Positions 1-64,000 of a DNA stretch of 64,000 nucleotides are shown here, piece after piece. The notes under the pieces were generated by a model. The model was given only the letters and a program-made list of their open reading frames with translations, was not told where the DNA came from and ran no database searches. Source of the DNA: Octopus vulgaris (taxonomy: Eukaryota); the NCBI GenBank assembly GCA_951406725.2, contig OX597834.1, positions 22,568,001-22,632,000 of the forward strand, given 5' to 3'. A program made the position numbers and the translations under genes. How positions within the stretch are numbered: position 1 is the stretch's first letter; each line of letters starts with the position of its first letter.

Positions 1-888
1 GGAGGTAATTCTAAAAGGTATTTTGTTTGAGACTCTGGAGATACCCCCATTTTTAACAATAACAACAACAATCATAATAATTCTTTATAATTTTGGCAAT
101 AGGCCAACAATTTTGAGGGGAGGGGGCAGTACTCAAACTGGTACTTATCTTATCAAGCCCAAAAGGATGAAAGTTGACCATGGCAGAATTTGAACTCAGA
201 ACGTAAAGATGGACAAAAAGCCACTGAACATTTTGCCCAAAGTGCTAACGATCCTGCCAGTTTGCTACCTTAAAAATATGATTTTAAATTATAGCACAAG
301 GCCGGCAATTTCAGGGAGGGGTTAAGTCAATGTTAAATGATGATGATGATGATTAACTAAATACTCACAATATCGATTATATTTAAAATTATATTTTGAT
401 AGGGATTGTAATTTAAATGTGAAAGCTTCAGTACAGTCTCTCCTCTCCTAGACACATTATTTCACCTCACAACTTTTTATTGAAGCAATACCAACTTAAC
501 TGACAGTAAATTTTTAGTAAGTTGTTGCAATGACAGGAAGATGCTGTATTAATTAACAACCAAATGGAAAGCAGGTAGAAATAAAAGAATTTTTTTTAAA
601 AGTAAAAAGAAAATTAAAAGATAAAAAAAGGAAAAAAAAAATACAGCAACACAAATGTTATAACGAGATGAACAGAGATTTGTTAAGTTAGATATTTTCA
701 AAGTTGTTTTCAGAATAATTATAACTAAATTCTATACACTTGTTCGACCCCTTAGCATTCAGTTTACTCTGTCAGATCTAATGCTTATTTATTCATATTG
801 TTTTGAATTAATCAGGAATTATCTTGAAGCTTCAAGATTTCGATGATATGATTGTTTTCAGAATGAAATTGTAGGGGAGGTGTAAAAG

Positions 889-1140
889 CTATGAGCACTG
901 TCCATAAACTTTCCCTTCTCTGAGAGGGATTAAAGAAGGCTAGGTGGCATATTCCGTAGCCTTTTCCCCAACCTGAGAGGGACAAAAAAAAAAAAGACTA
1001 GGGCCAGTCCATAGCCTTTTCCCAACCTGAGAAGAACTACAAAGGCTAGGAGCACATCCCATAGCCTTTTTCCCAGTATGGAAGAAACTGAAAAGACAGA
1101 TGGGCACTGTTCATAATGTCTGGGAAGGACTAAGAGGGTG
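889..1140. repeat. Degenerate ~55-bp minisatellite, about 5 units
   Basis: Recurrent TCCATAGCCTTTTCCCAACCTGAGA..GAC.AAAGGCTAGG. Confidence 0.7.
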
Positions 1141-2487
1141 AGGAGTAGTATCCTTCTTCTTCTCCAGACAAACAAATTAAATGCAAGTTCCATTAAGGTG
1201 ATAAGCCCTTCACTGATAGAAACCCTAAACCCCATTTAAGTTTTCACAATAAAATTGTTCAACAAAATTATAACAAATATTATATTTGTTGTTAAAAACA
1301 AAATGGAAAGAAATTTTGTTTGTTTTTACAATTTTTATGAAAAAAAACCCCACAAAAGACAATACATTGATGACTAAATATATGTTAATAGAAATTTTAA
1401 TATTAGTTTAAAAGCAAAAACAAATAAATTAAAATAATTGTGTCGTTAGTTAGAACAAAAATGTTGGGAGAGGGACATTAAAATAAGCAATCAACAAAAT
1501 TTTCATTTCATACTGAAAATACAAAGCAGTGTTAGTTTGTTATTGTTTAATATAACATCCTAGAAATACTCGTTAAAGCATAAAAATACGTTATTAGTAA
1601 GGTTAGTAGTCAGTCCATTCCAGTTGAAATAGAAATTGGAAATCTTTCCAAGATGATGCTGCAAGAATGGTAGAAAGAACCGAAGTACCAATAGAACATG
1701 CTTGAAGTTTAGAGGGAAAAGTTTTGATGAAGGAGATTTAAGACTAACAATGATCCTCTAAAGTAACAATTGCAGAGTTTATAACAGCCACAGAGTTGAG
1801 AGAAAGTATCTACTGGTAGAGCTGAGTGGCACAAGATGGATAAAGACTATAGAGGTTCTGAATCTACAGTAGAGCCATACACAAAGATGCTAAGGACTAT
1901 AGAAAGAGAGAGAGTGTTTGTAAGACAGTCCTGAAGAATAAAGAACTATTTCAATTACCTACTCCAAGACATTCATAGATTAGGATAGCAAAGAGATTAA
2001 ATTTCAATACAAAAGGGTATTTTTGTGGATTTAAAAAAAAAAATTATTCTCTTCCATAAAAATCACACCAAAAATTTTTTTTTTTTTTTAAATTTTTCAA
2101 TGTCTAAAATATATTTTATTGCTTACCTTCATCATCACTAGAATTAGGAGATTTTGGCACTGAAAAAATATTTACCAATATGAAAAGTACAAGTGCTTGA
2201 CAGAGTTAATTAATTAAGATGTGATTTGTTGGTTGAATATACAATGTTTCAATTTATTCTAAATCATCCAACTATATTCAGAATGTAAGATAGAAGATAA
2301 TAAACCACAGTAATTATACCAGGTGTTAATTGGTTACAAAAGTACTGCCTACCATTGTGTGTGTGCATGTGTGTATGCTTTGTAGAAAACATGTGACAGC
2401 ATATGATGAACGACTCAGCCTCATCACTGGGGTTTAGTTTGTTGGTCTTATAGAAAGGAATAACTCAAGACTTCAAGGCCAGTTCTT

Positions 2488-2760
2488 CATCATCATCATC
2501 ATCATCGTTTAACGTCCGTTCTTCATGCTAGCATGGGTTGGACAGTTCGACCGGGGATCTGGGAAGCCAGAAGGCTGCACCAGGCTCCAGTCTTATCTGG
2601 CAGTGTTTCTACAGCTGGATGCCCTTCCTAACGCCAACCACTCCGTGAGTGTAGTGGGTGCTTTTTACGTGCCACCTGCACAGGTGCCAGGCGAGGCTGG
2701 CAACGGCCACGGTCGGATTGGTGTATTTTACGTGCCACCGGCACAGAAGCCAGTCGAGCT
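2488..2760 (-). mobile_element. (GAT)n-tailed SINE (family C)
   Basis: Conserved box GTGGTTGGCGTTAGGAAGGGCATCCAGCTGTAGAAAC and 3' end GCATGGA...GGACGTTAAACGATGATG, reverse orientation. Confidence 0.85.
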
Positions 2761-2778
2761 TCTTATTTATTATTACTT

Positions 2779-3040
2779 TTATTATGGCCGAGTTCCAACC
2801 AGGACTGCAGCAACAAGGTCCACCTGCCACATTTCTCCATCCGTCATCACTGCCTCTAGGTCCTGCATACACTCCAACCCAGTGTCTGCAATCAAGTGGT
2901 CGATGTAAATGTGACAACATTTTCCTCTTCTTACATCACCATGAAGTGGGTCCCCCAAAACTAATCTGGATGCTTCAAGTTCAGGGTGGCACAAGCAGTG
3001 AGTAGATAGTTGCAGTCATCTTTACCTGATTTTCCAGCTC
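2779..3040 (-). mobile_element. RTE-clade LINE 3' fragment
   Basis: HPELEASRLVLGDPLHGDVRRGKCCHIYIDHLIADTGLECMQDLEAVMTDGEMW resembles RTE C-termini (HPE..SKLVLW.P.HG...RGR...YID.L..DTG...L...M.DR..W); TAA-rich tail follows. Confidence 0.7.
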
Positions 3041-3057
3041 TCATTTCGTTTATATAA

Positions 3058-3262
3058 CAGCCTCACCTGGCACCTGTGCTGGTGGCATGTAAAAAGCACC
3101 CACTACACTCACGGAGTGGTTGGCGTTAGGAAGGGCATCCAGCTGTAGAAACACTGCCAGATCAGACTGGAGCCTGGTGCAGCCTTCTGGCTTCCCAGAT
3201 CCCTGGTCGAAATGTCCAACCCATGCTAGCATGGAGAACGGACGTTAAACGATGATGATGAT
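3058..3262 (+). mobile_element. Family-C SINE, forward orientation
   Basis: Near-identical inverted partner of 2488-2699. Confidence 0.85.
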
Positions 3263-3324
3263 CTCTCCCTCTCTCTTAAGACAGCAATTGTGAATATGTT
3301 TTACAATGAAAAACCTCAGTAACT

Positions 3325-3750
3325 CACTATTTTTAAATCTCACAATGAGAGATATTCAGCAACAGTACTTTGTAGTAAAAATTGTTTGCCAACATAACAT
3401 GGCAGTCCTGGTTTAGGACAAATGATGCTGTAATTTAGCCCCAGGAGACATCATCTCCAGCTGGCTACACAACACGATCCATGTCTTTATATTTTCAAAA
3501 AAGGGAATCCAGCACCCCCACTCAGCTCAAAACAACATCTGTGTATCGCAACTTCCAGGCTATCTCCCTTCATCATCACAGAACAATTGTTTGGCCAGAG
3601 GTGGTGCTGCCAAATTCCCATTCAAAATATATAGTTTTCAAAGTGACAACTAGTCACTGATCTATAAATTAGAAAATTACTATTTTTAAATCTCACAAGA
3701 TTCGTCCTAAACCAGGACTGCCATGTTATGTTGGCAAACAATCTTTACAA
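3325..3750 (-). mobile_element. Family J copy 1 plus a partial rearranged copy
   Basis: 3325-3605 is collinear with 20846-21127. 3678-3697 repeats the ACTATTTTTAAATCTCACAA end directly, then ~3699-3748 is an inverted copy of ~3372-3422. Confidence 0.7.
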
Positions 3751-4064
3751 CTCAGTAACTCAGCCTTCAATTTTAAATCCATGACTTACCATATTTGATA
3801 GCATATTCTTCAAAAAAAAGTCTCAAAAAATAAAAAAATCACCCTCAGTCCTATATTGTGAAGTTGGGTTTATATTACAAGCTTTAATTCACTCAAAACT
3901 TTTGTTTTCTAAATGTGCTCTACTGAAATTGGAGTGTGTCTAATACATCCAAGCTTCTTTTATGCCACTAAATACAGTAAAACCTACTCAGTAAAAAGAG
4001 GCATTATTCATTCAGTAATATATCAATCATTGTGGCATTAAATCTCATCTACTGTTCAATATAC

Positions 4065-4380
4065 ATGTCTTACAAGATCTTGTAAGATTTTCAAAGGATT
4101 TTTTGGAAACTTCACAGAGCACTTTAGAAACTCTTGCAGATCCTTTGGAAAATTTTACAATATGTACCTTTTGCAAACTTTGCAATACCGTTCTAGAAAC
4201 CTTGTAGTATTTTTGGCAAATTTCAGTTTCTTTTGCAAACCTTGTAGGAAGGAAATTTTCAAAGCTAGATAGGACCTTTTGGAAACGTGACAAGATCTTT
4301 TTAAAATCTTGATACACAGAATATATTGAAAAATTTAAGATTCCAAGTATAAAAATTGTAAAACCTGAGATTTTGTTAAC
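4065..4380. repeat. Degenerate ~21-bp minisatellite
   Basis: Recurrent TTTT(G)GAAAC(C)TTG(C/T)A. Confidence 0.5.
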
Positions 4381-5658
4381 ATGTTTTAAAACTCTTTTGT
4401 GGCTCTATTTCTAATGAACTACACTGATTTACATGTTTTTGCATTAATTTTTAAAATGATTGATTTATTACAATAATTACAGTTTTTCCTTTATTTAAAT
4501 TTCATATTTAAATGATATTTGGAACACCATAACAAAAAGGTTTGTTTTGATAAAATTATGATGGAAGATTTTAATGTAAATATTAACCTTATAAAACATT
4601 TTGGTGGATACAAAAAACTGCTAAAGTATCAAAGAGTTCATATAAAGGATTGATTTACCATTAATGTAAACACTTATCTCCTCTTACTTTCACTCCCCGC
4701 ACCTCAAAACAACATCAACCATTGACCATACCCCCACCCAGGTTCACTATTCACTCCAATCATCTCTAACCATCTGTTACTCTCTTCATGCAATCTATCC
4801 TACTCATCATTCTTGTCTCTCTGTTCTTATTCTCTCTTCTTCTCATTTTCTTGTATTTTAAGACTTTGCCCTGACACCTCATCATCACCACTATATTCAT
4901 CTCTCTTTCTGGCAACTCCCAACCACCCTTATATAATCCTTTCTACTATAGGCACAAGGCCTGAAATTTGGGGGAAGGGGACTAGTTGATTACATCAACC
5001 CCAGTGCTCAACTGGTGCTTAATTTATCGACCCAGAAAGGAGGAAAGTAAAAGTCAAGCTTGGTGGAATTTGAACTCAGATCGCAGCAACGGGAGAAATA
5101 CCGCTGAGCATTTCGTCCAGCGTGCTAACGATTTTGCCAGCTTGCCACCCTTATACAATGCAGTGGGTAGCTGTGTCTCTCCTCTATAGCAAGACACCCA
5201 TGTCCTATCCCTTTATCATACTTTAAACCTCTCAACACTTGCTCACTCTTTACTATACTCTCCCACTCAATCAGAAGACCTTGTTTTTGCCATCTTGCCA
5301 GCTACATGGTGATCTCACGAGTGCTAGTGCCACAAAAGCACCCAGCACACTCTGTAAAGTGGTTGGTGTTGGATCAGGCATCTAGCTGTAGAAACCATGC
5401 TGGAGCAAATATTGGAGCTCAACACTCCACCAACTTGTTGAATTGTATCGAGAGATTCAATGACAATGATGACGGACAAATATTTCCTGAATCTTTTCAA
5501 GAGATCAATACATATAAAATAACCAATGTTTAAAACCATCTAGCATCTCCCCAATTTCAAATGTGAATCATGGCTCTTCATATTTGATTAATTACAGCTT
5601 AATTACTTCATATTTGAAGGCGGCTGCTTTTGATGAGGGATTTTTCATGGTTTGTACT

Positions 5659-5888
5659 TTAACCCTTTAGCATTTAAACCGGCCATATCCGGCCAAAAGT
5701 ATTCTGCCTGTTTTATGTTCAAACTGGCCAGATCTGGTCTCTCACACCAACCCTACAATATCGTTTTAAAAATTAGCAGCTACCTCATCAAAATCTCATA
5801 GCTACAAGATAATGCCTGATTAGTTCCTAAACAATGTGGATGAAAAAGCATTAATTTTGGCAGAATAATGCGAACACTAAAGGGTTAA
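5659..5888. mobile_element. TTAA-flanked (piggyBac-like) MITE, family E
   Basis: TTAA-CCCTTTAG ... CTAAAGGG-TTAA, 230 bp. Other copies at 39312-39541 and 55789-56017; partial copies at ~745-880 and ~33600-33818. Confidence 0.8.
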
Positions 5889-6244
5889 ATGACAAAATCC
5901 AAACACTGGCATCAGCAACCATGAAAATTTAAACAAAACAAATAAAAAGAAAAGGCCTCTGAATTCTTAATTAAAACAAGGACAGCAATTCCAATGATGA
6001 AATAACTGTGATTTAAATAGCGAAATAACATTAGGTGACATAAGCACCAAGTCTGAGACAGATAATAACTGGTCTATTGATGGGACTGGAACCTTGTTTC
6101 TATCACTTGCTGGGCAACCACATTCCTGATTATGTTACAGAATGTCTGCCACACCATCTTCTAAATGTATTCTAAAATATTTTTACTATTCTAGTTAAAT
6201 AGTTTCATCTTAACAAGAAGATCTGTCAATCACTTAGTGCTAGT

Positions 6245-6422
6245 AAATGAGGCTATTCTGCTAATAGCCAATACAGCAAGGTGTCCTATGCATTAGCAAT
6301 TGGGCTATTCTGCTAAAGTCCATTATAGCAAGATGCCCTAACTATAACCAAGTGAGGCTATACTGCTAATGTCTAATACAGCAAGGTGTATAAGCATTGG
6401 CAATTTAGGCTATTCTGCTACC
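6245..6422. repeat. ~52-bp minisatellite, about 3.3 units
   Basis: GGCTAT(T/A)CTGCTA at 6251, 6303, 6356 and 6408. Confidence 0.8.
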
Positions 6423-6974
6423 TTAGTTTAGTTTCTTTTCTTAACAGGAATGGTTCTAGTCTGTTAAATCAATCCAATATTCCAGGGATATGCCACCTAG
6501 GTAGGCAAGGTGCCTATCTTGAATAAAATAGATTGATAACAAAATTTTCCTTTTATGGCAAAATATGCACCTAATTCAATAAAATTATGAAGGTTACTCT
6601 GACTACTATGCATAAAACGCAAAACATTTTTTTTTGTGTAGATTAGGTAGGCATAATTTGCCCTGCCTTTCAATCTCAGTATTAAAGCTACACATAGGAC
6701 TGCTGTTGTACATGTGCTGTGTACATTCCTACAGCAACGTTTTCTTTACGTGTTATAAAAGGCAGAAGTAAATCTGCCTTCAACGCAGTCATGTGCCTGT
6801 GTTTTGCTTATTTTTGTGTGTTTTACTACATAAAGGTCATCAACTGACTACCCTGAGTAATTACTGACGGCATGTCCCTGCAATATTTCCCTGATACTTC
6901 TTTTATCAACTCTGACAGGTGAGAAGCAGGAACATAACAGACACAACTAAACACAAAGCATTTTGCTTAATCCC

Positions 6975-7003
<29 letters not shown>

Positions 7004-7005
<2 letters not shown>

Positions 7006-8110
7006 GTTTCAAAATCTTCCACAAGGGCAGCCATTTGGAGGGAGGGGCCTAGTTGATTACATCGAGCCCAGTGTTTCACTGGTACTTATTGATCCCAAAA
7101 GGATGAAAGGCAAAGCTTACCTCGGTGGAATTTGAACTCAAGACATAGCAGTGGATGAAATACTGCTAAGCATTTCACCCAGTGTGCTAACGATTCTGCC
7201 AGCTCACCACCTTAATAATAATAATCCTTTCAACTGTTGGAAAAAGGCCTAAAATCTTGGAGGAGGGGATAAGTTGATCACATCAACCCAAGTACTTGAC
7301 TGGTACTTATTTTATCGACCCAGAAAGGATGAAAGGCAAAGTCAACCTCGGCAGAATTTGAACTCAGAACATAACAGCAGACAAAATACCGCTAAGCAAT
7401 TTGCCCAGCATGCTAATGATTCTGCCAGCTTGCTGCCATAATAATAATAATACAATGATGGAAAATGCTTTACCTCCATCGATGGGTTTGCTAATTGAGT
7501 ATGTTGTATATGGAATGTCTTCATCACGCTGGGATCGCAGACTGCTGCCTGGGGCACCAGCTGGAAGGCTACTTTGTTCAGAGCCCATCCAGTTCCCTAA
7601 ATTCAGAAAGAAAAAAAATGGAAATGACAAATATACATAATTACATTTTTCTTTTTACAAACAGTAACTAGTCAGATGTTTTATTATAACAATAATAATA
7701 ATATTAGTTTCAAATTTTGCTACAAGGCCAGCAACTTTTCAGACGAACGTGTAAGTTGATTACATCAACCCCAGCATTCAATTGCAAAAGGATGAAAGAC
7801 AAGCTGACCCATGTGGGATTTGAACTCGCAACATATTGAGCCAGAACAAATGCTGCTAAAGCCTTATTGTCTGATGACTAACAATTCTGCCAGTTTACTA
7901 TCTTAGCAATAATTTATGCACATAGCTGACAATTTTGTGAGGAGAAAGTTAATTACATTGATCCCAGTACTTGGCCAATATTTTCTTTTACAGAGCCTGA
8001 AAGAATGAAAGGAAAAGTCTACCTAGGAAGGAGTTAAACTCAAAATGTAAAAGAGCAGGAAGAAATAGCCCAAGGTATACTGAGAATAAGGTGAGCTATG
8101 CAAGGAGCCA
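7004..8110 (-). mobile_element. Cluster of four family-A SINE copies
   Basis: Repeated reverse-complement CORE (GGATGAAAGGCAAAG..ACCTCGG..GAATTTGAACTC) at about 7085, 7326, 7789 and 8000, separated by (AAT)n. Confidence 0.8.
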
Positions 8111-8493
8111 TTTGTAATCAACTCTTAAACAATAATCAAAACACAAACGAGAATTGCTACCAAAGACTATGGTGTCTGAAAACTGTTATTTTAGGTACAT
8201 GAACAGCGTCTGGGATAAATTTTTGATAGGTAAGCAAGTAGATGGCCGAGGATTGGAAAATAATAATTTGTGGTTCGTTTATGCATTTACATTCCAAGTT
8301 CAAATTCTGTCCATACCTACTTTACAATTCAGCCTTCTGCGATTGCTAAAACAATCACTGGAAGACGACATAACAGTCTATACCAAAGAACCTGATGTCA
8401 CAGCACAGTTGCGGATTAATTTTTCTAATTCAAATTAGTATTAAAATATAAACTAATTGGTGGTGGGGGGGGGGGGCATGGTGGTATGTGCTT

Positions 8494-8885
8494 CAAAAGG
8501 CAGTGAGCTGGCAGAAAAGTTAGCACGCCAGGCGAAATACTTAGCGGTATTTCGTCTGGCGTTACGTTGTGAGTTCAAATTCCACAGAGGTCGGCTTTGC
8601 CTTTCATCCTTTTGGGGGGGGGGGGGTCGATAAATTAAGTACCAGTTACGCACTGGGGTCGATGTAATCGACTTAATACCTATGTCTGTCCGTGTTTGTC
8701 CCCTCTGTGTTTAGTCCCTTGTGGGTAATAAAGAAATAGGTATTTCGTCTGGCGCTACGTTCTGAGTTCAAATTCCGCCGAGGTCGACTTTGCCTTTCAT
8801 CCTTTCGGGGTCGATATAATCGACTTAATCCATTTGTCTGTCCCTTCTGTGTTTAGCCCCTTGTGGGTAGTAAAGAAATAGGTAT
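8494..8885 (+). mobile_element. tRNA-derived CORE-type SINE (family A), head-to-tail dimer
   Basis: Head GAGCTGGCAGAA...GAGTTCAAATTCC, CORE-like TTGCCTTTCATCCTTT.GGGGTCGATAAATTAAGTACC, tail AAAGAAATAGG. The second unit restarts at GGTATTTCGTCTGG (8739). Resembles octopus OR-type SINEs as I recall them. Confidence 0.85.
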
Positions 8886-11800
8886 ATACTTCAAATATTT
8901 ACTGATAATGCTTACTCAGTGGTCACAGAAAATGGCAATCCTTCGATATTGGTACACGACGTCATCCTCCCCTTACAACTTTCCCTCATGACATGGATAA
9001 AGAGGCTGGGCTGAAAAAGAGGGTGAATGACGTCGTCTCTTTACACTGACCCTCTGTACACGAACCCTGAAGGAATGCCAAAAAATATATCAACTATTCT
9101 GATATATAGAATATATAGAAGTTTTGTGGAGCTGACAGCATCGTTATAGCATCAGAAAAAACGCTTTACTGTATTTGTTCCGACTCGTTGCATTCTGACC
9201 TCAGATCTTACTCGGGTCCACTTTGCTTTGAATTCTCTCGGAGTCGATATAACTTTATTTTATAGTACCAATCAAGAAATGGGATCCATGGTGTCGACTA
9301 GCCCCACTCACCTGAAATTTACTGGTCTTCTGCCGAAATCAGAAACCATTATTGTTACACATTCATATCTATGTGTATACGTTTGACACTATTTTATTAG
9401 TAAACAGTACTAACTGTGCCAAAAGTGTGGATGTATTCTACACACGTATACCTACGTATACACGTAGATATGAATGTGAAACAATTATATTTGAAATTCA
9501 AACGCGCTGGGATTAAAATTAAATATTTAGTTAGACAGTGCTTACGAAGTCTGAAATATGTGATTATTCTATTTACAAAACTTACACCAATGTCGTATTA
9601 TTTATATTTGAAATTCTAAATAGAGTGGAATTTTACGAGAGGTGATTATCCCAAATGGGCTGAGGTTACTTGAGTTGCAAAAAAATATAACAGACTACAT
9701 CAATGAATTTCACAATTTAAGGAAGATGGACAATGAAGGAATGATTAAAATAATAACAGCATTTAGTGGAGAAAAGTAGAAACGTTTTGTTCGTTCTTTG
9801 TACATTTGGCCTTGTGTTTCCGCGTTGAAGTCGACAACGAGATGTAAATAACACCGTTAGGAAATTTTGAGGGGTTTTTTGGGGAGGGGGGGGGGGGCAT
9901 AAAAATTACAAAACCAAGATATTTCCCAAAGTAAAATATTTTTCATAACCAACCCTAATTCGTTATTTTAAGAACCTTTGGTAAAATATAGAAATATAGC
10001 GAAATGAAGGATTTGTTATGTGAAAGTGCGTCATCACTAAAAGACTAAATGAATGACAGGCAATAATTAGACTCAAATAATGAAGATAATTATATGGATA
10101 TTATGATAACGTTAAATATCAAGAAGTAAATACTTACCGAAACAAATACACCTTTAGTCTTTAAAATACAAATAGAATAACTATATATATGTATATATAT
10201 ACATACACAGAGTAACTTATACACACATGCAGTAAAACTATATCTATATATACACACAGTAACTATATATACTTATTTATATATATATAAATATACAGTA
10301 ATTGTATATACACACACAGTTACTATATATATATAAATTTATATATACACGGTAACTATATATATATGTGTGTGTATATACACACAGTCAATATCAGATG
10401 ATTCTTGAAGCCTCCATTAATAACTCTCTAAAATAGAAGATATGAAATCAACAACAGTTTGTGTAAACAACTCATTGATGTACATTTTCGTACTCTTCGC
10501 ATAAAAGAGTACTTCCAGTAGCAATCACGTCCGTAATTAGCGAAAACATATGAAATAGATCAAATAAACAACAGTTATAAATTCTTGTACATAAGTATAA
10601 ATATATATAATTCCTTGGATACTCTTGGATTTACGGAATGCCGGATACCAAGGAAATATCCGTTCAACTTAGCCTTAACCGATAATCCGAACGGTTTGTT
10701 TACCTGAGTTTTTCGAGTTTTCTGTCTTACCAGATCACGCAATGTGCTTTGCAGTTGATTTGCCTTGATCTATTTAACTTGATCCTCTTATCTTTCTATC
10801 TACTAGATATTATATATTTATAAATTAGATTTTTCTATATTAATATAAGATATTTATATTTCCTTCTTGGGGGTACTTTTAGTGTAAGGGAAATAACTCT
10901 AAAAGCCTGCATAGCGTTGCCTCCCCCTCTTCCTCACCCCACACACACATGCTCTAAAAGTTTCTTTTCGAGACCCCATGCACGACCTAGTTTAATAGGA
11001 ATATCGTAGATTGATTCAAAAAAAACTTTAGCCTTTAAAATATAAACAGAAAAAGTTTCCATTTATACAGAGTAATTTTCAAAGGATTGTCGAAACTTCC
11101 TTTAATAACTCTTTAAAATAGAAGATAATAAAACAACTTATTTACAATTTTTTTTCTCCCTATAAAAGTGTCTTTCTATGGTTATATTCGGAAACCCACC
11201 TAGAACTAAATAGAATATGTGGAAAACTGCAGCTAAATAGGTCACAAATTCTTATATATAAGTATTTTAATATATATCGAAATATACATAGAACCCCACC
11301 AAATATCCGACAAGCTTCTGACCGGAAGTGGCCCATATTTCTCTTGTTTCCCAATTTCTGGAAAGTCTAAATGTAAATGTAAAATATGAAATAAGCTAGG
11401 AAAGTAAAGAACTAAATTGCATTTAACATATTCAAATAAATATGCATCTAACGCAGGATCTGTTTGATATCTATTAAACCAGTTAATTTTTTTTTATATA
11501 TATCATATTGTACCATGTATAAAAGCTTACAAAATGAAAATTAAATGAAGAAAAGTAAAGAACATGATTTTATTTAACAGATACAAACTAATACGCTTCT
11601 AAAGCAGAGTATGTTTAATGTTTATCAATCCACATTAAATCTAAACTATTGTTAACATTCCGTATGCAAATGAACGAACTTCTACAACATGTCCTGTTTA
11701 TTTAATACAGGGTGCAGTAAGTTGCGTGATATTGCACGGTATTATCAGATTTCTGGAAGTTCCGGTGTTTTGAAAGCCAGATTTGTGGTCCGGCACTCAA

Positions 11801-12021
11801 TTTTCTTTCCTGTTTAATTATTGATAAGGGAGGTAACTCTAAATGTCTTTGTATTATCCCTTTTTGTCAAGCACTTACCGAAAACTTATCGTTCTCAACA
11901 CTCACGTGTAATACATATTTTGTGGATAGTTTCAGGCTGATACGTACCATCACAGATTTTCTCAAACTTCATTGATTTTCTTCCATGTTTCCGTAGACTT
12001 GTATCATCTTGGTTCGGCACT

Positions 12022-13074
12022 ATGGAACTGGAGAATTCGAAAATTTCAACAGAGAAAGAAACTTACCGACGTAAATTAGACTTATTATTAAATATCCACG
12101 AGAGATTACGCCAACAAAAACAAGAACTAATTGATAAAAATAAGCGCTTACGTGAAAAAACTGCACCTTTGAGAATGGACGTTAAATTACCCAATAATTC
12201 GCCTTCAACGCGCAAAATTTACAATTGTCTTAATGACATCTACGATCTGGAGTGTAAAATACACAATATTCGTCAAAAATATACCTTAAAAAAATATGAA
12301 AAAGAAAGAAATTTGAATTTACATTCTACTATGAGAATTTACCAAATTTGCAAAGAACTTTCCTTGAAAAATACTGCTGGCATGGAATTATCTGTCAGTG
12401 GAAAAAACGCTTGCGACGAACTTTCAACGGAAAATATTAACTGTAAGGAATTTCCTATCAGTGAAAAAACCGATTGTGATGAAAATTCTATCACAGAAAA
12501 AGACATTATTTTAGAAGAATTTTCTCCTAGTGAAAAAGATGTTTGTCAGGATCTTTCTTCCAGTGAAAAACAAGAATCTGAGAGACTTTCTCCCACCGAA
12601 AAAATTGGCGATGAACTTCCTGCCTCTGAAGAAAACGATTGCGAAGAATTTTATTCAATGGAAAAAACCGTTTGCAAAGAACTTTCTACAGATGAAAAGA
12701 ACATTTACGAAGAACTTTATGCCACTGAAAAATCCGATTGTGGAGAACTTTATACTAACGAAAAATACTTTTGTAATAAACTTCCTACCAATGAGAAAAA
12801 CGTTAGCGAAGAAATTCCTACCACTTCAACATTCGGTGACAAGGAATTTTCTTCTACAGAAAAACGGATTTGTGAGAAACTTTCTACCGAAGAAAAAGTC
12901 GTTTGTCAGGAAATTTTTACCACGGAAAAAAACGTTTGGGAGGATGATCTTGCAACAGAAAAACACGATTGCAATGAGCCTTCGACCAGTGAAAAACCAG
13001 TTTCCGAAGAAATTTCTACCACGGGGAAAAGTGTTTTCGAAGAACTTTCAACCACAGAAAAAAAGAGTTTATAA
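12022..13074 (+). CDS. Intronless hypothetical protein, 350 aa: coiled-coil-like N-terminus plus 22 acidic ~11-aa repeats
   Basis: 1053-nt stop-free frame in very AT-rich DNA, starting at ATG. Repeat units are 10, 11 or 12 aa (only frame-preserving length changes), consensus xEL[ST]xxEKxxC. Candidate acceptor (TTCCATGTTTCCGTAG, AG 11995-11996) lies 25 nt upstream of the ATG. ATTAAA at 13147-13152 is followed by a T-run. No family recognised. Confidence 0.7.
   Translation: MELENSKISTEKETYRRKLDLLLNIHERLRQQKQELIDKNKRLREKTAPLRMDVKLPNNSPSTRKIYNCLNDIYDLECKIHNIRQKYTLKKYEKERNLNLHSTMRIYQICKELSLKNTAGMELSVSGKNACDELSTENINCKEFPISEKTDCDENSITEKDIILEEFSPSEKDVCQDLSSSEKQESERLSPTEKIGDELPASEENDCEEFYSMEKTVCKELSTDEKNIYEELYATEKSDCGELYTNEKYFCNKLPTNEKNVSEEIPTTSTFGDKEFSSTEKRICEKLSTEEKVVCQEIFTTEKNVWEDDLATEKHDCNEPSTSEKPVSEEISTTGKSVFEELSTTEKKSL
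12352..13071 (+). repeat. Coding 33-bp tandem repeat, 22 diverged units
   Basis: Recurrent GAAGAA-TT/CT-TCT-ACC-x-GAAAAA pattern; aa 111-350 of the ORF parse into 22 units. Confidence 0.85.
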
Positions 13075-14964
13075 TCAAAATTTGTAGCATAAATTATAAT
13101 TTAATTTAAACCTTTTTGTACTTATGATTCGTGTATTTTATTCCTTATTAAAAAACAAGTTTCTTTTTTTTTTTTTACCAGTTTGCTGTCGATTTTGTTG
13201 CTGTGATAAGAAGGACGCGTCAAAAATAGTCGCTTTTTAAGTCAGGTTTTAAATAGTTTGCCACGATCTTCCTTTTTGTCCCCGTTTCATTTTTTGGGAG
13301 AAAGATATTTTCAGACTGAAACCAAAGATTTAACTAGTAAACTAATTAGAATTTTCAAACTTATTTTGTTTACGATTTCAAAGTAGAACTCCCGACTAAC
13401 CCATGCATGTTTGCATATACACACACATGCACGCTGGCATAGCCAGATGGTAAAAAAGCTTTCCTTTGCAACCATGAAGTCCTGGCTTTGGTCCTTCTGC
13501 ATGTCAATAGACTTGAGTCAACCCAAACCTGTATAGAAGCCCGCCCATCAAATACGCTTAAGTATAATTGCCACAATGTAATACTGATTCAACAGATGAA
13601 TTACGTTGTGATTTTCGTAGCATGAAAAACTACATCTGTAGAAATTTGGTGAACATGCAATGGGGGTGTCTACCATATGAGGCAGAAAAGCCATCATCAC
13701 AACCTCCATCTAACTAAAACTTAAGTATTTACCCCCAGATGCAACAGTGCCTGTTACTCAGGGATTGGTTTACGTAGCAACATAAGGACTTGCTACTCTT
13801 TCTCATGGTCTTTGGACTACAAAGAACTGCCATCACACACACACACATATATATACATATACTCCACAGCAGAAGTGGTAAAACTGATCTTTCTTGTAGT
13901 GTAAAGCACTCATGGTGGTGCCACATAAAAGCGCCCATGTGATGTCACGTAAAAACGCCTGTGCAGAGCCTTGTAAAAGTGACTCAAGGTCTGAGGGTTT
14001 CATGCATTGGCACTTATCTAAGTGCCCTTCAGTCACTCTGTTGCTTCTGCTAAATATATATATATGCATGTATGTATTTTTATACAAATATATATATATA
14101 TTTATGTGTGTGTTTATATATACATACAGGCGTCCACATGCACCTATGGCTGTGTCAGATAATAAAAGATACCTTGTGGTATTTGGCTGCATCACATTCA
14201 CTTGAGTGCAAATCACATTGAGATTGGGTGGCAAAAGGCCACCCAACCGACTGGTATAAAGTCACTCCAACCTCTGCTCTACAGATGTGCCGTCTCATCT
14301 CTCAGCCTCTTCCACTACTTCTGTAACAGGCACCCTGGGCTGCCAAGTTGTGATGATGGTATGAAACAAGGGAGTGGGTTCAGTCTATCACTCCCCGGCA
14401 GGTCACAGAGAGAGATTTGAACTCATAATGCAAGGGACCAGAATAAATACCACAAGGCACCTGGTCCAGTTTGTTAACAATTCCACAACCTTAGACTGGT
14501 ATTTTATGTATCAACCCCAGGAGGGCAAAAAGCAAAAGCTAACCTTGGTGGGATCTGAACTCGGAATGAAAGAAGCCAAAATATAAATACTGTAAAATAT
14601 TTTATCCAATGCCTTTGACATGTCTGCCAACTCCCCACCATCATCCCACCTGTTCCTGTATACCTGGTCTGATATTTCTACAACATACATAAAAATTCTG
14701 GACCACATCCAAAAGACCACCTCACTGATTGGCAAAAACTTACTTACCAAGATGCACAGCTTCCTCCTCCTCTTCCACCACCATCACTGCTAAATGACCC
14801 TCTATGTGGTCACTCAACCTGCTTAGAAATAGCAGCCAAATATCCTTCAAACAACACAGTTCAAGGTAGACAAGTAAACTACTGCTGTTAAACTTGTTTG
14901 AATTTTCAAAATATTTAGTTTGAACATTCATCTCTCCTGAACAAGATGCCCGTCTGTTGTGGGG

Positions 14965-16505
14965 TTAACCATTTTGACACCAACCCACCTCAGATCACCC
15001 CTGGTGCTGTGATACAAACTTTCTGCTTTAAAAAGTGGTCTATCTTAAAACCTTCCATCAAAATTTCATGTTGATTTATATTCAAAAGACCAGATTAAAT
15101 AATGACAAAGTTATTTTATTAAATTCTTCACTATTTTTCATAATTAATTGAAATAAGAACAGTATTTCAACAGAAATATTACAAAATAGTTAAGTGGATC
15201 CGTCTTTGCTTTTTAAGAATGGCAAACAGTTGAACCAGATCTGTGGTTCCCTGCCTTCCAACTTATCAGCTTAAGGATTTTGGTACCAACTTGCTTGAGA
15301 CTTCTCCTGGTTCTTTGATATAAATTTCCTGTTTTCAAGTGATCTCTATAGAAACCTTCCATCAAAATTTCGTGTTAATTTTTATTCTAAACTCCAGCTT
15401 AATAACGGCAAAGTTATTACATTAAATTCTTCGTTATTTTCTATAATTAATTGAAATAAAGACAGTGTATTTCAACAGAAATATGCTAACTGTAGGGTTA
15501 AGATAGTAAGTTAGAATTTGAGGGAGATTTGACTGCTATGTTTGAAGAATGTTATTATTGGGATCGCTTGTTATTAATGAGAAAACAAAATATAGATTAC
15601 ATTTATATAGGTTTTCTTTCTTCCTCACTATGGGGTTGGACAAGTTAAAAAAGTTTGAAAATCTTCTTAAACCTTTTGGTACCAATCCAACTGAGACCAC
15701 CTCTGGTGTTAGGATACAGACAACCTGTTTTAAAGGGATTTAAATTAAAATCAGCCACCAAAATTTCATGTTACTTTTTTTTCCAGATTCTGACTAAATT
15801 ATGACAAAGTTATTTTATTAAATTCTTCATTATTTTAAAAATGAATTGAAACTAATACAGTTTGTTTAAAAGAAATATGGTAAAAAAAGATTTAATATAT
15901 CAAGTTGGAATTCGAAACAGATTTAGCTTCTATATTTGTAGTTGTAATTGTTGAAATCTCTCTCTTGTTATTAATGATAAAACAAAATACAGATTGAATC
16001 CCTATAATTCTTCTGTTTTCCTTGCCATGGGTTGGATATGTTTATAAAGTTTAAAAACTATCTTAAACTTTTTGATACCAATCCAACTGAGACCACCAGC
16101 CCTGGTACTACGATACAAAACTTCTTGCTTTAAAGGGATCTAACTTAAAGCCTTCCATCTAATAATAATAATAATAATAATAATTGTGTACAGTGCTCAG
16201 GTGCACTACAACTCATCTAAAGTCTATATATAATCAGGTGTAGTTTCAGCGGATTTCGGAAAGCATGAGGGCCTTAAAGGATGCAGTGTCATCTAAATTT
16301 CATGTTCTAAATATCAGATTAATAACATACTAAACTCTTCATTATTTTAAAAATTAACTGGAATAAAATTAGTGTATTTCGGAAAAATATGGTAACAAAA
16401 GGATTAAGATAATGATTAGGGATTTGAGGGAGATTTGGCTGCTGTGTCTGTAGATTGTTGTTGAGACCCTTATTGTTATCAATAAAACTTTAAGTAAAGG
16501 GTTAA
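14965..16505. repeat. Array of four TTAA-flanked MITEs with homologous spacers
   Basis: MITEs at 14965-15193, 15271-15501, 15667-15895 and 16063-16407. Copies 2-4 start exactly 396 bp apart, and the spacers after copies 2, 3 and 4 align. Confidence 0.8.
16156..16296 (-). mobile_element. Short retroposon 3' end with (TTA)n tail and 7-bp TSD inside MITE copy 4
   Basis: CATCTAA at 16156-16162 and 16290-16296; the insert is absent from the other three MITE copies. Confidence 0.7.
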
Positions 16506-17024
16506 CTTCCAACTGCTCTCAGTATTTATTTTTCAGCTGAGTCGAAAAGAATAATGGGAAATGAAGTCTCCTGCTCAAAGAGACAATGCTTGATCTGAGA
16601 ATTGAACCCTGTATTGTAAGCTGAATAACCTAACCACTTGGCCACATGGCATCATTCTTACTCTGTAATAATTGAGCAAAGGTACACGGCTTAGTGGTTT
16701 GGATATTCCGATCACAGTCGTAAAGTTGTGAGTTCAATAATTGGCAAGGTGTCAATGTGAAATAAAGAGACTTGCTCAAGGACACACCTTGGGGCTTTAG
16801 TATGACAGTAGTAGTAATAAGTGAAGGTGCATGACAATCATAAGGTCATCAGTTCAATTCTTTGGTGATGCATTGTGTCCTTGAACAAGACACTTTATTT
16901 CACATTGCTCCAGTCCACTCAGCTGGCAAAACTGAGTAGCACCTGTAATTCAAAGGGGCCAGCCTTCTTCCATCCTGTGCCATGCTGAATCTCCTTGATA
17001 ACTACGTTAAGGGTATATATGTAT

Positions 17025-17247
17025 ATGCGAGCTTGCAGAAACGTTTGCACACTGAGCAAAATGCTGAGCGGTATTTCGTTGTGAGTTCAAATTCCGCCGA
17101 GGTCGACTTTGCCTTTCATCCTTTCAGGGTCGATAAATTAAGTATCAGTTACGCACTGAGGTCGGTGTAATCGACTTAATACCTATGTCTGTCCTTGTTT
17201 GTCCCCTCTGTGTTTAGCCCCTTGTAGGTAATAAAGAAATAGGTATA
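17025..17247 (+). mobile_element. Family-A SINE nested in a family-H SINE
   Basis: A unit inserted in the GGTAT of the host SINE, with GGTATAT on both sides. Confidence 0.8.
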
Positions 17248-17775
17248 TGTGTCTGTGGAGTGCTCAGCCACTTGCATGTTAATTGCATGGACAGGCTGTT
17301 TGTTTGGTTGATCAAATCAACTGGAACATTCATCGTTGCGACTGACAGAGAACCAGTTATGATAATTGAAGAAAACAAGACAGTGCACTTAAACAGCCAA
17401 CAAACTTTTGGAAATCAAGAAAATTGTTTTGTTCTATTTTTTTTATTACTTTTCTTAGTAATCAAGGTTTAAAAACACAGTAATCATAGCTTCAGTAGAT
17501 TCTGAGATACCAGAATGTGCACTGAAGTATAATCAATTTGGACTTCTTGAGATACCAAAGTGGGGTTGCTAGCTTCTGTACTTTCTGAGACATACCAACC
17601 AAAGTGGACGGAGAAGAAATCAGTTTGGACGCCTTGGCTTCTGTGATAGCAGACTGGACACTGAAGTAATCAAGCAAGCAAACAACTCATGAGAAACTGT
17701 GGCACTTACTTTTTGGATGGTTGGGTATATTAGATGTGGTAAAGGTAGGTGGTATTGTGGGGCACACACAAAACA

Positions 17776-18069
17776 AAAAACAGAAAAGCACAATTATTTG
17801 GAACTTTACAAGCAGTATGGGAGAACATAGCACCAGAAGAATGTCACAATCTTGTGGAATCCATGCCAAGACGAATTATGGCAGTGATTAAAGCCAAACG
17901 TTTAAAGTTAAACATAGGAAGATCTGGGGAAGCTATATTTTGGAAATCCGTCAGCCCAATGGTTTCCCTTCATGGCAGAATTAATAGTCAAGACTATTTA
18001 AGCACTTTATCTGATCAAATTCATCCTCTGGTTGTGGAACTGTTTCTGAAGGGAAACACAATCTTTCAG
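17776..18069 (+). mobile_element. Tc1/mariner transposase remnants in swapped order
   Basis: 17776-17898 gives QLFGTLQAVWENIAPEECHNLVESMPRRIMAVIKAK (Tc1 C-terminus). 17926-18069 gives AIFWKSVSPMVSLHGRINSQDYLSTLSDQIHPLVVELFLKGNTIFQ (mid-DDE region), cut at FQ by a SINE. Confidence 0.85.
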
Positions 18070-19027
18070 CGGCTGTGTGGTAAGAAGCTTGCTTCCCACC
18101 TACATGGTTCCAGGTTCAACCCTGTTGCATGGCACCTTGGGCAAGTGTCTTCTACTATAGCCTCAGGCCAACCAAAGCCTTGTGAGTGGATTTGGTAGAT
18201 GAAAACTGAAAGAAGCCCATTGTATGTATATATATGTGTGTCTGTGTTTGTCCCCCACCACATCGCTTGACAACTGATGTTGGTGTGTTTATGTCCCCAT
18301 AAATAAGTGATAGGATAAGTACTAGGCTTACAAAGAATAAGTCCAGAGGTTGATTTCTTCATCTAAAAAGCAGTGCTCCAGCATGGCATCAGTCAAATGA
18401 CTGAAACAAGTAAAAGAATACACAGACACACACATACATATTTGTGAGTGTGAGTCTGTGCAGGAATGGCATTCCATGTGTCCTCATTAACACTGTTTCA
18501 GCGAGGAATGGTGCCTTCGTTTGCAATCTCCAATAATCAAAAGATTCTGTAGTGTCACCCTTTTGAAGTGTGAGGACCAGAAAAATGGAGAAAAAGAAAC
18601 AGAAAAAATTTTACTTACAAAAAAAGAAGAACATTGAGAAATAGAAAATTTGCCTCAACAAGTTTCATTTAATCCTTGCCAGCAGGTAAAAATGAATGTA
18701 AAATTAAATGATGTAGAGCCTAATTTGGAATTGTTGGATATGTTGGATGAGGTGGGAAAGAACAGGTAGTGGAGCACACATAGACACACTGAAAATGAAT
18801 ACAGAGTGCAGCAGAAAAACCTCCCGTCTTTTGCAGAGCCGTTGCTGTGGCACCAAGGAAGTTAAGCAGGTGATAGTGGTGTCTTCTTAAAGCTAATGTT
18901 TTACCATTATGTTTTCAGCCATCATCATGGTTTGGGTTGATGCACACTATGTGTTTGCTGTTGAAATGTTTATCAAGAAGGAATGATGAATATGGGAGGG
19001 ATTTTTTTGCCACACCCTGGACTATGA

Positions 19028-19432
19028 TACTCTTTACTCTCTCTTTTACTCTTTTACTTGTTTCAAGTCATTTGACTGCGGCCATACTGGAGCACCGCCT
19101 TTAGTCGAGCAACTTGACCCTGGGACTTATTCTTTGTAAGCCCAGTACTGGTCTCTTTTGCCTAAACCGCTAAGTGACGGGGACGTAAACACACCAGCAT
19201 CGGTTGTCAAGCAATGCTAGGGGGACAAACACAGACACACACATACATATATATATATATACATATATACGACAGGCTTCTTTCAGTTTCCATCTACCGA
19301 ATTCACTCACAAGGTATTGGTCAGCCCGGGGCTATAGCAGAAGACACTTGCCCAAGATGCCACGCAGTGGGACTGAACCCGGAACCATGTGGTTGGTTAG
19401 CAAGCTACTTACCACACAGCCACTCCTGCGCC
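19028..19432 (-). mobile_element. tRNA-derived SINE (family B) with an internal (TA)/(TG) linker and (AGAGTAA)-type tail
   Basis: Head GGCGCAGGAGTGGCTGTGTGGTAAG..GGTTCAGTCCC; full length. Confidence 0.85.
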
Positions 19433-19713
19433 TATGATGTGGAGAATTTATTAAAAAAAATATGCCTGAACAGAAATTGCTTTTTATTGTCAGTTTTTTT
19501 GTTGTTGTTTCCTTTTTATCTTTTTAAATACTAAACATAAATCAGACATGAACTGTATAAAAAAAAAAATCTGTGTAATTGATAAATATATTTCATACAA
19601 AATTTTTTTTAAAAGAGAAAACATATGCATGAACAGCATGATGAAGACGTTTAACAAAGTAATTAAAAGCCTTCATGATAATTCTTCAATTTTAATTGTT
19701 TGTTTGAATTATC

Positions 19714-20236
19714 ATTATTATTATTATTGAGTGAGAGAGCAGTGCATGCCACCAAAGTGACACTGGAGTAAAATATATGAAGCCTAGTATACCTATCATG
19801 ACTACCCGTCTGATAAGGGTACACTAGGCACATGCATCACAACCATATGTGCATGACATGGTGATCTCATATCAAGATAAACAGTGCAGGACTTTGCAGG
19901 TGGGGTCCAGTTAGAATTTTCTTCTAGTCGAGTATCCCATCCCACTCAAAAGGTCCCTGAATAAAGATTGTTTAAGGATGTTGAACGAACCACCCATGTT
20001 TCCAAAGGTGAATTATCCAAACCTCCAAGAATTTCTTTCAACACATGGCTATGATGCTCCCCCACTACTGTTCATGATCAGAGATGCACATATCATCAGC
20101 CACTAAGGGACATGCTCAACTGGTTAAGGTCAAACAACTGACAAGCAGAATATTTGCTGTAGCCCATCTTTTATACCAAGACAAAACAATGTACATGATA
20201 ACGCTTCCAATCAGTTGGTACTGCATTAGGGCATTT
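19714..20236 (-). mobile_element. ~510-bp (AAT)n-tailed interspersed repeat of unknown class
   Basis: Its 3' end CCAGTGTCACTTTG...TGCTCTCTCACTC-AATAATAAT recurs at 31754-31810; both ends abut AAT/TTA runs. Confidence 0.6.
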
Positions 20237-20845
20237 ATTATTATTATCATCATCATCATCATTATTACTTATCAAATACACAAAAGAAAAAACAGAGCTA
20301 AAAATACACTTCACTCTGAGAAGTGCCAGGGATTGCAAAAAAGTAAAAAAAATAAATAAAATAAAATAAATAAATAATTCTTAGCATATGAATGGATATA
20401 ACACATTGCCAAAGTTGGCCACCCCCATCTAAAGGAAAACAAAAAACAAAACAGAAAACAAGAAGACATTTTTAATAGCAAAATCAAATGGAGATTAGGC
20501 AAGCTGGCAGAATCATTAGCAAGCCAGGCGAAATGCTTACTGGTATTTCGTCTGTCACTATGTTCTGAGTTCAAATTCCATCAAGGTTGACTTTGCCCTT
20601 CATCCTTTTGGGGTCAAGAAATTAAGTACTAGTGAAACACTGGGGTTGATGCTATCACCACATCCCCTCCCCCAAAATGGCTGCCCTTGTGACAAAATTT
20701 GAAACCATTTTTATTATAAACTATTTCAAACACTAAAAACAAAATAAAATCATTTCAGCAATAACGAAAACAAATAAAAATCATAGTCACCCTACACCAC
20801 CACTACCACCAAGTTGACCCACAAGTTTTAAACACTAAAAAGGTG

Positions 20846-21127
20846 GAAAATTACTATTTGTAAATCTCACAATGAGAGATATTCAGCAAGAGTACTTTGG
20901 AGTAAAGATAATTTTCAAACATAACATGGCAGTCCTGGTTTAGGACGAATGTTGCAGTAATTTAGCCCCAGGAGACATCGTCTCCACTGGCTATATGACA
21001 CAATCTATGTCCTTATATTTTCAAACAAGGGAATCTAGCACTCTCAGCTCAAAACAATATCTGAGTATCACGATTTCTTGGTTATTTCCCTTCATCAGCA
21101 CAGAATAACTGTTTGGCTAGAGGTGGA
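20846..21127 (-). mobile_element. Dispersed ~300-bp hammerhead-bearing repeat (family J), copy 2
   Basis: Collinear with 3325-3605. Shares the AACATGGC...AGCCCCAGGAGACATCGTCTCCA.CTGGCT module with the 32001-32280 insertion. Confidence 0.7.
21060..21104 (-). ncRNA. Minimal hammerhead motif, intact core, weak stem II
   Basis: UCUGUG-CUGAUGA-AGGGAAAUAACCAA-GAA-AUCGUGAU-A/CUCAGA. Stem I pairs 5/6; helix III is near-palindromic. Confidence 0.55.
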
Positions 21128-21374
21128 TTCTTTATTATGATTATACACTCAATACACAGATGGGACATTACAATATGAAATGATTACAAAAATGTTAAGA
21201 TGAGTTCGAATGAACATTAAAAATTAAAATATAGTTTATATGATTTACTTGACTTTCCTGGTATCCTTTTTTTTTTCTCATTTAAAAAAAAAAATAAATC
21301 AAACGAGTTCAAACTATATACCTGGCAGCCTGTATGGCCCAGCAACTATCTTATTTTTTTTCCTTCATTGATGA

Positions 21375-21910
21375 TTAAGCTGGGTTACTGACACCCACCT
21401 ATCTCATCACATCCTTCCAACGTTTCTCATACTCTCTCTGCGACAGGGTCTTCCTCTCTAACTCTATCTTGTCTTCAGATGGTATCTGAAGTAGGTTATC
21501 AAACCCGGGCCACAGACAAAGGATCCTGTCACGAAACCTTCCATTCTAGTTCGCCATACACACTCTTTCAATAATGCCACTGTACAGTGAAAACATGCCT
21601 CACCTTCCTTTGAGAGTCCATTTGGTGGCACCATCTGTATTATAGATAGCCGTAGAAACACTGCCAGATCTGACTGGGCCTGACGAAGCCTTCCAGCCTC
21701 ACAGACCCCAGTTGACCCGTCCAACCCATGCTAGCATGGAAAGCGGACGCTAAATGATGATGATGATGATGATGAAGCACCAACAGCTGTACTCATCCCA
21801 GATGAAACAACATGTGTACTACGTAACTTGTCAAGCTTGACAGCTCCCGACATTGTACAAAAGTGTGCTGGACGGTTTCATTGTCCAGCCCACATCTTGG
21901 ACATGTCACC
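21375..21910 (-). mobile_element. Tx1/L1-type LINE C-terminal fragment, split by a SINE (21651-21775)
   Basis: CPRCGLDNETVQHTFVQC zinc knuckle at 21903-21850. After the SINE: ALLKECVWRTRMEGFVTGSFVCGPGLITYFRYHLKTR*...ERKTLSQREYEKRW. Confidence 0.7.
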
Positions 21911-22972
21911 TTTACCTTTTAATTCCATCTGATCCATACAAGCATAGGAAAGGGGAAATTATAATGCTGCTGTTGCTGCTGATTGATGATTGATGATAAT
22001 GACAATAAAGTGTGTTATGAGGTTAGTTGAGCTGAACCTATCGTCCACAGTATATCGCAAGAACTTGTAATAAACTGTGTATGATTTATTTCCAAACAAA
22101 AGAAACGGAAACGGATTTGGTAGAATTATGAGAACAACAAACAAAATACCTTGTGGTCTTTAGTTTTGGCCATTTATGTTCTAAGTTCAATTCCTTCCAA
22201 GGTCGATTTTGCTTTGTTTTGCTTTTGTTGTTGTTTTTTTTTTCCTTTTTTTTATTTTTTTTTTTCATCATCCTTCTGGGATAGTCGATACGATAAAATA
22301 TTAATCAAGTTGTCAGGTTCTACAACAGTTTCGATATATTCTTACAATGCATCCTGGATGTAAATAGAATTATAAAGAAGACTAAGACCAAGTCAGCAAA
22401 AGTCACATCAGGCATCAATCAAATTCAGAAGAGAGTGAAGACGACTGACTACGCAGAGACATGGAGGTGTGGTTAACATGCTCGCATCCCAACTACATGG
22501 TTTCAGGTTCAGTCTCACACTGCACAGTACACTAGACAAATGCCTTCAATTACATCCCCGGGTCGATCAAAGCCTTGTACGTAGATTTTGTAGATGGAAA
22601 CTCAAAGAAGCCCAGTGTATCAACACACACACACATACATACACATATATATTTATATAAAATCTCATTTGTGAACCCATGAGAAACAAACCTCTACCAA
22701 CTGTTCTGCCTAATATGTCCATGCACACTTTTCGATGCAATGTATGCCAGAAAGTCTGTAAATCTATTGGAGGCCTCAAAAGACATTTTAAGATCCACAA
22801 AGATTAGTACTTAACTGCAGCTCTTGGTGGTCGGTCCAAATCAGATATGCAATCTATGCGGGTGTCTTTTCAACACATTGTCAGGTTTAAAAAGCCACAT
22901 CAGATGTCATGATGGTTCCAAGGTGTAGGTATAGGAGGTGGTCAAACTCTGCCTAAGGAGTAGACAACCACC

Positions 22973-23006
<34 letters not shown>

Positions 23007-23519
23007 CAAAGTTTATTTGCTAAGGTAAAGTGGCATATATATATATATGTATCTATATATATTAATATATGTATGTACATGTGTATATATATATTAATAT
23101 ATGTATGTACATGTGTATATACATATGTATGTATGTATGTATGTAAGGGTGTGTGTGAATGCTTGTGTCCTCGTCTTGACATCATGTGATAGTCGTAAAT
23201 GAATGTCACTGTCATACAAGCGGTGTCATCCATTTCCTATAGTCTGTGAAAACAAATCTGGCCATGCAGAAATATTACGATATATGGAAATGGGTAAGGG
23301 TTAGCAACAGGAAGGGCATTCAGTTGTGGAAAAGCCTACTTCAGTAAACTCTGTCCTACCCAACGTAAGTCTAGAAAAGTGAATATTATGATGATGATGA
23401 TGATGATGATGATGATAACCTATCAACCATTTTCCAAAGTTATTTTTGTCACAGATCCTGTAACATGATCGCAGACCCCTTACCAATATGTTGCAGACAA
23501 TAACAAATCCTGACATGAA

Positions 23520-23763
23520 AAGAAACCAAAAAAATTCTTTTAGAGAGGGAATTTATTCATAAAAAATGAAAAACACATAATAATTTATTTTTATTATTCT
23601 GAAAATGGTGAATATCTTTTAGCTTTATAAAATAAAAATCATTTAAATGTTTATTAAAGTGCTTTGCCTCAGGGAACCCATGAAAATTAGCATTCACTGT
23701 GTTCAAGCATATATATTTTTTAATGCTCTTGTGTGTTGCGTTATTTTTACAAACACCCTGCAT
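23520..23763. mobile_element. Possible Tc1/mariner-type MITE remnant
   Basis: Ends ...TTTTTACAAACACCCTG-CAT, resembling a CAGGGTG-type terminal repeat; the other end was not found. Confidence 0.3.
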
Positions 23764-23947
23764 GTATGTATATATGTATGTATATATGTATGTATGCATG
23801 AAAGCTGTTAGTGGCAGCAAAGTTTTGCCGTGTGTCAGCTTTGACAGATTATAAACACACATACACACAGAGATATATATATAGTTCATTCCTTGAACTG
23901 GCATTTTACCATGGTATAGGGTCTAGACATATATATGCATGTGTTTC

Positions 23948-23998
<51 letters not shown>

Positions 23999-24066
23999 AC
24001 AGATATATATATAGAGATAGATATGCACGAGAGTAAGTCAGAAAGATACACAATTTAATTAATTAA

Positions 24067-24097
<31 letters not shown>

Positions 24098-24115
24098 CAT
24101 ACACACAGACACACA

Positions 24116-24155
<40 letters not shown>

Positions 24156-25069
24156 TACATACATACATACATGAGGGTGAATCAGAAATACAATTTCATT
24201 ACACACACAAGGTCAATCAGAAATTAATGCAACTTTTATTTGCATTACTTTTTGAAGATAAGACAAAAAGTAAGGCAAATAAAAATTGCCTTACTGTCTA
24301 ACTCACACTTGTATATGCGATTGTATGTATGTATGTATGTGTGTGTGTGTGTGTGCATACATATAATGTATACATAATGGAGGCAAAGGTGCAAAGTAAT
24401 TTTCATTGAACCACATCTTCCTCATTACACTACAGGGACTTGTTTTTATCTCTCAGTGACCAGAAGGATAAAGGACAAAGCAGAATTTGAATCTAGATCT
24501 GATAGACAGCAAAACATTTTAACCAGACAGCAGGAGGCAGATAGTTCACATAATAATAGCACCGCCTTTATGAAAAATGAAAGTCAGAATTTTAGCTGTA
24601 TGCAAGTATAAACGCATATACACATACATATACACACACATACATGTGTATATATTCATGACACACACATACACTCAGTAGTCGTATAAATGGTATGCTT
24701 TTTAAGTTCCATATATTATATACACTGAAGTATCAGCTGTAGAATTGAATGCAAGCATATAAAGCTAAATTTCTTTTTGTGGTACTTAAAAAAAATAGGT
24801 GCTCAATGTACCTGGAGTGTATGTACACATTGTATGAATGCATGTAAATTACGATGAAAGTAAACAGACAAAGTTTGCTTTAGAAGCGTTGAGATGTATT
24901 GAAAAATACAGAAATAATTAATTCTCAAATGCAGAATAATACTAAGAGAACAGCAGGGACAGGATAAAATATACATATTATTGCAGAAAAATTTTTCTGC
25001 AAATATATGGATATTTTATTATGTTCCTGCAATTTTGTTTGTATATTCTGCACTTGAGAATTAATTATA

Positions 25070-25111
<42 letters not shown>

Positions 25112-25559
25112 CATATATATATATATATATAAAATCCAGCTTAGAGAAGAAGAAACCAAACCAAACCAAACGAATCGAATCGAATCATATATATATAGAT
25201 ATACACACATATATATATATATGTATACGTATGTATGTATGTATATATAGGTCATTCTCATAGTACCTGCAGTTAAGTGTTTTAGTACACTAACACTTCG
25301 TGTTTGATAGAGAGCAACAAATAACAACAACAAAAATATTAATAATTATAACAGTTATAATAATGATAATAATAATAATAATAATAATAAAAATAAAAAT
25401 AATAATAATAATAATAAATATTCTGCCCAGTTAATTAAGATCTTATAACGCAATCAGTGAAAATAAGAAGAATATAAATATATAATAAAACAAGAATGAT
25501 GTAATCATTTTCATATAGATACATAATGCCTTAACAGCAGTTTAATAATAGAATATAAT

Positions 25560-25598
<39 letters not shown>

Positions 25599-25765
25599 TA
25601 TATATATACATATACACACATATATATATATATATGCATATATACATATATATATGTATGTATGTATACTTATAGACGCACATACATATACACACACATG
25701 CACATACTCAAATACATGTCATTATATATTATGTTATAAATATGTATGGGCATATATATATGTGT

Positions 25766-25812
<47 letters not shown>

Positions 25813-25940
25813 GTGTGTGTATGTGTTTGTATATGTATATATGTGTGTGTGTGTATATCTATATACATATATATATGTCTATATACATATATATATATTT
25901 ATATATGTATATATATCTATATATGTGTGTATGTGTATGA

Positions 25941-25990
<50 letters not shown>

Positions 25991-26009
25991 ATATATGTGT
26001 GTATGTGTG

Positions 26010-26044
<35 letters not shown>

Positions 26045-26085
26045 CTATATATATCTATATATGTGTGTATGTGTATGAGTGTGTG

Positions 26086-26122
<37 letters not shown>

Positions 26123-26130
26123 TATATATA
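25560..26130. repeat. Compound (TA)/(CA)/(TG) microsatellite block just 3' of the IST1 stop
   Basis: Direct reading. Similar blocks lie at ~22975-23160, 23960-24170, 27630-28010, 51680-51845 and 62225-62330. Confidence 0.95.
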
Positions 26131-26185
26131 ATGTTATTGGACAGGTTTTGTTAGTAAATTCCCCTTAATTAGAACAGAGAGCAGT

Positions 26186-26449
26186 TTATTTTTTCTTTTT
26201 CAGTTCCTCAAATCGTCTGGTGAGATCATCAAAATCCACATCTTCACCTGATTCTTGTACAGACGCATGGTTACCAATGTCTGGAAGAGTGTTTGAAGGA
26301 ACAGCTGGTAAGTCTGGGAACATATCGACTTGCTTTGGTTGGTTAGGTTGATTGATGACAAAGCCGATAGGTGCTGGTGGGTACTTGTTTTCTGAGGGCT
26401 TTGTTGGAATTCCAGATGGGACATTTTGATTAGCAGCAGATATCGATGC
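26186..26449 (-). CDS. IST1: IST1 homolog, terminal coding exon with MIT-interacting motifs
   Basis: Acceptor TTTTCACAG ends at 26450, phase 0, compatible with the upstream donor. Encodes ASISAAN...FPDLPAVP...VDFDDLTRRFEELKKKK*, i.e. a MIM2-like Pro motif and the C-terminal MIM1 typical of IST1. TAA stop at 26188-26186. Confidence 0.95.
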   Translation of the reverse strand, partial: ASISAANQNVPSGIPTKPSENKYPPAPIGFVINQPNQPKQVDMFPDLPAVPSNTLPDIGNHASVQESGEDVDFDDLTRRFEELKKKK

Positions 26450-26985
26450 CTGTGAAAATGAACAAAAAATATTCCTGTATGGGAAAGTGAGTTTTACAAT
26501 GATGATGATGATGATGATAATGACAATGATGATGGTGATGAAAATATACATTTAAATAGCTGTGAGATGGAAGGGTGAACTTACTGACCACATGGTCTTA
26601 AACCTACATCATAAGATACTCACACACACAAATCTATTTATCTATATGTATATGCATGTGTGTGTGTGTTTGTATATATGATAAAATGAATAGAAATGGC
26701 CTTTGCTGATAAATTTTCCACTTTAATAATTCGATGTTTATAAATTATTAGGTGTTTACAGAAAGTGACTTTGATAGGAGTTCCTTGCTTAAAAGCAGTT
26801 TTCAAATTGATATTTTAAAGTTTGTTAATCACTACTTAAAATAGAGAGTGTTTACAAACAAACATCACACACACACACACACACACAAACACACTAATAA
26901 CCTGGCATAGAACTCAATATACATATGTCTCAGGCTAATTTCATATTCTTTATCTACTCATCCATTTTGCAACAAGAATACTTAC

Positions 26986-27460
26986 GGCAGGATAATTGAA
27001 AGGAGATCCACAGGATTGAACCGGAGGAATCGTCGAGCCACCACCGCCACCACCACCACCACCACCAGATATGTTTCCGCCTGGCCGACCAAACATTTTG
27101 TCGTTCTTGTCCATGTCTGGGTGGTTCAAGTCAAAGTCAATCAAATTGTCTACGGAGCAACCTTCTTCAAACTGTGCCATTACTGAAGCATCCGGAACAA
27201 ATGGTACATTGTATGTCTTAGCAATCTCAATCATGTACCGTTCCACTAAAATTTTAGGCGGCGCCTGCACGCTGAGTTTGTGCATCACTTTCTCGCTGAC
27301 ATTATTAAGTGCGTTTGTCCGACATGCTTGTGCGAATTCCTTGCCATATTTTGCTCCAAACTGTTCAGAGATCTGTTTGAATTCTTGAATGTCACTCTGA
27401 AGTCGAGGTGTCACCCATATCAGACTTGCAATGGCTTCTTCAAGACCAGAATCTAATTCT
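26986..27460 (-). CDS. IST1: IST1 homolog (ESCRT-III-associated factor), penultimate coding exon
   Basis: Translates to (K)ELDSGLEEAIASLIWVTPRLQSDIQEFKQISEQFGAKYGKEFAQACRTNALNNVSEKVMHKLSVQAPPKILVERYMIEIAKTYNVPF...PFNYPA, closely matching the IST1 core as I recall it (ELDSGL..LIW..PRLQS, HKLSV.APPKILVERY.IEIAK.YNVP). Minus-strand acceptor TTTTTTTCAG ends at 27461 (phase 2). Donor GTAAGT starts at 26985 (phase 0). Exon length 475 nt. Confidence 0.95.
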
Positions 27461-27634
27461 CTGAAAAAAAAACAAAGAAACAATTCAATAGAAATACATG
27501 ACAGTGTGTGTGTGTGTGCATGCGTGTGCAAGAGAGACTCAAAATGTCAGACTTCGTTATGCAAAATGTCAGACTTCGTTATGCCAATTTTATACTGGGG
27601 TGACTTCAGTTATGACTGAGACACAAATATATCC

Positions 27635-27663
<29 letters not shown>

Positions 27664-27669
<6 letters not shown>

Positions 27670-27739
27670 GAAAGAAGGTTTGAAAATGCAATATTAAAAA
27701 ATCTTTTAAAATTGCATTTTCAAACCTTCTTTCATATAT
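27664..27739. repeat. Inverted repeat, 29-bp arms, 18-nt spacer
   Basis: ATATATGAAAGAAGGTTTGAAAATGCAAT ... ATTGCATTTTCAAACCTTCTTTCATATAT, set among (TA)n tracts. Confidence 0.9.
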
Positions 27740-27774
27740 GATTCCATTCATGCGGTACCTTACAACTTCACTTT

Positions 27775-27811
<37 letters not shown>

Positions 27812-27860
27812 ATATAATATAATATATAAATATAGATATATGCATATATACCTACATATA

Positions 27861-27896
<36 letters not shown>

Positions 27897-28262
27897 AAAT
27901 AAATATATGCATATATACCTACATATATGTACATACCTGTATGTATGTATGTATGTGTGTGTGTGTGTGTGTATGTATGTAAGTATGTATGTATGTATGT
28001 ATGGGTAGAGGACATAAAAGAAAACGTCAACAAATTGAGAAACGAGAACATAAAAAACAAAAACAAAGTAAACAACCTTTTTTTCAGACAACAAAAGAAA
28101 CAAATAGAGAAACAAGACAGGTAACATAAAGAACATTCCCTTCATCAGTTGTCCCCTGTTTTATCTACTCTGCATTTCGATGGTAGGGACAAGACGCGAC
28201 TTCGTTAAAACAGTCCTTCCCGTAAAGCAAATTAAATAAAATTTGGGATTTTTTGCGGAGGA

Positions 28263-28490
28263 TTAACCCTTTCGTAACTGTATTTATTTTGAGATGCTCT
28301 GTGTTTCTTTCAATTACTTTAAATATAACAAAGAATTTAGTAAAATAACTTGGTTATCACTAAGTTGGTGTTAGGAACATAAATTGTGACTAAGGTTTGG
28401 TGGAAGATTTTAATTCAAAATTCATGAAAACAAGACATTTGTACTCAGAGCCAGAGGCGGTTTCAGCCAGGTTGGTAACAAAAGGGTTAA
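28263..28490. mobile_element. TTAA-flanked MITE, family D
   Basis: TTAA-CCCTTTCG ... AAAAGGG-TTAA. Other copies at 36802-37030, 43509-43735 and ~49636-49865. Confidence 0.8.
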
Positions 28491-28944
28491 AGTGGTAACA
28501 AAAACAGGACAGTAAGAACAAAATGGTAAAAACAAATGGTGAGGGCTACATACATACATATACACACACACACGTATATATACATACACACATATATACA
28601 TATATAACTATAGATATACATATATACATACATATACATACATTCACACACATCTATATATATATATATCATCATCATCATCATCATCGTTTAACGTCCG
28701 CTTTCCATGCTAGCATGGGTTGGACGTTTCAACTGGGGTCTGGCAAGCCCGAAGGCTGCACCAGGCCAGTCAGATCTGGCAGTGTTTCTACAGCTGGATG
28801 CCCTTCCTAACGCCAACCACTCCGAGAGTGTAGTGGGTGATTTTATGTGCCACCGACACAGGTGCCAGACGAGGCTGGCAGACGGCCACGCTCGGATGGT
28901 GTTTTTTATGTGCCACCAACACAGGTGCCAGACAAGGCTGGCTG

Positions 28945-28986
<42 letters not shown>

Positions 28987-29022
28987 AAAAAGGAGATGTC
29001 GAACACGAGTGGTGATATATAA

Positions 29023-29248
29023 AAAAGGAAATGAAGAAAATGCTGACAAATAATTGAAGTAATTTAAGTAATTTAATTAGGTGAAAGTTCTTTTTACCGG
29101 TTGCGCATTTGTTATGCTTATCAAAATATTTTGATAAGCATAACAAATATTATGATAAGCATAACAAATGCGCAACCGGTAAAAAGAACTTTCACCTAAT
29201 TAAATTACTTAAATTACTTCAATTATTTGTCAGCATTTTCTTCATTTC

Positions 29249-29253
<5 letters not shown>
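29023..29253. repeat. Palindrome, 101-bp arms, with a central 21-nt duplication
   Basis: 29023-29123 versus 29153-29253 are reverse complements. Zero-spacer centre at 29127/29128; 29128-29148 is repeated as 29149-29169. Confidence 0.95.
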
Positions 29254-29294
<41 letters not shown>

Positions 29295-29566
29295 TGAGTG
29301 AGTGAACAAGCAAAAAGTAGCAGCTGACACATTCGATAGAAGTCACATAGAATCTTTAATAACACTTGGACTCAGCTCCACATGACCCAGAGTTTCATGG
29401 ATGCATACATACAAATCCTTTTTACCAGCTGAATGGTCTGGAGGGACATGAAATAAAATTGACTTGCTCAGGAATTGAACTCATGACCGTATTATCATGA
29501 ACGAAATACCCTAACCACTAAACCAAGAAACTAAAAGAAGGAAGTTGTGTGTGAGAGAGAGAGAGG

Positions 29567-29616
<50 letters not shown>

Positions 29617-29746
29617 TTACTTGATGGCCTTACCACCACAAATGCTGGTGAAATGACTTTTTTAACCTCCCAGTCCAAACAGTTTAACCTCACGGTCATA
29701 TGGCACCTGATGATGATGCTGATGAATATGGTGATAGAAGCAGTGA

Positions 29747-29777
<31 letters not shown>

Positions 29778-29999
29778 AGTTGTGGTTGTGACAAAGACGG
29801 CAATGACAATATTAGGTCTGTCATAGCTAGCACGAGATATTATGGATGTGCACGATCACAAGGTTAAGAGATTAACCTCTTTATTTACAATCCAACTTTG
29901 GTTTTACAATGACAGCAATCTCTCTCATTCTCTCTCCCTTTCTCTTATATATGTATATGTATGTGTGTGTATGCATGTGTGCACGTGCACAGAAGTATG

Positions 30000-30048
<49 letters not shown>

Positions 30049-30105
30049 AGGTTTGGAGATGATGTACAGGTATTATATATTAGAAGAAATGAGGTAATCA
30101 GAAGA

Positions 30106-30316
30106 TCGGATGGTTTATATTTACAGATATTTATTTATATATTACATTTTTTATATATATATCATATCACTTAGATCATTAGCACTTTCACCCATTCTAG
30201 TGGGGTTATTTGAAAACCCCACTAGAATGGGAGAAAGCGCTAATGATCTAAGTGATATGATATATATATAAAAAATGTAATATATAAATAAATATCTGTA
30301 AATATAAACCATCCGA
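30106..30316. repeat. Palindrome, 102-bp arms, 7-nt spacer
   Basis: 30106-30207 versus 30215-30316, 2 mismatches seen; looser pairing continues outward; (TA)n on both sides. Confidence 0.95.
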
Positions 30317-30342
30317 TTCTTCTCATTTCTTCTCATTTCTTC

Positions 30343-30373
<31 letters not shown>

Positions 30374-30384
30374 TTTATAGAAGG

Positions 30385-30435
30385 AGCTTCTACAGGACTA
30401 GAACTGTTTCGTTCAAATGAAATCATCAGGAAGCC
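30385..30435 (-). ncRNA. Type I hammerhead ribozyme, mirror copy
   Basis: Reverse complement reads GGCUUC-CUGAUGA-U UUCA UU UGAA C-GAA-ACAG UUCUAGUC CUGU-A/GAAGCU. Core intact; predicted cleavage between 30391 and 30390. Confidence 0.8.
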
Positions 30436-30440
30436 AATCA

Positions 30441-30491
30441 GGCTTCCTGATGATTTCATCTGAATGAAACAGTTCTAGTCCTGTAGAAGCT
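30441..30491 (+). ncRNA. Type I hammerhead ribozyme (Penelope-like)
   Basis: GGCUUC-CUGAUGA-U UUCA UC UGAA U-GAA-ACAG UUCUAGUC CUGU-A/GAAGCU. Stem I has 6 bp, stem III 4 bp, the catalytic core is intact, and a GUA triplet predicts cleavage after 30485. Confidence 0.8.
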
Positions 30492-30573
30492 CCTTCTATA
30501 AAATAAATTAATTTACTCTGCAATGTATTGAGTACCTTATTTACTGTGGTTAACCCCGACTCAACCCGGGACC

Positions 30574-30630
<57 letters not shown>

Positions 30631-30730
30631 ATATATCATCATTGTCATCGTTTAATGTCCGCTTTCCATGCTGGCATGGGCTGGACGGTTTGACTGAGGG
30701 CTGGCGAGCCAGAAGGCTGCACCAGACACA

Positions 30731-30942
30731 CAGGTCCTGAGGAAAGCTGATATCTTGATTATTGAGGTGATGGTGCACAAACACTGGTTACATTGGACTG
30801 GACACCTTATTAGAATGAAGGATAGCAGGATCTCTAAACAAATGCTATGTAGGGAACTTGTTAGAAGAAAGAGACCCTGACAGAAACCAAGGCTGCAATT
30901 TAAGGACTGTATTAAGTCCATATTAAAGGCCTACCAACTTTG
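30731..30942 (+). mobile_element. RTE-clade LINE C-terminal fragment (decayed)
   Basis: QVLRKADILIIEVMVHKHWLHWTGHLIRMKDSRISKQMLCRELVRRKRP*QKPRLQFKDCIK matches the RTE motif RLRW.GH..RM...R.PKQ.LY.EL..GKR..G.P..R.KD. Confidence 0.8.
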
Positions 30943-31672
30943 AGTAGCACTCGTCTAGACTATGCTTTAATAAAAAGGGTCTTCTCTGAGGCTAAACAAC
31001 AACAGTGACAACAACATGGCAGTATAAGGAGGAAAGGGTTCACATGGTTGCTTGATCTATTAGAAATAGCAACCAATTCTACATTGAATCATACCCAAGC
31101 ATGTAAAATTAAGAGACAGATGATTAATGTTAGATGATGTAATCGAATCCTAGATACATAATGTTTAACAGGGAAGAGATAAGAAGAGGGCGGCAGGATG
31201 ATCATGGTTGGAATCACAGCAAGTACACTCCTGACACTTCACTCACTACAAAATGGCCAATCTGAAAGTTATCTATCATAGGTAGCCAAACCATTTCTGC
31301 CAGAGATAATAAAATTACAACGAAATCTTTTTATGAAATGACCAAGAGAACCATTATCAGCATCTGGAAAGGTTTCTTATTGCTTGAGGCTAAGGGAGAT
31401 GAGGCAACTTTCCAATATTGGCAGATAACCAGGCAACAACAACAGCAGTACTGATGGTGGTAGTAACAGCAGCAATAGTAGTAATAGTTTCAAAATTTGG
31501 CACAAAGTGAGCAATTCTGAGGAGAAGGACAAGTTGATTGCAATAACTCCAAAAGGCTGAAAGGCAAAGTCTACCTCAGTAAAATTTGAATTCGGAATAA
31601 AAAGACAGATAAAATGCTGCTTAGCATTTTGCCTGGTGTGCTAACAATTCACTGCCTTAATAATAATAATAA

Positions 31673-31713
<41 letters not shown>

Positions 31714-32000
31714 ATAATAATAATCCGTGACGTCTATAATAATAATGATAATACCCCAGTGTCACTTTGATAGTATGCATTGCTCTCTCACTCAATAATA
31801 ATAATAATAAACAAGAAGCAATAAATATTATCTCTGGTTACTGTGTCCTGGTTAAAAAGTTATACATCCACAGACATATCAGAGCTAGTGCTTATATACA
31901 TCGGAAGTTGTGCCAGCACTATGGAATGACAACAGGAAAAAGATGGTATAGGCATACACCAGAAAAAGTCTCAGAAAATGACAAAACAACCATACTCTGG

Positions 32001-32280
32001 TGTAAAGTATAGAAGCCATCTTAACATGGCTAACCACATAGGGGTGGGTGTGTTACTGTAGCTTTATAGCCCCAAGAGATTGTCGTCTCCAGCTGGCTTT
32101 AGACACCATTTCAGTGCCCTTGAAGTATTTGCAAAGGGAGGCCATCCCTTCCTCGCAAGCCTGAGTGATACGCTCGGACTAGTTTCGGGATTTTTGTCCC
32201 TCGTCAACGGGCGGTAACCACCAGGCCGCGATGAAAGTGAAGGCTCCTTTGCAAATATATAAGAGTTTTTCTAGTGACGT
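32001..32280 (-). mobile_element. 280-bp hammerhead-bearing non-autonomous element with a 6-bp TSD
   Basis: Interrupts the R4-like ORF exactly at LW; CTCTGG is duplicated at 31995-32000 and 32281-32286. Carries the hammerhead at 32171-32213 enclosed by an inverted repeat (ATTTGCAAAGGGAGGCC / GGCTCCTTTGCAAAT). Confidence 0.75.
32171..32213 (-). ncRNA. Minimal hammerhead motif with one core change (C3U)
   Basis: CGCCCG-UUGACGA-GGGA CAAAAA UCCC-GAA-ACUAGU-C/CGAGCG. Stem II has 4 bp, helix III is the palindrome ACUAGU, triplet GUC, stem I pairs 5/6. Confidence 0.7.
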
Positions 32281-32736
32281 CTCTGGGATATACAGATACA
32301 TACAGATAGAGAGATCAAGGCTGGTAGACCAGATATTGTTGTCAGGGACCCCAAGAAAAGAATGCCTTCTAACTGACATATCGGTCCTAACAAGCAACAC
32401 TGTATCTATAAAAGAAATGGAGAAACTCTCAAAATACAAAGATCTGGAAATAGAGAAAATGCAAATGTAGAGGTCAGAAGATAGGAATAATCCTGATGAT
32501 AATAGGTGCATTAGGCACAGTTAAAAAACATACAGACAAATACACAACCAAAACATCCGGACTTATGAATATATATAACATAGAGAAAATAGCACTGCTA
32601 GGCACTGCATACAGCCTCTGCAAAGCGCTTTCAACACAGTAAAAATAGCATCACTAAAACAAACCACAGCACGTGCCCAAGGCACACAGAGCTGTGCTCA
32701 GTAGTGCAGTAAAAGCACGTAATAAAAACAGAACAA

Positions 32737-32784
<48 letters not shown>

Positions 32785-35282
32785 TGCTGGTTTTGTGCAA
32801 GTGACACATTAAGTATCCAACTACATTGACAGCTTTTATTTATTTAGTTATTTATTTATTTATACCACACAAATGCAAAATTTTAAAATTGGTCTGAAAG
32901 CAGAACATGTCTAGAATTCTGGTTTCCATATAAATTTTCTGCTGTGTGTATAGCTGGAATTTTTTAATTAACTTTAGCAGGAAAAGACAAAAAAAAAACA
33001 AACAATAACAACAACAATAATAATAATGCTTCACTTCTCCAGAAATAGATTATTGGAATTCTTGGTGTGAATTCTAAATTAAATATAACAAATAGACACA
33101 TACATTGAAGATAAAATAAGCTAGGACTATAAAAAAAGAAGAGAAAAGGGGTCGGGGTGGTGGATATTCTTTGTTTTTGTGTCCCTTTTCAGAGATCAAG
33201 ATACCACAAGCTAATACTCATCTCAGATTTATTATAGACTCAAAGACCCTTAAACTCTTTTGATACCAGCCTGCCCACTTCCTGGCAAGTGGAAAGGAAG
33301 GACAGAAGAAAGACCCTCAAATTAGGGACCCTGGCCTGAATGCTTGCAAAACAGTGGACTCTCCTAAAGGCACCCAAGGTACCAGGGGTATGAAATGTTT
33401 TGACACTTATTTGGTGTTGGTGGTTCAATACGACCGCTCGGTTCAAAGTCTCTCTTGACCAGAAATGGCCTGAACTCTTTGTATGACCACCCTCCCTGTA
33501 CATAACTCCCTGTCCCCCTACATTGCCGTGCTTTTGCTTTTTGAGCCAATTGAATTGAATTGAATTGAATACTGACTTATTTGACATCAGAAGTTTTGAC
33601 CCTTCAGCAATGTCAAATGTCAAATATAATGCTTGTTTCTTCACATTGTTTTGAATTAAGCATGCAGTATCTTGTAACTTCAAAATTTCAATGATGTGAT
33701 TGTTTAGTTTTAGAATGACATTGTAGGATAGGCGTGAGAGGTCAGATCCGGCTGGTTTGAAGACGAAACAAGTAGAATATTTGGGCCAGATACGGCTGGT
33801 TTAAATGCAAATGGGTTAATGTTTCTCTTGTTCTCTTCCTCCATCTCTCTATGTCTGGGAGCATCTAGATACATTTGTACCTATAATATCTCTATTTTCC
33901 TCTCTCACTCTCTCTATGTATGTGTATATTTCTATGCATGCAGCTGTGTGTGTGTGTGTTTGCCACTAGTGCCAAAATATATTCTTTTTTATACTAGGCA
34001 CAAGGCCCGAAATTTGTGGGGAGGGAGCCACTCGATTAGATCGACCTCAGTATGCAACTGGTACTTAATTTATCAACCCCTGAAAGAATGAAAGGTAAAA
34101 ATTGACCTCAGCAGAATTTGAACTCAGAACGTAAAGATAGACGAAATACTGCTAAACCTTTTGCCCAGTGTGCTAATGTTTCTGCCAGCTTGCCGCCTCA
34201 GTGCCAAAATATAGTGTCACGTTGAATATCCAGAGACATCAGAGAGGCTTTGCCCCATGCAGAAACTGCAGGAGCTGCTCAGAGATTTTACAAGCTCTTC
34301 TTCTGAATCCATTGCAACGTCAGAAAGTCTTCTGTATCATTAGCAGACATCTCAGGATCACAAGTGGTTTGCCTCTCGTCCTGTACACATTGCCTGGGTG
34401 GGACAATGGGGACTGAATTAGTCTTTGCCTACAGAAGGATTCCACTTACATCCAATTTCTTTATTAGCCACAAGGGCCCAAACATAGAGGGGGACAATAC
34501 AGCCTGATTGGGGTCAGACACACAATGATTATATGACTTTTAAAAATTTTACAAAATATAATGAAATCGAATGAGATACAACAAGGACGAAATAAAAACA
34601 TGAGACGAAGCAGAGAGATGGCTTACGCTCCAACCCCACGAGCCCACCTTCAGCTGGTTTCAGCTGCCATTTCTGTCCCCTTGATGGCTGAGATTTTAAA
34701 TTGAAATCATGGGTACTGAGTACACACACACACACTAAACTAAACTAGACAAACAAATACACTGAGAGAAACACACAGACGCTGTTTACGTAATCAGAAT
34801 TACTGGCACTTTAGAAAACTGAACCAATTTTGGTTGGATTGGGTCCTCATTGCTGCTATTCCATTCATATTTGGTTAATGCCTCACAATAAATCCTTTAT
34901 GCTGCTTCTTTCTCTCTATCATTATCTCTGAATGCCAGACTACTCATATCATCACACACACACCTATATATACTTCTTCCATTGCATGCACTTAATTAGT
35001 TATCCGAAATGCTTCACACTTTCCATTTCCAGCCCTTCGAATATATCTATACTACACAAGGCAATTAACTGTTTAAATCATAACACCCCCACCCCCAGCC
35101 ATATACAATTGCAATCCCTCACACACACACGCGCGCGCGTGCGCGCCTTTGCCACTGCCACCACCACAACGACCAATTCCCTTCAGGGTCCCTTTAGTAA
35201 ATTAATCAACAAAATGGCTGAATACATGAAGTTCACTGAAGCAGAAATCTCAGTAAATGCAGCACGCACAGACAGACAGACA

Positions 35283-35327
<45 letters not shown>

Positions 35328-35399
35328 TAGCACATTACCCAAACAGAGATTAACAGCAACAGTAAACACAACACTCTCTCTTATATTTGCATCTATGTT

Positions 35400-36280
35400 T
35401 GCGTGTGTGTGTGTGGGGGGGGAAATCATTACATGTGTGTGTGTGTATGTGGCCATCATTTTGTGTGTGTTTGTGCGTGTGTGTATATGGCTGTGTATGT
35501 GGGCATCGTTTTGTGTATGTGTGTGTATATGTCTGCATGTGTATGTGAGCATCATTTTGTGTGTGTTTATATGTGTGTATATGTCAGTGTATATGGGCAT
35601 CATTTTGTGTGTGTTTGTGTGTGTGTATATGACTGTGTATGTGGGCATTGTTTTGTGTATGTGTGTGTATATGTCTGCGTGTGTATGTGAGCATCATTTT
35701 ATGTGTGTTTGTATGTGTGTATATGTCTGTGTATGTAGGCATCGTTTTGTGTATGTGTGTATATGTCTGCATGTGTATGTGGGCATCATTGTGTGCGTGT
35801 ATGTGTGGGGGGGAATCATTACATGTGTGTGTGTGTATGTGTGTATATATGTGTGCATGTGGGCACCATTTTGTGTGTGTTTGTATGTGTGTATATGTCT
35901 GTGTATGTAGGCATCGTTTTGTGTATGTGTATATGTCTGCATGTGTATGTGGGCATCATTGTGTGTGTGTGTGGGGGGGAATCATTACATGTGTGTGTGT
36001 ATGTGTGTATATATGTCTGCGTGTGCATGTGGGCACCATTTTGTGTGTGTTTGTATGTGTGTATATGTCTGTGTATGTAGGCATCGTTTTGTGTATGTGT
36101 GTATATGTATGCATGTGTATGTGGGCATCATTGTGTGTGTGTGTGCATGTATGTGTGTATATATGACTGCATGTATATGTGAGCCTCATTTTGTATGTGT
36201 GTGTCTGCGTGTGTATATGGGCATCATTTTATGTGTGTGCGTGTGCACGTAGAGGTGTGTGTGCATGTCTATTTTATATG
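35400..36280. repeat. TG-rich ~46-bp minisatellite with higher-order structure
   Basis: G(G/A)GCATC(A/G)TT(T/G) anchors about every 46 bp; a ~170-bp three-unit block repeats in the distal half. Confidence 0.85.
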
Positions 36281-37346
36281 TGTACTTTCAATCATTATTT
36301 ACTGTTCCAAAAATGCAAAATGCACATGTGTGCATGCATGTGCATGTGCGCGCATATGAATGGATGGATGTATGGACAGACAGACGGACAAATGGATGGA
36401 CGCATATATGAATGAATGGATGCAAGTTATGTATGGATAGGTGCATGCATGAATGGATGCATTTAGAATGTGTGTGCATTTGTGTGTATGTCTAGAGGAA
36501 ATAAAAATCTATGAATGTGGAGTGATTTCAGGAGGAATGTAGTCCTGGGGAGGAAGGACTGGGGACTAAAAAGAAAATTGTTTTCTCCTGCAGGGTCTCA
36601 GAGTTGACAAACAATAAAGATAATGAGAGAAAGGGAACTGATTGGTTGGGATAGATCAAGGTGGAGGTGGTGATGTGCAGTTGGACATTCCAAAGAGCAA
36701 TTACTGTTTTAGTAGGGATAAAAGGGACAGAGAGATAGGAAACAGCACAGGCCAGTATATACTACTTACTGGCACCTGCAGCTGCATTCATCTGGGGTCG
36801 GTTAACCCTTTCATTACTGTATTTATTTTGAGATGTTCTGTGTTTCTTTCAATTATTTTAAATATAACACAGAATTTAGTAAAATAACTTAGTTATCACT
36901 AAGCTGGTGTTAGGAACATAAATTGTGACTAAGGTTTGGTGGAAGATTTTAATTTAGGACTTATGAAAACAAGACTTTAGTACTACAGAGCCAGAGGCGG
37001 TTTCAGCCAGGTTGGTATTGAGAGGTTTAAGCTGGCTCCTATTCTTCAGAGTTTCTGTAGGAAGACAAGTTTACGTGTGGACCCTGATCACATGCAAACA
37101 CTCTTTGGGAAAGTTTGATCCGTAGCAGTACATCTTGCTGTCGATTGTCAACCATCACAGAGAATTCGCTAAGACACTGCCGGTTATTGGAGTAAACATA
37201 GCCTGGGTTTGAAGAGGGTTCTAGAGACATGCTTTAACAAAAGCTAAGGGATGCCTCACTCCCAGTGGTCTTCCAACAGGTGGGACAACAACCCAGAATA
37301 TCCGAGAGCCCATGCTATTGCTTGAAAGTCATTGAACCTACACCAT

Positions 37347-37747
37347 TACTCTTTTACTTGTTTCAGTCATTTGACTGCGGCCATGCTGGAGCACCGCCTT
37401 TAATTGAGCAACTCGACCCAGGGACTTATTCTTTTGTAAGCCCAGTACTTATTCTATCGGTCTCTTTTGCCGAACCACTAAGTAACGGGGACATAAACAC
37501 ACCAGCATCAGTTGTCAAGCAATGCTAAGGAGACAAACACAGACACACAAACACACACACGCATATATATATATATACATATATACAACGGGCTTCTTTC
37601 AGTTTCCGTCCACCAAATCCACTCACAAGGCTTTGGTCGGCCCAAGGCTATAGTAGAAGACACTTGCCCAAGGTGCCGCGCAGTGGGACCGAACCCGGAA
37701 CCATGTGGTTGGTAAACAAGCTACTTACCACACAGCCACTCCTGCGC
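37347..37747 (-). mobile_element. Family-B SINE, full length
   Basis: Collinear with 19028-19432. Confidence 0.85.
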
Positions 37748-39757
37748 ATTCTTTTTACGGGCCTCATTTTTATTCTAGCAACCCAGCAGGACTAAAAAAA
37801 AAACCTGTCAAAAGAACATGTATATATTTTTGGTAGAAGACAATTTGAGATGTAAATTCATGGACAGATAGTTCTGAAGAGCAGTTTCAGCTGTGGTAGT
37901 GACATGAGGGACAGAAAGATAGAAAGCAATGTAGGCCAGTACATATTTCTGGTAGAAATCAGTTTGATAAGTAAATCCTTAAACAAAGCTGTTGTTACAG
38001 AAATATATTAGATCAGTATTTCTAATTCAGTGATGGTGCAGGGAAGGAGGGGCAGACAAGTTGCCATGTTCCATAAAACTAAGATGGTCTTAAATTTTTT
38101 TTTAGATTAGTACAACACCATGGTGAAGAAAGAAGAATTATCTGGAGGCAAAAATTTATTCTACCCGTGTGAAAGCCTGTCATATATACGTGTGTGTGTG
38201 TGTGCGCGTGCGCATGCGTGTGGATCTTTGTCCAGAACCACTTGACAACCAGTGTTGGTTTGTTTACATCCCTGTAAACAAGCAGTTTGGCAAAGGAGAC
38301 CAACGGAATAAGTACCAGACTTACAAAAATAAGTATAAGTACTGAGGTTGATTTGTTAAACCAAATTTTTTATGGCAGTGCCCCAGCATGGCCAGAACCC
38401 AACGACTGAAACAAGTAAAAAAATAAAAGGCCCATACAATGAGCTTCTTTCAGTTTCTTCCAACCAAATCCTCTCACAAGGCTTTGGTCTTACCTGGAGC
38501 TATAATAGAAGACACTTGCCCAAGGTGCCATGCAGTGGGACTGAACCAGAAACCACATGGCTGTGAAGCAAACTTCTTAACCACACAGCCACCATCTTAA
38601 CAATGCAATGTGTAATAATCCTTTCTACTAGAGGCACAGGGCCTGAAATTTTGGGGGAGGAGGCCAGATGGTCACATCGAACCCCCCAGTGTTTTAATGG
38701 TACTTATTTCATCAACCCTGAAAGGATGAAAGGCAAAGTCGACCACGGCAGAATTTGAACACAGAACATTAAAGATGGATGACATTCCACAAAGCATTTT
38801 TCCCAGCGTGCGACTGATTCTGCCACCTTGCCACTTTAATGCAATGCATAATAATACTAGTTTCTCTGCGACCTTATTTCAGGCCATGAATTATGAAGGA
38901 CGACGACAACAACAGTACCAGCAGCAATAACCATAAAATTGAAAGACAAAAACCGCTTTTGACAATAAACTTTTATTCTCAGGAACACAAAGAAATACCA
39001 AGTGAACTTTGGAAGGAAGTCGGAATTGTTATGGCCAAACAGTAAGTAAGTCACGTTTGAATAATTATTACACTGGGATCAGTGTTACTCATAAAAATAG
39101 GGGTGGGTGGCCCTTGGAAGTGGGGGAGGAGAGAGCTGAGACAATTGAAAGGGGGGAGAGAGAGAGAGAGAGAAGGGTGGAAGGGGCAGACAAGTACAGA
39201 AAGTGGATGTACTGGTGAGACAACGATGATGATGATGACAACGATGATGGTAATGATGATGATGATGGTAATGATGATGATGATGATGATGAAAATAAAA
39301 TTAAGATTGTTTTAACCCTTTAGCATTCAGATTCTTCTGTCAAATGTAAAGCTTATATATTCACGCTATGTAAAATTAATCTTGCATCATTTCATGGCTT
39401 TGAGATTTCAATGATGTGATTCTTTATTTTTAAAATGACACCTTATTAGGTAGCTATGAATGACTATATCTGACTAGTTTGAACATAAAATAGGTAGAAT
39501 ATTTTAGTCAAATATGGCCGGTTTAAGCACTAATGGGTTAAGCTTTTTTGTCCGACAACATGATAAAGAAAGAAGAATTACTGGGTTGCAAACTTTAAAT
39601 TGTGATGATGTGGTTAAGAAACTTGCTTCCCAACCATGTAGTTTTGAGTTCAGTCCCACTGCACAGCACCATAGAAAAGTGTCTTCTATTATGGTCCTGG
39701 GCCAACCAAAAGCCTTGTGAGTGAATTTGGTAAACAAAGACTAAAAGAAACCCATCA

Positions 39758-39800
<43 letters not shown>

Positions 39801-40308
39801 ATGCCTTTCACCGTTGAGGTTGTTTGGAATCTCTGCATTGAATATTCCAAATGCAATTGTATGCATAACCAAAATGGATCATCAAAGGAGCTCTTTATTG
39901 CGTTATGTTACAGAGAAGTGTGTGTGTTTAGCCCCAGGTCAACCTTGATCAAGCAGATCTATGATCAAAGTCATCCGAGTCATTACCATCCTACCATCCT
40001 GTCCGTTTTTTCAGGGTTTGTAGGACTACATTGCTTAATGCGTCCCTTCTTTTCTTAAAATACTAGGGTCTGATTTGAAGAAATTTTGGCTGATATTTCT
40101 AGCATGCTGAGTGACCTCAGAGAAGCTCCTGCTCCTTTGGAATGTGAATAAGAGGGGTGAGTATGGGTCATTGAACAAGGCATTCAGAGCAATCCAAAAT
40201 TGGGTGGTGAGAGGGGAGAGTCTCTCCTGATGGTTGGTTTTAAGTGGTCATCACTATGGAACCTTAAAAGGAAAACCTAATTAGACATGCATACATGCAT
40301 ACATACAT

Positions 40309-40345
<37 letters not shown>

Positions 40346-40856
40346 ATTTATAGAGCATTCCACTTGTCTTCTCCCCACTGCAGCCCTTCTCTATCCTTAT
40401 AAAGTGACTGTCAAGTGATGTCTCACATACATTACCCTTGGAACTTTCCAAATGGAACATTAACCAACCACGTTGATCTCACCAGTTTCAGCTCTCCGTT
40501 TCTGGTGAGATGCATTGAACATGACCTAATTAATTGTCATCCTTCTGGACAAAAAGCAAAGTTAGCTTTTTTTTCTTAATTATATACTCTAAATGGCAAA
40601 TTGCTTGTCTTATTTTATCTAAAACCTAATAGTAGTTATTAAAGAAAAAAAAAGAAAGTCATACTAAGGCGTTGATCTACTACTTTGGTATGACAGAAAG
40701 GATATGTTAGATATCTTATTAATCCCTTTGTTACCATATTTCATACAAAATACTCTGACTGTCTGTCTGTCTGTACATTTTCATCTTAAATATATAATTA
40801 TCAAAATCCAGGATTTGAAGGGGTTTAGCAAAATAACTAGATTCTCCAATGTTGTT

Positions 40857-40859
<3 letters not shown>

Positions 40860-40894
<35 letters not shown>

Positions 40895-40897
40895 GAA

Positions 40898-40994
<97 letters not shown>

Positions 40995-41017
40995 AAGATC
41001 ATCATCGTCATCATCAT
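40860..41017. repeat. Compound (AAT)n-(AAG)n-(ATC)n microsatellite
   Basis: Direct reading. Other tracts: (GA)n 29551-29612, (GAT)n 39225-39292, (CTA)/(CTG)n 43348-43443, (TAG)n ~31673-31712. Confidence 0.95.
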
Positions 41018-41567
41018 TTAACGTCCACATTCCATGCTAGCATGGGTTGGACGGTTCAACTGGGGTCTGGGAAGCCAGAAGGCTGCACCAGGCCCAGTCA
41101 GATCTGGCAGTGTTTCTACAGCTGGATGCCCTTCCTAATGCCAACCACTCCAAGAGTGTAGTGGGTGCTTTTTACGTGCCACCGGCATGAGGGCCAGTCA
41201 GGCGGTACTAGCAACAGCCATGCTCAAATGGTGTTTTTTACGTGCCACCTGCACAAGCCAGTCCAGCGGCACTGGCAATGACCTCACTCGAATGTTTTTT
41301 CACGTGACGGTAAGGCGACGCTGGTAATAATGGTGATAACATAATGAAAGATTCCTACAAAATATTCTTTGATTAATGGGGTGTATTGTCTCCTTGAGCG
41401 AGACACTTCACTTTACACCATCATGAACTATCCAAACGATATGGGTACTAGCCAAGTGTTGATGCAGCACTTTCTCCTTCCGTCAATCAACCTCCGAATG
41501 GTCAACTATATCAAAGTGGAGAAGGCTGAGAGGATGTCTATGTCTGCTCATTATTATATTAATATAT

Positions 41568-42003
41568 AGCGGCGAGCTGGCAGAATCATTAGTGTACTGG
41601 ACAAAATTCTTAGCAGTATTTTGCACATCGCTACGTTCTGAGTTCAAATTCCATCGAGGTTGTTTTTGCCTTTCATCCTTTCAGGGTCGATAAATTAAGT
41701 ACAAGTTGCATACTGGGATCGATCTAATCCACTGGCCCCCTCCCCTAAAATTTTGGGCCTTGTACCAAGAGTAGAAAAGATTATTATATTGATATCAAGG
41801 CGGCAAGTTGGCAGAACCGTTAGCACATTGGGCGAAATGCTTAGTAGCATTTTACCTGTCATTACGTTCTGAGTTCAAATTCCTCTGAGGTAAACTTTGC
41901 CTTTCATCCTTTCAGGGTTGATAAATTAAGTACCAGTTGAGTACTTAATGTGATCGACTGTTCCCCTCCCCACAAAATCCAGGTTGTATGCCTATGGTAG
42001 AAA
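41568..42003 (+). mobile_element. Two tandem family-A SINEs (CCCCTCCCC..AAAATTT tail variant)
   Basis: Heads at ~41568 and ~41798, each followed by the CORE-like block. Confidence 0.8.
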
Positions 42004-42728
42004 GGAATATTATAATCCCTTACAAAACCCTTTTTTCCAAATTTTAAGCCTTCAAAATTAGGGGGTTCCTTGGGAGTTTCTTATACACGGATATTTTTTT
42101 AACCTAATTTTTGACAAAAAAGGGTTCTTTATACATGTTAAAATATGGTAATTCACGATCATCATCACTATCATTACTATCATCAATTGTCATTATCATC
42201 ATCACTGCCATCGTTATCGTTTACCATCTACTTTCCATGCAACAGGCCCAAACCAATCTCGCAAAGTTTCTACAGCTGGATGCCCTTCCTAACACCAACC
42301 ACTCTGAGAGTGGAGTGGGTGCTTTTTACATGCCACTGGCATGGGTGCCAATCAGATGGCACTGTCATCAGCCATGACAACTTCACTTACCGCAACAGGT
42401 TTTCGCAAGCACAGTTTATTGCCCAATGACTGAAGGGTATTCTTAAACGGGCAGCTTATGCTGTACTGGCATAGGCCACAGTTACGGTCTCACTTGGCTT
42501 GCCGGGTCTTCTCAACTTTATAAGAGCCAAGTGTGGTGGTATTTCACAAACAAGAAAGTAAATTTTGAATGCAGTATAACCCCGAAAACAGCTAAGAAAG
42601 ATTGGATATTCATCCTAAGAAGATGGGAAAAAGTTGCCAACAGACAGCTTCTCTATAGCCACCAGCAAGCAAGTTTTTCCCATTTTCTTGGCTGTTTTCA
42701 CAGCTATACTTACATTAGAAATTTATTT

Positions 42729-42796
<68 letters not shown>

Positions 42797-43373
42797 GCTT
42801 CTTTCAGTTTGTCTACTCACAAGGAATTGGTCAGTCTGGGGTTATATAGTACAAGACAAATGCCCAACATGCCAGACAGTAGGACTGAGCCCAAAACCAC
42901 AGGGTTGGGAAATGAACTTCTGAACCACAGAGCCAAACCTGTACCAATTCACATTTGCAGCACAGTAGCAAAGTCATAAAAGCAAAACAACTGCAGGTTG
43001 CTTTTTTTGTCTTTTTTTTTTTTCTTTTTTGGTTTTACTTGAAGCCAATCTTTACTTTGATTGCCCATCCTACGATATATAAATATATTTCATTCTGAAA
43101 AATAAGTTTTTACGGAAGAAAGAAAAATCTATAAAACAAAGGAAGTTAACTTCATAACTAAAGTGAAACTAGTCTTGGCCTGTATTGGCAACTAAGAAGA
43201 ACTAAAAGAAAAGTTTGCTCATTAGAAGTTATTTTGCAGGGAAGGGGAAAAAACATGTTGGACATCAAACCTGTTTGACCCATGCCATTATCTCAATTGA
43301 ATATTCTCAAGACAGAGCTAAACTGACTCCAAAATCATCCTTGGTCTTCTACTACTACTGATGCTGCTAATCT

Positions 43374-43431
<58 letters not shown>

Positions 43432-44681
43432 ACTACTACTACTTCAACTTCAACTTCATCATCATTTTAATGACCATTTTTCCATGCTTGCATGGGTCAG
43501 ACAATCCATGAACCCTTTCGTTACTAACCTGGCTGAAACCAGCTCTGGCTCTAAGTACAAATATCTTGCTTTCATAAGTTTTGAATTAGAATCTTCCACC
43601 AAACCTCAGTCACAATCTATGTTCCTAACACTAGCTGAATGATAACCAAGTTATTTTACTAAATTCTTTGTTATATTTAAGTAACTGAAAGTAACACAGA
43701 GCATCTCAAAATAAATACAATATTGAAAGGGTTAACGTAGCTTTACTATGACAAGATGCCCTTTCTGTTGCCAGCCCTCACTGATTTCCTTGACCAGATG
43801 TTTTTTCTCATGGAAGATTGGAGGCAAAGGACATTACTTGTATAATAGGGAAAGCTTGTTTAAAAACCGTCACATGAGGTCTCAAATTTGGGGTGAGGGG
43901 ACTAGTTGATTACATTGACCCCAGTGTTTTCACTGGTACTTAATTTATCGACCCTGTCAAAGGATGAAAGTCAAAGTTGACCTCGGCAGAATTTGAACTC
44001 AGAACGTAAAGACAGATGAAATACTGAAAAGTATTTCGATCGGCAAGCTAACAATTCTGCCAGCTCACCACCTTAAACCATCACAGGACAAGATAGACAG
44101 ACACACACATACATCTATATATGGGCTTCTTTCAGAATCTGTCTACCAAATCCACTCACAAGGCTTTGATTGTCCCTGGGCTAAAGTAGAAGACACTCGT
44201 TCAAAATGCCACACAATGGGATTGAACCCAAAACTACATGAACTCAAAGTAAACTTCATAACCAATAACAACACAGCCATCTTCTTAAACAAATAATAAA
44301 TACCTGTCAGGTGTCAGTTGACTCATTAAGCCAGGTACATCTTGTTTAACCAGGTCAAAGTAATGCCATTAAAGTAAATGACAAAACTAAACAAAAAAAA
44401 AAAAATAGTATCAGATATGAAGACTTTAATTGCTGCATGCCATATTGTTATGAAGCTATGTCTACCTCTAAAAAAATCTCCTTCAGGTGTGCAGTTTCTG
44501 TAGCTCTCACAGTCTTTGTTTTCTCTGTTAAATAATCTTCCTTCTCTTCCTCCTCCCCCACATCATCATCATCATCATCATCATTATTGTCATAGTCATT
44601 GTTGTTGTTGTAGTTGTTATTGTTGTTATCAGTATCACCACCTTCACTGTTGTTTGTTTTTACCATTTGATCATCCATGCT

Positions 44682-45008
44682 GACACGTGGCTGAGTGGTT
44701 AGGGGACATTCAGCTCAAGATCATAAGGTTGTAAGTTCAATTCCTGATGGTGCATTGTGTCCCTGAGCAAGACACTTTACTCTCACTTTGCTCCAGTCAA
44801 CTCAGCTGGCAAGAATGAGCTGTACCTGTAATTCAAAGGGGCCAGCCTTGTCACATTCTGTGTCACACTGAATCTCCTTGAGAACTACATTAAGGGTGCA
44901 TGCATGTCTGTGGAGCACTCAACCACTTGCATGTTAACTTCACAGGCAAACTGTTCTGTTGATTGGATTAACTGGAACATTTATCATAGGAACCAATAAG
45001 GTGTCAGT
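44682..45008 (+). mobile_element. tRNA-derived SINE (family H)
   Basis: TGGCTGAGTGG...AGTTCAATTCC...TTGTGTCCCTGAGCAAGACACTTT; a homologous copy lies at ~16821-17356. Confidence 0.75.
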
Positions 45009-46629
45009 TATCCATGCTGGAGGGGATGAATGGGTCTACACTTCTGCATCATTTTTCCAGTAACATCTCTGACATGGCTGGCCTCATTACATTTACATGG
45101 TATTTGATATTCTCACTGACAGACTTGATCCTGACTCTAAAATCTTCCACAGTTTACCTCCAACATGACAGGTGAGATGGTAAATTGGAAGAGTCATTTA
45201 CACATCAGATGGAATGCTTCATGGCATTTGCGCCAGATCTTTGTACTCTGAGTTCAAATCCTGCTGGGGCCAACTGGACCTTTCATCGTTTCAGGGTCAA
45301 TAAACATAGTGTTAGTCCAGCAATGATACCAACTCCCCACTCCCTCCCTACTTACCTATCAACGTATCTATCAGCATATACATCTGTCTATATCTTATCC
45401 TTGTTGCCATCTATTAATTGTGGGGAGCATGTGGCTTAGTGGTTAGGGTACTGAACTCATGATCATAAGACAGTAGTTTCAATTCCTGGACTGGGCGATG
45501 AGATATGTTCTTGAACAAGACACTTCATTTCACATTGCTCCAGTCTGCTCAGCTAGCAAAAATGAGTTATCTTACAACAGACTGGCATTCCATCTGGGTG
45601 GGGGGAGTATATTTGCCACAGAATCCAGGAAACTGACCTTATGACCCTATGGCTCAGGAAGGACCTTTGATCTTTTTGAGATCTATCGATTAAGAAACCA
45701 ACAAATGAACCAGTTAATCAATCTACAAACCTACCTACTAACCAACTTGCCCACCTAGTACCTATCTACATACTTCCCTAACTCCCTACTTACCTAAGGA
45801 CAGGCTGTGGCAGGCCTAAAATATCCAAGACATACATATGTCATGATGCCCCCTACAGCTTCACCAGAAGCCAAGAGCTCAAAGAAGGAAGGCTCAGCTA
45901 ATTAGGCCATTAACTAACCAAAATATTTCACCATTTTTAAGTATCCTTCATTTCATATATCCGACCAAGACCTTTGGCATTATGTCACGCTTGAGAAGAA
46001 AACCCATCAAGCCAAGTAAAATCGCAGTCACAGCAGATACCAGTGTCACACATATGGTACCTGTGCCAATGGGTGACACCTATTACACTCTTGGAGTGGT
46101 TGGCATTAGGAAGGGCATCCAGCCATAGAAAACCATACCAAATCAGACTGGAGCCTGGTACAGCCTTTCAGCATGCCAGCCCAGTCAAACTGTCCAACCA
46201 TGGATAACGGACATTAAATGAGGATGATGATGATGCCTAAACAGTATGAGTAATGTAGGTGTAAGGGTTTCTGTGATTCTTGGAAAATCATATAAAGTTA
46301 CCATGACTTTTGGAATTTGTACAAGGATTCCATAACAAAAAAAAAAGAGTTTGAGAACCACCACCCTACTGTCTTAAAAATAAGAGCACATTAGATGATG
46401 TAATTCAAGATACATCGTCTAAAAAGGTGGGATGGTCGAAGTTGGAATGGCTCTGATCATAGACTATTCATCAGGGCCAACACTATTTCTATTAAACTAT
46501 CCAACAAAGAAGACAAGAGCCATATTAAATACCTTATCCCCTATACTATCATCTGTTCTGGATAACAAGCTTCTACATGGTCATTTAATGTGCTAAAAAT
46601 AGCAGCCAAATCTCCTTCGTATCAAAGCA

Positions 46630-47225
46630 CATCATCATCATCATCGTTTAACGTCCGTTTTCCACGCTAGCACGGGTTGGACGGTTCGACCGGGGTCTGG
46701 GAAGCCAGGGGGTGCACCAGGCTCCAGTCTGATCTGGCAGAGTTTCTACAGCTGGATGCCCTTCCTAACGCCAACCACTCCGCGAGTGTAGTGGGTGCTT
46801 TTTACATGCCACCTGCACAGGTGCCAGGGGGGTCCGGCATCGGCCACGATCGGTTGGAGCTTTTAACGTGCCACCGGCACGAAAGCCAGCCAAGGCGGCG
46901 CTGGCAACGGCCACGTTCGGATGGTGCTTTTTATGTGCCACCGGCACAGAAGCCAGTCGGGGCGTCGCTGGCATCGGCCACGTTCGGATGGTGCTTTTTA
47001 TGTGCCACCGGCGCAGAAGCCAGTCGGGGCGTCGCTGGTATCGGCCACGTTCGGATGGTGCTTTTTATGTGCCACCGGCACAGAAGCCAGTCGAGGTGGC
47101 GCTGGCAACGGCCACAAACGGATGGTGCTTTTTATGTGCCACCGGCACAGGTATCACAACTACTATTTCCATTGATATTTATTTCGATGTTCATGTTCAT
47201 GTACTTGACTCAACAGGTCTCCAAA
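46630..47225 (-). mobile_element. Family-C SINE with an expanded internal 67-bp tandem array
   Basis: GTGCCACCGG starts at 46868, 46935, 47002, 47069 and 47136 (exact period 67), plus a diverged unit at 46806. Other family-C copies lie at about 5290-5470, 21651-21775, 28668-28950, 30635-30730, 40997-41330, 42220-42510, 45950-46235, 48118-48260, 52533-52720, 53570-53810 and 55350-55555. Confidence 0.9.
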
Positions 47226-47721
47226 AAACACTTAGGGCAGTTGAAACAATGACCTACACCAGTGCACTTGGAGGTAAATTGTTACCAACATTAGTGCACC
47301 CAATATTTTGAATTCCTGTCAGTCAAACCAGACAAAACATTTACACACACACACCCATAAACACATTGGGAATGAACTGAAAAAGAGCGGATAGTGCACT
47401 CAATATGATTTATTTCTACATGTCAGGGTGTGTATTAGGGTGTTCAGTTAGGTCAAGTCACAGTAGAAAGGACATAACAGGATTATATGTCAGGCTTAAT
47501 GAAAAAAGTCTTCTACTTCGAAGCCAGCTTGATAGGTGTTAAGAAGTGCAAAACTCTTGGCCCATGAGTCACTTTGTAACTTCTGCTAACACTACATAAA
47601 TATATTGTCACCATATTTCATTCCATAATGGCTACCTCTGAAGAATGCAGGGTTACATAATTGGACTCTTACCTAACCCCTAACCCCTATAGCAAAACCA
47701 ATTGGTGAGATCACCCATAAT

Positions 47722-48084
47722 GGATATATATAAATGGCAAAATGTCTGTGTGTGTGTCCTTTATACAAATCCACAATTTTCCAGTTAGAGGGCTCGCACT
47801 GTCTATGGTCAATCAAAACCATCCAAGGGTGGTTGTGCACATCTTTACTTTTCCCCAGTCACCCTGCAAAGCCATTAAAAAATCAATAGAAGTGACTTTT
47901 TTGTGAATTTTCTATCCAAAACCCAATCAAAATGCCTGAAACTTGATACGCCAATTAAATGCCAGCTAGCTGTATGTGACTGGCCGGAGATTTGGACAGT
48001 ACTCGCGTGTATGTGCGCACGCATGCAGCTGTATATGCATGCACTAGCACTGTGACCTGGCGTTCCTGGATCACAGTGCTAGTG
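47722..48084 (+). mobile_element. Helitron-like non-autonomous element
   Basis: Begins ATATATATAAATGGCAAAATGTCTGTGTG. Ends in a perfect 14-bp stem, CACTAGCACTGTGA (48042-48055) / TCACAGTGCTAGTG (48071-48084), with a terminal CTAG. Confidence 0.45.
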
Positions 48085-48526
48085 GATATATAAAACTGTA
48101 AACTTCGATTAATATATATATCATCATCATCACTTAGCATCTGCTTTCCATGATGGCATGGGTTAGATGGTTTAACTGGAACTGGTTAGCCAGAGAGCTG
48201 CACCAAGTTCCAGTCAGATCTGGCTGGATGCCTCGAACGCCATGCATCCTTTTCCAAGTAAGTTATATATATACGGAGAGAGAGAGAGAGAGACAGTGAG
48301 AGAGAGATAAGTGTAGACATAGCTGTGTAGTAAGTTTGCTCCCAACCACATGGTCCTGGGTTCAGTTCCACTACATGCACCTTAGGCAAATGCTTTCTAC
48401 TATAGTCCTGGGCCAACCAAAGCCTTTTGAATGGATTTGGTCAACCGAAACTGAAACAAGCTTGTTGTGTATGTGTGTGTGTATATATATATATGCATAT
48501 GTGAGTGTGTGTATATATATATATTT

Positions 48527-48750
48527 CTTTACTGCCCACAAGGGGCTAAACATAGAGGGGACAAACAAGGACAGACGAAGGGATTGAGTCGATTATATCA
48601 ACCCCAGTGCGAAACTGGTACTTTATTTATCGATCCCGAAAGGATACAAGGCAAAGTTGACCTCGGCGGAATTTGAACTCAGAACGTAACGACAGACAAA
48701 ATACCGCTAAGCATTTCGCCCGGCGCGCTAACGTATCTGCCAGCTCGCCT
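48527..48750 (-). mobile_element. Family-A SINE, young copy
   Basis: Near-consensus head, CORE and tail with CpGs retained. Confidence 0.85.
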
Positions 48751-49100
48751 ATATATATATATATATATGCATACACACACACACATATATATATACACAC
48801 GCATACGCATACATATATGAATGTATATGAGTGTGTTTGTGTCTCCTTGTCTTGACATTGTGTGTAAGATGCAAATGAGTGCCATCATCATCCATTTCCA
48901 ATATTCTGCAAAATCATGTCTGGTCATGGGGAAATATATCACCTTGCTTGGTAACAGGTGAGGGTCAGTGACAGGAAGAGCATCGGGCTGTAGAAAATCT
49001 ACCCCAAATAAATTCTGTCCGACCCATTCAAGCATGGAGAAGTGGCCATTTAAATGAAGGTTCTGATGCTGATTATGATTACAATTTTCACACTCATACA

Positions 49101-49291
49101 TTACTCTTTTACTTGTTTCAGTCATTTGACAGTGGCCATGCTGGAGCACCGCCTTTAATCAAGCAACTCGACCCCGGGACTTATTCTTTTGTAAGCCCAG
49201 TACTTATTCTATCGGTCTCTTTTGCCGAACCGCTAAGTAACGGGGACATAAACACACCAGCATCAGTTGTCAAGCAATGCCAGGGGGACAA

Positions 49292-49322
<31 letters not shown>

Positions 49323-49484
49323 CATATATACGACGGGCTTCTTTCAGTTTCCATCTACCAAATCCACTCACAAGGCTTTGGTTGGCCCGAGGCTATAGTA
49401 GAAGACACTTGCCCAAGGTGCCACGCAGTGGGACTGAACCCAGAACCATGTGGTTGGTAAACAAGCTACTTACCACACAGCCAC
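49101..49484 (-). mobile_element. Family-B SINE
   Basis: Collinear with 19028-19432. Other family-B copies or halves lie at about 18070-18420, 22455-22640, 38170-38590, 39600-39800, 42790-42935, 44090-44280, 48305-48500, 51820-52010 and 57290-57450. Confidence 0.85.
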
Positions 49485-49977
49485 GATATTGTTTAACCAC
49501 AGGTCAGTTCCATAATTAAGCAGACCAATGATCAACAGTATTCCAGCTGTGACCATCAAATTCGATGACTGGCATCTGTGCTAGTGGAGCACTAAGAGCA
49601 CCATCCGAGCGTGATCGTTGCCAGAGCTTCTCTCTTTATCCCTTTTGATACCAACCTGGCTGAAACTGCCTCTGGCTCTGAGTACAAATGTCTTGTTTTC
49701 ATAAGTTTTGAATTAAAATCTTCCACCAAATCTTAGTCACAATTTATGTTCCTCACACCAGCTTAGTGATAACTAAATCATTTTACTAAATTCTTTGTTA
49801 TATTTAAAATTAATTGAAAGGAAACACAGAGCATCTCAAAATAAATATGGTAACAAAAGGGTTAAGACAGTGGGGCGTGAATTGAAAGAAATTGGTTACT
49901 GTTTCTAGCAGACTGGTTAACTGCATAGTGGTATTTCTCATTAATATATAAAATATGATATATATATTAATATATAA

Positions 49978-50218
49978 AAGACGGCGAGCTGGCAGAAATG
50001 TTAGCACACCGGGCGAAATGCGTAGCCGTATTTCGTCTGCTGTTACGTTCTGAGTTCAAATTCCGCCGAGGTCGACTTTGCCTTTCATCCTTTCGGGATC
50101 GATAAATTAAGTACCAGTTATGCACTGGGTTTGATGTAATCGACTTAATCCGTTTGTCTGTCCTTGTTTGTCCCCTCTGTGTTTAACCCCTTGTGGGTAG
50201 TAAAGAAATAGGTATTTC
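49978..50218 (+). mobile_element. Family-A SINE, young copy
   Basis: Near-consensus; ends AAAGAAATAGGTATTTC. Confidence 0.9.
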
Positions 50219-50669
50219 TCATACCATTGGCTCATTATCTCAATAGGCCCTACAGAGTCAATAAGTGCTAATCTCCATTGGCAGATATATATAGATATAT
50301 ATATATATATATATATATGTCATGGACTCTCCAATTATTAGACAACACATGAGAGTTCAGCAATTTCTGGCCGAACAACCTCAATGATGATTTGTTTAAA
50401 GTGTTCAAATGTTTGTGTACACATAAGCACACTCCCTCTATCAAATCAACAGACCTGTACAGGTGCAACTGGGTACTACATGTCAGATGACAAAATGATT
50501 GCATATCATAAGATTAATGAGAAAGATCATAAAAACATTAAAGATAAAAATCTAAATAAATACCATTGCACTGTAACTATGGGTACAAATCTTAATTCGT
50601 AATGATTCATCTATAGAAAAATTGCAATTAATTTTAGGGCAGAAAAATTTTAATTAATTTCCATTACAA

Positions 50670-51310
50670 GATTATGATCAGATTCTTCAACTATGAAATT
50701 ATAATTACCTTAGTGCTAAGTTATGATTATCACAGGGCTAAAGTTAAGACTGCTCAGGGCTAAAAGTTATGATCGGCTGACAGCTAATAGTTACGATTAA
50801 CTCAGAGATAAAAGTTATAATTAGCATGGGACTAAAGTTACGACTAATTAGCAAGGTAAAAAGTTATAATTAACTGTGACTAGCTTACGGCTAACAGCTT
50901 TAAATTTATAAAATTAATGACTAGCTGAGGGTTAGAAAGTTATAATTAGTTCAGGACTAAAAGTTGTGAATAGCTTAGGTCTAAAAGATAAGACTAGCTT
51001 AAGGACTAAGTTATGATTAGCTAAGGACTAAGTTATGATTTGTTCAGGGCTAAAAGTTATGAGTAGCTCATGGATAAAGTTATGATTAGCACAGTGTTAC
51101 AAGTTATGATCAGATTAGGGCTAAACGTTATAATTACTGAGGGATAATATCATGATTAGCTTCAGGTGAAAATTACCATCAGCTAAGGTATAAAAATTAA
51201 CAATTAGGTTAGGGCTGAAAATTGCAATAATCTTCAGTTAAAAATCTACGATTAAGTTTCAGCTAAAATAAACAAACATATAAAAAATTATGATTAGTCT
51301 TCAGCTAAAA
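50670..51310. repeat. Degenerate ~24-bp minisatellite, roughly 25 units
   Basis: Approximate consensus AAAAGTTATGATTAGCTCAGGGCT. Confidence 0.85.
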
Positions 51311-52715
51311 AAATGCAACAATAATTTTGGTAAGGCTGTAAACGAGTGTTTATAATTAGTTCAGTAATGGACTGTATAGAAACAGTCTGAAAATCTATTT
51401 ACATAACAGAGTCAATGTTGATATGAATAGAGAGAATTAACTTAGAGGAGGGGTGGGAAACAAGAACTTGTATTGATTTCGTTCTTTTTTCCATTTTTCT
51501 CCATTTTTTTAATATATTTTCTCCTATATTTTGTGGGGAGCGGTGGGGAGACAGAGAAAGGGAGTTGTGGAGCCTGTTGTCTAACTTTACAATCACAAAC
51601 AGTTATTTTTGCCTTTGTTCGTTACAGAAATAATCTTCATTCTCATTATGTATTTATTCTAATATACGCATAAATACATATATGTGCATGTATATCTATC
51701 TATATCTCTATATAAATATGTATGTATGTATGTATGTATGTATATATATATATATGTATATATATGTATGCATATATGTATATATATGTATGCGGATATA
51801 TATGTATATGTATGTATATATATATATATATCTGTGTGTGTGTGTGTTGACAACCGATGTGGGTGTGTGTATGTCCCCATAACTTAGCAGTTCGACAAAA
51901 GAGCCTGATAGAATAAGTACTAGACTTACAAAGAATAAATCCTGGGTTTGGTTTGTTCAACTGAAGGCAGAGCTCCAGCAGAGCCACAGTCAAATGACTG
52001 AAACAAATATATATATATCTTATATTTTGTCATAACTGTGACAGATTCTTCCACAGATATGACAAAAGTAACAATGTAAATAATTTGAGTTCCGTTATTG
52101 ATGAGAAAATGTTAAGGAAATGGTTTTATATCCTTTGTGTTTGAAGTCTATGCGGTCATCTGACAAGAATGGTTACTTTCAAATGACGTAATGTTTTCAT
52201 TAATCAATTAAAGGAGTCGCTTGAAATGACCGTAATGAATTGACACCAGTATGTCTTTGCTACTCATTTGTATTTTATTCACCTGACTTGGAATCTGCAG
52301 TTCGGAAATACCACAGAAACTACCTTTATAAAAAGTACGTCTGAATTACCAAGAGTGAATATCTTTGCTTCGGTGGGTTGCATTGTCTGCACACATGGCA
52401 GGAATATCAGGTACAAACACCCCTGCACAGAGTTTTGATATTCAAAATTGGATTAATATTGTTTGGGTGTGCAGATTATACTGACCTACAAGGTACCTTA
52501 ATTAAAGTACCAAATTCAACTGACTCTTAATTATCATCATCATCACCATTTAACGTCCGTTTTCCATGCTAGCATGGGTTGGACGGTTCAACTGGTCTGG
52601 TAAGCCATGGAGGCTGCACCAGGCTCCAGTCTGATTTGGCAGTGTTTCTACAGCTGGATGCCCTTCCTAACGCCAACCACTCCGTGAGTGTGGTGGGTAT
52701 TTTTTTATGTGCCAC

Positions 52716-52750
<35 letters not shown>

Positions 52751-52821
52751 CGGAGTAAACACATAAATGTGAAACAAGGTGGAAAAAAGAGTACTCAAAT
52801 ACCAGTGGTAGAGTAATATGC

Positions 52822-52946
52822 TTTATTTAAAGCAGCAGAAAATTCAACAAAATCTGTTACTCTGAGTTTCTCTAGCAAAAACTGTCTGATGAACGGCAAC
52901 GAGAAACTCAGAGTAACAGATTTTGTTGAATTTTCTGCTGCTTTAA

Positions 52947-52951
<5 letters not shown>
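52822..52951. repeat. Inverted repeat, 51-bp arms, 28-nt spacer
   Basis: 52822-52872 versus 52901-52951 are perfect reverse complements; the element is flanked by (TA)n. Confidence 0.95.
52882..52919 (+). ncRNA. Minimal type I hammerhead ribozyme
   Basis: CUGU-CUGAUGA-A CG GCAA CG A-GAA-ACUC A GAGU-A/ACAG. Stem I has 4 bp, stem II 2 bp with a GNRA loop, helix III is quasi-palindromic, triplet GUA. Confidence 0.65.
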
Positions 52952-52988
<37 letters not shown>

Positions 52989-53814
52989 GGCAAGGAAGAA
53001 AATGTAGAAGATAATTGACAAACATCAGCCTGCAAACATCAATTCGATCTATTTATTAATTACAATCTATGTATAAATAAATAAATAAATAAATGAGAAT
53101 AAATGGGTGAATAATACTATACTCTTACAGCTGTCTCTACTTTGACGGTCCATCCTGTCAAAGTTGGCACATCATACCAATATTATACATCGTATCTTGA
53201 ATGTATTCATAACAGAATAACATATCCCTAACCGCACATATTATTTGTTACCTCTCTTAGTATTTAAGGCCCCTTAGACAATTCATTCCTTGAATATTTT
53301 CTTATATTTGTTTTGTATTTTATTGATAGACTTAATGGACTCTCATAATGCCACTGTTTTCAAATATTAGCGGACCAATTAAGTTGTAGGATTGGAATTG
53401 GCCTTACCCTACTCGTCATAGGGGTATTATGATGAGATTTTTGTTAACAAATAATAACAGAACACTTAATTTATACCCAAATTATTTCTTCATTGATATA
53501 GTTATGTATTGATTTCCCCAACACAGCAAGACATCTTTTCCTCTCAACACCTGGCACACAGCTACTCAGCTACACCCTTACTCAAATGAGAAGGCTTTTT
53601 CTTTGTCTTGCAAGTTACTTGGTGACCTCACTAGTGCTGGTGCCGTGAGAAAAGCACTCAGTATACCCTTGTAGGAACAGCAGACATCCATCTGTAGAAG
53701 CCATGCCAAACAGACATTGAAGCTTGACACAGTCCTGTAGATTGTTGGATCTGGTGAAACCATCCAGTCATACCATCAAGAAAGGGAGACATTAAATGGT
53801 AATGATGATGCAAT

Positions 53815-54052
53815 AAGGCAGCAAGCTGGCAGAAACGTTAGCACACTGGGCGAAATACTTAGCGGTATTTCGTCTGCCACTACGTTCTGAGTTCAAATTC
53901 CGTTGAGGTCGACTTTGCCTTTGATCCTTTCGGGGATCGATTAAATAAGTACCAGTTACGCACTGGGGTCGATATAATCGACTTAATCCGTTTGTCTGTC
54001 CTTGTTTGTCCTCTCTGTGTTTAGCCCCTTGTGGGTAGTGAAGAAATAGGTA
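53815..54052 (+). mobile_element. Family-A SINE
   Basis: Near-consensus head, CORE and tail. Confidence 0.85.
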
Positions 54053-54632
54053 ATGATGATGCAAATATGCAACCAGTTTCTTTCCCTTTCTATCGGCCAA
54101 ATCCGTTCACAAGGTTTCGGTTGGCCCAGTTATATAGTAGAAGATATATGTCCAAAATGCCAAGCAGTGGGTGTGAACCAAAAACCACTTTTCTTAATCA
54201 CACACTGTATCTATATAAACAGCTTGTTGCTCTCAGATCCTAACATATATCACATATTCCTGCATTCCTCAGAGATCTATAAAATAAACTCCACTAACAT
54301 TACTTGAAGGTGGTCATGGTGGAGATGAGGTCAATGGAGGTAACCAACTCTATTTACTCCCACCACTTCCCTCCTTCTCTACCCATTCACACAATGAAAA
54401 TGATAAAAAAAAATCCTAACATGTCTTTGTACTTAGTCATGAGAAATCATTATACAGTTCATGTTTATTTCTATTCAGTTATCTGGTTAAGTGTTTTGTA
54501 TTAATATGGTTTATTGATGAACGAGACCCCCACTAATGTTCAGTCTGTATTTGCATACTATCATATATTTATATATTTTCCTAAAAACTCATGTTTGTAT
54601 ATGGTATGTGAACATGTTTGTTTGTGTGTGTG

Positions 54633-54674
<42 letters not shown>

Positions 54675-54675
<1 letters not shown>

Positions 54676-54977
54676 GAGGCGCAATGGCCCAGTGGTTAGG
54701 GCAGCGGACTCGCAGTTGTAGGATTGCGGTTTTGATTCCTAGACCGGGCGTTGTGAGTGTTTATTGAGCGAAAACACCTAAAGCTCCATGAGGCTCCTGC
54801 AGGGGGTGGTGGCGATCCCTGCTGTACTCTTTCGCCACAACTTTCTCTCACTCTTTCTTCTGTTGGCCTGCTCGCTTAGCCAGCGGGGTGGCGTCATTTG
54901 AAGGCTAAAAAACAATGCGAAGCGCATTGTGACCAGCGATGTGTAGCAACATCTGATAGCCTGGTCGGTCACAGTGA
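54675..54977 (+). mobile_element. tRNA-derived SINE (family G) inserted in (TA)n
   Basis: A box TGGCCCAGTGG, B-box-like GGTTTTGATTCC, CpG-rich body, (TA)n on both sides. Confidence 0.75.
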
Positions 54978-57499
54978 TATATATATATTTAAAAATAGAA
55001 TAAAATATTTATAAGAATTTATCAAGTATTCAGCGTGAAAAACCTCATAGGGGAAAAATTTTTACTTATTCCCTTTAAATATATTTATATTAAGGGGTAT
55101 CTATACTAAGAGGGTTACATTTCTAGGAGCAATTTCATGATCATTCATGACCGAAGTGTGACCTTTGTATGCGTTTAGGTCACCATGTCTCAACATTGCT
55201 CAATGGTTATAAATGAGTGTCAACAGTCATACAAGCAGTCTTGTTCATTTGCAAACTTCCATGGAAACAGGGCTGGCCATGGGGTAATATTACCTTTGAG
55301 ATCCTAAAGCCAAGGTGTCATGTAGAAAAACACAGGTGTTGATGCCACTTAAAAAGCACCTATGACGGTGCCACATAAAAAGCAACCCAGTACACTCTGT
55401 GGAGTGGCTGGCATTAGGAAGTGCATCCAGCCATAGAAATCTTGCCAAAATAGACTATGGAACCTGATGCATTCCCTAGCCTTACCAGTTCCTGTCAAGC
55501 TGTCCAACCCATGCCAGCATGGAAAATGAATGTTAGATGGTGATGATGATGATAGAAATAAGTGAGGAGTTGGTGACAGAAAGGACATACCAACCATGGA
55601 AAATCACTTCAGTGAATTCTGTTTGACCCATGCAATCATGAAGAAGGGGATGTTAAAACAATGATGGTGATGATGATGATGTTAATGAAAGTAGCCCAGA
55701 ATTTCTCAGGGCAAGTTGAAGGGGCGAGGAGAATCAGGGACTGCGAAACTTAGAAAAGGGGAGGAAAGGGGCGAGTGAATTGTCATGTTTAACCCTTTTA
55801 GTGTTTAAACCGGCTATATCCGGCCCAAATATTCTACTCATTTTATGCTCAAACTGGCCAGAACCAGTATCTCACACCTACCCTGCAATGTCATTCTAAA
55901 AATAAACAATTACATCTTTCAAATCTTGAAGCTTCAAGATAATACCAGATTAATTTTTTAAAATGTAAATGAATAAAGATTACTATTGACATATTAATTT
56001 GAATGCTAAAGGGTTAATGAAATTAAAATAGTTTCTAGATTTTTTAAAACTTGTACAACACCATGGCAAAGATAGAAAAATAAGATGGATGCAAACTCTA
56101 TTTTGTTGTCTTATTATAAGATGCAAAAGGTTCCATCTTGTTTTCTAAATGGGTATGCCACCCATAATGCAGAGGAGAGGAGGGGAAGATAAACAACTAC
56201 AGGAGACTGACCAACAACTATTAGTTTGTACTGTTCGCCATTGAGACCTCAGATGTTCTTGGGCCCCACATTGCTGATTTCCTCTGCAAAATCACGGTAA
56301 CTGCAGCCTGTCTGAGAAATGAACCACACAAGGTGGTATGACTGTTGTAGTGAATATCACTGGCCATTCTCTGCAGAAATACTTTTGCAATCATGTCAGC
56401 GAGGCACTGCTGAACACACCATTTGTTCTGGAATGTACAAACCATTACTCCCTCTTCCCCATCTTCTACTGCTTAATACCCCCTCCCTATTTTTCTTCTT
56501 TTTTTTCCTTGGTGAAGTTGTTATGGAGTTTATTTTTTTCTGTCAATAATCTGATCCTTTATACTTTTAATTTCTCTCCTTTCTTTCCTTCCTGTAAAAA
56601 CATGTTCTTAATAGAATGTCTCTTATTCAATCACTCTATTGATCAGGTTGCCTAGAACAAACGGTGCCAATATTGAGCAATGAGGTTCTTTGTAATTTTT
56701 TCTTTTTTTGTGGAGTACAGAGTAACCTAATTAGTGAGAGCAATTATTTTTTTCTTTTGAAGAGGGGGGGTGTTTTTATTTTTTGAAGGGGGGAGGGGGG
56801 AGCTGGATTTTGTTTTTGTCTTTTTGCTAGTGTTGCCCTTGCCCCCAGCAAAGTGTCCAGCTGATTGACTGACCAATCATGTATGGCACAAGAAACACCC
56901 CAACTAATTTGAGAGCATTAATGTGGTTGCTTAACCTGCTAGATATAGTAGTTTAATCACCCTCAAATCATCTCCAACTGTTTGGAAAAAAAAAAGATAC
57001 ATACATTTGATAGTATAGACCTTCATACATAAAAAGACAGGATTGTTATGGTTGGATTATTCAGGGCTGACAAGGGGTTAAATAACATGACTTACGATCC
57101 TTTATAGAGACCACATATTCATAACATTGCAAAAGGAACTCTTTAGTCCTGTCAAGGACATGACAACCTCTCTCATGCCGGTGTACAGTGGCTGATGTTA
57201 GGAAAGGCATCCAGCTGTAGAAACACGTCAAAACTAGAACATACGAGTGGAAATGAAGATCACTTGCCTGACAGTGATGCTTGTTTTTACAACTATTGTG
57301 TGATGCCAAGACACACACACACACACGACTGGCTTCCTTCAGTTTCCGTCTACCACATCCACTCACAAGACTTTAGAAGACATTCGCTCAAGATGCCACT
57401 GAGTGGGACTAAACCCGAAACCAAAAGGTTGAGAAAAAAGCTTCTTAACGATAATTTCTATTCCAAAAACTTTGAAATTTACAAATATTTTTGTTTACT

Positions 57500-58350
57500 T
57501 TTCAAAGTGTGTCGTCTTAACAAAGACAGTCTCTTTTCAACGATGCACGCGTAATAAGCAAACTCAACGAAGTGTGGAGAAATGAAAACAGTAACTTCAA
57601 TTAACAAACCTTATCTAGCATAATAATTATAACATATTTTGAAGATAATACTTATTCGCTTCGGTAATTCAGAAAAGAACAGCTATTTTCGTATATTTTT
57701 CCATTTGTGTTGGTTTCATTTTGAATGAATAATGTCCCTTTCGTTTAACACTACCTTTTAAAATAAATCCCCTGTCGTATTTTCGCTTGTGCGAAATACG
57801 AAGGTGACATTACAAATTTCGGAGACGTACTTACTAGCTAAGTGATTTGATCTGAGACCGTGTGTTGAAGCTAAAACGATTACAACATGCTAAACACTTG
57901 CTACCCACAAAGACAGTTAACTTCACTTAAACATTTATTTATGCAGTGTTTCTATAAAGTTAAGTTGCTGCGTGGATGTTATTTAGGCAACAATTAACGG
58001 TGTTCCTCAAGACTTAAGTAACCTAGTCGAAGCTATCTGAATTTCAGATGTGTATTTGTCAAGCAGGTAATTTGATGTGAGGTTACTGAAATTCTGAGCA
58101 ATGCTGTTTACTTGTTGCCTAAATAAGATCGCAATTATGTAACCACTTTCACTTCATTAAAACACCGCATGATAAATGTTTAACAGTTTTTGTGTATTTT
58201 GGGATGGTTAATATGTCTTCCACACTGCAATTACAAGCAAAATTATCCCTCTACCGATTGTGGGAATGAAACGGCATCAGAAATGCAGCTTTCGAGACGT
58301 AGCGAGAGATAGGGAGGGATTTTAACAACAGAAGTATAAAAATAACATAG
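57500..58350. promoter_or_regulatory. CpG-retaining unique sequence; possible promoter or first exon on the minus strand
   Basis: Visibly CpG-richer than neighbouring unique DNA; minus-strand donor-like GCTA/GTAAGT at ~57829-57838. Confidence 0.25.
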
Positions 58351-58503
58351 AATACGTCCACTGTACGGCACCTTGAGCAAGTGTCTTCAACTATAGCTTC
58401 GGACAGACCAAAGCCTTGTGACTGGATTTGGTAGACGGAAACTTAAATAAGCCTGTTATAGTTACGTGCGTTTATGTATGTATGTGTGTGTGTGTGTGTG
58501 TGT

Positions 58504-60121
58504 CAAACCTGGGCACCAAACCGTTAATCCGTTAATTAACGAAGATAACATTTTCGTTAACGACTTAACCTGTAAGTTAACTTTGGAAATCATTATCGGA
58601 CTAATTAACTTCCATTTAACAGAAGTTAACTTTACTGCCAACAGATGCTGCGGTGATCTTTTAGGCTCAGGGACTTGAAGTCCAAGGGCCTTGACAGGCA
58701 TCGACAAAAAGTTTAGGACCTTCCTGCAAGATGAGGAATGCCAGCTGGTTGCTGCCTTCCACCCCAGATTTCGCTTCATCTGGTTGAATAAGTATGACAA
58801 CACCAAAGTCGCCAAGGTGAAGAAAAACATGGAGAGTAAGGTCAAGGAGGCATGAGGCAGCAAAAACGAAGAGGAGGAGAATGACTTCACGGTGGTGTCA
58901 CCCAGCCAAAAGAGAGTAGCAGTAGCCCACGGGTCACTAAAGGACAAGGGCCCAGAATTTGGTGAAGACCTGATTGGAGACCAACTCCAAAGACTTGCTC
59001 ACAGAAGCTTCCTTCTTGGGTGAACAACTGTTGATGAACTTGTTCGTCAAGTTCAACACAGCCATCCCCTTTAGTGCAGCAGTGGAGTGTTTGCTCTCTC
59101 TAGGCAAGGACATCTTGAGGGCCAAGAGATCATCCTTGTCTGATGAAAACTTTGACATGCTAACTTTCATGAAGGGCAACATACATCTCATAAACAAAAT
59201 GGAGAACGAGAAAAAGAGGAAAAATTAAATTATGTATATATCATGTTTTTCAACTTTTATTATTTTTTTTATGATCACTTTATCAATAACTTTTTATTAG
59301 TTTAATACTAATATTGTGTTTCATTTGAGTTTTTTTTTGCCCTTTTCTGGTTCTAAAAGCTGTTATAAACCTAAAAAAGGTCAAAACTATGAAATCAGCC
59401 TCTTTTAGGTCTTTTAAAAGTTAAAACTATAAAATCAGCATTTTTTAACTCTTTTTCTTTACTACTCTGGGCACAAGGCCCGAAATTTTTTGTGAGGGGT
59501 GGGGGGCAGTCGATTAGATCGACCCCAGTACGCAACTGGTACTTAATTGAACGACTCCGAATGTATGACAGGCAAAGTAGACCTCGGCGGAATTTGAACT
59601 CAGAACGTAGGGACAGACGAAATACCTATTTCTTTACTAACCACAAGGGGCTAAACACAGAGAGGACAAACACGGACAGACAAACGGACTAAGTCGATTA
59701 TATCGACCCCAGTGCGTAACTGGTACTTATTTAATCGACCCCGAAAGGATGAAAGGCAAAGTCTACCTCGGCGGAATTTGAACTCAGAAGGTAGCTAAGC
59801 ATTTCGCCCGTCTTAGCATTTTTTAACTCTAAAGCTAGAAAACTACAGTTTTGGGGTTCTAAAGCCCTTTTAAAAATTATTTAAAAAAGACTGATTTTAT
59901 AATTTTGGCACTTTTAAATGTTGTTGTTAGGTGGTTTTAGAGCAAAAACTGACTTTTTTGTTTGTCTTTTATCTATAATAAAAATTAGCGTTAACGGTTT
60001 ATCGATAACGTCCGTTACATTTTTAAAGAATTAACTGATTAACGGTTATCGAAGTTAACTTTTTGGTTATCGGATTAACGGTCAACGAAATAAACTTTTC
60101 GATTAACGGTACCCACCTTTG
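58504..60121 (+). mobile_element. Internally deleted hAT DNA transposon with a decayed transposase C-terminus
   Basis: Imperfect TIRs CAAACCTGGGCAC (58504-58516) and GTACCCACCTTTG (60109-60121), 10/13. Clustered TTAAC/CGTTAA subterminal motifs at both ends. GIDKKFRTFLQDEECQLVAAFHPRFRFIWL from 58697 and the hATC dimerisation motif LFVKFNTAIPFSAAVECLLSLGKDILRAKRSSLSDENFDML (58974-59228), with stops and frameshifts between them. Confidence 0.9.
59453..59814 (-). mobile_element. Family-A SINE dimer nested in the hAT element, 16-bp TSD
   Basis: AGCATTTTTTAACTCT at both 59437-59452 and 59815-59830. Internal junction (reverse complement) GTAAAGAAATAGGTATTTCGTCTG at 59614-59637. Confidence 0.9.
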
Positions 60122-62246
60122 GTATGTGAGTGTGTGTCTTTGTCCCTACCACTGATCGAAACCGGTGTCGGTTTATTAAACGCCCCCGTAACTTAGAGGT
60201 TTGACAAAAGTGATTGATAGAATAAGTACCAAGCTTAAAAATAAGTAGGGGTCGATTTGTCCGACTAAACCCTTCAGGTGGGGGCCTCAGTTTGGCTGCG
60301 AGTAAAAAATAAAAAGGACCAATGGTTAAAACAAACTTAAAAAATAAAAAAAAACAGTGCAGTTACGGGTAGGTGTTCACGAACATTTTTAATGACTGTT
60401 TTGCCGACAATTTTCCCAATCGAAATTTCTTTCTTATAATAGTTTAATTAACAAACAGCCATGCCATCCTACTAGAACGAAACTAACGAAAGGGGGGTGC
60501 GGTCCACATTCTTTACGTCCGCCGGTAAAGGGTGGATGTAGAAGGTTTTGGGTTTAATGGATTCATACTTGCGATTTAGAACACTTGCCATTTCTAGAAT
60601 GTCAGTAACATGATTACAATAAATAACTAAAACTCAAGTGGGTTGGTTGCAATAGGTTGTGTCAGATGATAGAAATATAGAGAATACAGCTCTCTAAAGT
60701 AAATTGACAGGTCGAACAAAAAGCAACGAGGGATGTGAGAAAGCTTCTATGAAATGGCAGCCAAATTATTCTCCTTCAAATAATACAAATCTCTATCGTC
60801 TTTTAAAAACAAATGGAAAACACACTGAGGATTTCTTCAGTTTCGCTCACAGATTTTTTTAATTATTTTTTAACAGTTTGAAACTTCGTATACCGGTCAT
60901 GGGTATACGATGTCCATTTTTTTTTTTTTTTTCCTTAATGGGACAGTTAGGACGGATTATTGTACATCGAATGTTAGCTTAATCGATACTGATAGATGGT
61001 TAAATAAAAACAATAATAGCAGCAGCAAAGGCTTAACGAACTAACGAGGAGCTAGACTCAAATGTGGTTGCCCCACCTGCCAGAAATAGCAGTCAAATCT
61101 CTTTCAAAACCCACACACCCTTTCGTCTTAAGAAGGAAAAGACACGTTCGTGTAATGTCAGGTAATTCCAGATACACTAGGTATGAATAATAAATGGGAT
61201 GGTCACAATTTGGAACATCTTTTGATCATGACTGATCTGAGGGTTAAACAACATCAACGCTCTAATTAACTTGTCAGAAAATATTTTCTCGGTTGCTAAT
61301 CAATAGACTATGAGTTACTCATTAAGGATGTAGTTGGTTTATATTTTAATGTCAATCAACTAGGGCGGGTTGTTAACAACTGTAAACGCCTATCTTTCGT
61401 TGGGGTACGACAGAAATAAAACTCCAAAGAGCCTCTGCTTAGAACCCTCTTTTAAACAACATTACAGAGTTCCCGGGTAAAAACAATGCACTCGGGCCCT
61501 TGCATACCCAAACATAGATTAGCACGGGACCCCTAGACCCGTGTGGCACTACCGAGTCTGCCTATGTCTAAAGACAGCATTGCCTCTACGTGGTCGATCG
61601 GTCGTTCGAACTGTTAAAAATAGCAGCTAAATTCCCTCGAATCACATTCTACTGTCATGCAGCTAAAGATAGCTTTTAAAAATAAATAAAAATTTAAGGT
61701 GGAATGGTCAAAGTTGAATTCGATAAGAGCTGGCCTGAGGCAAAACAATAACCGAAAAAAAAATAATGGAAACTTATTCCGTACACTCTGAATTAAAAGT
61801 TAGAGAGGAGTTGGGAATAAACATTCCAGCTCAAGTAAATTATTTTATTCAAAACGAAAAAAAGATCACAATCCCGAAAATTAAAAGTAAATAACTTTCA
61901 TTTTCATAAATTCTATTCTTCGTAACTTCTTGAAGAAACTCCACCTAAAAGACGATGCTGACTTCAGTAAAATTCGAAATCATAATCAAGAGACAGCTAA
62001 CATGAGCTGGTTATATTTGTGCTAGTTTTAAACTTTTTTTCAGCCGTCCCTAAAAACAAATTGTTCACAGCAACAAGAAAACGAACGACGACATTAAGAT
62101 CTTTTAAAGGTTCAAAGGTGTCTGAGAAGAAGAAAAACAACATTTTGGAAATTGTCAAAATATGAGGGATGGTCACGAGATGTGAGTCATGTCACTGCAG
62201 TAATTCTTATTTACAAGTAGACATACATATATGTACTTATATGTAT

Positions 62247-62305
<59 letters not shown>

Positions 62306-62688
62306 TATATATATACAGTCATACATATATAGATTATTGTAAACTGTCCCATCAAAATACAGAATATACAACTGAATGTTTGATGGTTACTTACAGGCTT
62401 GTAATCAGACCTGTTCCGACCGTGACAATCGAGCTTTACATTCATTCTATCAAAATATCTGGTTACAATACTCAATGTACTCTTACTTAAAGATAGAAAC
62501 TTCAAGAAAGTAGCAGGGGTTAAAATTTGAGCGAAATTTGGCTGCTACAACTAAGTGAGTGGAGCAACAATAATAATAGCATTGCTTTGAAATTATTTAA
62601 TGGGTGGTGGTGGTTTTCGATGACGTTTTGGGTGTGAAATGAACACAGGAAAACGGACGTGTGAAAAATAAGTACGGCATTACATCAG

Positions 62689-62746
<58 letters not shown>

Positions 62747-63250
62747 ACAAACATACATATGCACACACACTCGCAAACAACTCAACACAAGTTGTTTGGT
62801 CAGTGAAAACTCACTGTAGGAATTGGCAAATTCAATACCTCACAAAGACCAGTGGTTTCATCAGGAAAAAGGACACACACACAAACATAGATGTATACAT
62901 ACACACCTCATACACCCATGGGTTGGGGGCTCATGAAGTTTGTCAATTTTTTGTTTGTCAAATTCTTTTTGGGGTTTACAGTTTTAGACAAAGTGAAAAT
63001 TGGTAGCAATATCTATAGGCAACCCTCTTTCGTTAGATTCTACAGAAATGTAATTGGAAGGTCTGCAGAACCCTTATCTTTCCCCTTCCTGAAGAAATTA
63101 AAAGATATGTATGTGTGTGTGGTGTTTATAGCTCATGTTATGGAACTAAGGTGTCCACAAATCAAAAACAGGTACTCCAGTGTTTGAGACAAGTTTCTTA
63201 TTTTAGATTACAGAGTTTCCTTACAAGAACAGTCAAGTTGCTTTTATATA

Positions 63251-63295
<45 letters not shown>

Positions 63296-63359
63296 CATAT
63301 ACATATATATATATATATAAAAGCAACTTGACTGTGGTTGCCCCACCTGCCAGACATTA

Positions 63360-63597
63360 TAGGCGAGCTGGCAGAAACGTTAGCACGCCGGGCGAAATGC
63401 GTAGCCGTATTTCGTCTGCCGTTACGTTCTGAGTTCAAATTCCGCCGAGGTCGACTTTGCCTTTCATCCTTTCTGGGTCGATAAATAAAGTACCAGTTTC
63501 GCACTGGGGGGGGGGGGTCTATGTAATCGACTTAATCCCTTTGTCTGTCCTTGTTTGTCCCCTCTATGTTTAGCCCCTTGTGGGCAATAAAGAAATA
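63360..63597 (+). mobile_element. Family-A SINE, young copy
   Basis: Near-consensus. Further decayed family-A copies lie at about 82-272, 4938-5145, 14415-14640, 20495-20705, 31490-31660, 33985-34200, 38620-38835 and 43880-44075. Confidence 0.85.
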
Positions 63598-64000
63598 TAT
63601 ATATATATATATAATGGGTTCTACCAGTCGGTTTTGAAGTATAAGTGTCCAACCGCGAGCTGTTAAAGATACTCGATACATGATTTGTTTTCGGCTGTGA
63701 CGGCAACTAATCCAGGAAACGGAGAAATCATATATATATATATATATATATACATATTACCTTCACCAAACAATATGTTACAGGTTATGACATATATAAC
63801 TAGTCAGGATGTTAACATCGGTTTCGCGTTGAATATTGCCACCAGACAGGCAATATAATGACATCGTGTGTGTATAATGTGTACAGTGTAATAAAAATAA
63901 TATCAGGAACACAAGTTTAAGACGAATGTTGAGAAAATAAAAATGTTTAAGAATAGCTGAAGGACCAAAAAAATTAGGCAATGTATTGTTACACACACAC

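What the first reader, a model, noticed from the sequence alone, without database searches (positions are those of the whole stretch)
12022..13074. Orphan intronless protein with 22 acidic, Cys-punctuated 11-residue repeats
Seen: about 110 aa of Lys/Arg/Glu/Leu-rich coiled-coil-like sequence, then 22 units of xEL[ST]xxEKxxC, 11 of which end in Cys. Units are highly diverged yet never break frame. There is a candidate 5'-UTR acceptor and a poly(A) signal. Inference: a lineage-specific gene under coding constraint, built by 33-bp repeat expansion. The basic head, acidic S/T-rich tail and periodic Cys suggest a structural, cross-linked or metal-binding role (for example germline). I do not recognise a family.
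Basis: partly seen in the sequence, partly recalled or inferred. Interest (0 to 1): 0.7.

Follow-up and report, generated by a model that had tools for sequence, protein, structure and literature searches.

The report
Octopod-only zipper-head, acidic-repeat-tail gene
This is a real single-exon gene, found so far only in octopuses and the argonaut, that encodes a protein with a conserved leucine-zipper-like helical head and a fast-evolving acidic tail of 11-residue repeats; its function is unknown, and its evenly spaced cysteines are not conserved and so are probably not its key feature.

Summary
Window 12022-13074 (+) is a 350-aa ORF with a basic helical head (aa 1-112) and 22 in-frame units with consensus ELSTTEKNVCE, 11 of them carrying Cys.

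It is a real gene, single-copy in a 2.8-Gb Octopus genome. It lies head-to-head with BORCS5 and tail-to-tail with IST1. The same arrangement holds an intact ortholog in three other genomes:
- Octopus sinensis: a called 350-aa single-exon gene; 5/1053 nt differ against 2.1% in the flanks (P=1e-5).
- O. bimaculoides: only the last codons are visible beside a run of N.
- Argonauta hians: an uncalled 295-aa ORF.

Between Octopus and Argonauta the head is 73% identical, with differences by codon position 23/13/46 and dN/dS 0.08-0.28. The Leu heptad (22/29/36/43/50) is invariant. The tail keeps only its composition (pI 4.3, about 21% S+T). Its 33-nt periodicity is strong in Octopus (z=14) and faint in Argonauta (z about 3).

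Only 1 of 11 tail Cys aligns with a Cys in Argonauta. There is no signal peptide and no CxC or CxxC, so the cross-linking or metal-binding idea is weak.

No Pfam, PDB or Foldseek relative was found, no paralog, and nothing at the cuttlefish locus. Expression and function were not testable here.

The parts
12022..13074 (+). Complete single-exon coding sequence, 350 codons plus TAA; A at -3 and G at +4 around the ATG
   Evidence: Single-copy in the genome. The O. sinensis ortholog is a called 350-aa gene that differs at 5 nt and has no indel. Argonauta has an intact ortholog.
12025..12174 (+). Head helix 1 (aa 2-51): leucine-zipper-like heptad I8-Y15-L22-L29-L36-L43-L50, with N40 at an 'a' position
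   Evidence: AF2 head model, pLDDT 91-96 over aa 11-40. The heptad residues are invariant in Argonauta.
12175..12201 (+). Loop between the two helices (aa 52-60), with a conserved S60-P61
   Evidence: AF2 shows no secondary structure at aa 52-60 and low pLDDT. S60 and P61 are invariant.
12202..12378 (+). Head helix 2 (aa 61-119), holding the most conserved block DIYDLECKIHNIRQ and RIYQIC
   Evidence: AF2 head model, pLDDT 83-94. Invariant columns. Head dN/dS 0.08-0.28, differences by codon position 23/13/46.
12352..13071 (+). Acidic Ser/Thr-rich tail (aa 111-350): 22 units of about 11 residues, consensus ELSTTEKNVCE; 11 Cys at unit position 10; predicted mostly disordered
   Evidence: AF2 pLDDT is below 50 over most of it. 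Against O. sinensis there are 3 nonsynonymous differences where 12.2 are expected (P=0.002).
12599..12825 (+). Youngest part of the array: higher-order period of 99 bp (3 units), 2.3 copies at 72% identity
   Evidence: TRF. Sliding lag-99 identity reaches 0.62-0.73 here against 0.30-0.36 at the 5' end of the array.
12649..12681 (+). Unit EFYSMEKTVCK (aa 210-220): the best conserved tail segment between Octopus and Argonauta (F210 Y211 S212 M213 K215 T216 K219 E220), a candidate short linear motif
   Evidence: Invariant columns of alignment A1.
11972..11996 (+). Candidate 3' splice acceptor (pyrimidine tract plus AG) 25 nt before the ATG; unverified
   Evidence: Sequence. Identical in O. sinensis but with no counterpart in Argonauta. 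No transcript data.
13147..13152 (+). ATTAAA, a possible poly(A) signal 72 nt after the stop; unverified
   Evidence: Kept in O. sinensis and O. bimaculoides. No AATAAA or ATTAAA within 400 nt in Argonauta.
11400..11790 (.). Interspersed repeat copy ending about 230 bp before the ATG (context, not part of the gene's coding sequence)
   Evidence: At least 40 copies in the genome at 70-79% identity, all matching query positions 1 to about 390 only.
7466..7588 (-). Neighbour: exon 1 of BORCS5 (LOH12CR1), head-to-head with the ORF; 4.4 kb between the ATGs
   Evidence: tblastx to Argonauta exon 1, 95% aa identity. Further exons lie left of the window (PF10158). The arrangement is the same in O. sinensis and Argonauta.
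26189..27462 (-). Neighbour: last two coding exons of IST1, tail-to-tail with the ORF, 13 kb away
   Evidence: tblastn with O. sinensis IST1. 98% identity to O. sinensis IST1.

Best explanation
It is a genuine protein-coding gene, single-exon in its coding part, and so far seen only in incirrate octopods (Octopus and Argonauta). It encodes an intracellular two-part protein.

The N-terminal 112-120 residues form two long helices. The first is a leucine-zipper-type heptad repeat. This head evolves under purifying selection. I infer that it is the specific working part, used for dimerisation and/or docking to a partner.

The remaining two thirds is an acidic, Ser/Thr-rich and probably disordered tail. 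It arose from a 33-bp (11-residue) tandem array. Part of it is old enough to align unit for unit with Argonauta. It was then extended in the Octopus lineage, including a 99-bp three-unit duplication.

Selection on the tail preserves the reading frame, the length and the bulk properties (charge, S/T content), but not individual residues. The tail therefore most likely acts through multivalent, low-specificity electrostatic or phospho-dependent contacts, or as a spacer carried by a dimeric head.

The periodic Cys is a remnant of the founding unit, not a conserved functional site.

Shown here: gene reality, synteny, constraint, helical head, composition-conserved tail.
Inferred only: dimerisation, disorder, intracellular location, mode of action.
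For: Real and unique:
- The 350-aa ORF is the longest open frame in the window.
- It has one copy in the 2.8-Gb genome at protein and DNA level and no head paralog.

Conserved synteny BORCS5 <-> ORF -> <- IST1:
- Seen in the window, in O. sinensis and in Argonauta hians.
- O. sinensis: a gene with exactly this kind of product (350 aa, single exon) is on record. It shows 5/1053 nt differences and no indel against 2.13% mismatches and 3.3 gap openings per kb in 4.5 kb of flanks (P=1e-5). Nonsynonymous differences are 4 against 18 expected (P=8e-5); in the tail alone, 3 against 12.2 (P=0.002).
- Argonauta: an intact 295-aa ORF. The chance of its 186-codon non-repetitive tail staying open is 3e-6.
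- Head: 73% aa identity, differences by codon position 23/13/46, dN/dS 0.08 (NG86) to 0.28 (YN00).
- Only frame 0 is open in all three species.
- O. bimaculoides: the last 7 codons plus TAA are identical at the edge of a run of N.

Structure and composition:
- Helices at aa 2-51 and 61-119, pLDDT 83.8 for the head alone; the tail is mostly below 50.
- The heptad I8/Y15/L22/L29/L36/L43/L50 is invariant.
- Head pI is 9.4-9.7. Tail pI is 4.3, S+T 21% and D+E 23-25% in both genera, despite about 30% tail identity.
- No hydrophobic N-terminus or transmembrane stretch; the highest 19-residue Kyte-Doolittle mean is 0.2.

Array history:
- 33-nt periodicity gives z=14 in Octopus and z=2.6-3.3 in Argonauta.
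- There is a gradient of unit similarity along the array and a 99-bp higher-order period.
Against: - UTRs, promoter and tissue are unknown.
- dN/dS between the two Octopus species is about 1 (4 nonsynonymous to 1 synonymous), though from 5 changes only.
- Among units, third codon positions vary no more than first and second (entropy 1.05/1.00/1.06). Per-residue constraint on the tail is therefore weak, and part of the frame conservation could come from array homogenisation.
- The alignment behind the structure model has only 3 sequences. A low pLDDT in the tail is not proof of disorder.
- [ST]xx[DE] sites are no more frequent than the composition gives (14 against 13.0), so phospho-regulation is a guess.
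- Dimerisation is inferred from heptads only.
- The restriction to octopods rests on one negative cuttlefish locus and on protein libraries from which close relatives seem to be missing.
Confidence: 0.6

Rival explanations
1. The tail is a structural or metal-binding polymer whose periodic Cys, flanked by acidic residues, form disulfide cross-links or bind metal ions, for example in the germline.
For: There are 11 Cys at the same unit position, spaced at multiples of about 11 residues. Most sit in D/V-C-E/D/K contexts, in a strongly acidic tail.
Against: Only 1 of 11 tail Cys (C240) aligns with a Cys in Argonauta, and Argonauta's other tail Cys sit elsewhere. Eleven of the 22 units lack Cys at that position, most through a single-base change from TGY. 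Cys makes up 4.6% of the tail, with no CxC, CxxC or CC. There is no signal peptide or transmembrane stretch, so the protein should sit in a reducing compartment. Nothing bears on the germline.
Confidence: 0.1
2. The 11-residue units fold, on binding, into 11/3 amphipathic helices that coat a lipid surface or a partner. This is how the 11-mer repeats of perilipins (33-mers in perilipin 4), alpha-synuclein, apolipoproteins and group-3 LEA proteins work.
For: The period is 11 residues, with a 33-residue higher order in part of the array. Hydrophobic positions 2, 9 and 10 fall within 65-164 degrees on an 11/3 wheel, with a moment of 0.75 per residue. AF2 draws helices at aa 205-241 and 275-313, at low confidence.
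Against: The conserved Glu at unit position 6 sits at 131 degrees, in the middle of that face. The tail has net charge -33 and 8 prolines. The periodicity is almost gone in Argonauta. There is no Pfam match to Perilipin, Synuclein, Apolipoprotein or LEA families. The comparison with those families rests on memory, not on a test.
Confidence: 0.1
3. The ORF is only the last or main coding exon of a larger gene, with coding exons upstream, so that the 350-aa protein is incomplete.
For: The frame is open for 27 codons before the ATG. A pyrimidine tract plus AG lies 25 nt upstream, identical in O. sinensis.
Against: The O. sinensis record calls exactly the 350-aa single-exon product. The ATG is conserved with a good context in Argonauta, where an in-frame stop lies 5 codons upstream and no acceptor aligns. 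Nothing coding was found between BORCS5 exon 1 and the ORF, which is mostly interspersed repeats. A non-coding 5' exon remains possible.
Confidence: 0.07
4. It is not a functional gene: a minisatellite-derived or transposon-derived open frame that is open by chance and was annotated by a gene predictor.
For: Two of the three forward frames are open across much of the array. There is no third-position excess among units, no homolog in large protein libraries and no expression data. An interspersed repeat lies 230 bp upstream.
Against: The gene is single-copy. It is syntenic and intact in Argonauta, with a third-position excess in the head and dN/dS 0.08-0.28. It is 4.5-fold less diverged than its flanks between Octopus species (P=1e-5) and has no indel. 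P for no stop is 0.0009-0.006 in the array and 3e-6 in the Argonauta tail. The interspersed repeat stops before the ORF.
Confidence: 0.03

Closest known systems
Taxonomically restricted ('orphan') genes of cephalopods that encode tandem-repeat, low-complexity proteins, as a general kind
   Same: It has no detectable family, is confined to one clade, has a single coding exon, and carries a repeat array that expands and turns over quickly while a short unique domain is conserved.
   Different: This is not a family in the sequence sense, so it says nothing about function. Here, orthology across genera and purifying selection are shown, which many listed orphans lack.
Leucine-zipper coiled-coil dimerisation modules (as in bZIP factors and many scaffold proteins)
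   Same: Five consecutive Leu at heptad 'd' positions (22-50), an Asn at an 'a' position (N40), and a long uninterrupted helix predicted with high confidence.
   Different: There is no basic DNA-binding region before the zipper, which starts 7 residues after the N-terminus. No bZIP Pfam match was found. A second long helix follows that could pack back as a hairpin.
Proteins with a dimerising helix and a long polyacidic tail that bind basic partners, such as SET/NAP-type and nucleoplasmin-type histone chaperones and the HMGB acidic tail
   Same: A basic or neutral structured part followed by a long acidic, Ser/Thr-rich, probably disordered tail whose composition rather than sequence is conserved.
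   Different: There is no sequence or fold match and no NAP or nucleoplasmin core. The tail is mixed E/K/S/T rather than pure D/E runs; only Argonauta ends in a poly-D stretch. The resemblance is recalled from memory and was not tested.
11-mer repeat amphipathic-helix proteins (perilipin 4 33-mers, alpha-synuclein, apolipoproteins, group-3 LEA)
   Same: An 11-residue period with a 33-residue higher order, and hydrophobic residues recurring at fixed unit positions.
   Different: A conserved Glu lies in the middle of the would-be hydrophobic face. The tail is strongly negative, has several prolines, and matches none of these families.
P0002 (UniParc UPI0004EA9D07; 11-residue ELPTKNKSIIK repeats) and P0003 (mucin-2-like, Liolophura sinensis)
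   Same: These are the only library hits (E=2e-11 and 5e-5). They are tandem repeats of similar period and S/T/K/E/P-rich composition.
   Different: The matches are repeat against repeat only, at 25-30% identity. Nothing matches the head, and the rest of the architecture differs. I take them as convergent low-complexity similarity.

Membership tests
bZIP transcription factors | Basic DNA-binding region (N-x7-R/K signature, about 16 basic-rich residues) directly N-terminal of the zipper | tested here: not met
   Only 7-21 residues precede the heptads (MELENSKISTEKETYRRKLDL), with no such signature.
bZIP transcription factors | Match to Pfam bZIP models | tested here: not met
   No bZIP family is listed even at E<=10.
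bZIP transcription factors | Leu at every seventh position over at least 4 heptads | tested here: met
   L22, L29, L36, L43 and L50, invariant in Argonauta.
Transposon or retroelement ORF | Multiple copies in the genome | tested here: not met
   One protein match and one DNA match for the ORF in 2.8 Gb. Only the stretch 11400-11790 upstream is repeated.
Transposon or retroelement ORF | Transposase, RT, integrase or gag-like domain | tested here: not met
   No Pfam match above noise.
Cys-rich metal-binding proteins (metallothionein-like) | High Cys content with CxC, CxxC or CC clusters | tested here: not met
   Cys is 4.6% of the tail, with no CxC, CxxC or CC; spacing is 10-33 residues.
Cys-rich metal-binding proteins (metallothionein-like) | Conservation of the Cys positions among orthologs | tested here: not met
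   1 of 11 tail Cys aligns with a Cys in Argonauta. The tail alignment is uncertain.
Secreted acidic phosphoproteins (SCPP/SIBLING-like, Fam20C S-x-E substrates) | N-terminal signal peptide | tested here: not met
   The first 25 residues have mean Kyte-Doolittle -0.8 (Octopus) and -1.4 (Argonauta), with no hydrophobic stretch anywhere. No dedicated signal-peptide predictor was available.
11-mer amphipathic-helix repeat proteins (perilipin, synuclein, apolipoprotein, LEA3) | 11-residue periodicity | tested here: met
   Lag-11 aa identity is 0.31 against 0.04-0.13 at neighbouring lags; lag-33 nt z=14.
11-mer amphipathic-helix repeat proteins (perilipin, synuclein, apolipoprotein, LEA3) | Continuous apolar face on the 11/3 wheel | tested here: inconclusive
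   Positions 2, 9 and 10 cluster at 65-164 degrees, but the conserved Glu at position 6 lies at 131 degrees.
11-mer amphipathic-helix repeat proteins (perilipin, synuclein, apolipoprotein, LEA3) | Sequence match to the families' Pfam models | tested here: not met
   None listed.
Acidic-tail histone chaperones (NAP/SET, nucleoplasmin) | NAP or nucleoplasmin core domain | tested here: not met
   No Pfam, PDB-sequence or Foldseek match.
Acidic-tail histone chaperones (NAP/SET, nucleoplasmin) | Binding of histones or other basic proteins by the acidic tail | not testable with these tools
   Needs pull-down or ITC with recombinant protein.

The most novel reading that the evidence does not exclude
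The gene arose de novo or by radical divergence in the octopod stem lineage. Its zipper head would then define a new protein family, and its expandable 11-residue acidic, Cys-bearing tail would be an octopod-specific functional material or regulator, for example a redox- or cation-responsive multivalent scaffold in a lineage-specific tissue such as sucker, skin or germline. Repeat number and Cys content would be tuned by selection in Octopus.
Probability: 0.08. Interest if true: 0.6.

Novelty: new member of a known kind. Interest (0 to 1): 0.35.

Why it matters
Cephalopod genomes hold many clade-restricted genes whose reality and role are mostly untested. This one has unusually clean evidence of being real: conserved synteny, an intact frame across genera, and purifying selection on a well-defined helical head. 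It is also a tidy example of a protein that pairs a conserved docking or dimerising module with a repeat tail evolving by unit duplication under compositional constraint.

It is missed by gene calling in Argonauta and hidden by a run of N in the O. bimaculoides record. Simple annotation-based orphan counts would therefore misjudge its distribution. Beyond that it is an ordinary uncharacterised gene, and its importance depends entirely on a function that is still unknown.

Tried and rejected
1. Family assignment. Pfam on the full protein, both heads and the Argonauta protein gave only sub-threshold noise (MbeB_N, WhiA_N, UPF0449, HBM and others, all below their cut-offs and inconsistent between species). 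A profile against PDB sequences gave 0 hits at E<=10. Foldseek of the head model against the PDB gave 0 hits.

2. Large protein libraries. The word-indexed search found nothing. Exhaustive phmmer found only three repeat-against-repeat hits. I first read this as 'not annotated anywhere'. That was wrong: an O. sinensis gene with this product is on record although its sequence is 'not in the collection'. Close relatives are evidently absent from those libraries.

3. Transposon ORF: rejected on copy number.

4. Dual coding in frame +1 (190 aa open in Octopus): rejected, because there are 6 stops in the Argonauta tail and no Pfam match.

5. Enrichment of CK2-type sites: not above composition.

6. 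Other molluscs. Patella and Pecten have different neighbours of BORCS5, so synteny gives no candidate ancestor gene.

7. Cuttlefish locus (76 kb around BORCS5, 27 kb upstream of exon 1): the head HMM finds nothing (best E=0.49).

8. Profile search of the window's own genome is not supported. The head protein at E<=10 found no paralog.

9. Literature. A search for a head peptide string gave 0 papers. A topical search gave only general context.

10. Rfam and tRNA scans of the window found nothing.

11. My impression that 17749-18198 (+) is a Tc1/mariner fragment was not confirmed by Pfam.
Full report
**1. What is in the sequence**

Window 12022-13074 (+) is an ATG-to-TAA frame of 350 codons. Its stop-to-stop frame (11941-13074, 377 codons) is the longest in the 64-kb window. 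Most other long frames are artefacts of (TA)n and (CA)n microsatellites. With the window's base composition, about 1e-8 such frames are expected by chance.

The first 110-112 residues are non-repetitive and rich in L, K, R, E and N, with net charge +10. The remaining 238-240 residues are rich in E, S, K and T, with net charge -33.

The tail tiles into 22 units with consensus ELSTTEKNVCE. Eighteen units have 11 residues, three internal units have 10, 12 and 10 (3-bp indels only), and the last is cut short. All 11 tail Cys occupy unit position 10. Units are 73% identical to the consensus and 59% to each other.

**2. Is the open frame more than chance?**

Two forward frames are open over most of the array, because the unit has no stop in either. 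An open frame alone therefore says little. Among units, the three codon positions vary equally (entropy 1.05/1.00/1.06), so the units themselves show no protein-type constraint.

Simulations do discriminate. Starting from 22 consensus units mutated to the observed level, or shuffling the observed columns among units, gives 6.5 or 3.1 stops in frame 0. P(no stop) is 0.0009 or 0.006. The two stops seen in frame +1 fit expectation.

**3. Where the window comes from**

The window is contig 21, 22,568,001-22,632,000, of a 2.8-Gb genome in 227 contigs. Two neighbouring genes identify it:
- IST1: last coding exons at 26189-27462 on the minus strand, 98% identical to Octopus sinensis IST1 and 78% to Argonauta hians.
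- BORCS5/LOH12CR1: exon 1 at 7588-7466 on the minus strand, with further exons just left of the window.

The species is an Octopus very close to O. sinensis. I suspect O. vulgaris from the genome size, but that is inference only.

The ORF is single-copy at protein and DNA level, and the head has no paralog. Only the stretch 11400-11790, which ends about 230 bp before the ATG, is an interspersed repeat, with at least 40 copies at 70-79% identity. A transposon ORF is excluded.

**4. Orthologs found through synteny**

The protein libraries gave nothing for the head, so I used the neighbours as anchors.

- *Argonauta hians.* The IST1 locus (L013) has a tblastn match to aa 6-229 (E=7e-56, 48% identity). 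It sits in the same place and orientation, between IST1 and BORCS5. It is an intact, uncalled ORF of 295 aa, L013:23410-24294 (-), with an in-frame stop 5 codons before its ATG.
- *O. sinensis.* The BORCS5 locus (L016) carries a called single-exon gene of exactly 350 aa at the orthologous place. It is 98.9% identical in protein, with 5 nt differences and no indel.
- *O. bimaculoides.* A run of 1411 N stands exactly where window 11676-13051 would align. At its edge, the last seven codons and the TAA are identical to the window. I cannot tell whether the N run is an assembly gap or withheld sequence.
- *Cuttlefish (Acanthosepion pharaonis).* The locus covers 76 kb, including 27 kb upstream of BORCS5 exon 1. 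It has no match to a head HMM (best E=0.49).
- *Patella and Pecten.* BORCS5 has other neighbours.

A caution about the libraries: the O. sinensis protein is on record as a gene product, yet it is 'not in the collection' and was not returned. The empty searches therefore do not show that the gene is unannotated or absent in close relatives.

**5. Selection**

*Octopus against Argonauta.*

| Region | Codons | aa identity | Differences by codon position | dN/dS |
|---|---|---|---|---|
| Head | 109 | 73% | 23/13/46 | 0.08 (NG86) to 0.28 (YN00); dS near saturation |
| Tail | 169 | about 30% (poorly aligned) | 82/75/103 | 0.41 (NG86) |

The Argonauta tail is almost non-repetitive but stays open for 186 codons (P=3e-6). 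Frame 0 is the only frame open in all three species.

*Window against O. sinensis.*
- The ORF differs at 0.47% of sites. The 4.5 kb of flanks differ at 2.13% (Poisson P=1e-5; Fisher P=6e-5).
- Nonsynonymous changes number 4 against 18 expected at the flank rate (P=8e-5). In the tail alone they number 3 against 12.2 (P=0.002).
- Synonymous changes number 1 against 4.4 expected (P=0.07).
- There is no indel, against 3.5 gap openings expected (P=0.03).
- The direct dN/dS is 0.97, but it rests on five changes.

Together these results show a translated gene with a strongly constrained head. The tail is constrained in frame, length and composition.

**6. Anatomy of the protein**

AlphaFold2 on the three-sequence alignment gives two long helices, aa 2-51 and 61-119/122. 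For the head alone, mean pLDDT is 83.8, with 91-96 over aa 11-40. Most of the tail scores below 50.

Helix 1 carries I8-Y15-L22-L29-L36-L43-L50 at heptad spacing, with N40 at an 'a' position. All of these are invariant in Argonauta. The best conserved blocks are KETYRRKLD, LRQQKQEL, EKTAPLR, DIYDLECKIHNIRQ and RIYQIC.

Bulk properties are the same in both genera. Head pI is 9.4-9.7. The tail has pI 4.3, S+T 21% and D+E 23-25%. There is no hydrophobic N-terminus and no membrane-spanning stretch, so I infer an intracellular protein.

In the tail, the conserved islands are FPSE, SSS.KQ.E.E.LSP and FYSM.KT..KE. They look like short linear motifs.

**7. History of the array**

The 33-nt periodicity is very strong in Octopus (lag-33 identity 0.58, z=14) and faint in Argonauta (0.35-0.37, z=2.6-3.3). 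Octopus units 6-10 align unit for unit with Argonauta, so several units predate the split.

Within Octopus, similarity between neighbouring units rises from 0.44-0.55 at the 5' end of the array to 0.6-0.73 in the middle and 3' part. A 99-bp higher-order period lies at 12599-12825. The last seven or so Octopus units have no counterpart in Argonauta, whose tail ends in a poly-D/N run.

The array was therefore extended, or kept more regular, in the Octopus lineage. The count of 22 units is identical in the window and in O. sinensis.

**8. The cysteines**

Of the 11 tail Cys, one (C240) aligns with a Cys in Argonauta. The four other tail Cys of Argonauta sit at other columns. Units without Cys carry S, Y, F, W, G, D or L codons at that position, most of them one base away from TGY. 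There is no CxC, CxxC or CC, and Cys is 4.6% of the tail.

With no signal peptide, stable disulfides are unlikely. The periodic Cys is best read as inherited from the founding unit and eroding, not as the key to function. Two of the three head Cys (C78, C110) are conserved.

**9. What it most likely does**

Shown here:
- a real, clade-restricted gene;
- a constrained helical head with zipper heptads;
- a composition-constrained, probably disordered acidic repeat tail.

Inferred only:
- the head dimerises and/or docks to a specific partner;
- the tail works through bulk properties, such as multivalent electrostatic contacts with basic partners or cations, possibly modulated by phosphorylation, or as a spacer.

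[ST]xx[DE] sites are not enriched beyond composition, so phosphorylation is only a possibility.

An 11/3 amphipathic-helix reading of the units is not excluded but is unattractive. A conserved Glu lies in the apolar face, the net charge is -33, there are prolines, and the periodicity is lost in Argonauta.

**10. Comparison and novelty**

There is no Pfam, PDB-sequence or Foldseek relative. It is not a bZIP protein (no basic region, no model match). It is not a metallothionein-like protein, not a secreted acidic phosphoprotein and not a transposon ORF (see the membership tests).

It belongs to the familiar kind of taxonomically restricted genes that encode repeat proteins, and a sister species already has a gene model for it. 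What this work adds:
- the orthology to Argonauta, where it is not called as a gene;
- the evidence of selection;
- the zipper head;
- the argument against the Cys-based reading.

Interest is moderate to low unless expression or function links it to an octopod novelty.

**11. Gene signals that remain open**

The pyrimidine tract plus AG at 11972-11996 and the ATTAAA at 13147-13152 are conserved among Octopus species. At about 2% divergence that means little, and neither has a counterpart in Argonauta.

The ATG context (A at -3, G at +4) is shared by both genera. The 2 kb after the stop are less diverged (1.0%) than the other flanks (2.9-3.4%). That could mark a long 3' UTR.

Noticed in passing
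L017:5033-6443 (O. bimaculoides CM046621.1), corresponding to window 11676-13051: A run of 1411 N replaces almost exactly the ortholog of this ORF plus 346 bp upstream. The flanks align on both sides, and the last 7 codons plus stop are visible and identical. It could be an assembly gap at a tandem repeat or a withheld stretch.
   Followed up: partly
L016:4593-5645 / L019:3001-4053 (O. sinensis): A gene with exactly this 350-aa product is on record in the gene-position index, yet the sequence is 'not in the collection' and was not returned by either large protein search. Close relatives of the window seem to be missing from those libraries, so 'no hit' there is not evidence of absence.
   Followed up: yes
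window 11400-11790: Copy of an interspersed repeat with at least 40 copies across many chromosomes at 70-79% identity. It ends about 230 bp before the ATG and is shared with O. sinensis and O. bimaculoides. Its family and left boundary were not determined.
   Followed up: partly
window 13075-15074: The 2 kb downstream of the stop differ from O. sinensis by only 1.0%, against 2.9% further downstream and 3.4% upstream. This may be a long 3' UTR or another conserved element.
   Followed up: no
window 12515-13087 (+), frame +1 of the array: A second open frame of 190 aa (basic, F/L/K-rich, periodic) overlaps the tail. It is a by-product of a unit without stops in that frame. It has 6 stops in Argonauta and no Pfam match.
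   Followed up: yes
window 12022-13074 against L016: Synonymous differences to O. sinensis are fewer than the flank rate predicts (1 against 4.4; P=0.07). This is not significant but runs in the direction of constraint on silent sites.
   Followed up: partly
L018 (Acanthosepion pharaonis CAHIKZ030001433.1), 10001-66536: The cuttlefish BORCS5 model is 308 aa and spans 56 kb, while the conserved exon 1 (MGSEQS...) lies at 27445-27561. The model probably has spurious or fused 5' exons.
   Followed up: no
L013:21754-22680 (+) and 22598-23005 (-) (Argonauta hians): Just downstream of the Argonauta ortholog lie a 308-aa open frame with reverse-transcriptase motifs (partly called as a gene, RVT_1 weak) and a minisatellite that translates as SGYHTEWISH repeats.
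   Followed up: no
window 25552-26119, 27776-28141, 35250-36252 and elsewhere: Long (TA)n, (CA)n and related microsatellite tracts produce many spurious open frames of 120-217 aa ([18 protein letters not shown]) on both strands.
   Followed up: no
window 48682-49158 (-): An open frame inside an IST1 intron has a weak, sub-threshold match to the Mg transporter NIPA family (E=0.002, 17.7 bits against a cut-off of 26.2). It is probably noise or a decayed fragment.
   Followed up: no

What the first reader, a model, noticed from the sequence alone, without database searches (positions are those of the whole stretch)
30369..30507. Head-to-head pair of intact hammerheads forming a self-silencing 67-bp palindrome
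Seen: each arm encodes a complete hammerhead (stem I 6 bp, stem III 4 bp, intact core, GUA) on opposite strands, separated by 5 nt and embedded in (TA)n, 2.9 kb upstream of the IST1 acceptor. Inference: whichever strand is transcribed, the antisense arm is made first and can capture the ribozyme in a 67-bp hairpin. This would protect a host pre-mRNA (the minus copy is sense to IST1 if the intron spans here) while creating long dsRNA, a plausible ADAR or Dicer substrate. The two arm differences lie in stem II and its closing position; one is CG to TG.
Basis: partly seen in the sequence, partly recalled or inferred. Interest (0 to 1): 0.78.

Follow-up and report, generated by a model that had tools for sequence, protein, structure and literature searches.

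The report
Inverted hammerhead retroelement stub in octopus
The 139-bp palindrome in intron 1 of the Octopus vulgaris IST1 gene is two back-to-back, 5'-truncated 3' ends of a hammerhead-carrying retroelement (most likely Penelope-like) that landed in a TA microsatellite after the split from O. sinensis. It looks like a routine by-product of how such elements insert, not a device evolved to silence a ribozyme.

Summary
The sequence facts hold. Arms 30368-30435 and 30441-30508 are 68 nt with 2 mismatches and a 5-nt spacer. Each arm has CUGAUGA...GAAA...GUA with helix I 6 bp and helix III 4 bp. Helix II is only 3 bp behind a U.U or U.C mismatch, and Rfam does not call a hammerhead.

The window is O. 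vulgaris, in IST1 intron 1. O. sinensis has a plain (TA)n at the orthologous site, so the palindrome plus a 66-nt one-sided "tail" is a young insertion.

The same architecture, (TA)n / one-sided tail / near-perfect palindrome with a tiny spacer / (TA)n, occurs four more times in the window and three times in the Argonauta IST1 locus.
- Element 52750-52951 carries a second hammerhead-like motif and has a 3' end plus tail homologous to the finding.
- The Argonauta copies are one family with different arm lengths and a textbook Penelope-type minimal hammerhead.

A hammerhead near the 3' end, a (TA)n target, inverted 5'-truncated copies and a one-sided tail are the published hallmarks of Penelope-like elements.

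The long hairpin (-112 kcal/mol) would indeed out-compete the ribozyme fold (about -7). That follows from the insertion geometry and need not have been selected. No RT/endonuclease ORF could be linked, so family membership stays inferred. This is a new member of a known kind, of modest interest.

The parts
30343..30369 (.). (TA)n tract: left half of the microsatellite that served as the target
   Evidence: O. sinensis has one uninterrupted (TA)n here.
30368..30435 (-). Left arm: the retroelement 3'-end copy read on the minus strand. It ends ...CTATAAAATAAA directly against (TA)n and has no tail.
30385..30435 (-). Hammerhead-like motif, minus-strand copy. Position 11.1 is C, giving a U.C mismatch. 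The predicted cleavage site is 30391|30390.
30436..30440 (.). 5-nt spacer AATCA at the junction of the two 5'-truncated copies
30441..30508 (+). Right arm: the retroelement 3'-end copy read on the plus strand
30441..30491 (+). Hammerhead-like motif, plus-strand copy. Position 11.1 is U, giving a U.U mismatch. The predicted cleavage site is 30485|30486.
30509..30574 (+). One-sided 'tail': a 3' extension of the plus-strand copy. Across the AAATAAA junction it is homologous to the tail of element 52750-52951.
   Evidence: z 5.3, 0 of 200 shuffles
30575..30636 (.). TACA/(TA)n tract: right half of the target microsatellite
52750..52951 (+). Sister insertion: tail 52750-52821, inverted copy 52822-52872 truncated inside the hammerhead, longer copy 52873-52951 with a hammerhead-like motif at 52882-52919 (+). 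It is also absent from O. sinensis.

Best explanation
The palindrome is the footprint of one insertion event of a hammerhead-bearing retroelement, most likely a Penelope-like element (PLE) or a short non-autonomous derivative mobilised by one.

The event happened in a (TA)n microsatellite of IST1 intron 1, in the O. vulgaris lineage after its split from O. sinensis.

Two cDNA copies of the element's 3' end were laid down head-to-head, one primed from each strand of the cut target. Each copy runs only about 68 nt, from the 3' end to just upstream of the hammerhead. One copy starts at the proximal reverse-transcription start (...AAATAAA). The other starts further downstream and so carries a 66-nt tail.

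Shown: the palindrome is a lineage-specific insertion into (TA)n. It has a one-sided tail. The same architecture recurs. Copies of one family have different arm lengths. A hammerhead motif sits near the 3' end in related copies.

Inferred: the RT/GIY-YIG machinery, priming from both strands, and the joining of the two cDNAs.

Consequences, also inferred: any transcript, including the IST1 pre-mRNA, folds the element into a 67-bp hairpin, so the already sub-optimal ribozyme cannot form. That dsRNA may be edited or diced.
For: 1. The window is 100% identical to O. vulgaris OX597834.1, and the site lies inside the annotated IST1 gene.
2. The O. sinensis orthologous site has only (TA)n where the window has about 30357-30578. 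O. bimaculoides lacks the whole stretch.
3. Five elements in the window share the layout (TA)n / one-sided tail of 28-72 nt / near-perfect palindrome with a 4-28-nt spacer / (TA)n. Three of the five are absent from O. sinensis, with clean (TA)n empty sites.
4. Element 52750-52951 has a hammerhead-like motif in the same position and orientation. Its 3' end plus tail aligns with that of the finding across the AAATAAA junction (z 5.3, 0 of 200 shuffles). Its inverted copy is truncated inside the hammerhead, as expected for two independently 5'-truncated copies. From, the chance of a relaxed hammerhead hit in that particular ~130-nt stretch is about 1e-4.
5. Argonauta hians has three adjacent insertions of one family, with arms of about 128, 62 and 110 nt. 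The same tail is on one side only. They carry a canonical PLE-type minimal hammerhead: a bulged nucleotide after A9, G10.1-C11.1, and a palindromic AAUU. Helix II reads GGGG/CCCC in one copy and GAGG/CCUC in another, a compensatory change.
6. Published PLE hallmarks match: hammerheads in the repeats or 3' region, often paired on opposite strands (PMC4209133); (TA)n preference, heavy 5' truncation, an adjacent inverted truncated copy, and a 30-40-bp tail at one end (PMC8557442); a PLE protein that cleaves and extends both target strands and starts reverse transcription at two internal sites that define the tail (PMC11167929).
7. O. vulgaris has 31 recently active PLE families (PMC13282606).
Against: - No RT or GIY-YIG ORF is linked to these copies. 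tblastn with Poseidon_Ac found nothing in about 230 kb of octopod sequence, and motif scans were empty.
- No further copy of the arm or tail was found in the sequence I could reach, so copy number and the full-length parent are unknown.
- The hammerheads of the finding and of element 52750-52951 differ from the published PLE consensus. They have a 1x1 mismatch instead of G10.1-C11.1, a 2-3-bp helix II, and a real helix III with a loop.
- The tails are 66 and 72 nt, against the published 30-40.
- Two independent truncations would not normally end within 5 nt of each other, so the near-equal arm lengths need an extra assumption, such as coupled synthesis or a template switch between the two cDNAs.
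- The palindrome itself is seen in one assembly only.
Confidence: 0.6

Rival explanations
1. It is the same kind of retro-insertion, but made by a non-PLE machine. Candidates are a microsatellite-targeting LINE such as Dong/R4, or a SINE-like element carrying a hammerhead (as Sm-alpha does in schistosomes) that such a LINE mobilises.
For: Dong-R4 is the most abundant recently active LINE group in O. vulgaris. No PLE ORF was linked. The reverse complement of the tail has a weak tRNA T-arm-like stretch (GGTCCCGGGTTGAGTCGGGG, read by eye). That schistosome SINE-like elements carry hammerheads is cited in PMC4209133.
Against: Head-to-head pairs, a one-sided tail, a (TA)n target and hammerheads are documented together only for PLEs. 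To my knowledge, Dong-type elements target (TAA)n and are not known to carry hammerheads or to form inverted pairs.
Confidence: 0.14
2. It is a foldback or MITE-type DNA transposon that targets TA dinucleotides. The arms are terminal inverted repeats, and the hammerhead resemblance has no significance.
For: It is a near-perfect palindrome of 140-290 bp sitting in TA repeats. It is a species-specific insertion.
Against: - The ends are asymmetric, with a tail on one side only, in all eight elements.
- Argonauta copies of one family have different arm lengths and different centres. This is a 5'-truncation pattern, not a fixed TIR.
- In element 52750-52951 the centre is simply the continuation of one copy.
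- Hammerhead motifs recur in the same orientation relative to the 3' end.
Confidence: 0.1
3. It is a non-mobile palindrome created by replication or repair errors (fold-back or template switching) at a fragile (TA)n tract, and the hammerhead-like motif is a coincidence.
For: Roughly 60-150 chance motifs of this quality are expected per genome. Helix II is defective, and Rfam gives no hit. Several unrelated palindromes cluster at (TA)n tracts.
Against: A second palindrome in the same window has a homologous 3' end and tail and its own hammerhead-like motif in the same place. The Argonauta family carries a canonical minimal hammerhead. The inserted sequences are not copies of flanking DNA.
Confidence: 0.08
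4. One reading: the head-to-head arrangement is a selected 'self-silencing' design that keeps an active intronic ribozyme from cutting the host pre-mRNA.
For: The hairpin is about 100 kcal/mol more stable than the ribozyme fold, and the antisense arm is always transcribed first.
Against: The same palindromic layout is found in sister elements without any hammerhead, and in one where one copy is truncated inside the ribozyme. The insertion is young and species-specific, with no conservation to indicate selection. The ribozyme's own competence is doubtful.
Confidence: 0.04
5. It is an assembly artefact of the O. vulgaris reference.
For: This particular palindrome is seen in one assembly only. 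My attempts to find independent contigs failed.
Against: Palindromes of the same type are shared base-for-base by the independent O. sinensis assembly, and the same type occurs in Argonauta. The arms differ at two positions, one of them a CpG transition, as expected for real, aging DNA.
Confidence: 0.03

Closest known systems
Penelope-like elements (PLEs): 5'-truncated insertions with an adjacent inverted copy, a one-sided tail and a (TA)n target (Neptune, Naiad and Hydra clades; PMC8557442, PMC11167929)
   Same: - Target microsatellite.
- Head-to-head inverted 5'-truncated copies.
- An optional extension on one end only.
- A hammerhead motif near the element's end.
- Species-specific recent insertions in a genome known to hold active PLEs.
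   Different: - Both copies here are extremely short (68 nt) and almost equal in length, so the result is a near-perfect hairpin with a 5-nt loop.
- The tail is 66 nt, against 30-40.
- No ORF was found.
- The clade is unknown.
PLE minimal hammerheads (Cervera & de la Pena 2014, PMC4209133), including 'dual min-HHRs ... in opposite strands' in Schistosoma
   Same: Type I topology, a conserved core, a palindromic element in helix/loop III (CUAG), and occurrence as dispersed truncated copies and as opposite-strand pairs.
   Different: - The published consensus has a long helix II (6-8 bp), a G10.1-C11.1 pair, one bulged nucleotide after A9, and no or minimal helix III.
- The octopus motifs have a 2-3-bp helix II flanked by a 1x1 mismatch, and a 3-4-bp helix III with a loop.
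- The Argonauta copies do fit the consensus.
Non-LTR retrozymes: tandem type I hammerhead repeats of animals (PMC7229834; bioRxiv 10.64898/2026.07.22.740005)
   Same: A type I hammerhead in a short non-coding retroelement thought to depend on PLEs.
   Different: Retrozymes are head-to-tail tandem repeats that yield circular RNAs. Here there is no direct repeat, only an inverted pair.
L1 twin priming
   Same: Both ends of a target break prime cDNA synthesis, which gives an inverted, 5'-truncated structure.
   Different: Twin priming inverts a different, upstream part of the same RNA. Here both arms are the same 3'-terminal segment.

Membership tests
Hammerhead ribozyme (type I) | Conserved core C3-U4-G5-A6-N7-G8-A9 and G12-A13-A14, an A15.1-U16.1 pair, and a non-G at position 17 | tested here: met
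   Read directly from the sequence and recovered by my descriptor scan on both arms.
Hammerhead ribozyme (type I) | Three helices around the core, with helix II closed by a 10.1-11.1 pair (normally G-C) | tested here: not met
   Helices I (6 bp) and III (4 bp) are present. Helix II is 3 bp, with U.U or U.C at 10.1-11.1. The hammerhead fold scores -6.8 kcal/mol against an MFE of -10, with ensemble probability about 1e-3.
Hammerhead ribozyme (type I) | Scores above the Rfam gathering threshold (Hammerhead_1, clan CL00010) | tested here: not met
   There is no hit at the gathering threshold. At E<=10 the only hit is a spurious 15-bit Hammerhead_3 match that uses the palindrome tip. The clearly PLE-type Argonauta motifs are also missed, so this test is weak for minimal variants.
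Hammerhead ribozyme (type I) | Self-cleavage 3' of position 17 | not testable with these tools
   This needs in vitro transcription or end mapping.
Hammerhead ribozyme (type I) | The motif is conserved in related copies, with helices kept through base changes | tested here: inconclusive
   Sister element 52882-52919 keeps the core with different helix sequences. I found it with a pairing-based descriptor, so the covariation is partly there by construction. Its position in a homologous element is independent support.
Penelope-like element | ORF with a PLE-type reverse transcriptase and a GIY-YIG endonuclease | tested here: not met
   tblastn with Poseidon_Ac_1p and motif scans found nothing in the window, L001, L002, L029 or L030. 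This is expected if the copies are 5'-truncated. The parent element could not be searched for.
Penelope-like element | Insertion bias for (TA)n | tested here: met
   The empty sites in O. sinensis are uninterrupted (TA)n for three elements. All five window elements lie between two (TA)n tracts.
Penelope-like element | Heavy 5' truncation with an adjacent inverted 5'-truncated copy | tested here: met
   All are head-to-head pairs. Arm lengths are variable within one family (128, 62 and about 110 nt in Argonauta). One copy of element 52750-52951 is truncated inside the hammerhead.
Penelope-like element | [quoted passage not shown] | tested here: met
   Unique extensions of 28-72 nt sit on one side only in all eight elements. 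They are contiguous with the arm in the two related copies. In the finding the tail is longer (66 nt) than published.
Penelope-like element | A hammerhead motif in the terminal repeat or 3' region | tested here: met
   The motif lies 22-36 nt from the AAATAAA end in the two O. vulgaris elements and about 85 nt from the end in Argonauta.
Non-LTR retrozyme | Head-to-tail tandem repeats, each with a hammerhead | tested here: not met
   There is no direct repeat of the arm anywhere in the window.
MITE / foldback DNA transposon | Fixed terminal inverted repeats with symmetric ends and target-site duplications, identical in all copies | tested here: not met
   The ends are asymmetric because of the one-sided tail. 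Arm length varies between copies of one family. A target-site duplication cannot be read in (TA)n.
microRNA / hairpin-RNA gene | Matches a curated family, or is conserved between species | tested here: not met
   Only sub-threshold matches to plant and animal miRNA models, of the kind any long hairpin gives (62 bits against 100-200). The locus is absent from O. sinensis.

The most novel reading that the evidence does not exclude
A currently active, hammerhead-bearing PLE-like lineage in O. vulgaris carries a hammerhead variant in which the G10.1-C11.1 pair is replaced by a 1x1 mismatch. It is seeding (TA)n tracts of introns with perfect 50-130-bp hairpins at a high rate: three species-specific events in 37 kb of a single intron. 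This would make it a major, renewable source of intronic dsRNA for the cephalopod ADAR and small-RNA machinery. The near-equal arm lengths may report coupled cDNA synthesis by a dimeric PLE enzyme on both target strands.
Probability: 0.2. Interest if true: 0.6.

Novelty: new member of a known kind. Interest (0 to 1): 0.35.

Why it matters
The main value is corrective. A structure that looks designed (two ribozymes locked in a hairpin) is explained by the known insertion habit of Penelope-like retroelements.

Three smaller points may deserve follow-up.
- In my literature searches I found no report of hammerhead-bearing elements in octopods.
- These insertions are recent and frequent in this locus: three O. 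vulgaris-specific events in one intron.
- Each event plants a perfect long hairpin in a pre-mRNA, in an animal group famous for heavy A-to-I editing. A genome-wide census could test whether such footprints are a notable source of editable or diceable dsRNA.

The near-equal arm lengths also offer a natural read-out of how PLE enzymes join cDNAs made from both target strands.

Tried and rejected
- **Rfam.** A scan at gathering threshold over the whole window and E-value scans around the site gave no hammerhead call, only generic sub-threshold miRNA-hairpin matches.
- **Pattern scans.** Scans of JGI metagenome contigs and IMG/VR with CTGATGA..GAAACAG..CTGTAGAAG gave 26 hits. All were unrelated coding repeats of bacteria or phages.
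- **Independent assemblies or other copies via proteins.** I ran an exact look-up of five ORFs that cross the element and a homology search with the 53-aa ORF across tail plus arm. Both found nothing.
- **Sampling more octopus genome.** A search with a Tc1-like ORF found no hits. A look-up with an Argonauta RT gene failed because the gene has introns.
- **Type III hammerhead reading**, using the palindrome tip as helix I. Rejected: there is no NUH site or helix III partner upstream (read by eye).
- **Alternative helix II registers** (UUUCAU/AUGAAA). Rejected as a hammerhead because they consume G12-A14.
- **A hammerhead-like hit in O. bimaculoides** (L030 37127). It lies inside a Tc1/mariner remnant and is a chance match.
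- **A PLE ORF in the loci held.** None found.
- **IST1 N-terminal exon in the window.** Absent. It lies just beyond position 64000.

Full report
**1. What is in the sequence**

Positions 30368-30435 and 30441-30508 are reverse complements of each other. The arms are 68 nt with two mismatches and are separated by AATCA.

Read from the centre outward, each arm is: GGCUUC / CUGAUGA / U-UUC-AUYU-GAA-Y / GAA / ACAG-UUCUAGUC-CUGU / A | GAAGCU..CCUUCUAUAAAAUAAA.

Every invariant hammerhead nucleotide is present. Helix I has 6 bp (one G.U), helix III has 4 bp, and the site is GUA.

The two arm differences are at loop II (30460 against 30416) and at position 11.1 (30465 against 30411). The second is CG in the minus copy and TG in the plus copy.

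The weak point is helix II. It has three pairs (UUC/GAA), and position 10.1-11.1 is U.U or U.C rather than the usual G-C. In the plus arm a competing 6-bp hairpin (UUUCAU/AUGAAA) would swallow G12-A14.

For an isolated arm the hammerhead fold scores -6.8 kcal/mol against an MFE of -10, and its ensemble probability is about 1e-3. Rfam gives nothing at gathering thresholds and no Hammerhead_1 match even at E<=10.

The whole palindrome folds into a hairpin of -112 kcal/mol on either strand, with z about -23.

**2. Chance**

I wrote a descriptor as permissive as the observed motif. It expects 1.4-3.4e-3 hits per 64-kb window, which is about 60-150 per octopus-sized genome.

The motif is therefore unexpected in this window but not beyond what a whole-genome scan would turn up. 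The second arm is a copy, so it is not an independent observation. On its own the motif could not be called a real hammerhead.

**3. Where the window comes from**

The IST1 exons on the minus strand (27462-26968 and 26449-26189) are 99% identical to O. sinensis IST1. The window is 100% identical over 56 kb to Octopus vulgaris OX597834.1.

Exon 1 lies just past the window end, so everything from 27463 to 64000 is IST1 intron 1.

**4. The palindrome is a young insertion**

The region is 92-96% identical between O. vulgaris and O. sinensis. At the orthologous O. sinensis site, one uninterrupted (TA)n replaces window positions ~30357-30578.

The insert consists of the palindrome plus a 66-nt unique stretch on its right (30509-30574). 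O. bimaculoides lacks the whole 29933-31255 region.

**5. It is one of several**

A scan for short-spacer inverted repeats, followed by inspection, shows five insertions in this window with one architecture. The pattern is (TA)n, then a unique tail on one side only, then a near-perfect palindrome with a tiny spacer, then (TA)n.

| Element | Extent | Arms | Spacer | Tail side |
|---|---|---|---|---|
| a | 27664-27777 | 36 nt | 4 nt | right |
| b | 28984-29261 | 117 nt | 13 nt | left |
| c | 30045-30345 | >100 nt | 7 nt | left |
| d (the finding) | 30368-30574 | 68 nt | 5 nt | right |
| e | 52750-52951 | 51 nt, 100% identical | 28 nt | left |

Elements (b), (d) and (e) are absent from O. sinensis, with clean (TA)n empty sites. 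Elements (a) and (c) are shared.

**6. Element (e) is the key**

The plus-strand copy of (e) contains a second hammerhead-like motif at 52882-52919: CUGU / CUGAUGA / A-CG-GCAA-CG-A / GAA / ACU-CAG-AGU / A | ACAG. An extended helix I is possible beyond an A.A mismatch.

Like the finding, it has a 1x1 mismatch on both sides of a short helix II.

The inverted copy of (e) starts inside the ribozyme, at GAGAAAC. The 28-nt centre is therefore simply the extra sequence of the longer copy. This is what two independently 5'-truncated inverted copies should look like.

The arms of (d) and (e) both end in AAATAAA. Their 3' ends plus tails align across that junction (AAATAAA..TTACTCT..GTATT(T)GAGTAC..CTT.TTT; z 5.3, 0 of 200 shuffles). 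The tail is therefore part of the source element, and (d) and (e) are related.

From, the chance of a relaxed hammerhead hit in that specific ~130-nt stretch and orientation is about 1e-4. The helix sequences differ between (d) and (e) while pairing is kept. I found (e) with a pairing-based descriptor, so I do not count that as clean covariation.

**7. Argonauta**

The IST1 3' flank of Argonauta hians (L002) holds three adjacent insertions of one family: 18275-18545, 18877-19160 and 19190-19372. Their arms are about 110, 128 and 62 nt.

Each consists of one copy that ends at the (TA)n and one inverted copy with the same tail, CACAAACAATGCTTCAATCGAACTAT.

Arm length, and hence the palindrome centre, differs between copies of one family. 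So the palindrome is made anew at each insertion and is not a fixed feature of the element.

The longer arms carry CC / CUGACGA / A / GGGG-CUAUUGA-CCCC / GAAA / AUUU | GG. This shows a bulged nucleotide after A9, a G10.1-C11.1 pair and a palindromic AAUU, which are the published signature of PLE minimal hammerheads. An older copy has GAGG/CCUC in helix II, a two-sided compensatory change.

Rfam misses these motifs as well, so the absence of an Rfam hit says little for this class.

**8. Comparison with what is known**

- Cervera and de la Pena (PMC4209133) found minimal hammerheads in the repeats of all PLEs. Most are dispersed as truncated copies, and some occur as pairs on opposite strands 100-700 bp apart. 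Their in vitro activity is low.
- Craig et al. (PMC8557442) describe heavy 5' truncation, an inverted 5'-truncated copy adjoining the unit, a 30-40-bp tail at one end, and (TA)n targeting in the Neptune, Naiad and Hydra clades.
- The Anolis PLE protein cuts and extends both target strands. It starts reverse transcription at two internal sites, and the interval between them is the tail (PMC11167929).
- O. vulgaris has 31 recently active PLE families (PMC13282606).

All four structural hallmarks are met here. The ORF is not. tblastn with Poseidon_Ac_1p (taken from that paper's supplement) found nothing in the ~230 kb of octopod sequence I hold, and motif scans were empty. I had no means to search the octopus genome for the parent element.

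**9. Most likely mechanism**

The steps below are inferred unless marked as shown.
1. A PLE-type enzyme cut a (TA)n tract in IST1 intron 1.
2. cDNA synthesis was primed from both strands on the element's 3' end.
3. One cDNA started at the proximal site (...AAATAAA). The other started further 3' and so carries the tail.
4. Both cDNAs stopped about 68 nt in and were joined, probably when one cDNA switched onto the other.

The near-equal arm lengths in all eight elements (spacers of 1-37 nt) are shown. They are not explained by independent truncation. They suggest coupled synthesis, which is speculative but fits the predicted dimeric enzyme in PMC11167929.

After insertion, the arms acquired two transitions, one of them at a CpG.

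**10.

The physical claim is right. Both ribozyme copies point outward, so the antisense arm is always made first, and the hairpin wins by about 100 kcal/mol.

Several observations argue against a selected arrangement:
- Elements (a), (b) and (c) have the same layout without any hammerhead.
- Element (e) has it with one ribozyme cut in half.
- The insertion is species-specific.
- The ribozyme is doubtful as a catalyst.

"Self-silencing" is a side effect and not a design. That the intronic 67-bp dsRNA is edited or diced is plausible but untested.

**11. Rivals**

- A non-PLE retroelement, such as a microsatellite-targeting LINE or a hammerhead-bearing SINE, cannot be excluded without the parent (0.14).
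- A foldback DNA transposon is disfavoured by the one-sided tails and by the variable arms within a family (0.10).
- A repair-generated palindrome with a chance motif is disfavoured by element (e) and by the Argonauta family (0.08).
- An assembly artefact is unlikely, because two palindromes of the same type are shared by an independent assembly (0.03).

**12. Verdict**

The object is a new member of a known kind: a PLE-type inverted, 5'-truncated hammerhead-bearing insertion.

The residual interest lies in three things: the variant helix II junction, the apparent recent activity in O. vulgaris, and the steady supply of perfect intronic hairpins in a heavily RNA-editing animal.

Noticed in passing
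window 52750-52951: A second head-to-head retroelement stub in (TA)n, with a hammerhead-like motif at 52882-52919 (+). It has 51-nt arms at 100% identity, a 28-nt unique centre and a 72-nt tail on the left. It is absent from O. sinensis.
   Followed up: yes
window 28984-29261: A palindrome with 117-nt arms (98% identity) and a 13-nt spacer between two (TA)n tracts, with a ~30-nt tail on the left. There is no hammerhead core in the arms, and the centre holds a small tandem duplication. It is absent from O. sinensis.
   Followed up: partly
window 30045-30345: A palindrome immediately left of the finding, with arms >100 nt, a 7-nt spacer and a ~28-nt tail on the left. It is shared almost base-for-base with O. 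sinensis and absent from O. bimaculoides. In O. vulgaris its right end has been remodelled into a TTCTTCTCAT x2.7 repeat.
   Followed up: partly
window 27664-27777 (O. sinensis L001 46164-46254): A small palindrome (36-nt arms, 4-nt spacer) with a 38-nt tail on the right, between (TA)n tracts and shared with O. sinensis. Its arm sequence (..TTTCAAACCTTCTTTCA) resembles the tail of the 30045-30345 element (..CTCCAAACCTTCCAA).
   Followed up: partly
L002 (Argonauta hians) 18275-19372: Three adjacent palindromic insertions of one family in (TA)n/(TG)n just downstream of IST1. They have canonical PLE-type minimal hammerheads, one-sided tails and different arm lengths.
   Followed up: yes
window 24939-25044; L001 49004-49109; L030 31214-31393: An older, degraded palindrome (80-90% complementary, spacer 0) with related sequence (..ATTATTGCAGAAAAAT/ATTTTTCTGCAAT..) in all three Octopus species. 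In O. bimaculoides it sits next to (TA)n and an assembly gap. It is possibly an ancient event of the same kind.
   Followed up: no
window 11941-13071 (+); L002 23410-24309 (-); L029 61253-62305: A single-exon ORF (377 aa in the window) with a coiled-coil-like N-terminus (..ETYRRKLDLLLNIHERLRQQK..), conserved between O. vulgaris and Argonauta. In O. vulgaris it is annotated as a 350-aa gene with no Pfam domain.
   Followed up: no
window 30640-30940: A SINE-like sequence followed by a LINE ORF2 C-terminal fragment (..WTGHLIRMKDSRISKQMLCRELV..), directly right of the target (TA)n. It is present in O. sinensis and absent from O. bimaculoides.
   Followed up: no
window, whole: There are 31 pure (TA)n tracts with n>=8 in 64 kb. 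About ten of them are the split halves of microsatellites interrupted by the five palindromic insertions.
   Followed up: partly
L001 27524-27616: An inverted pair of tRNA-like SINE heads (..GTTCAATTCCTGATGGTGCATTGTGTC / GACACAATGCACCATCAGGAATTGAAC..) with a 9-nt spacer in O. sinensis. It shows that short-spacer inverted duplications are not limited to the (TA)n elements.
   Followed up: no
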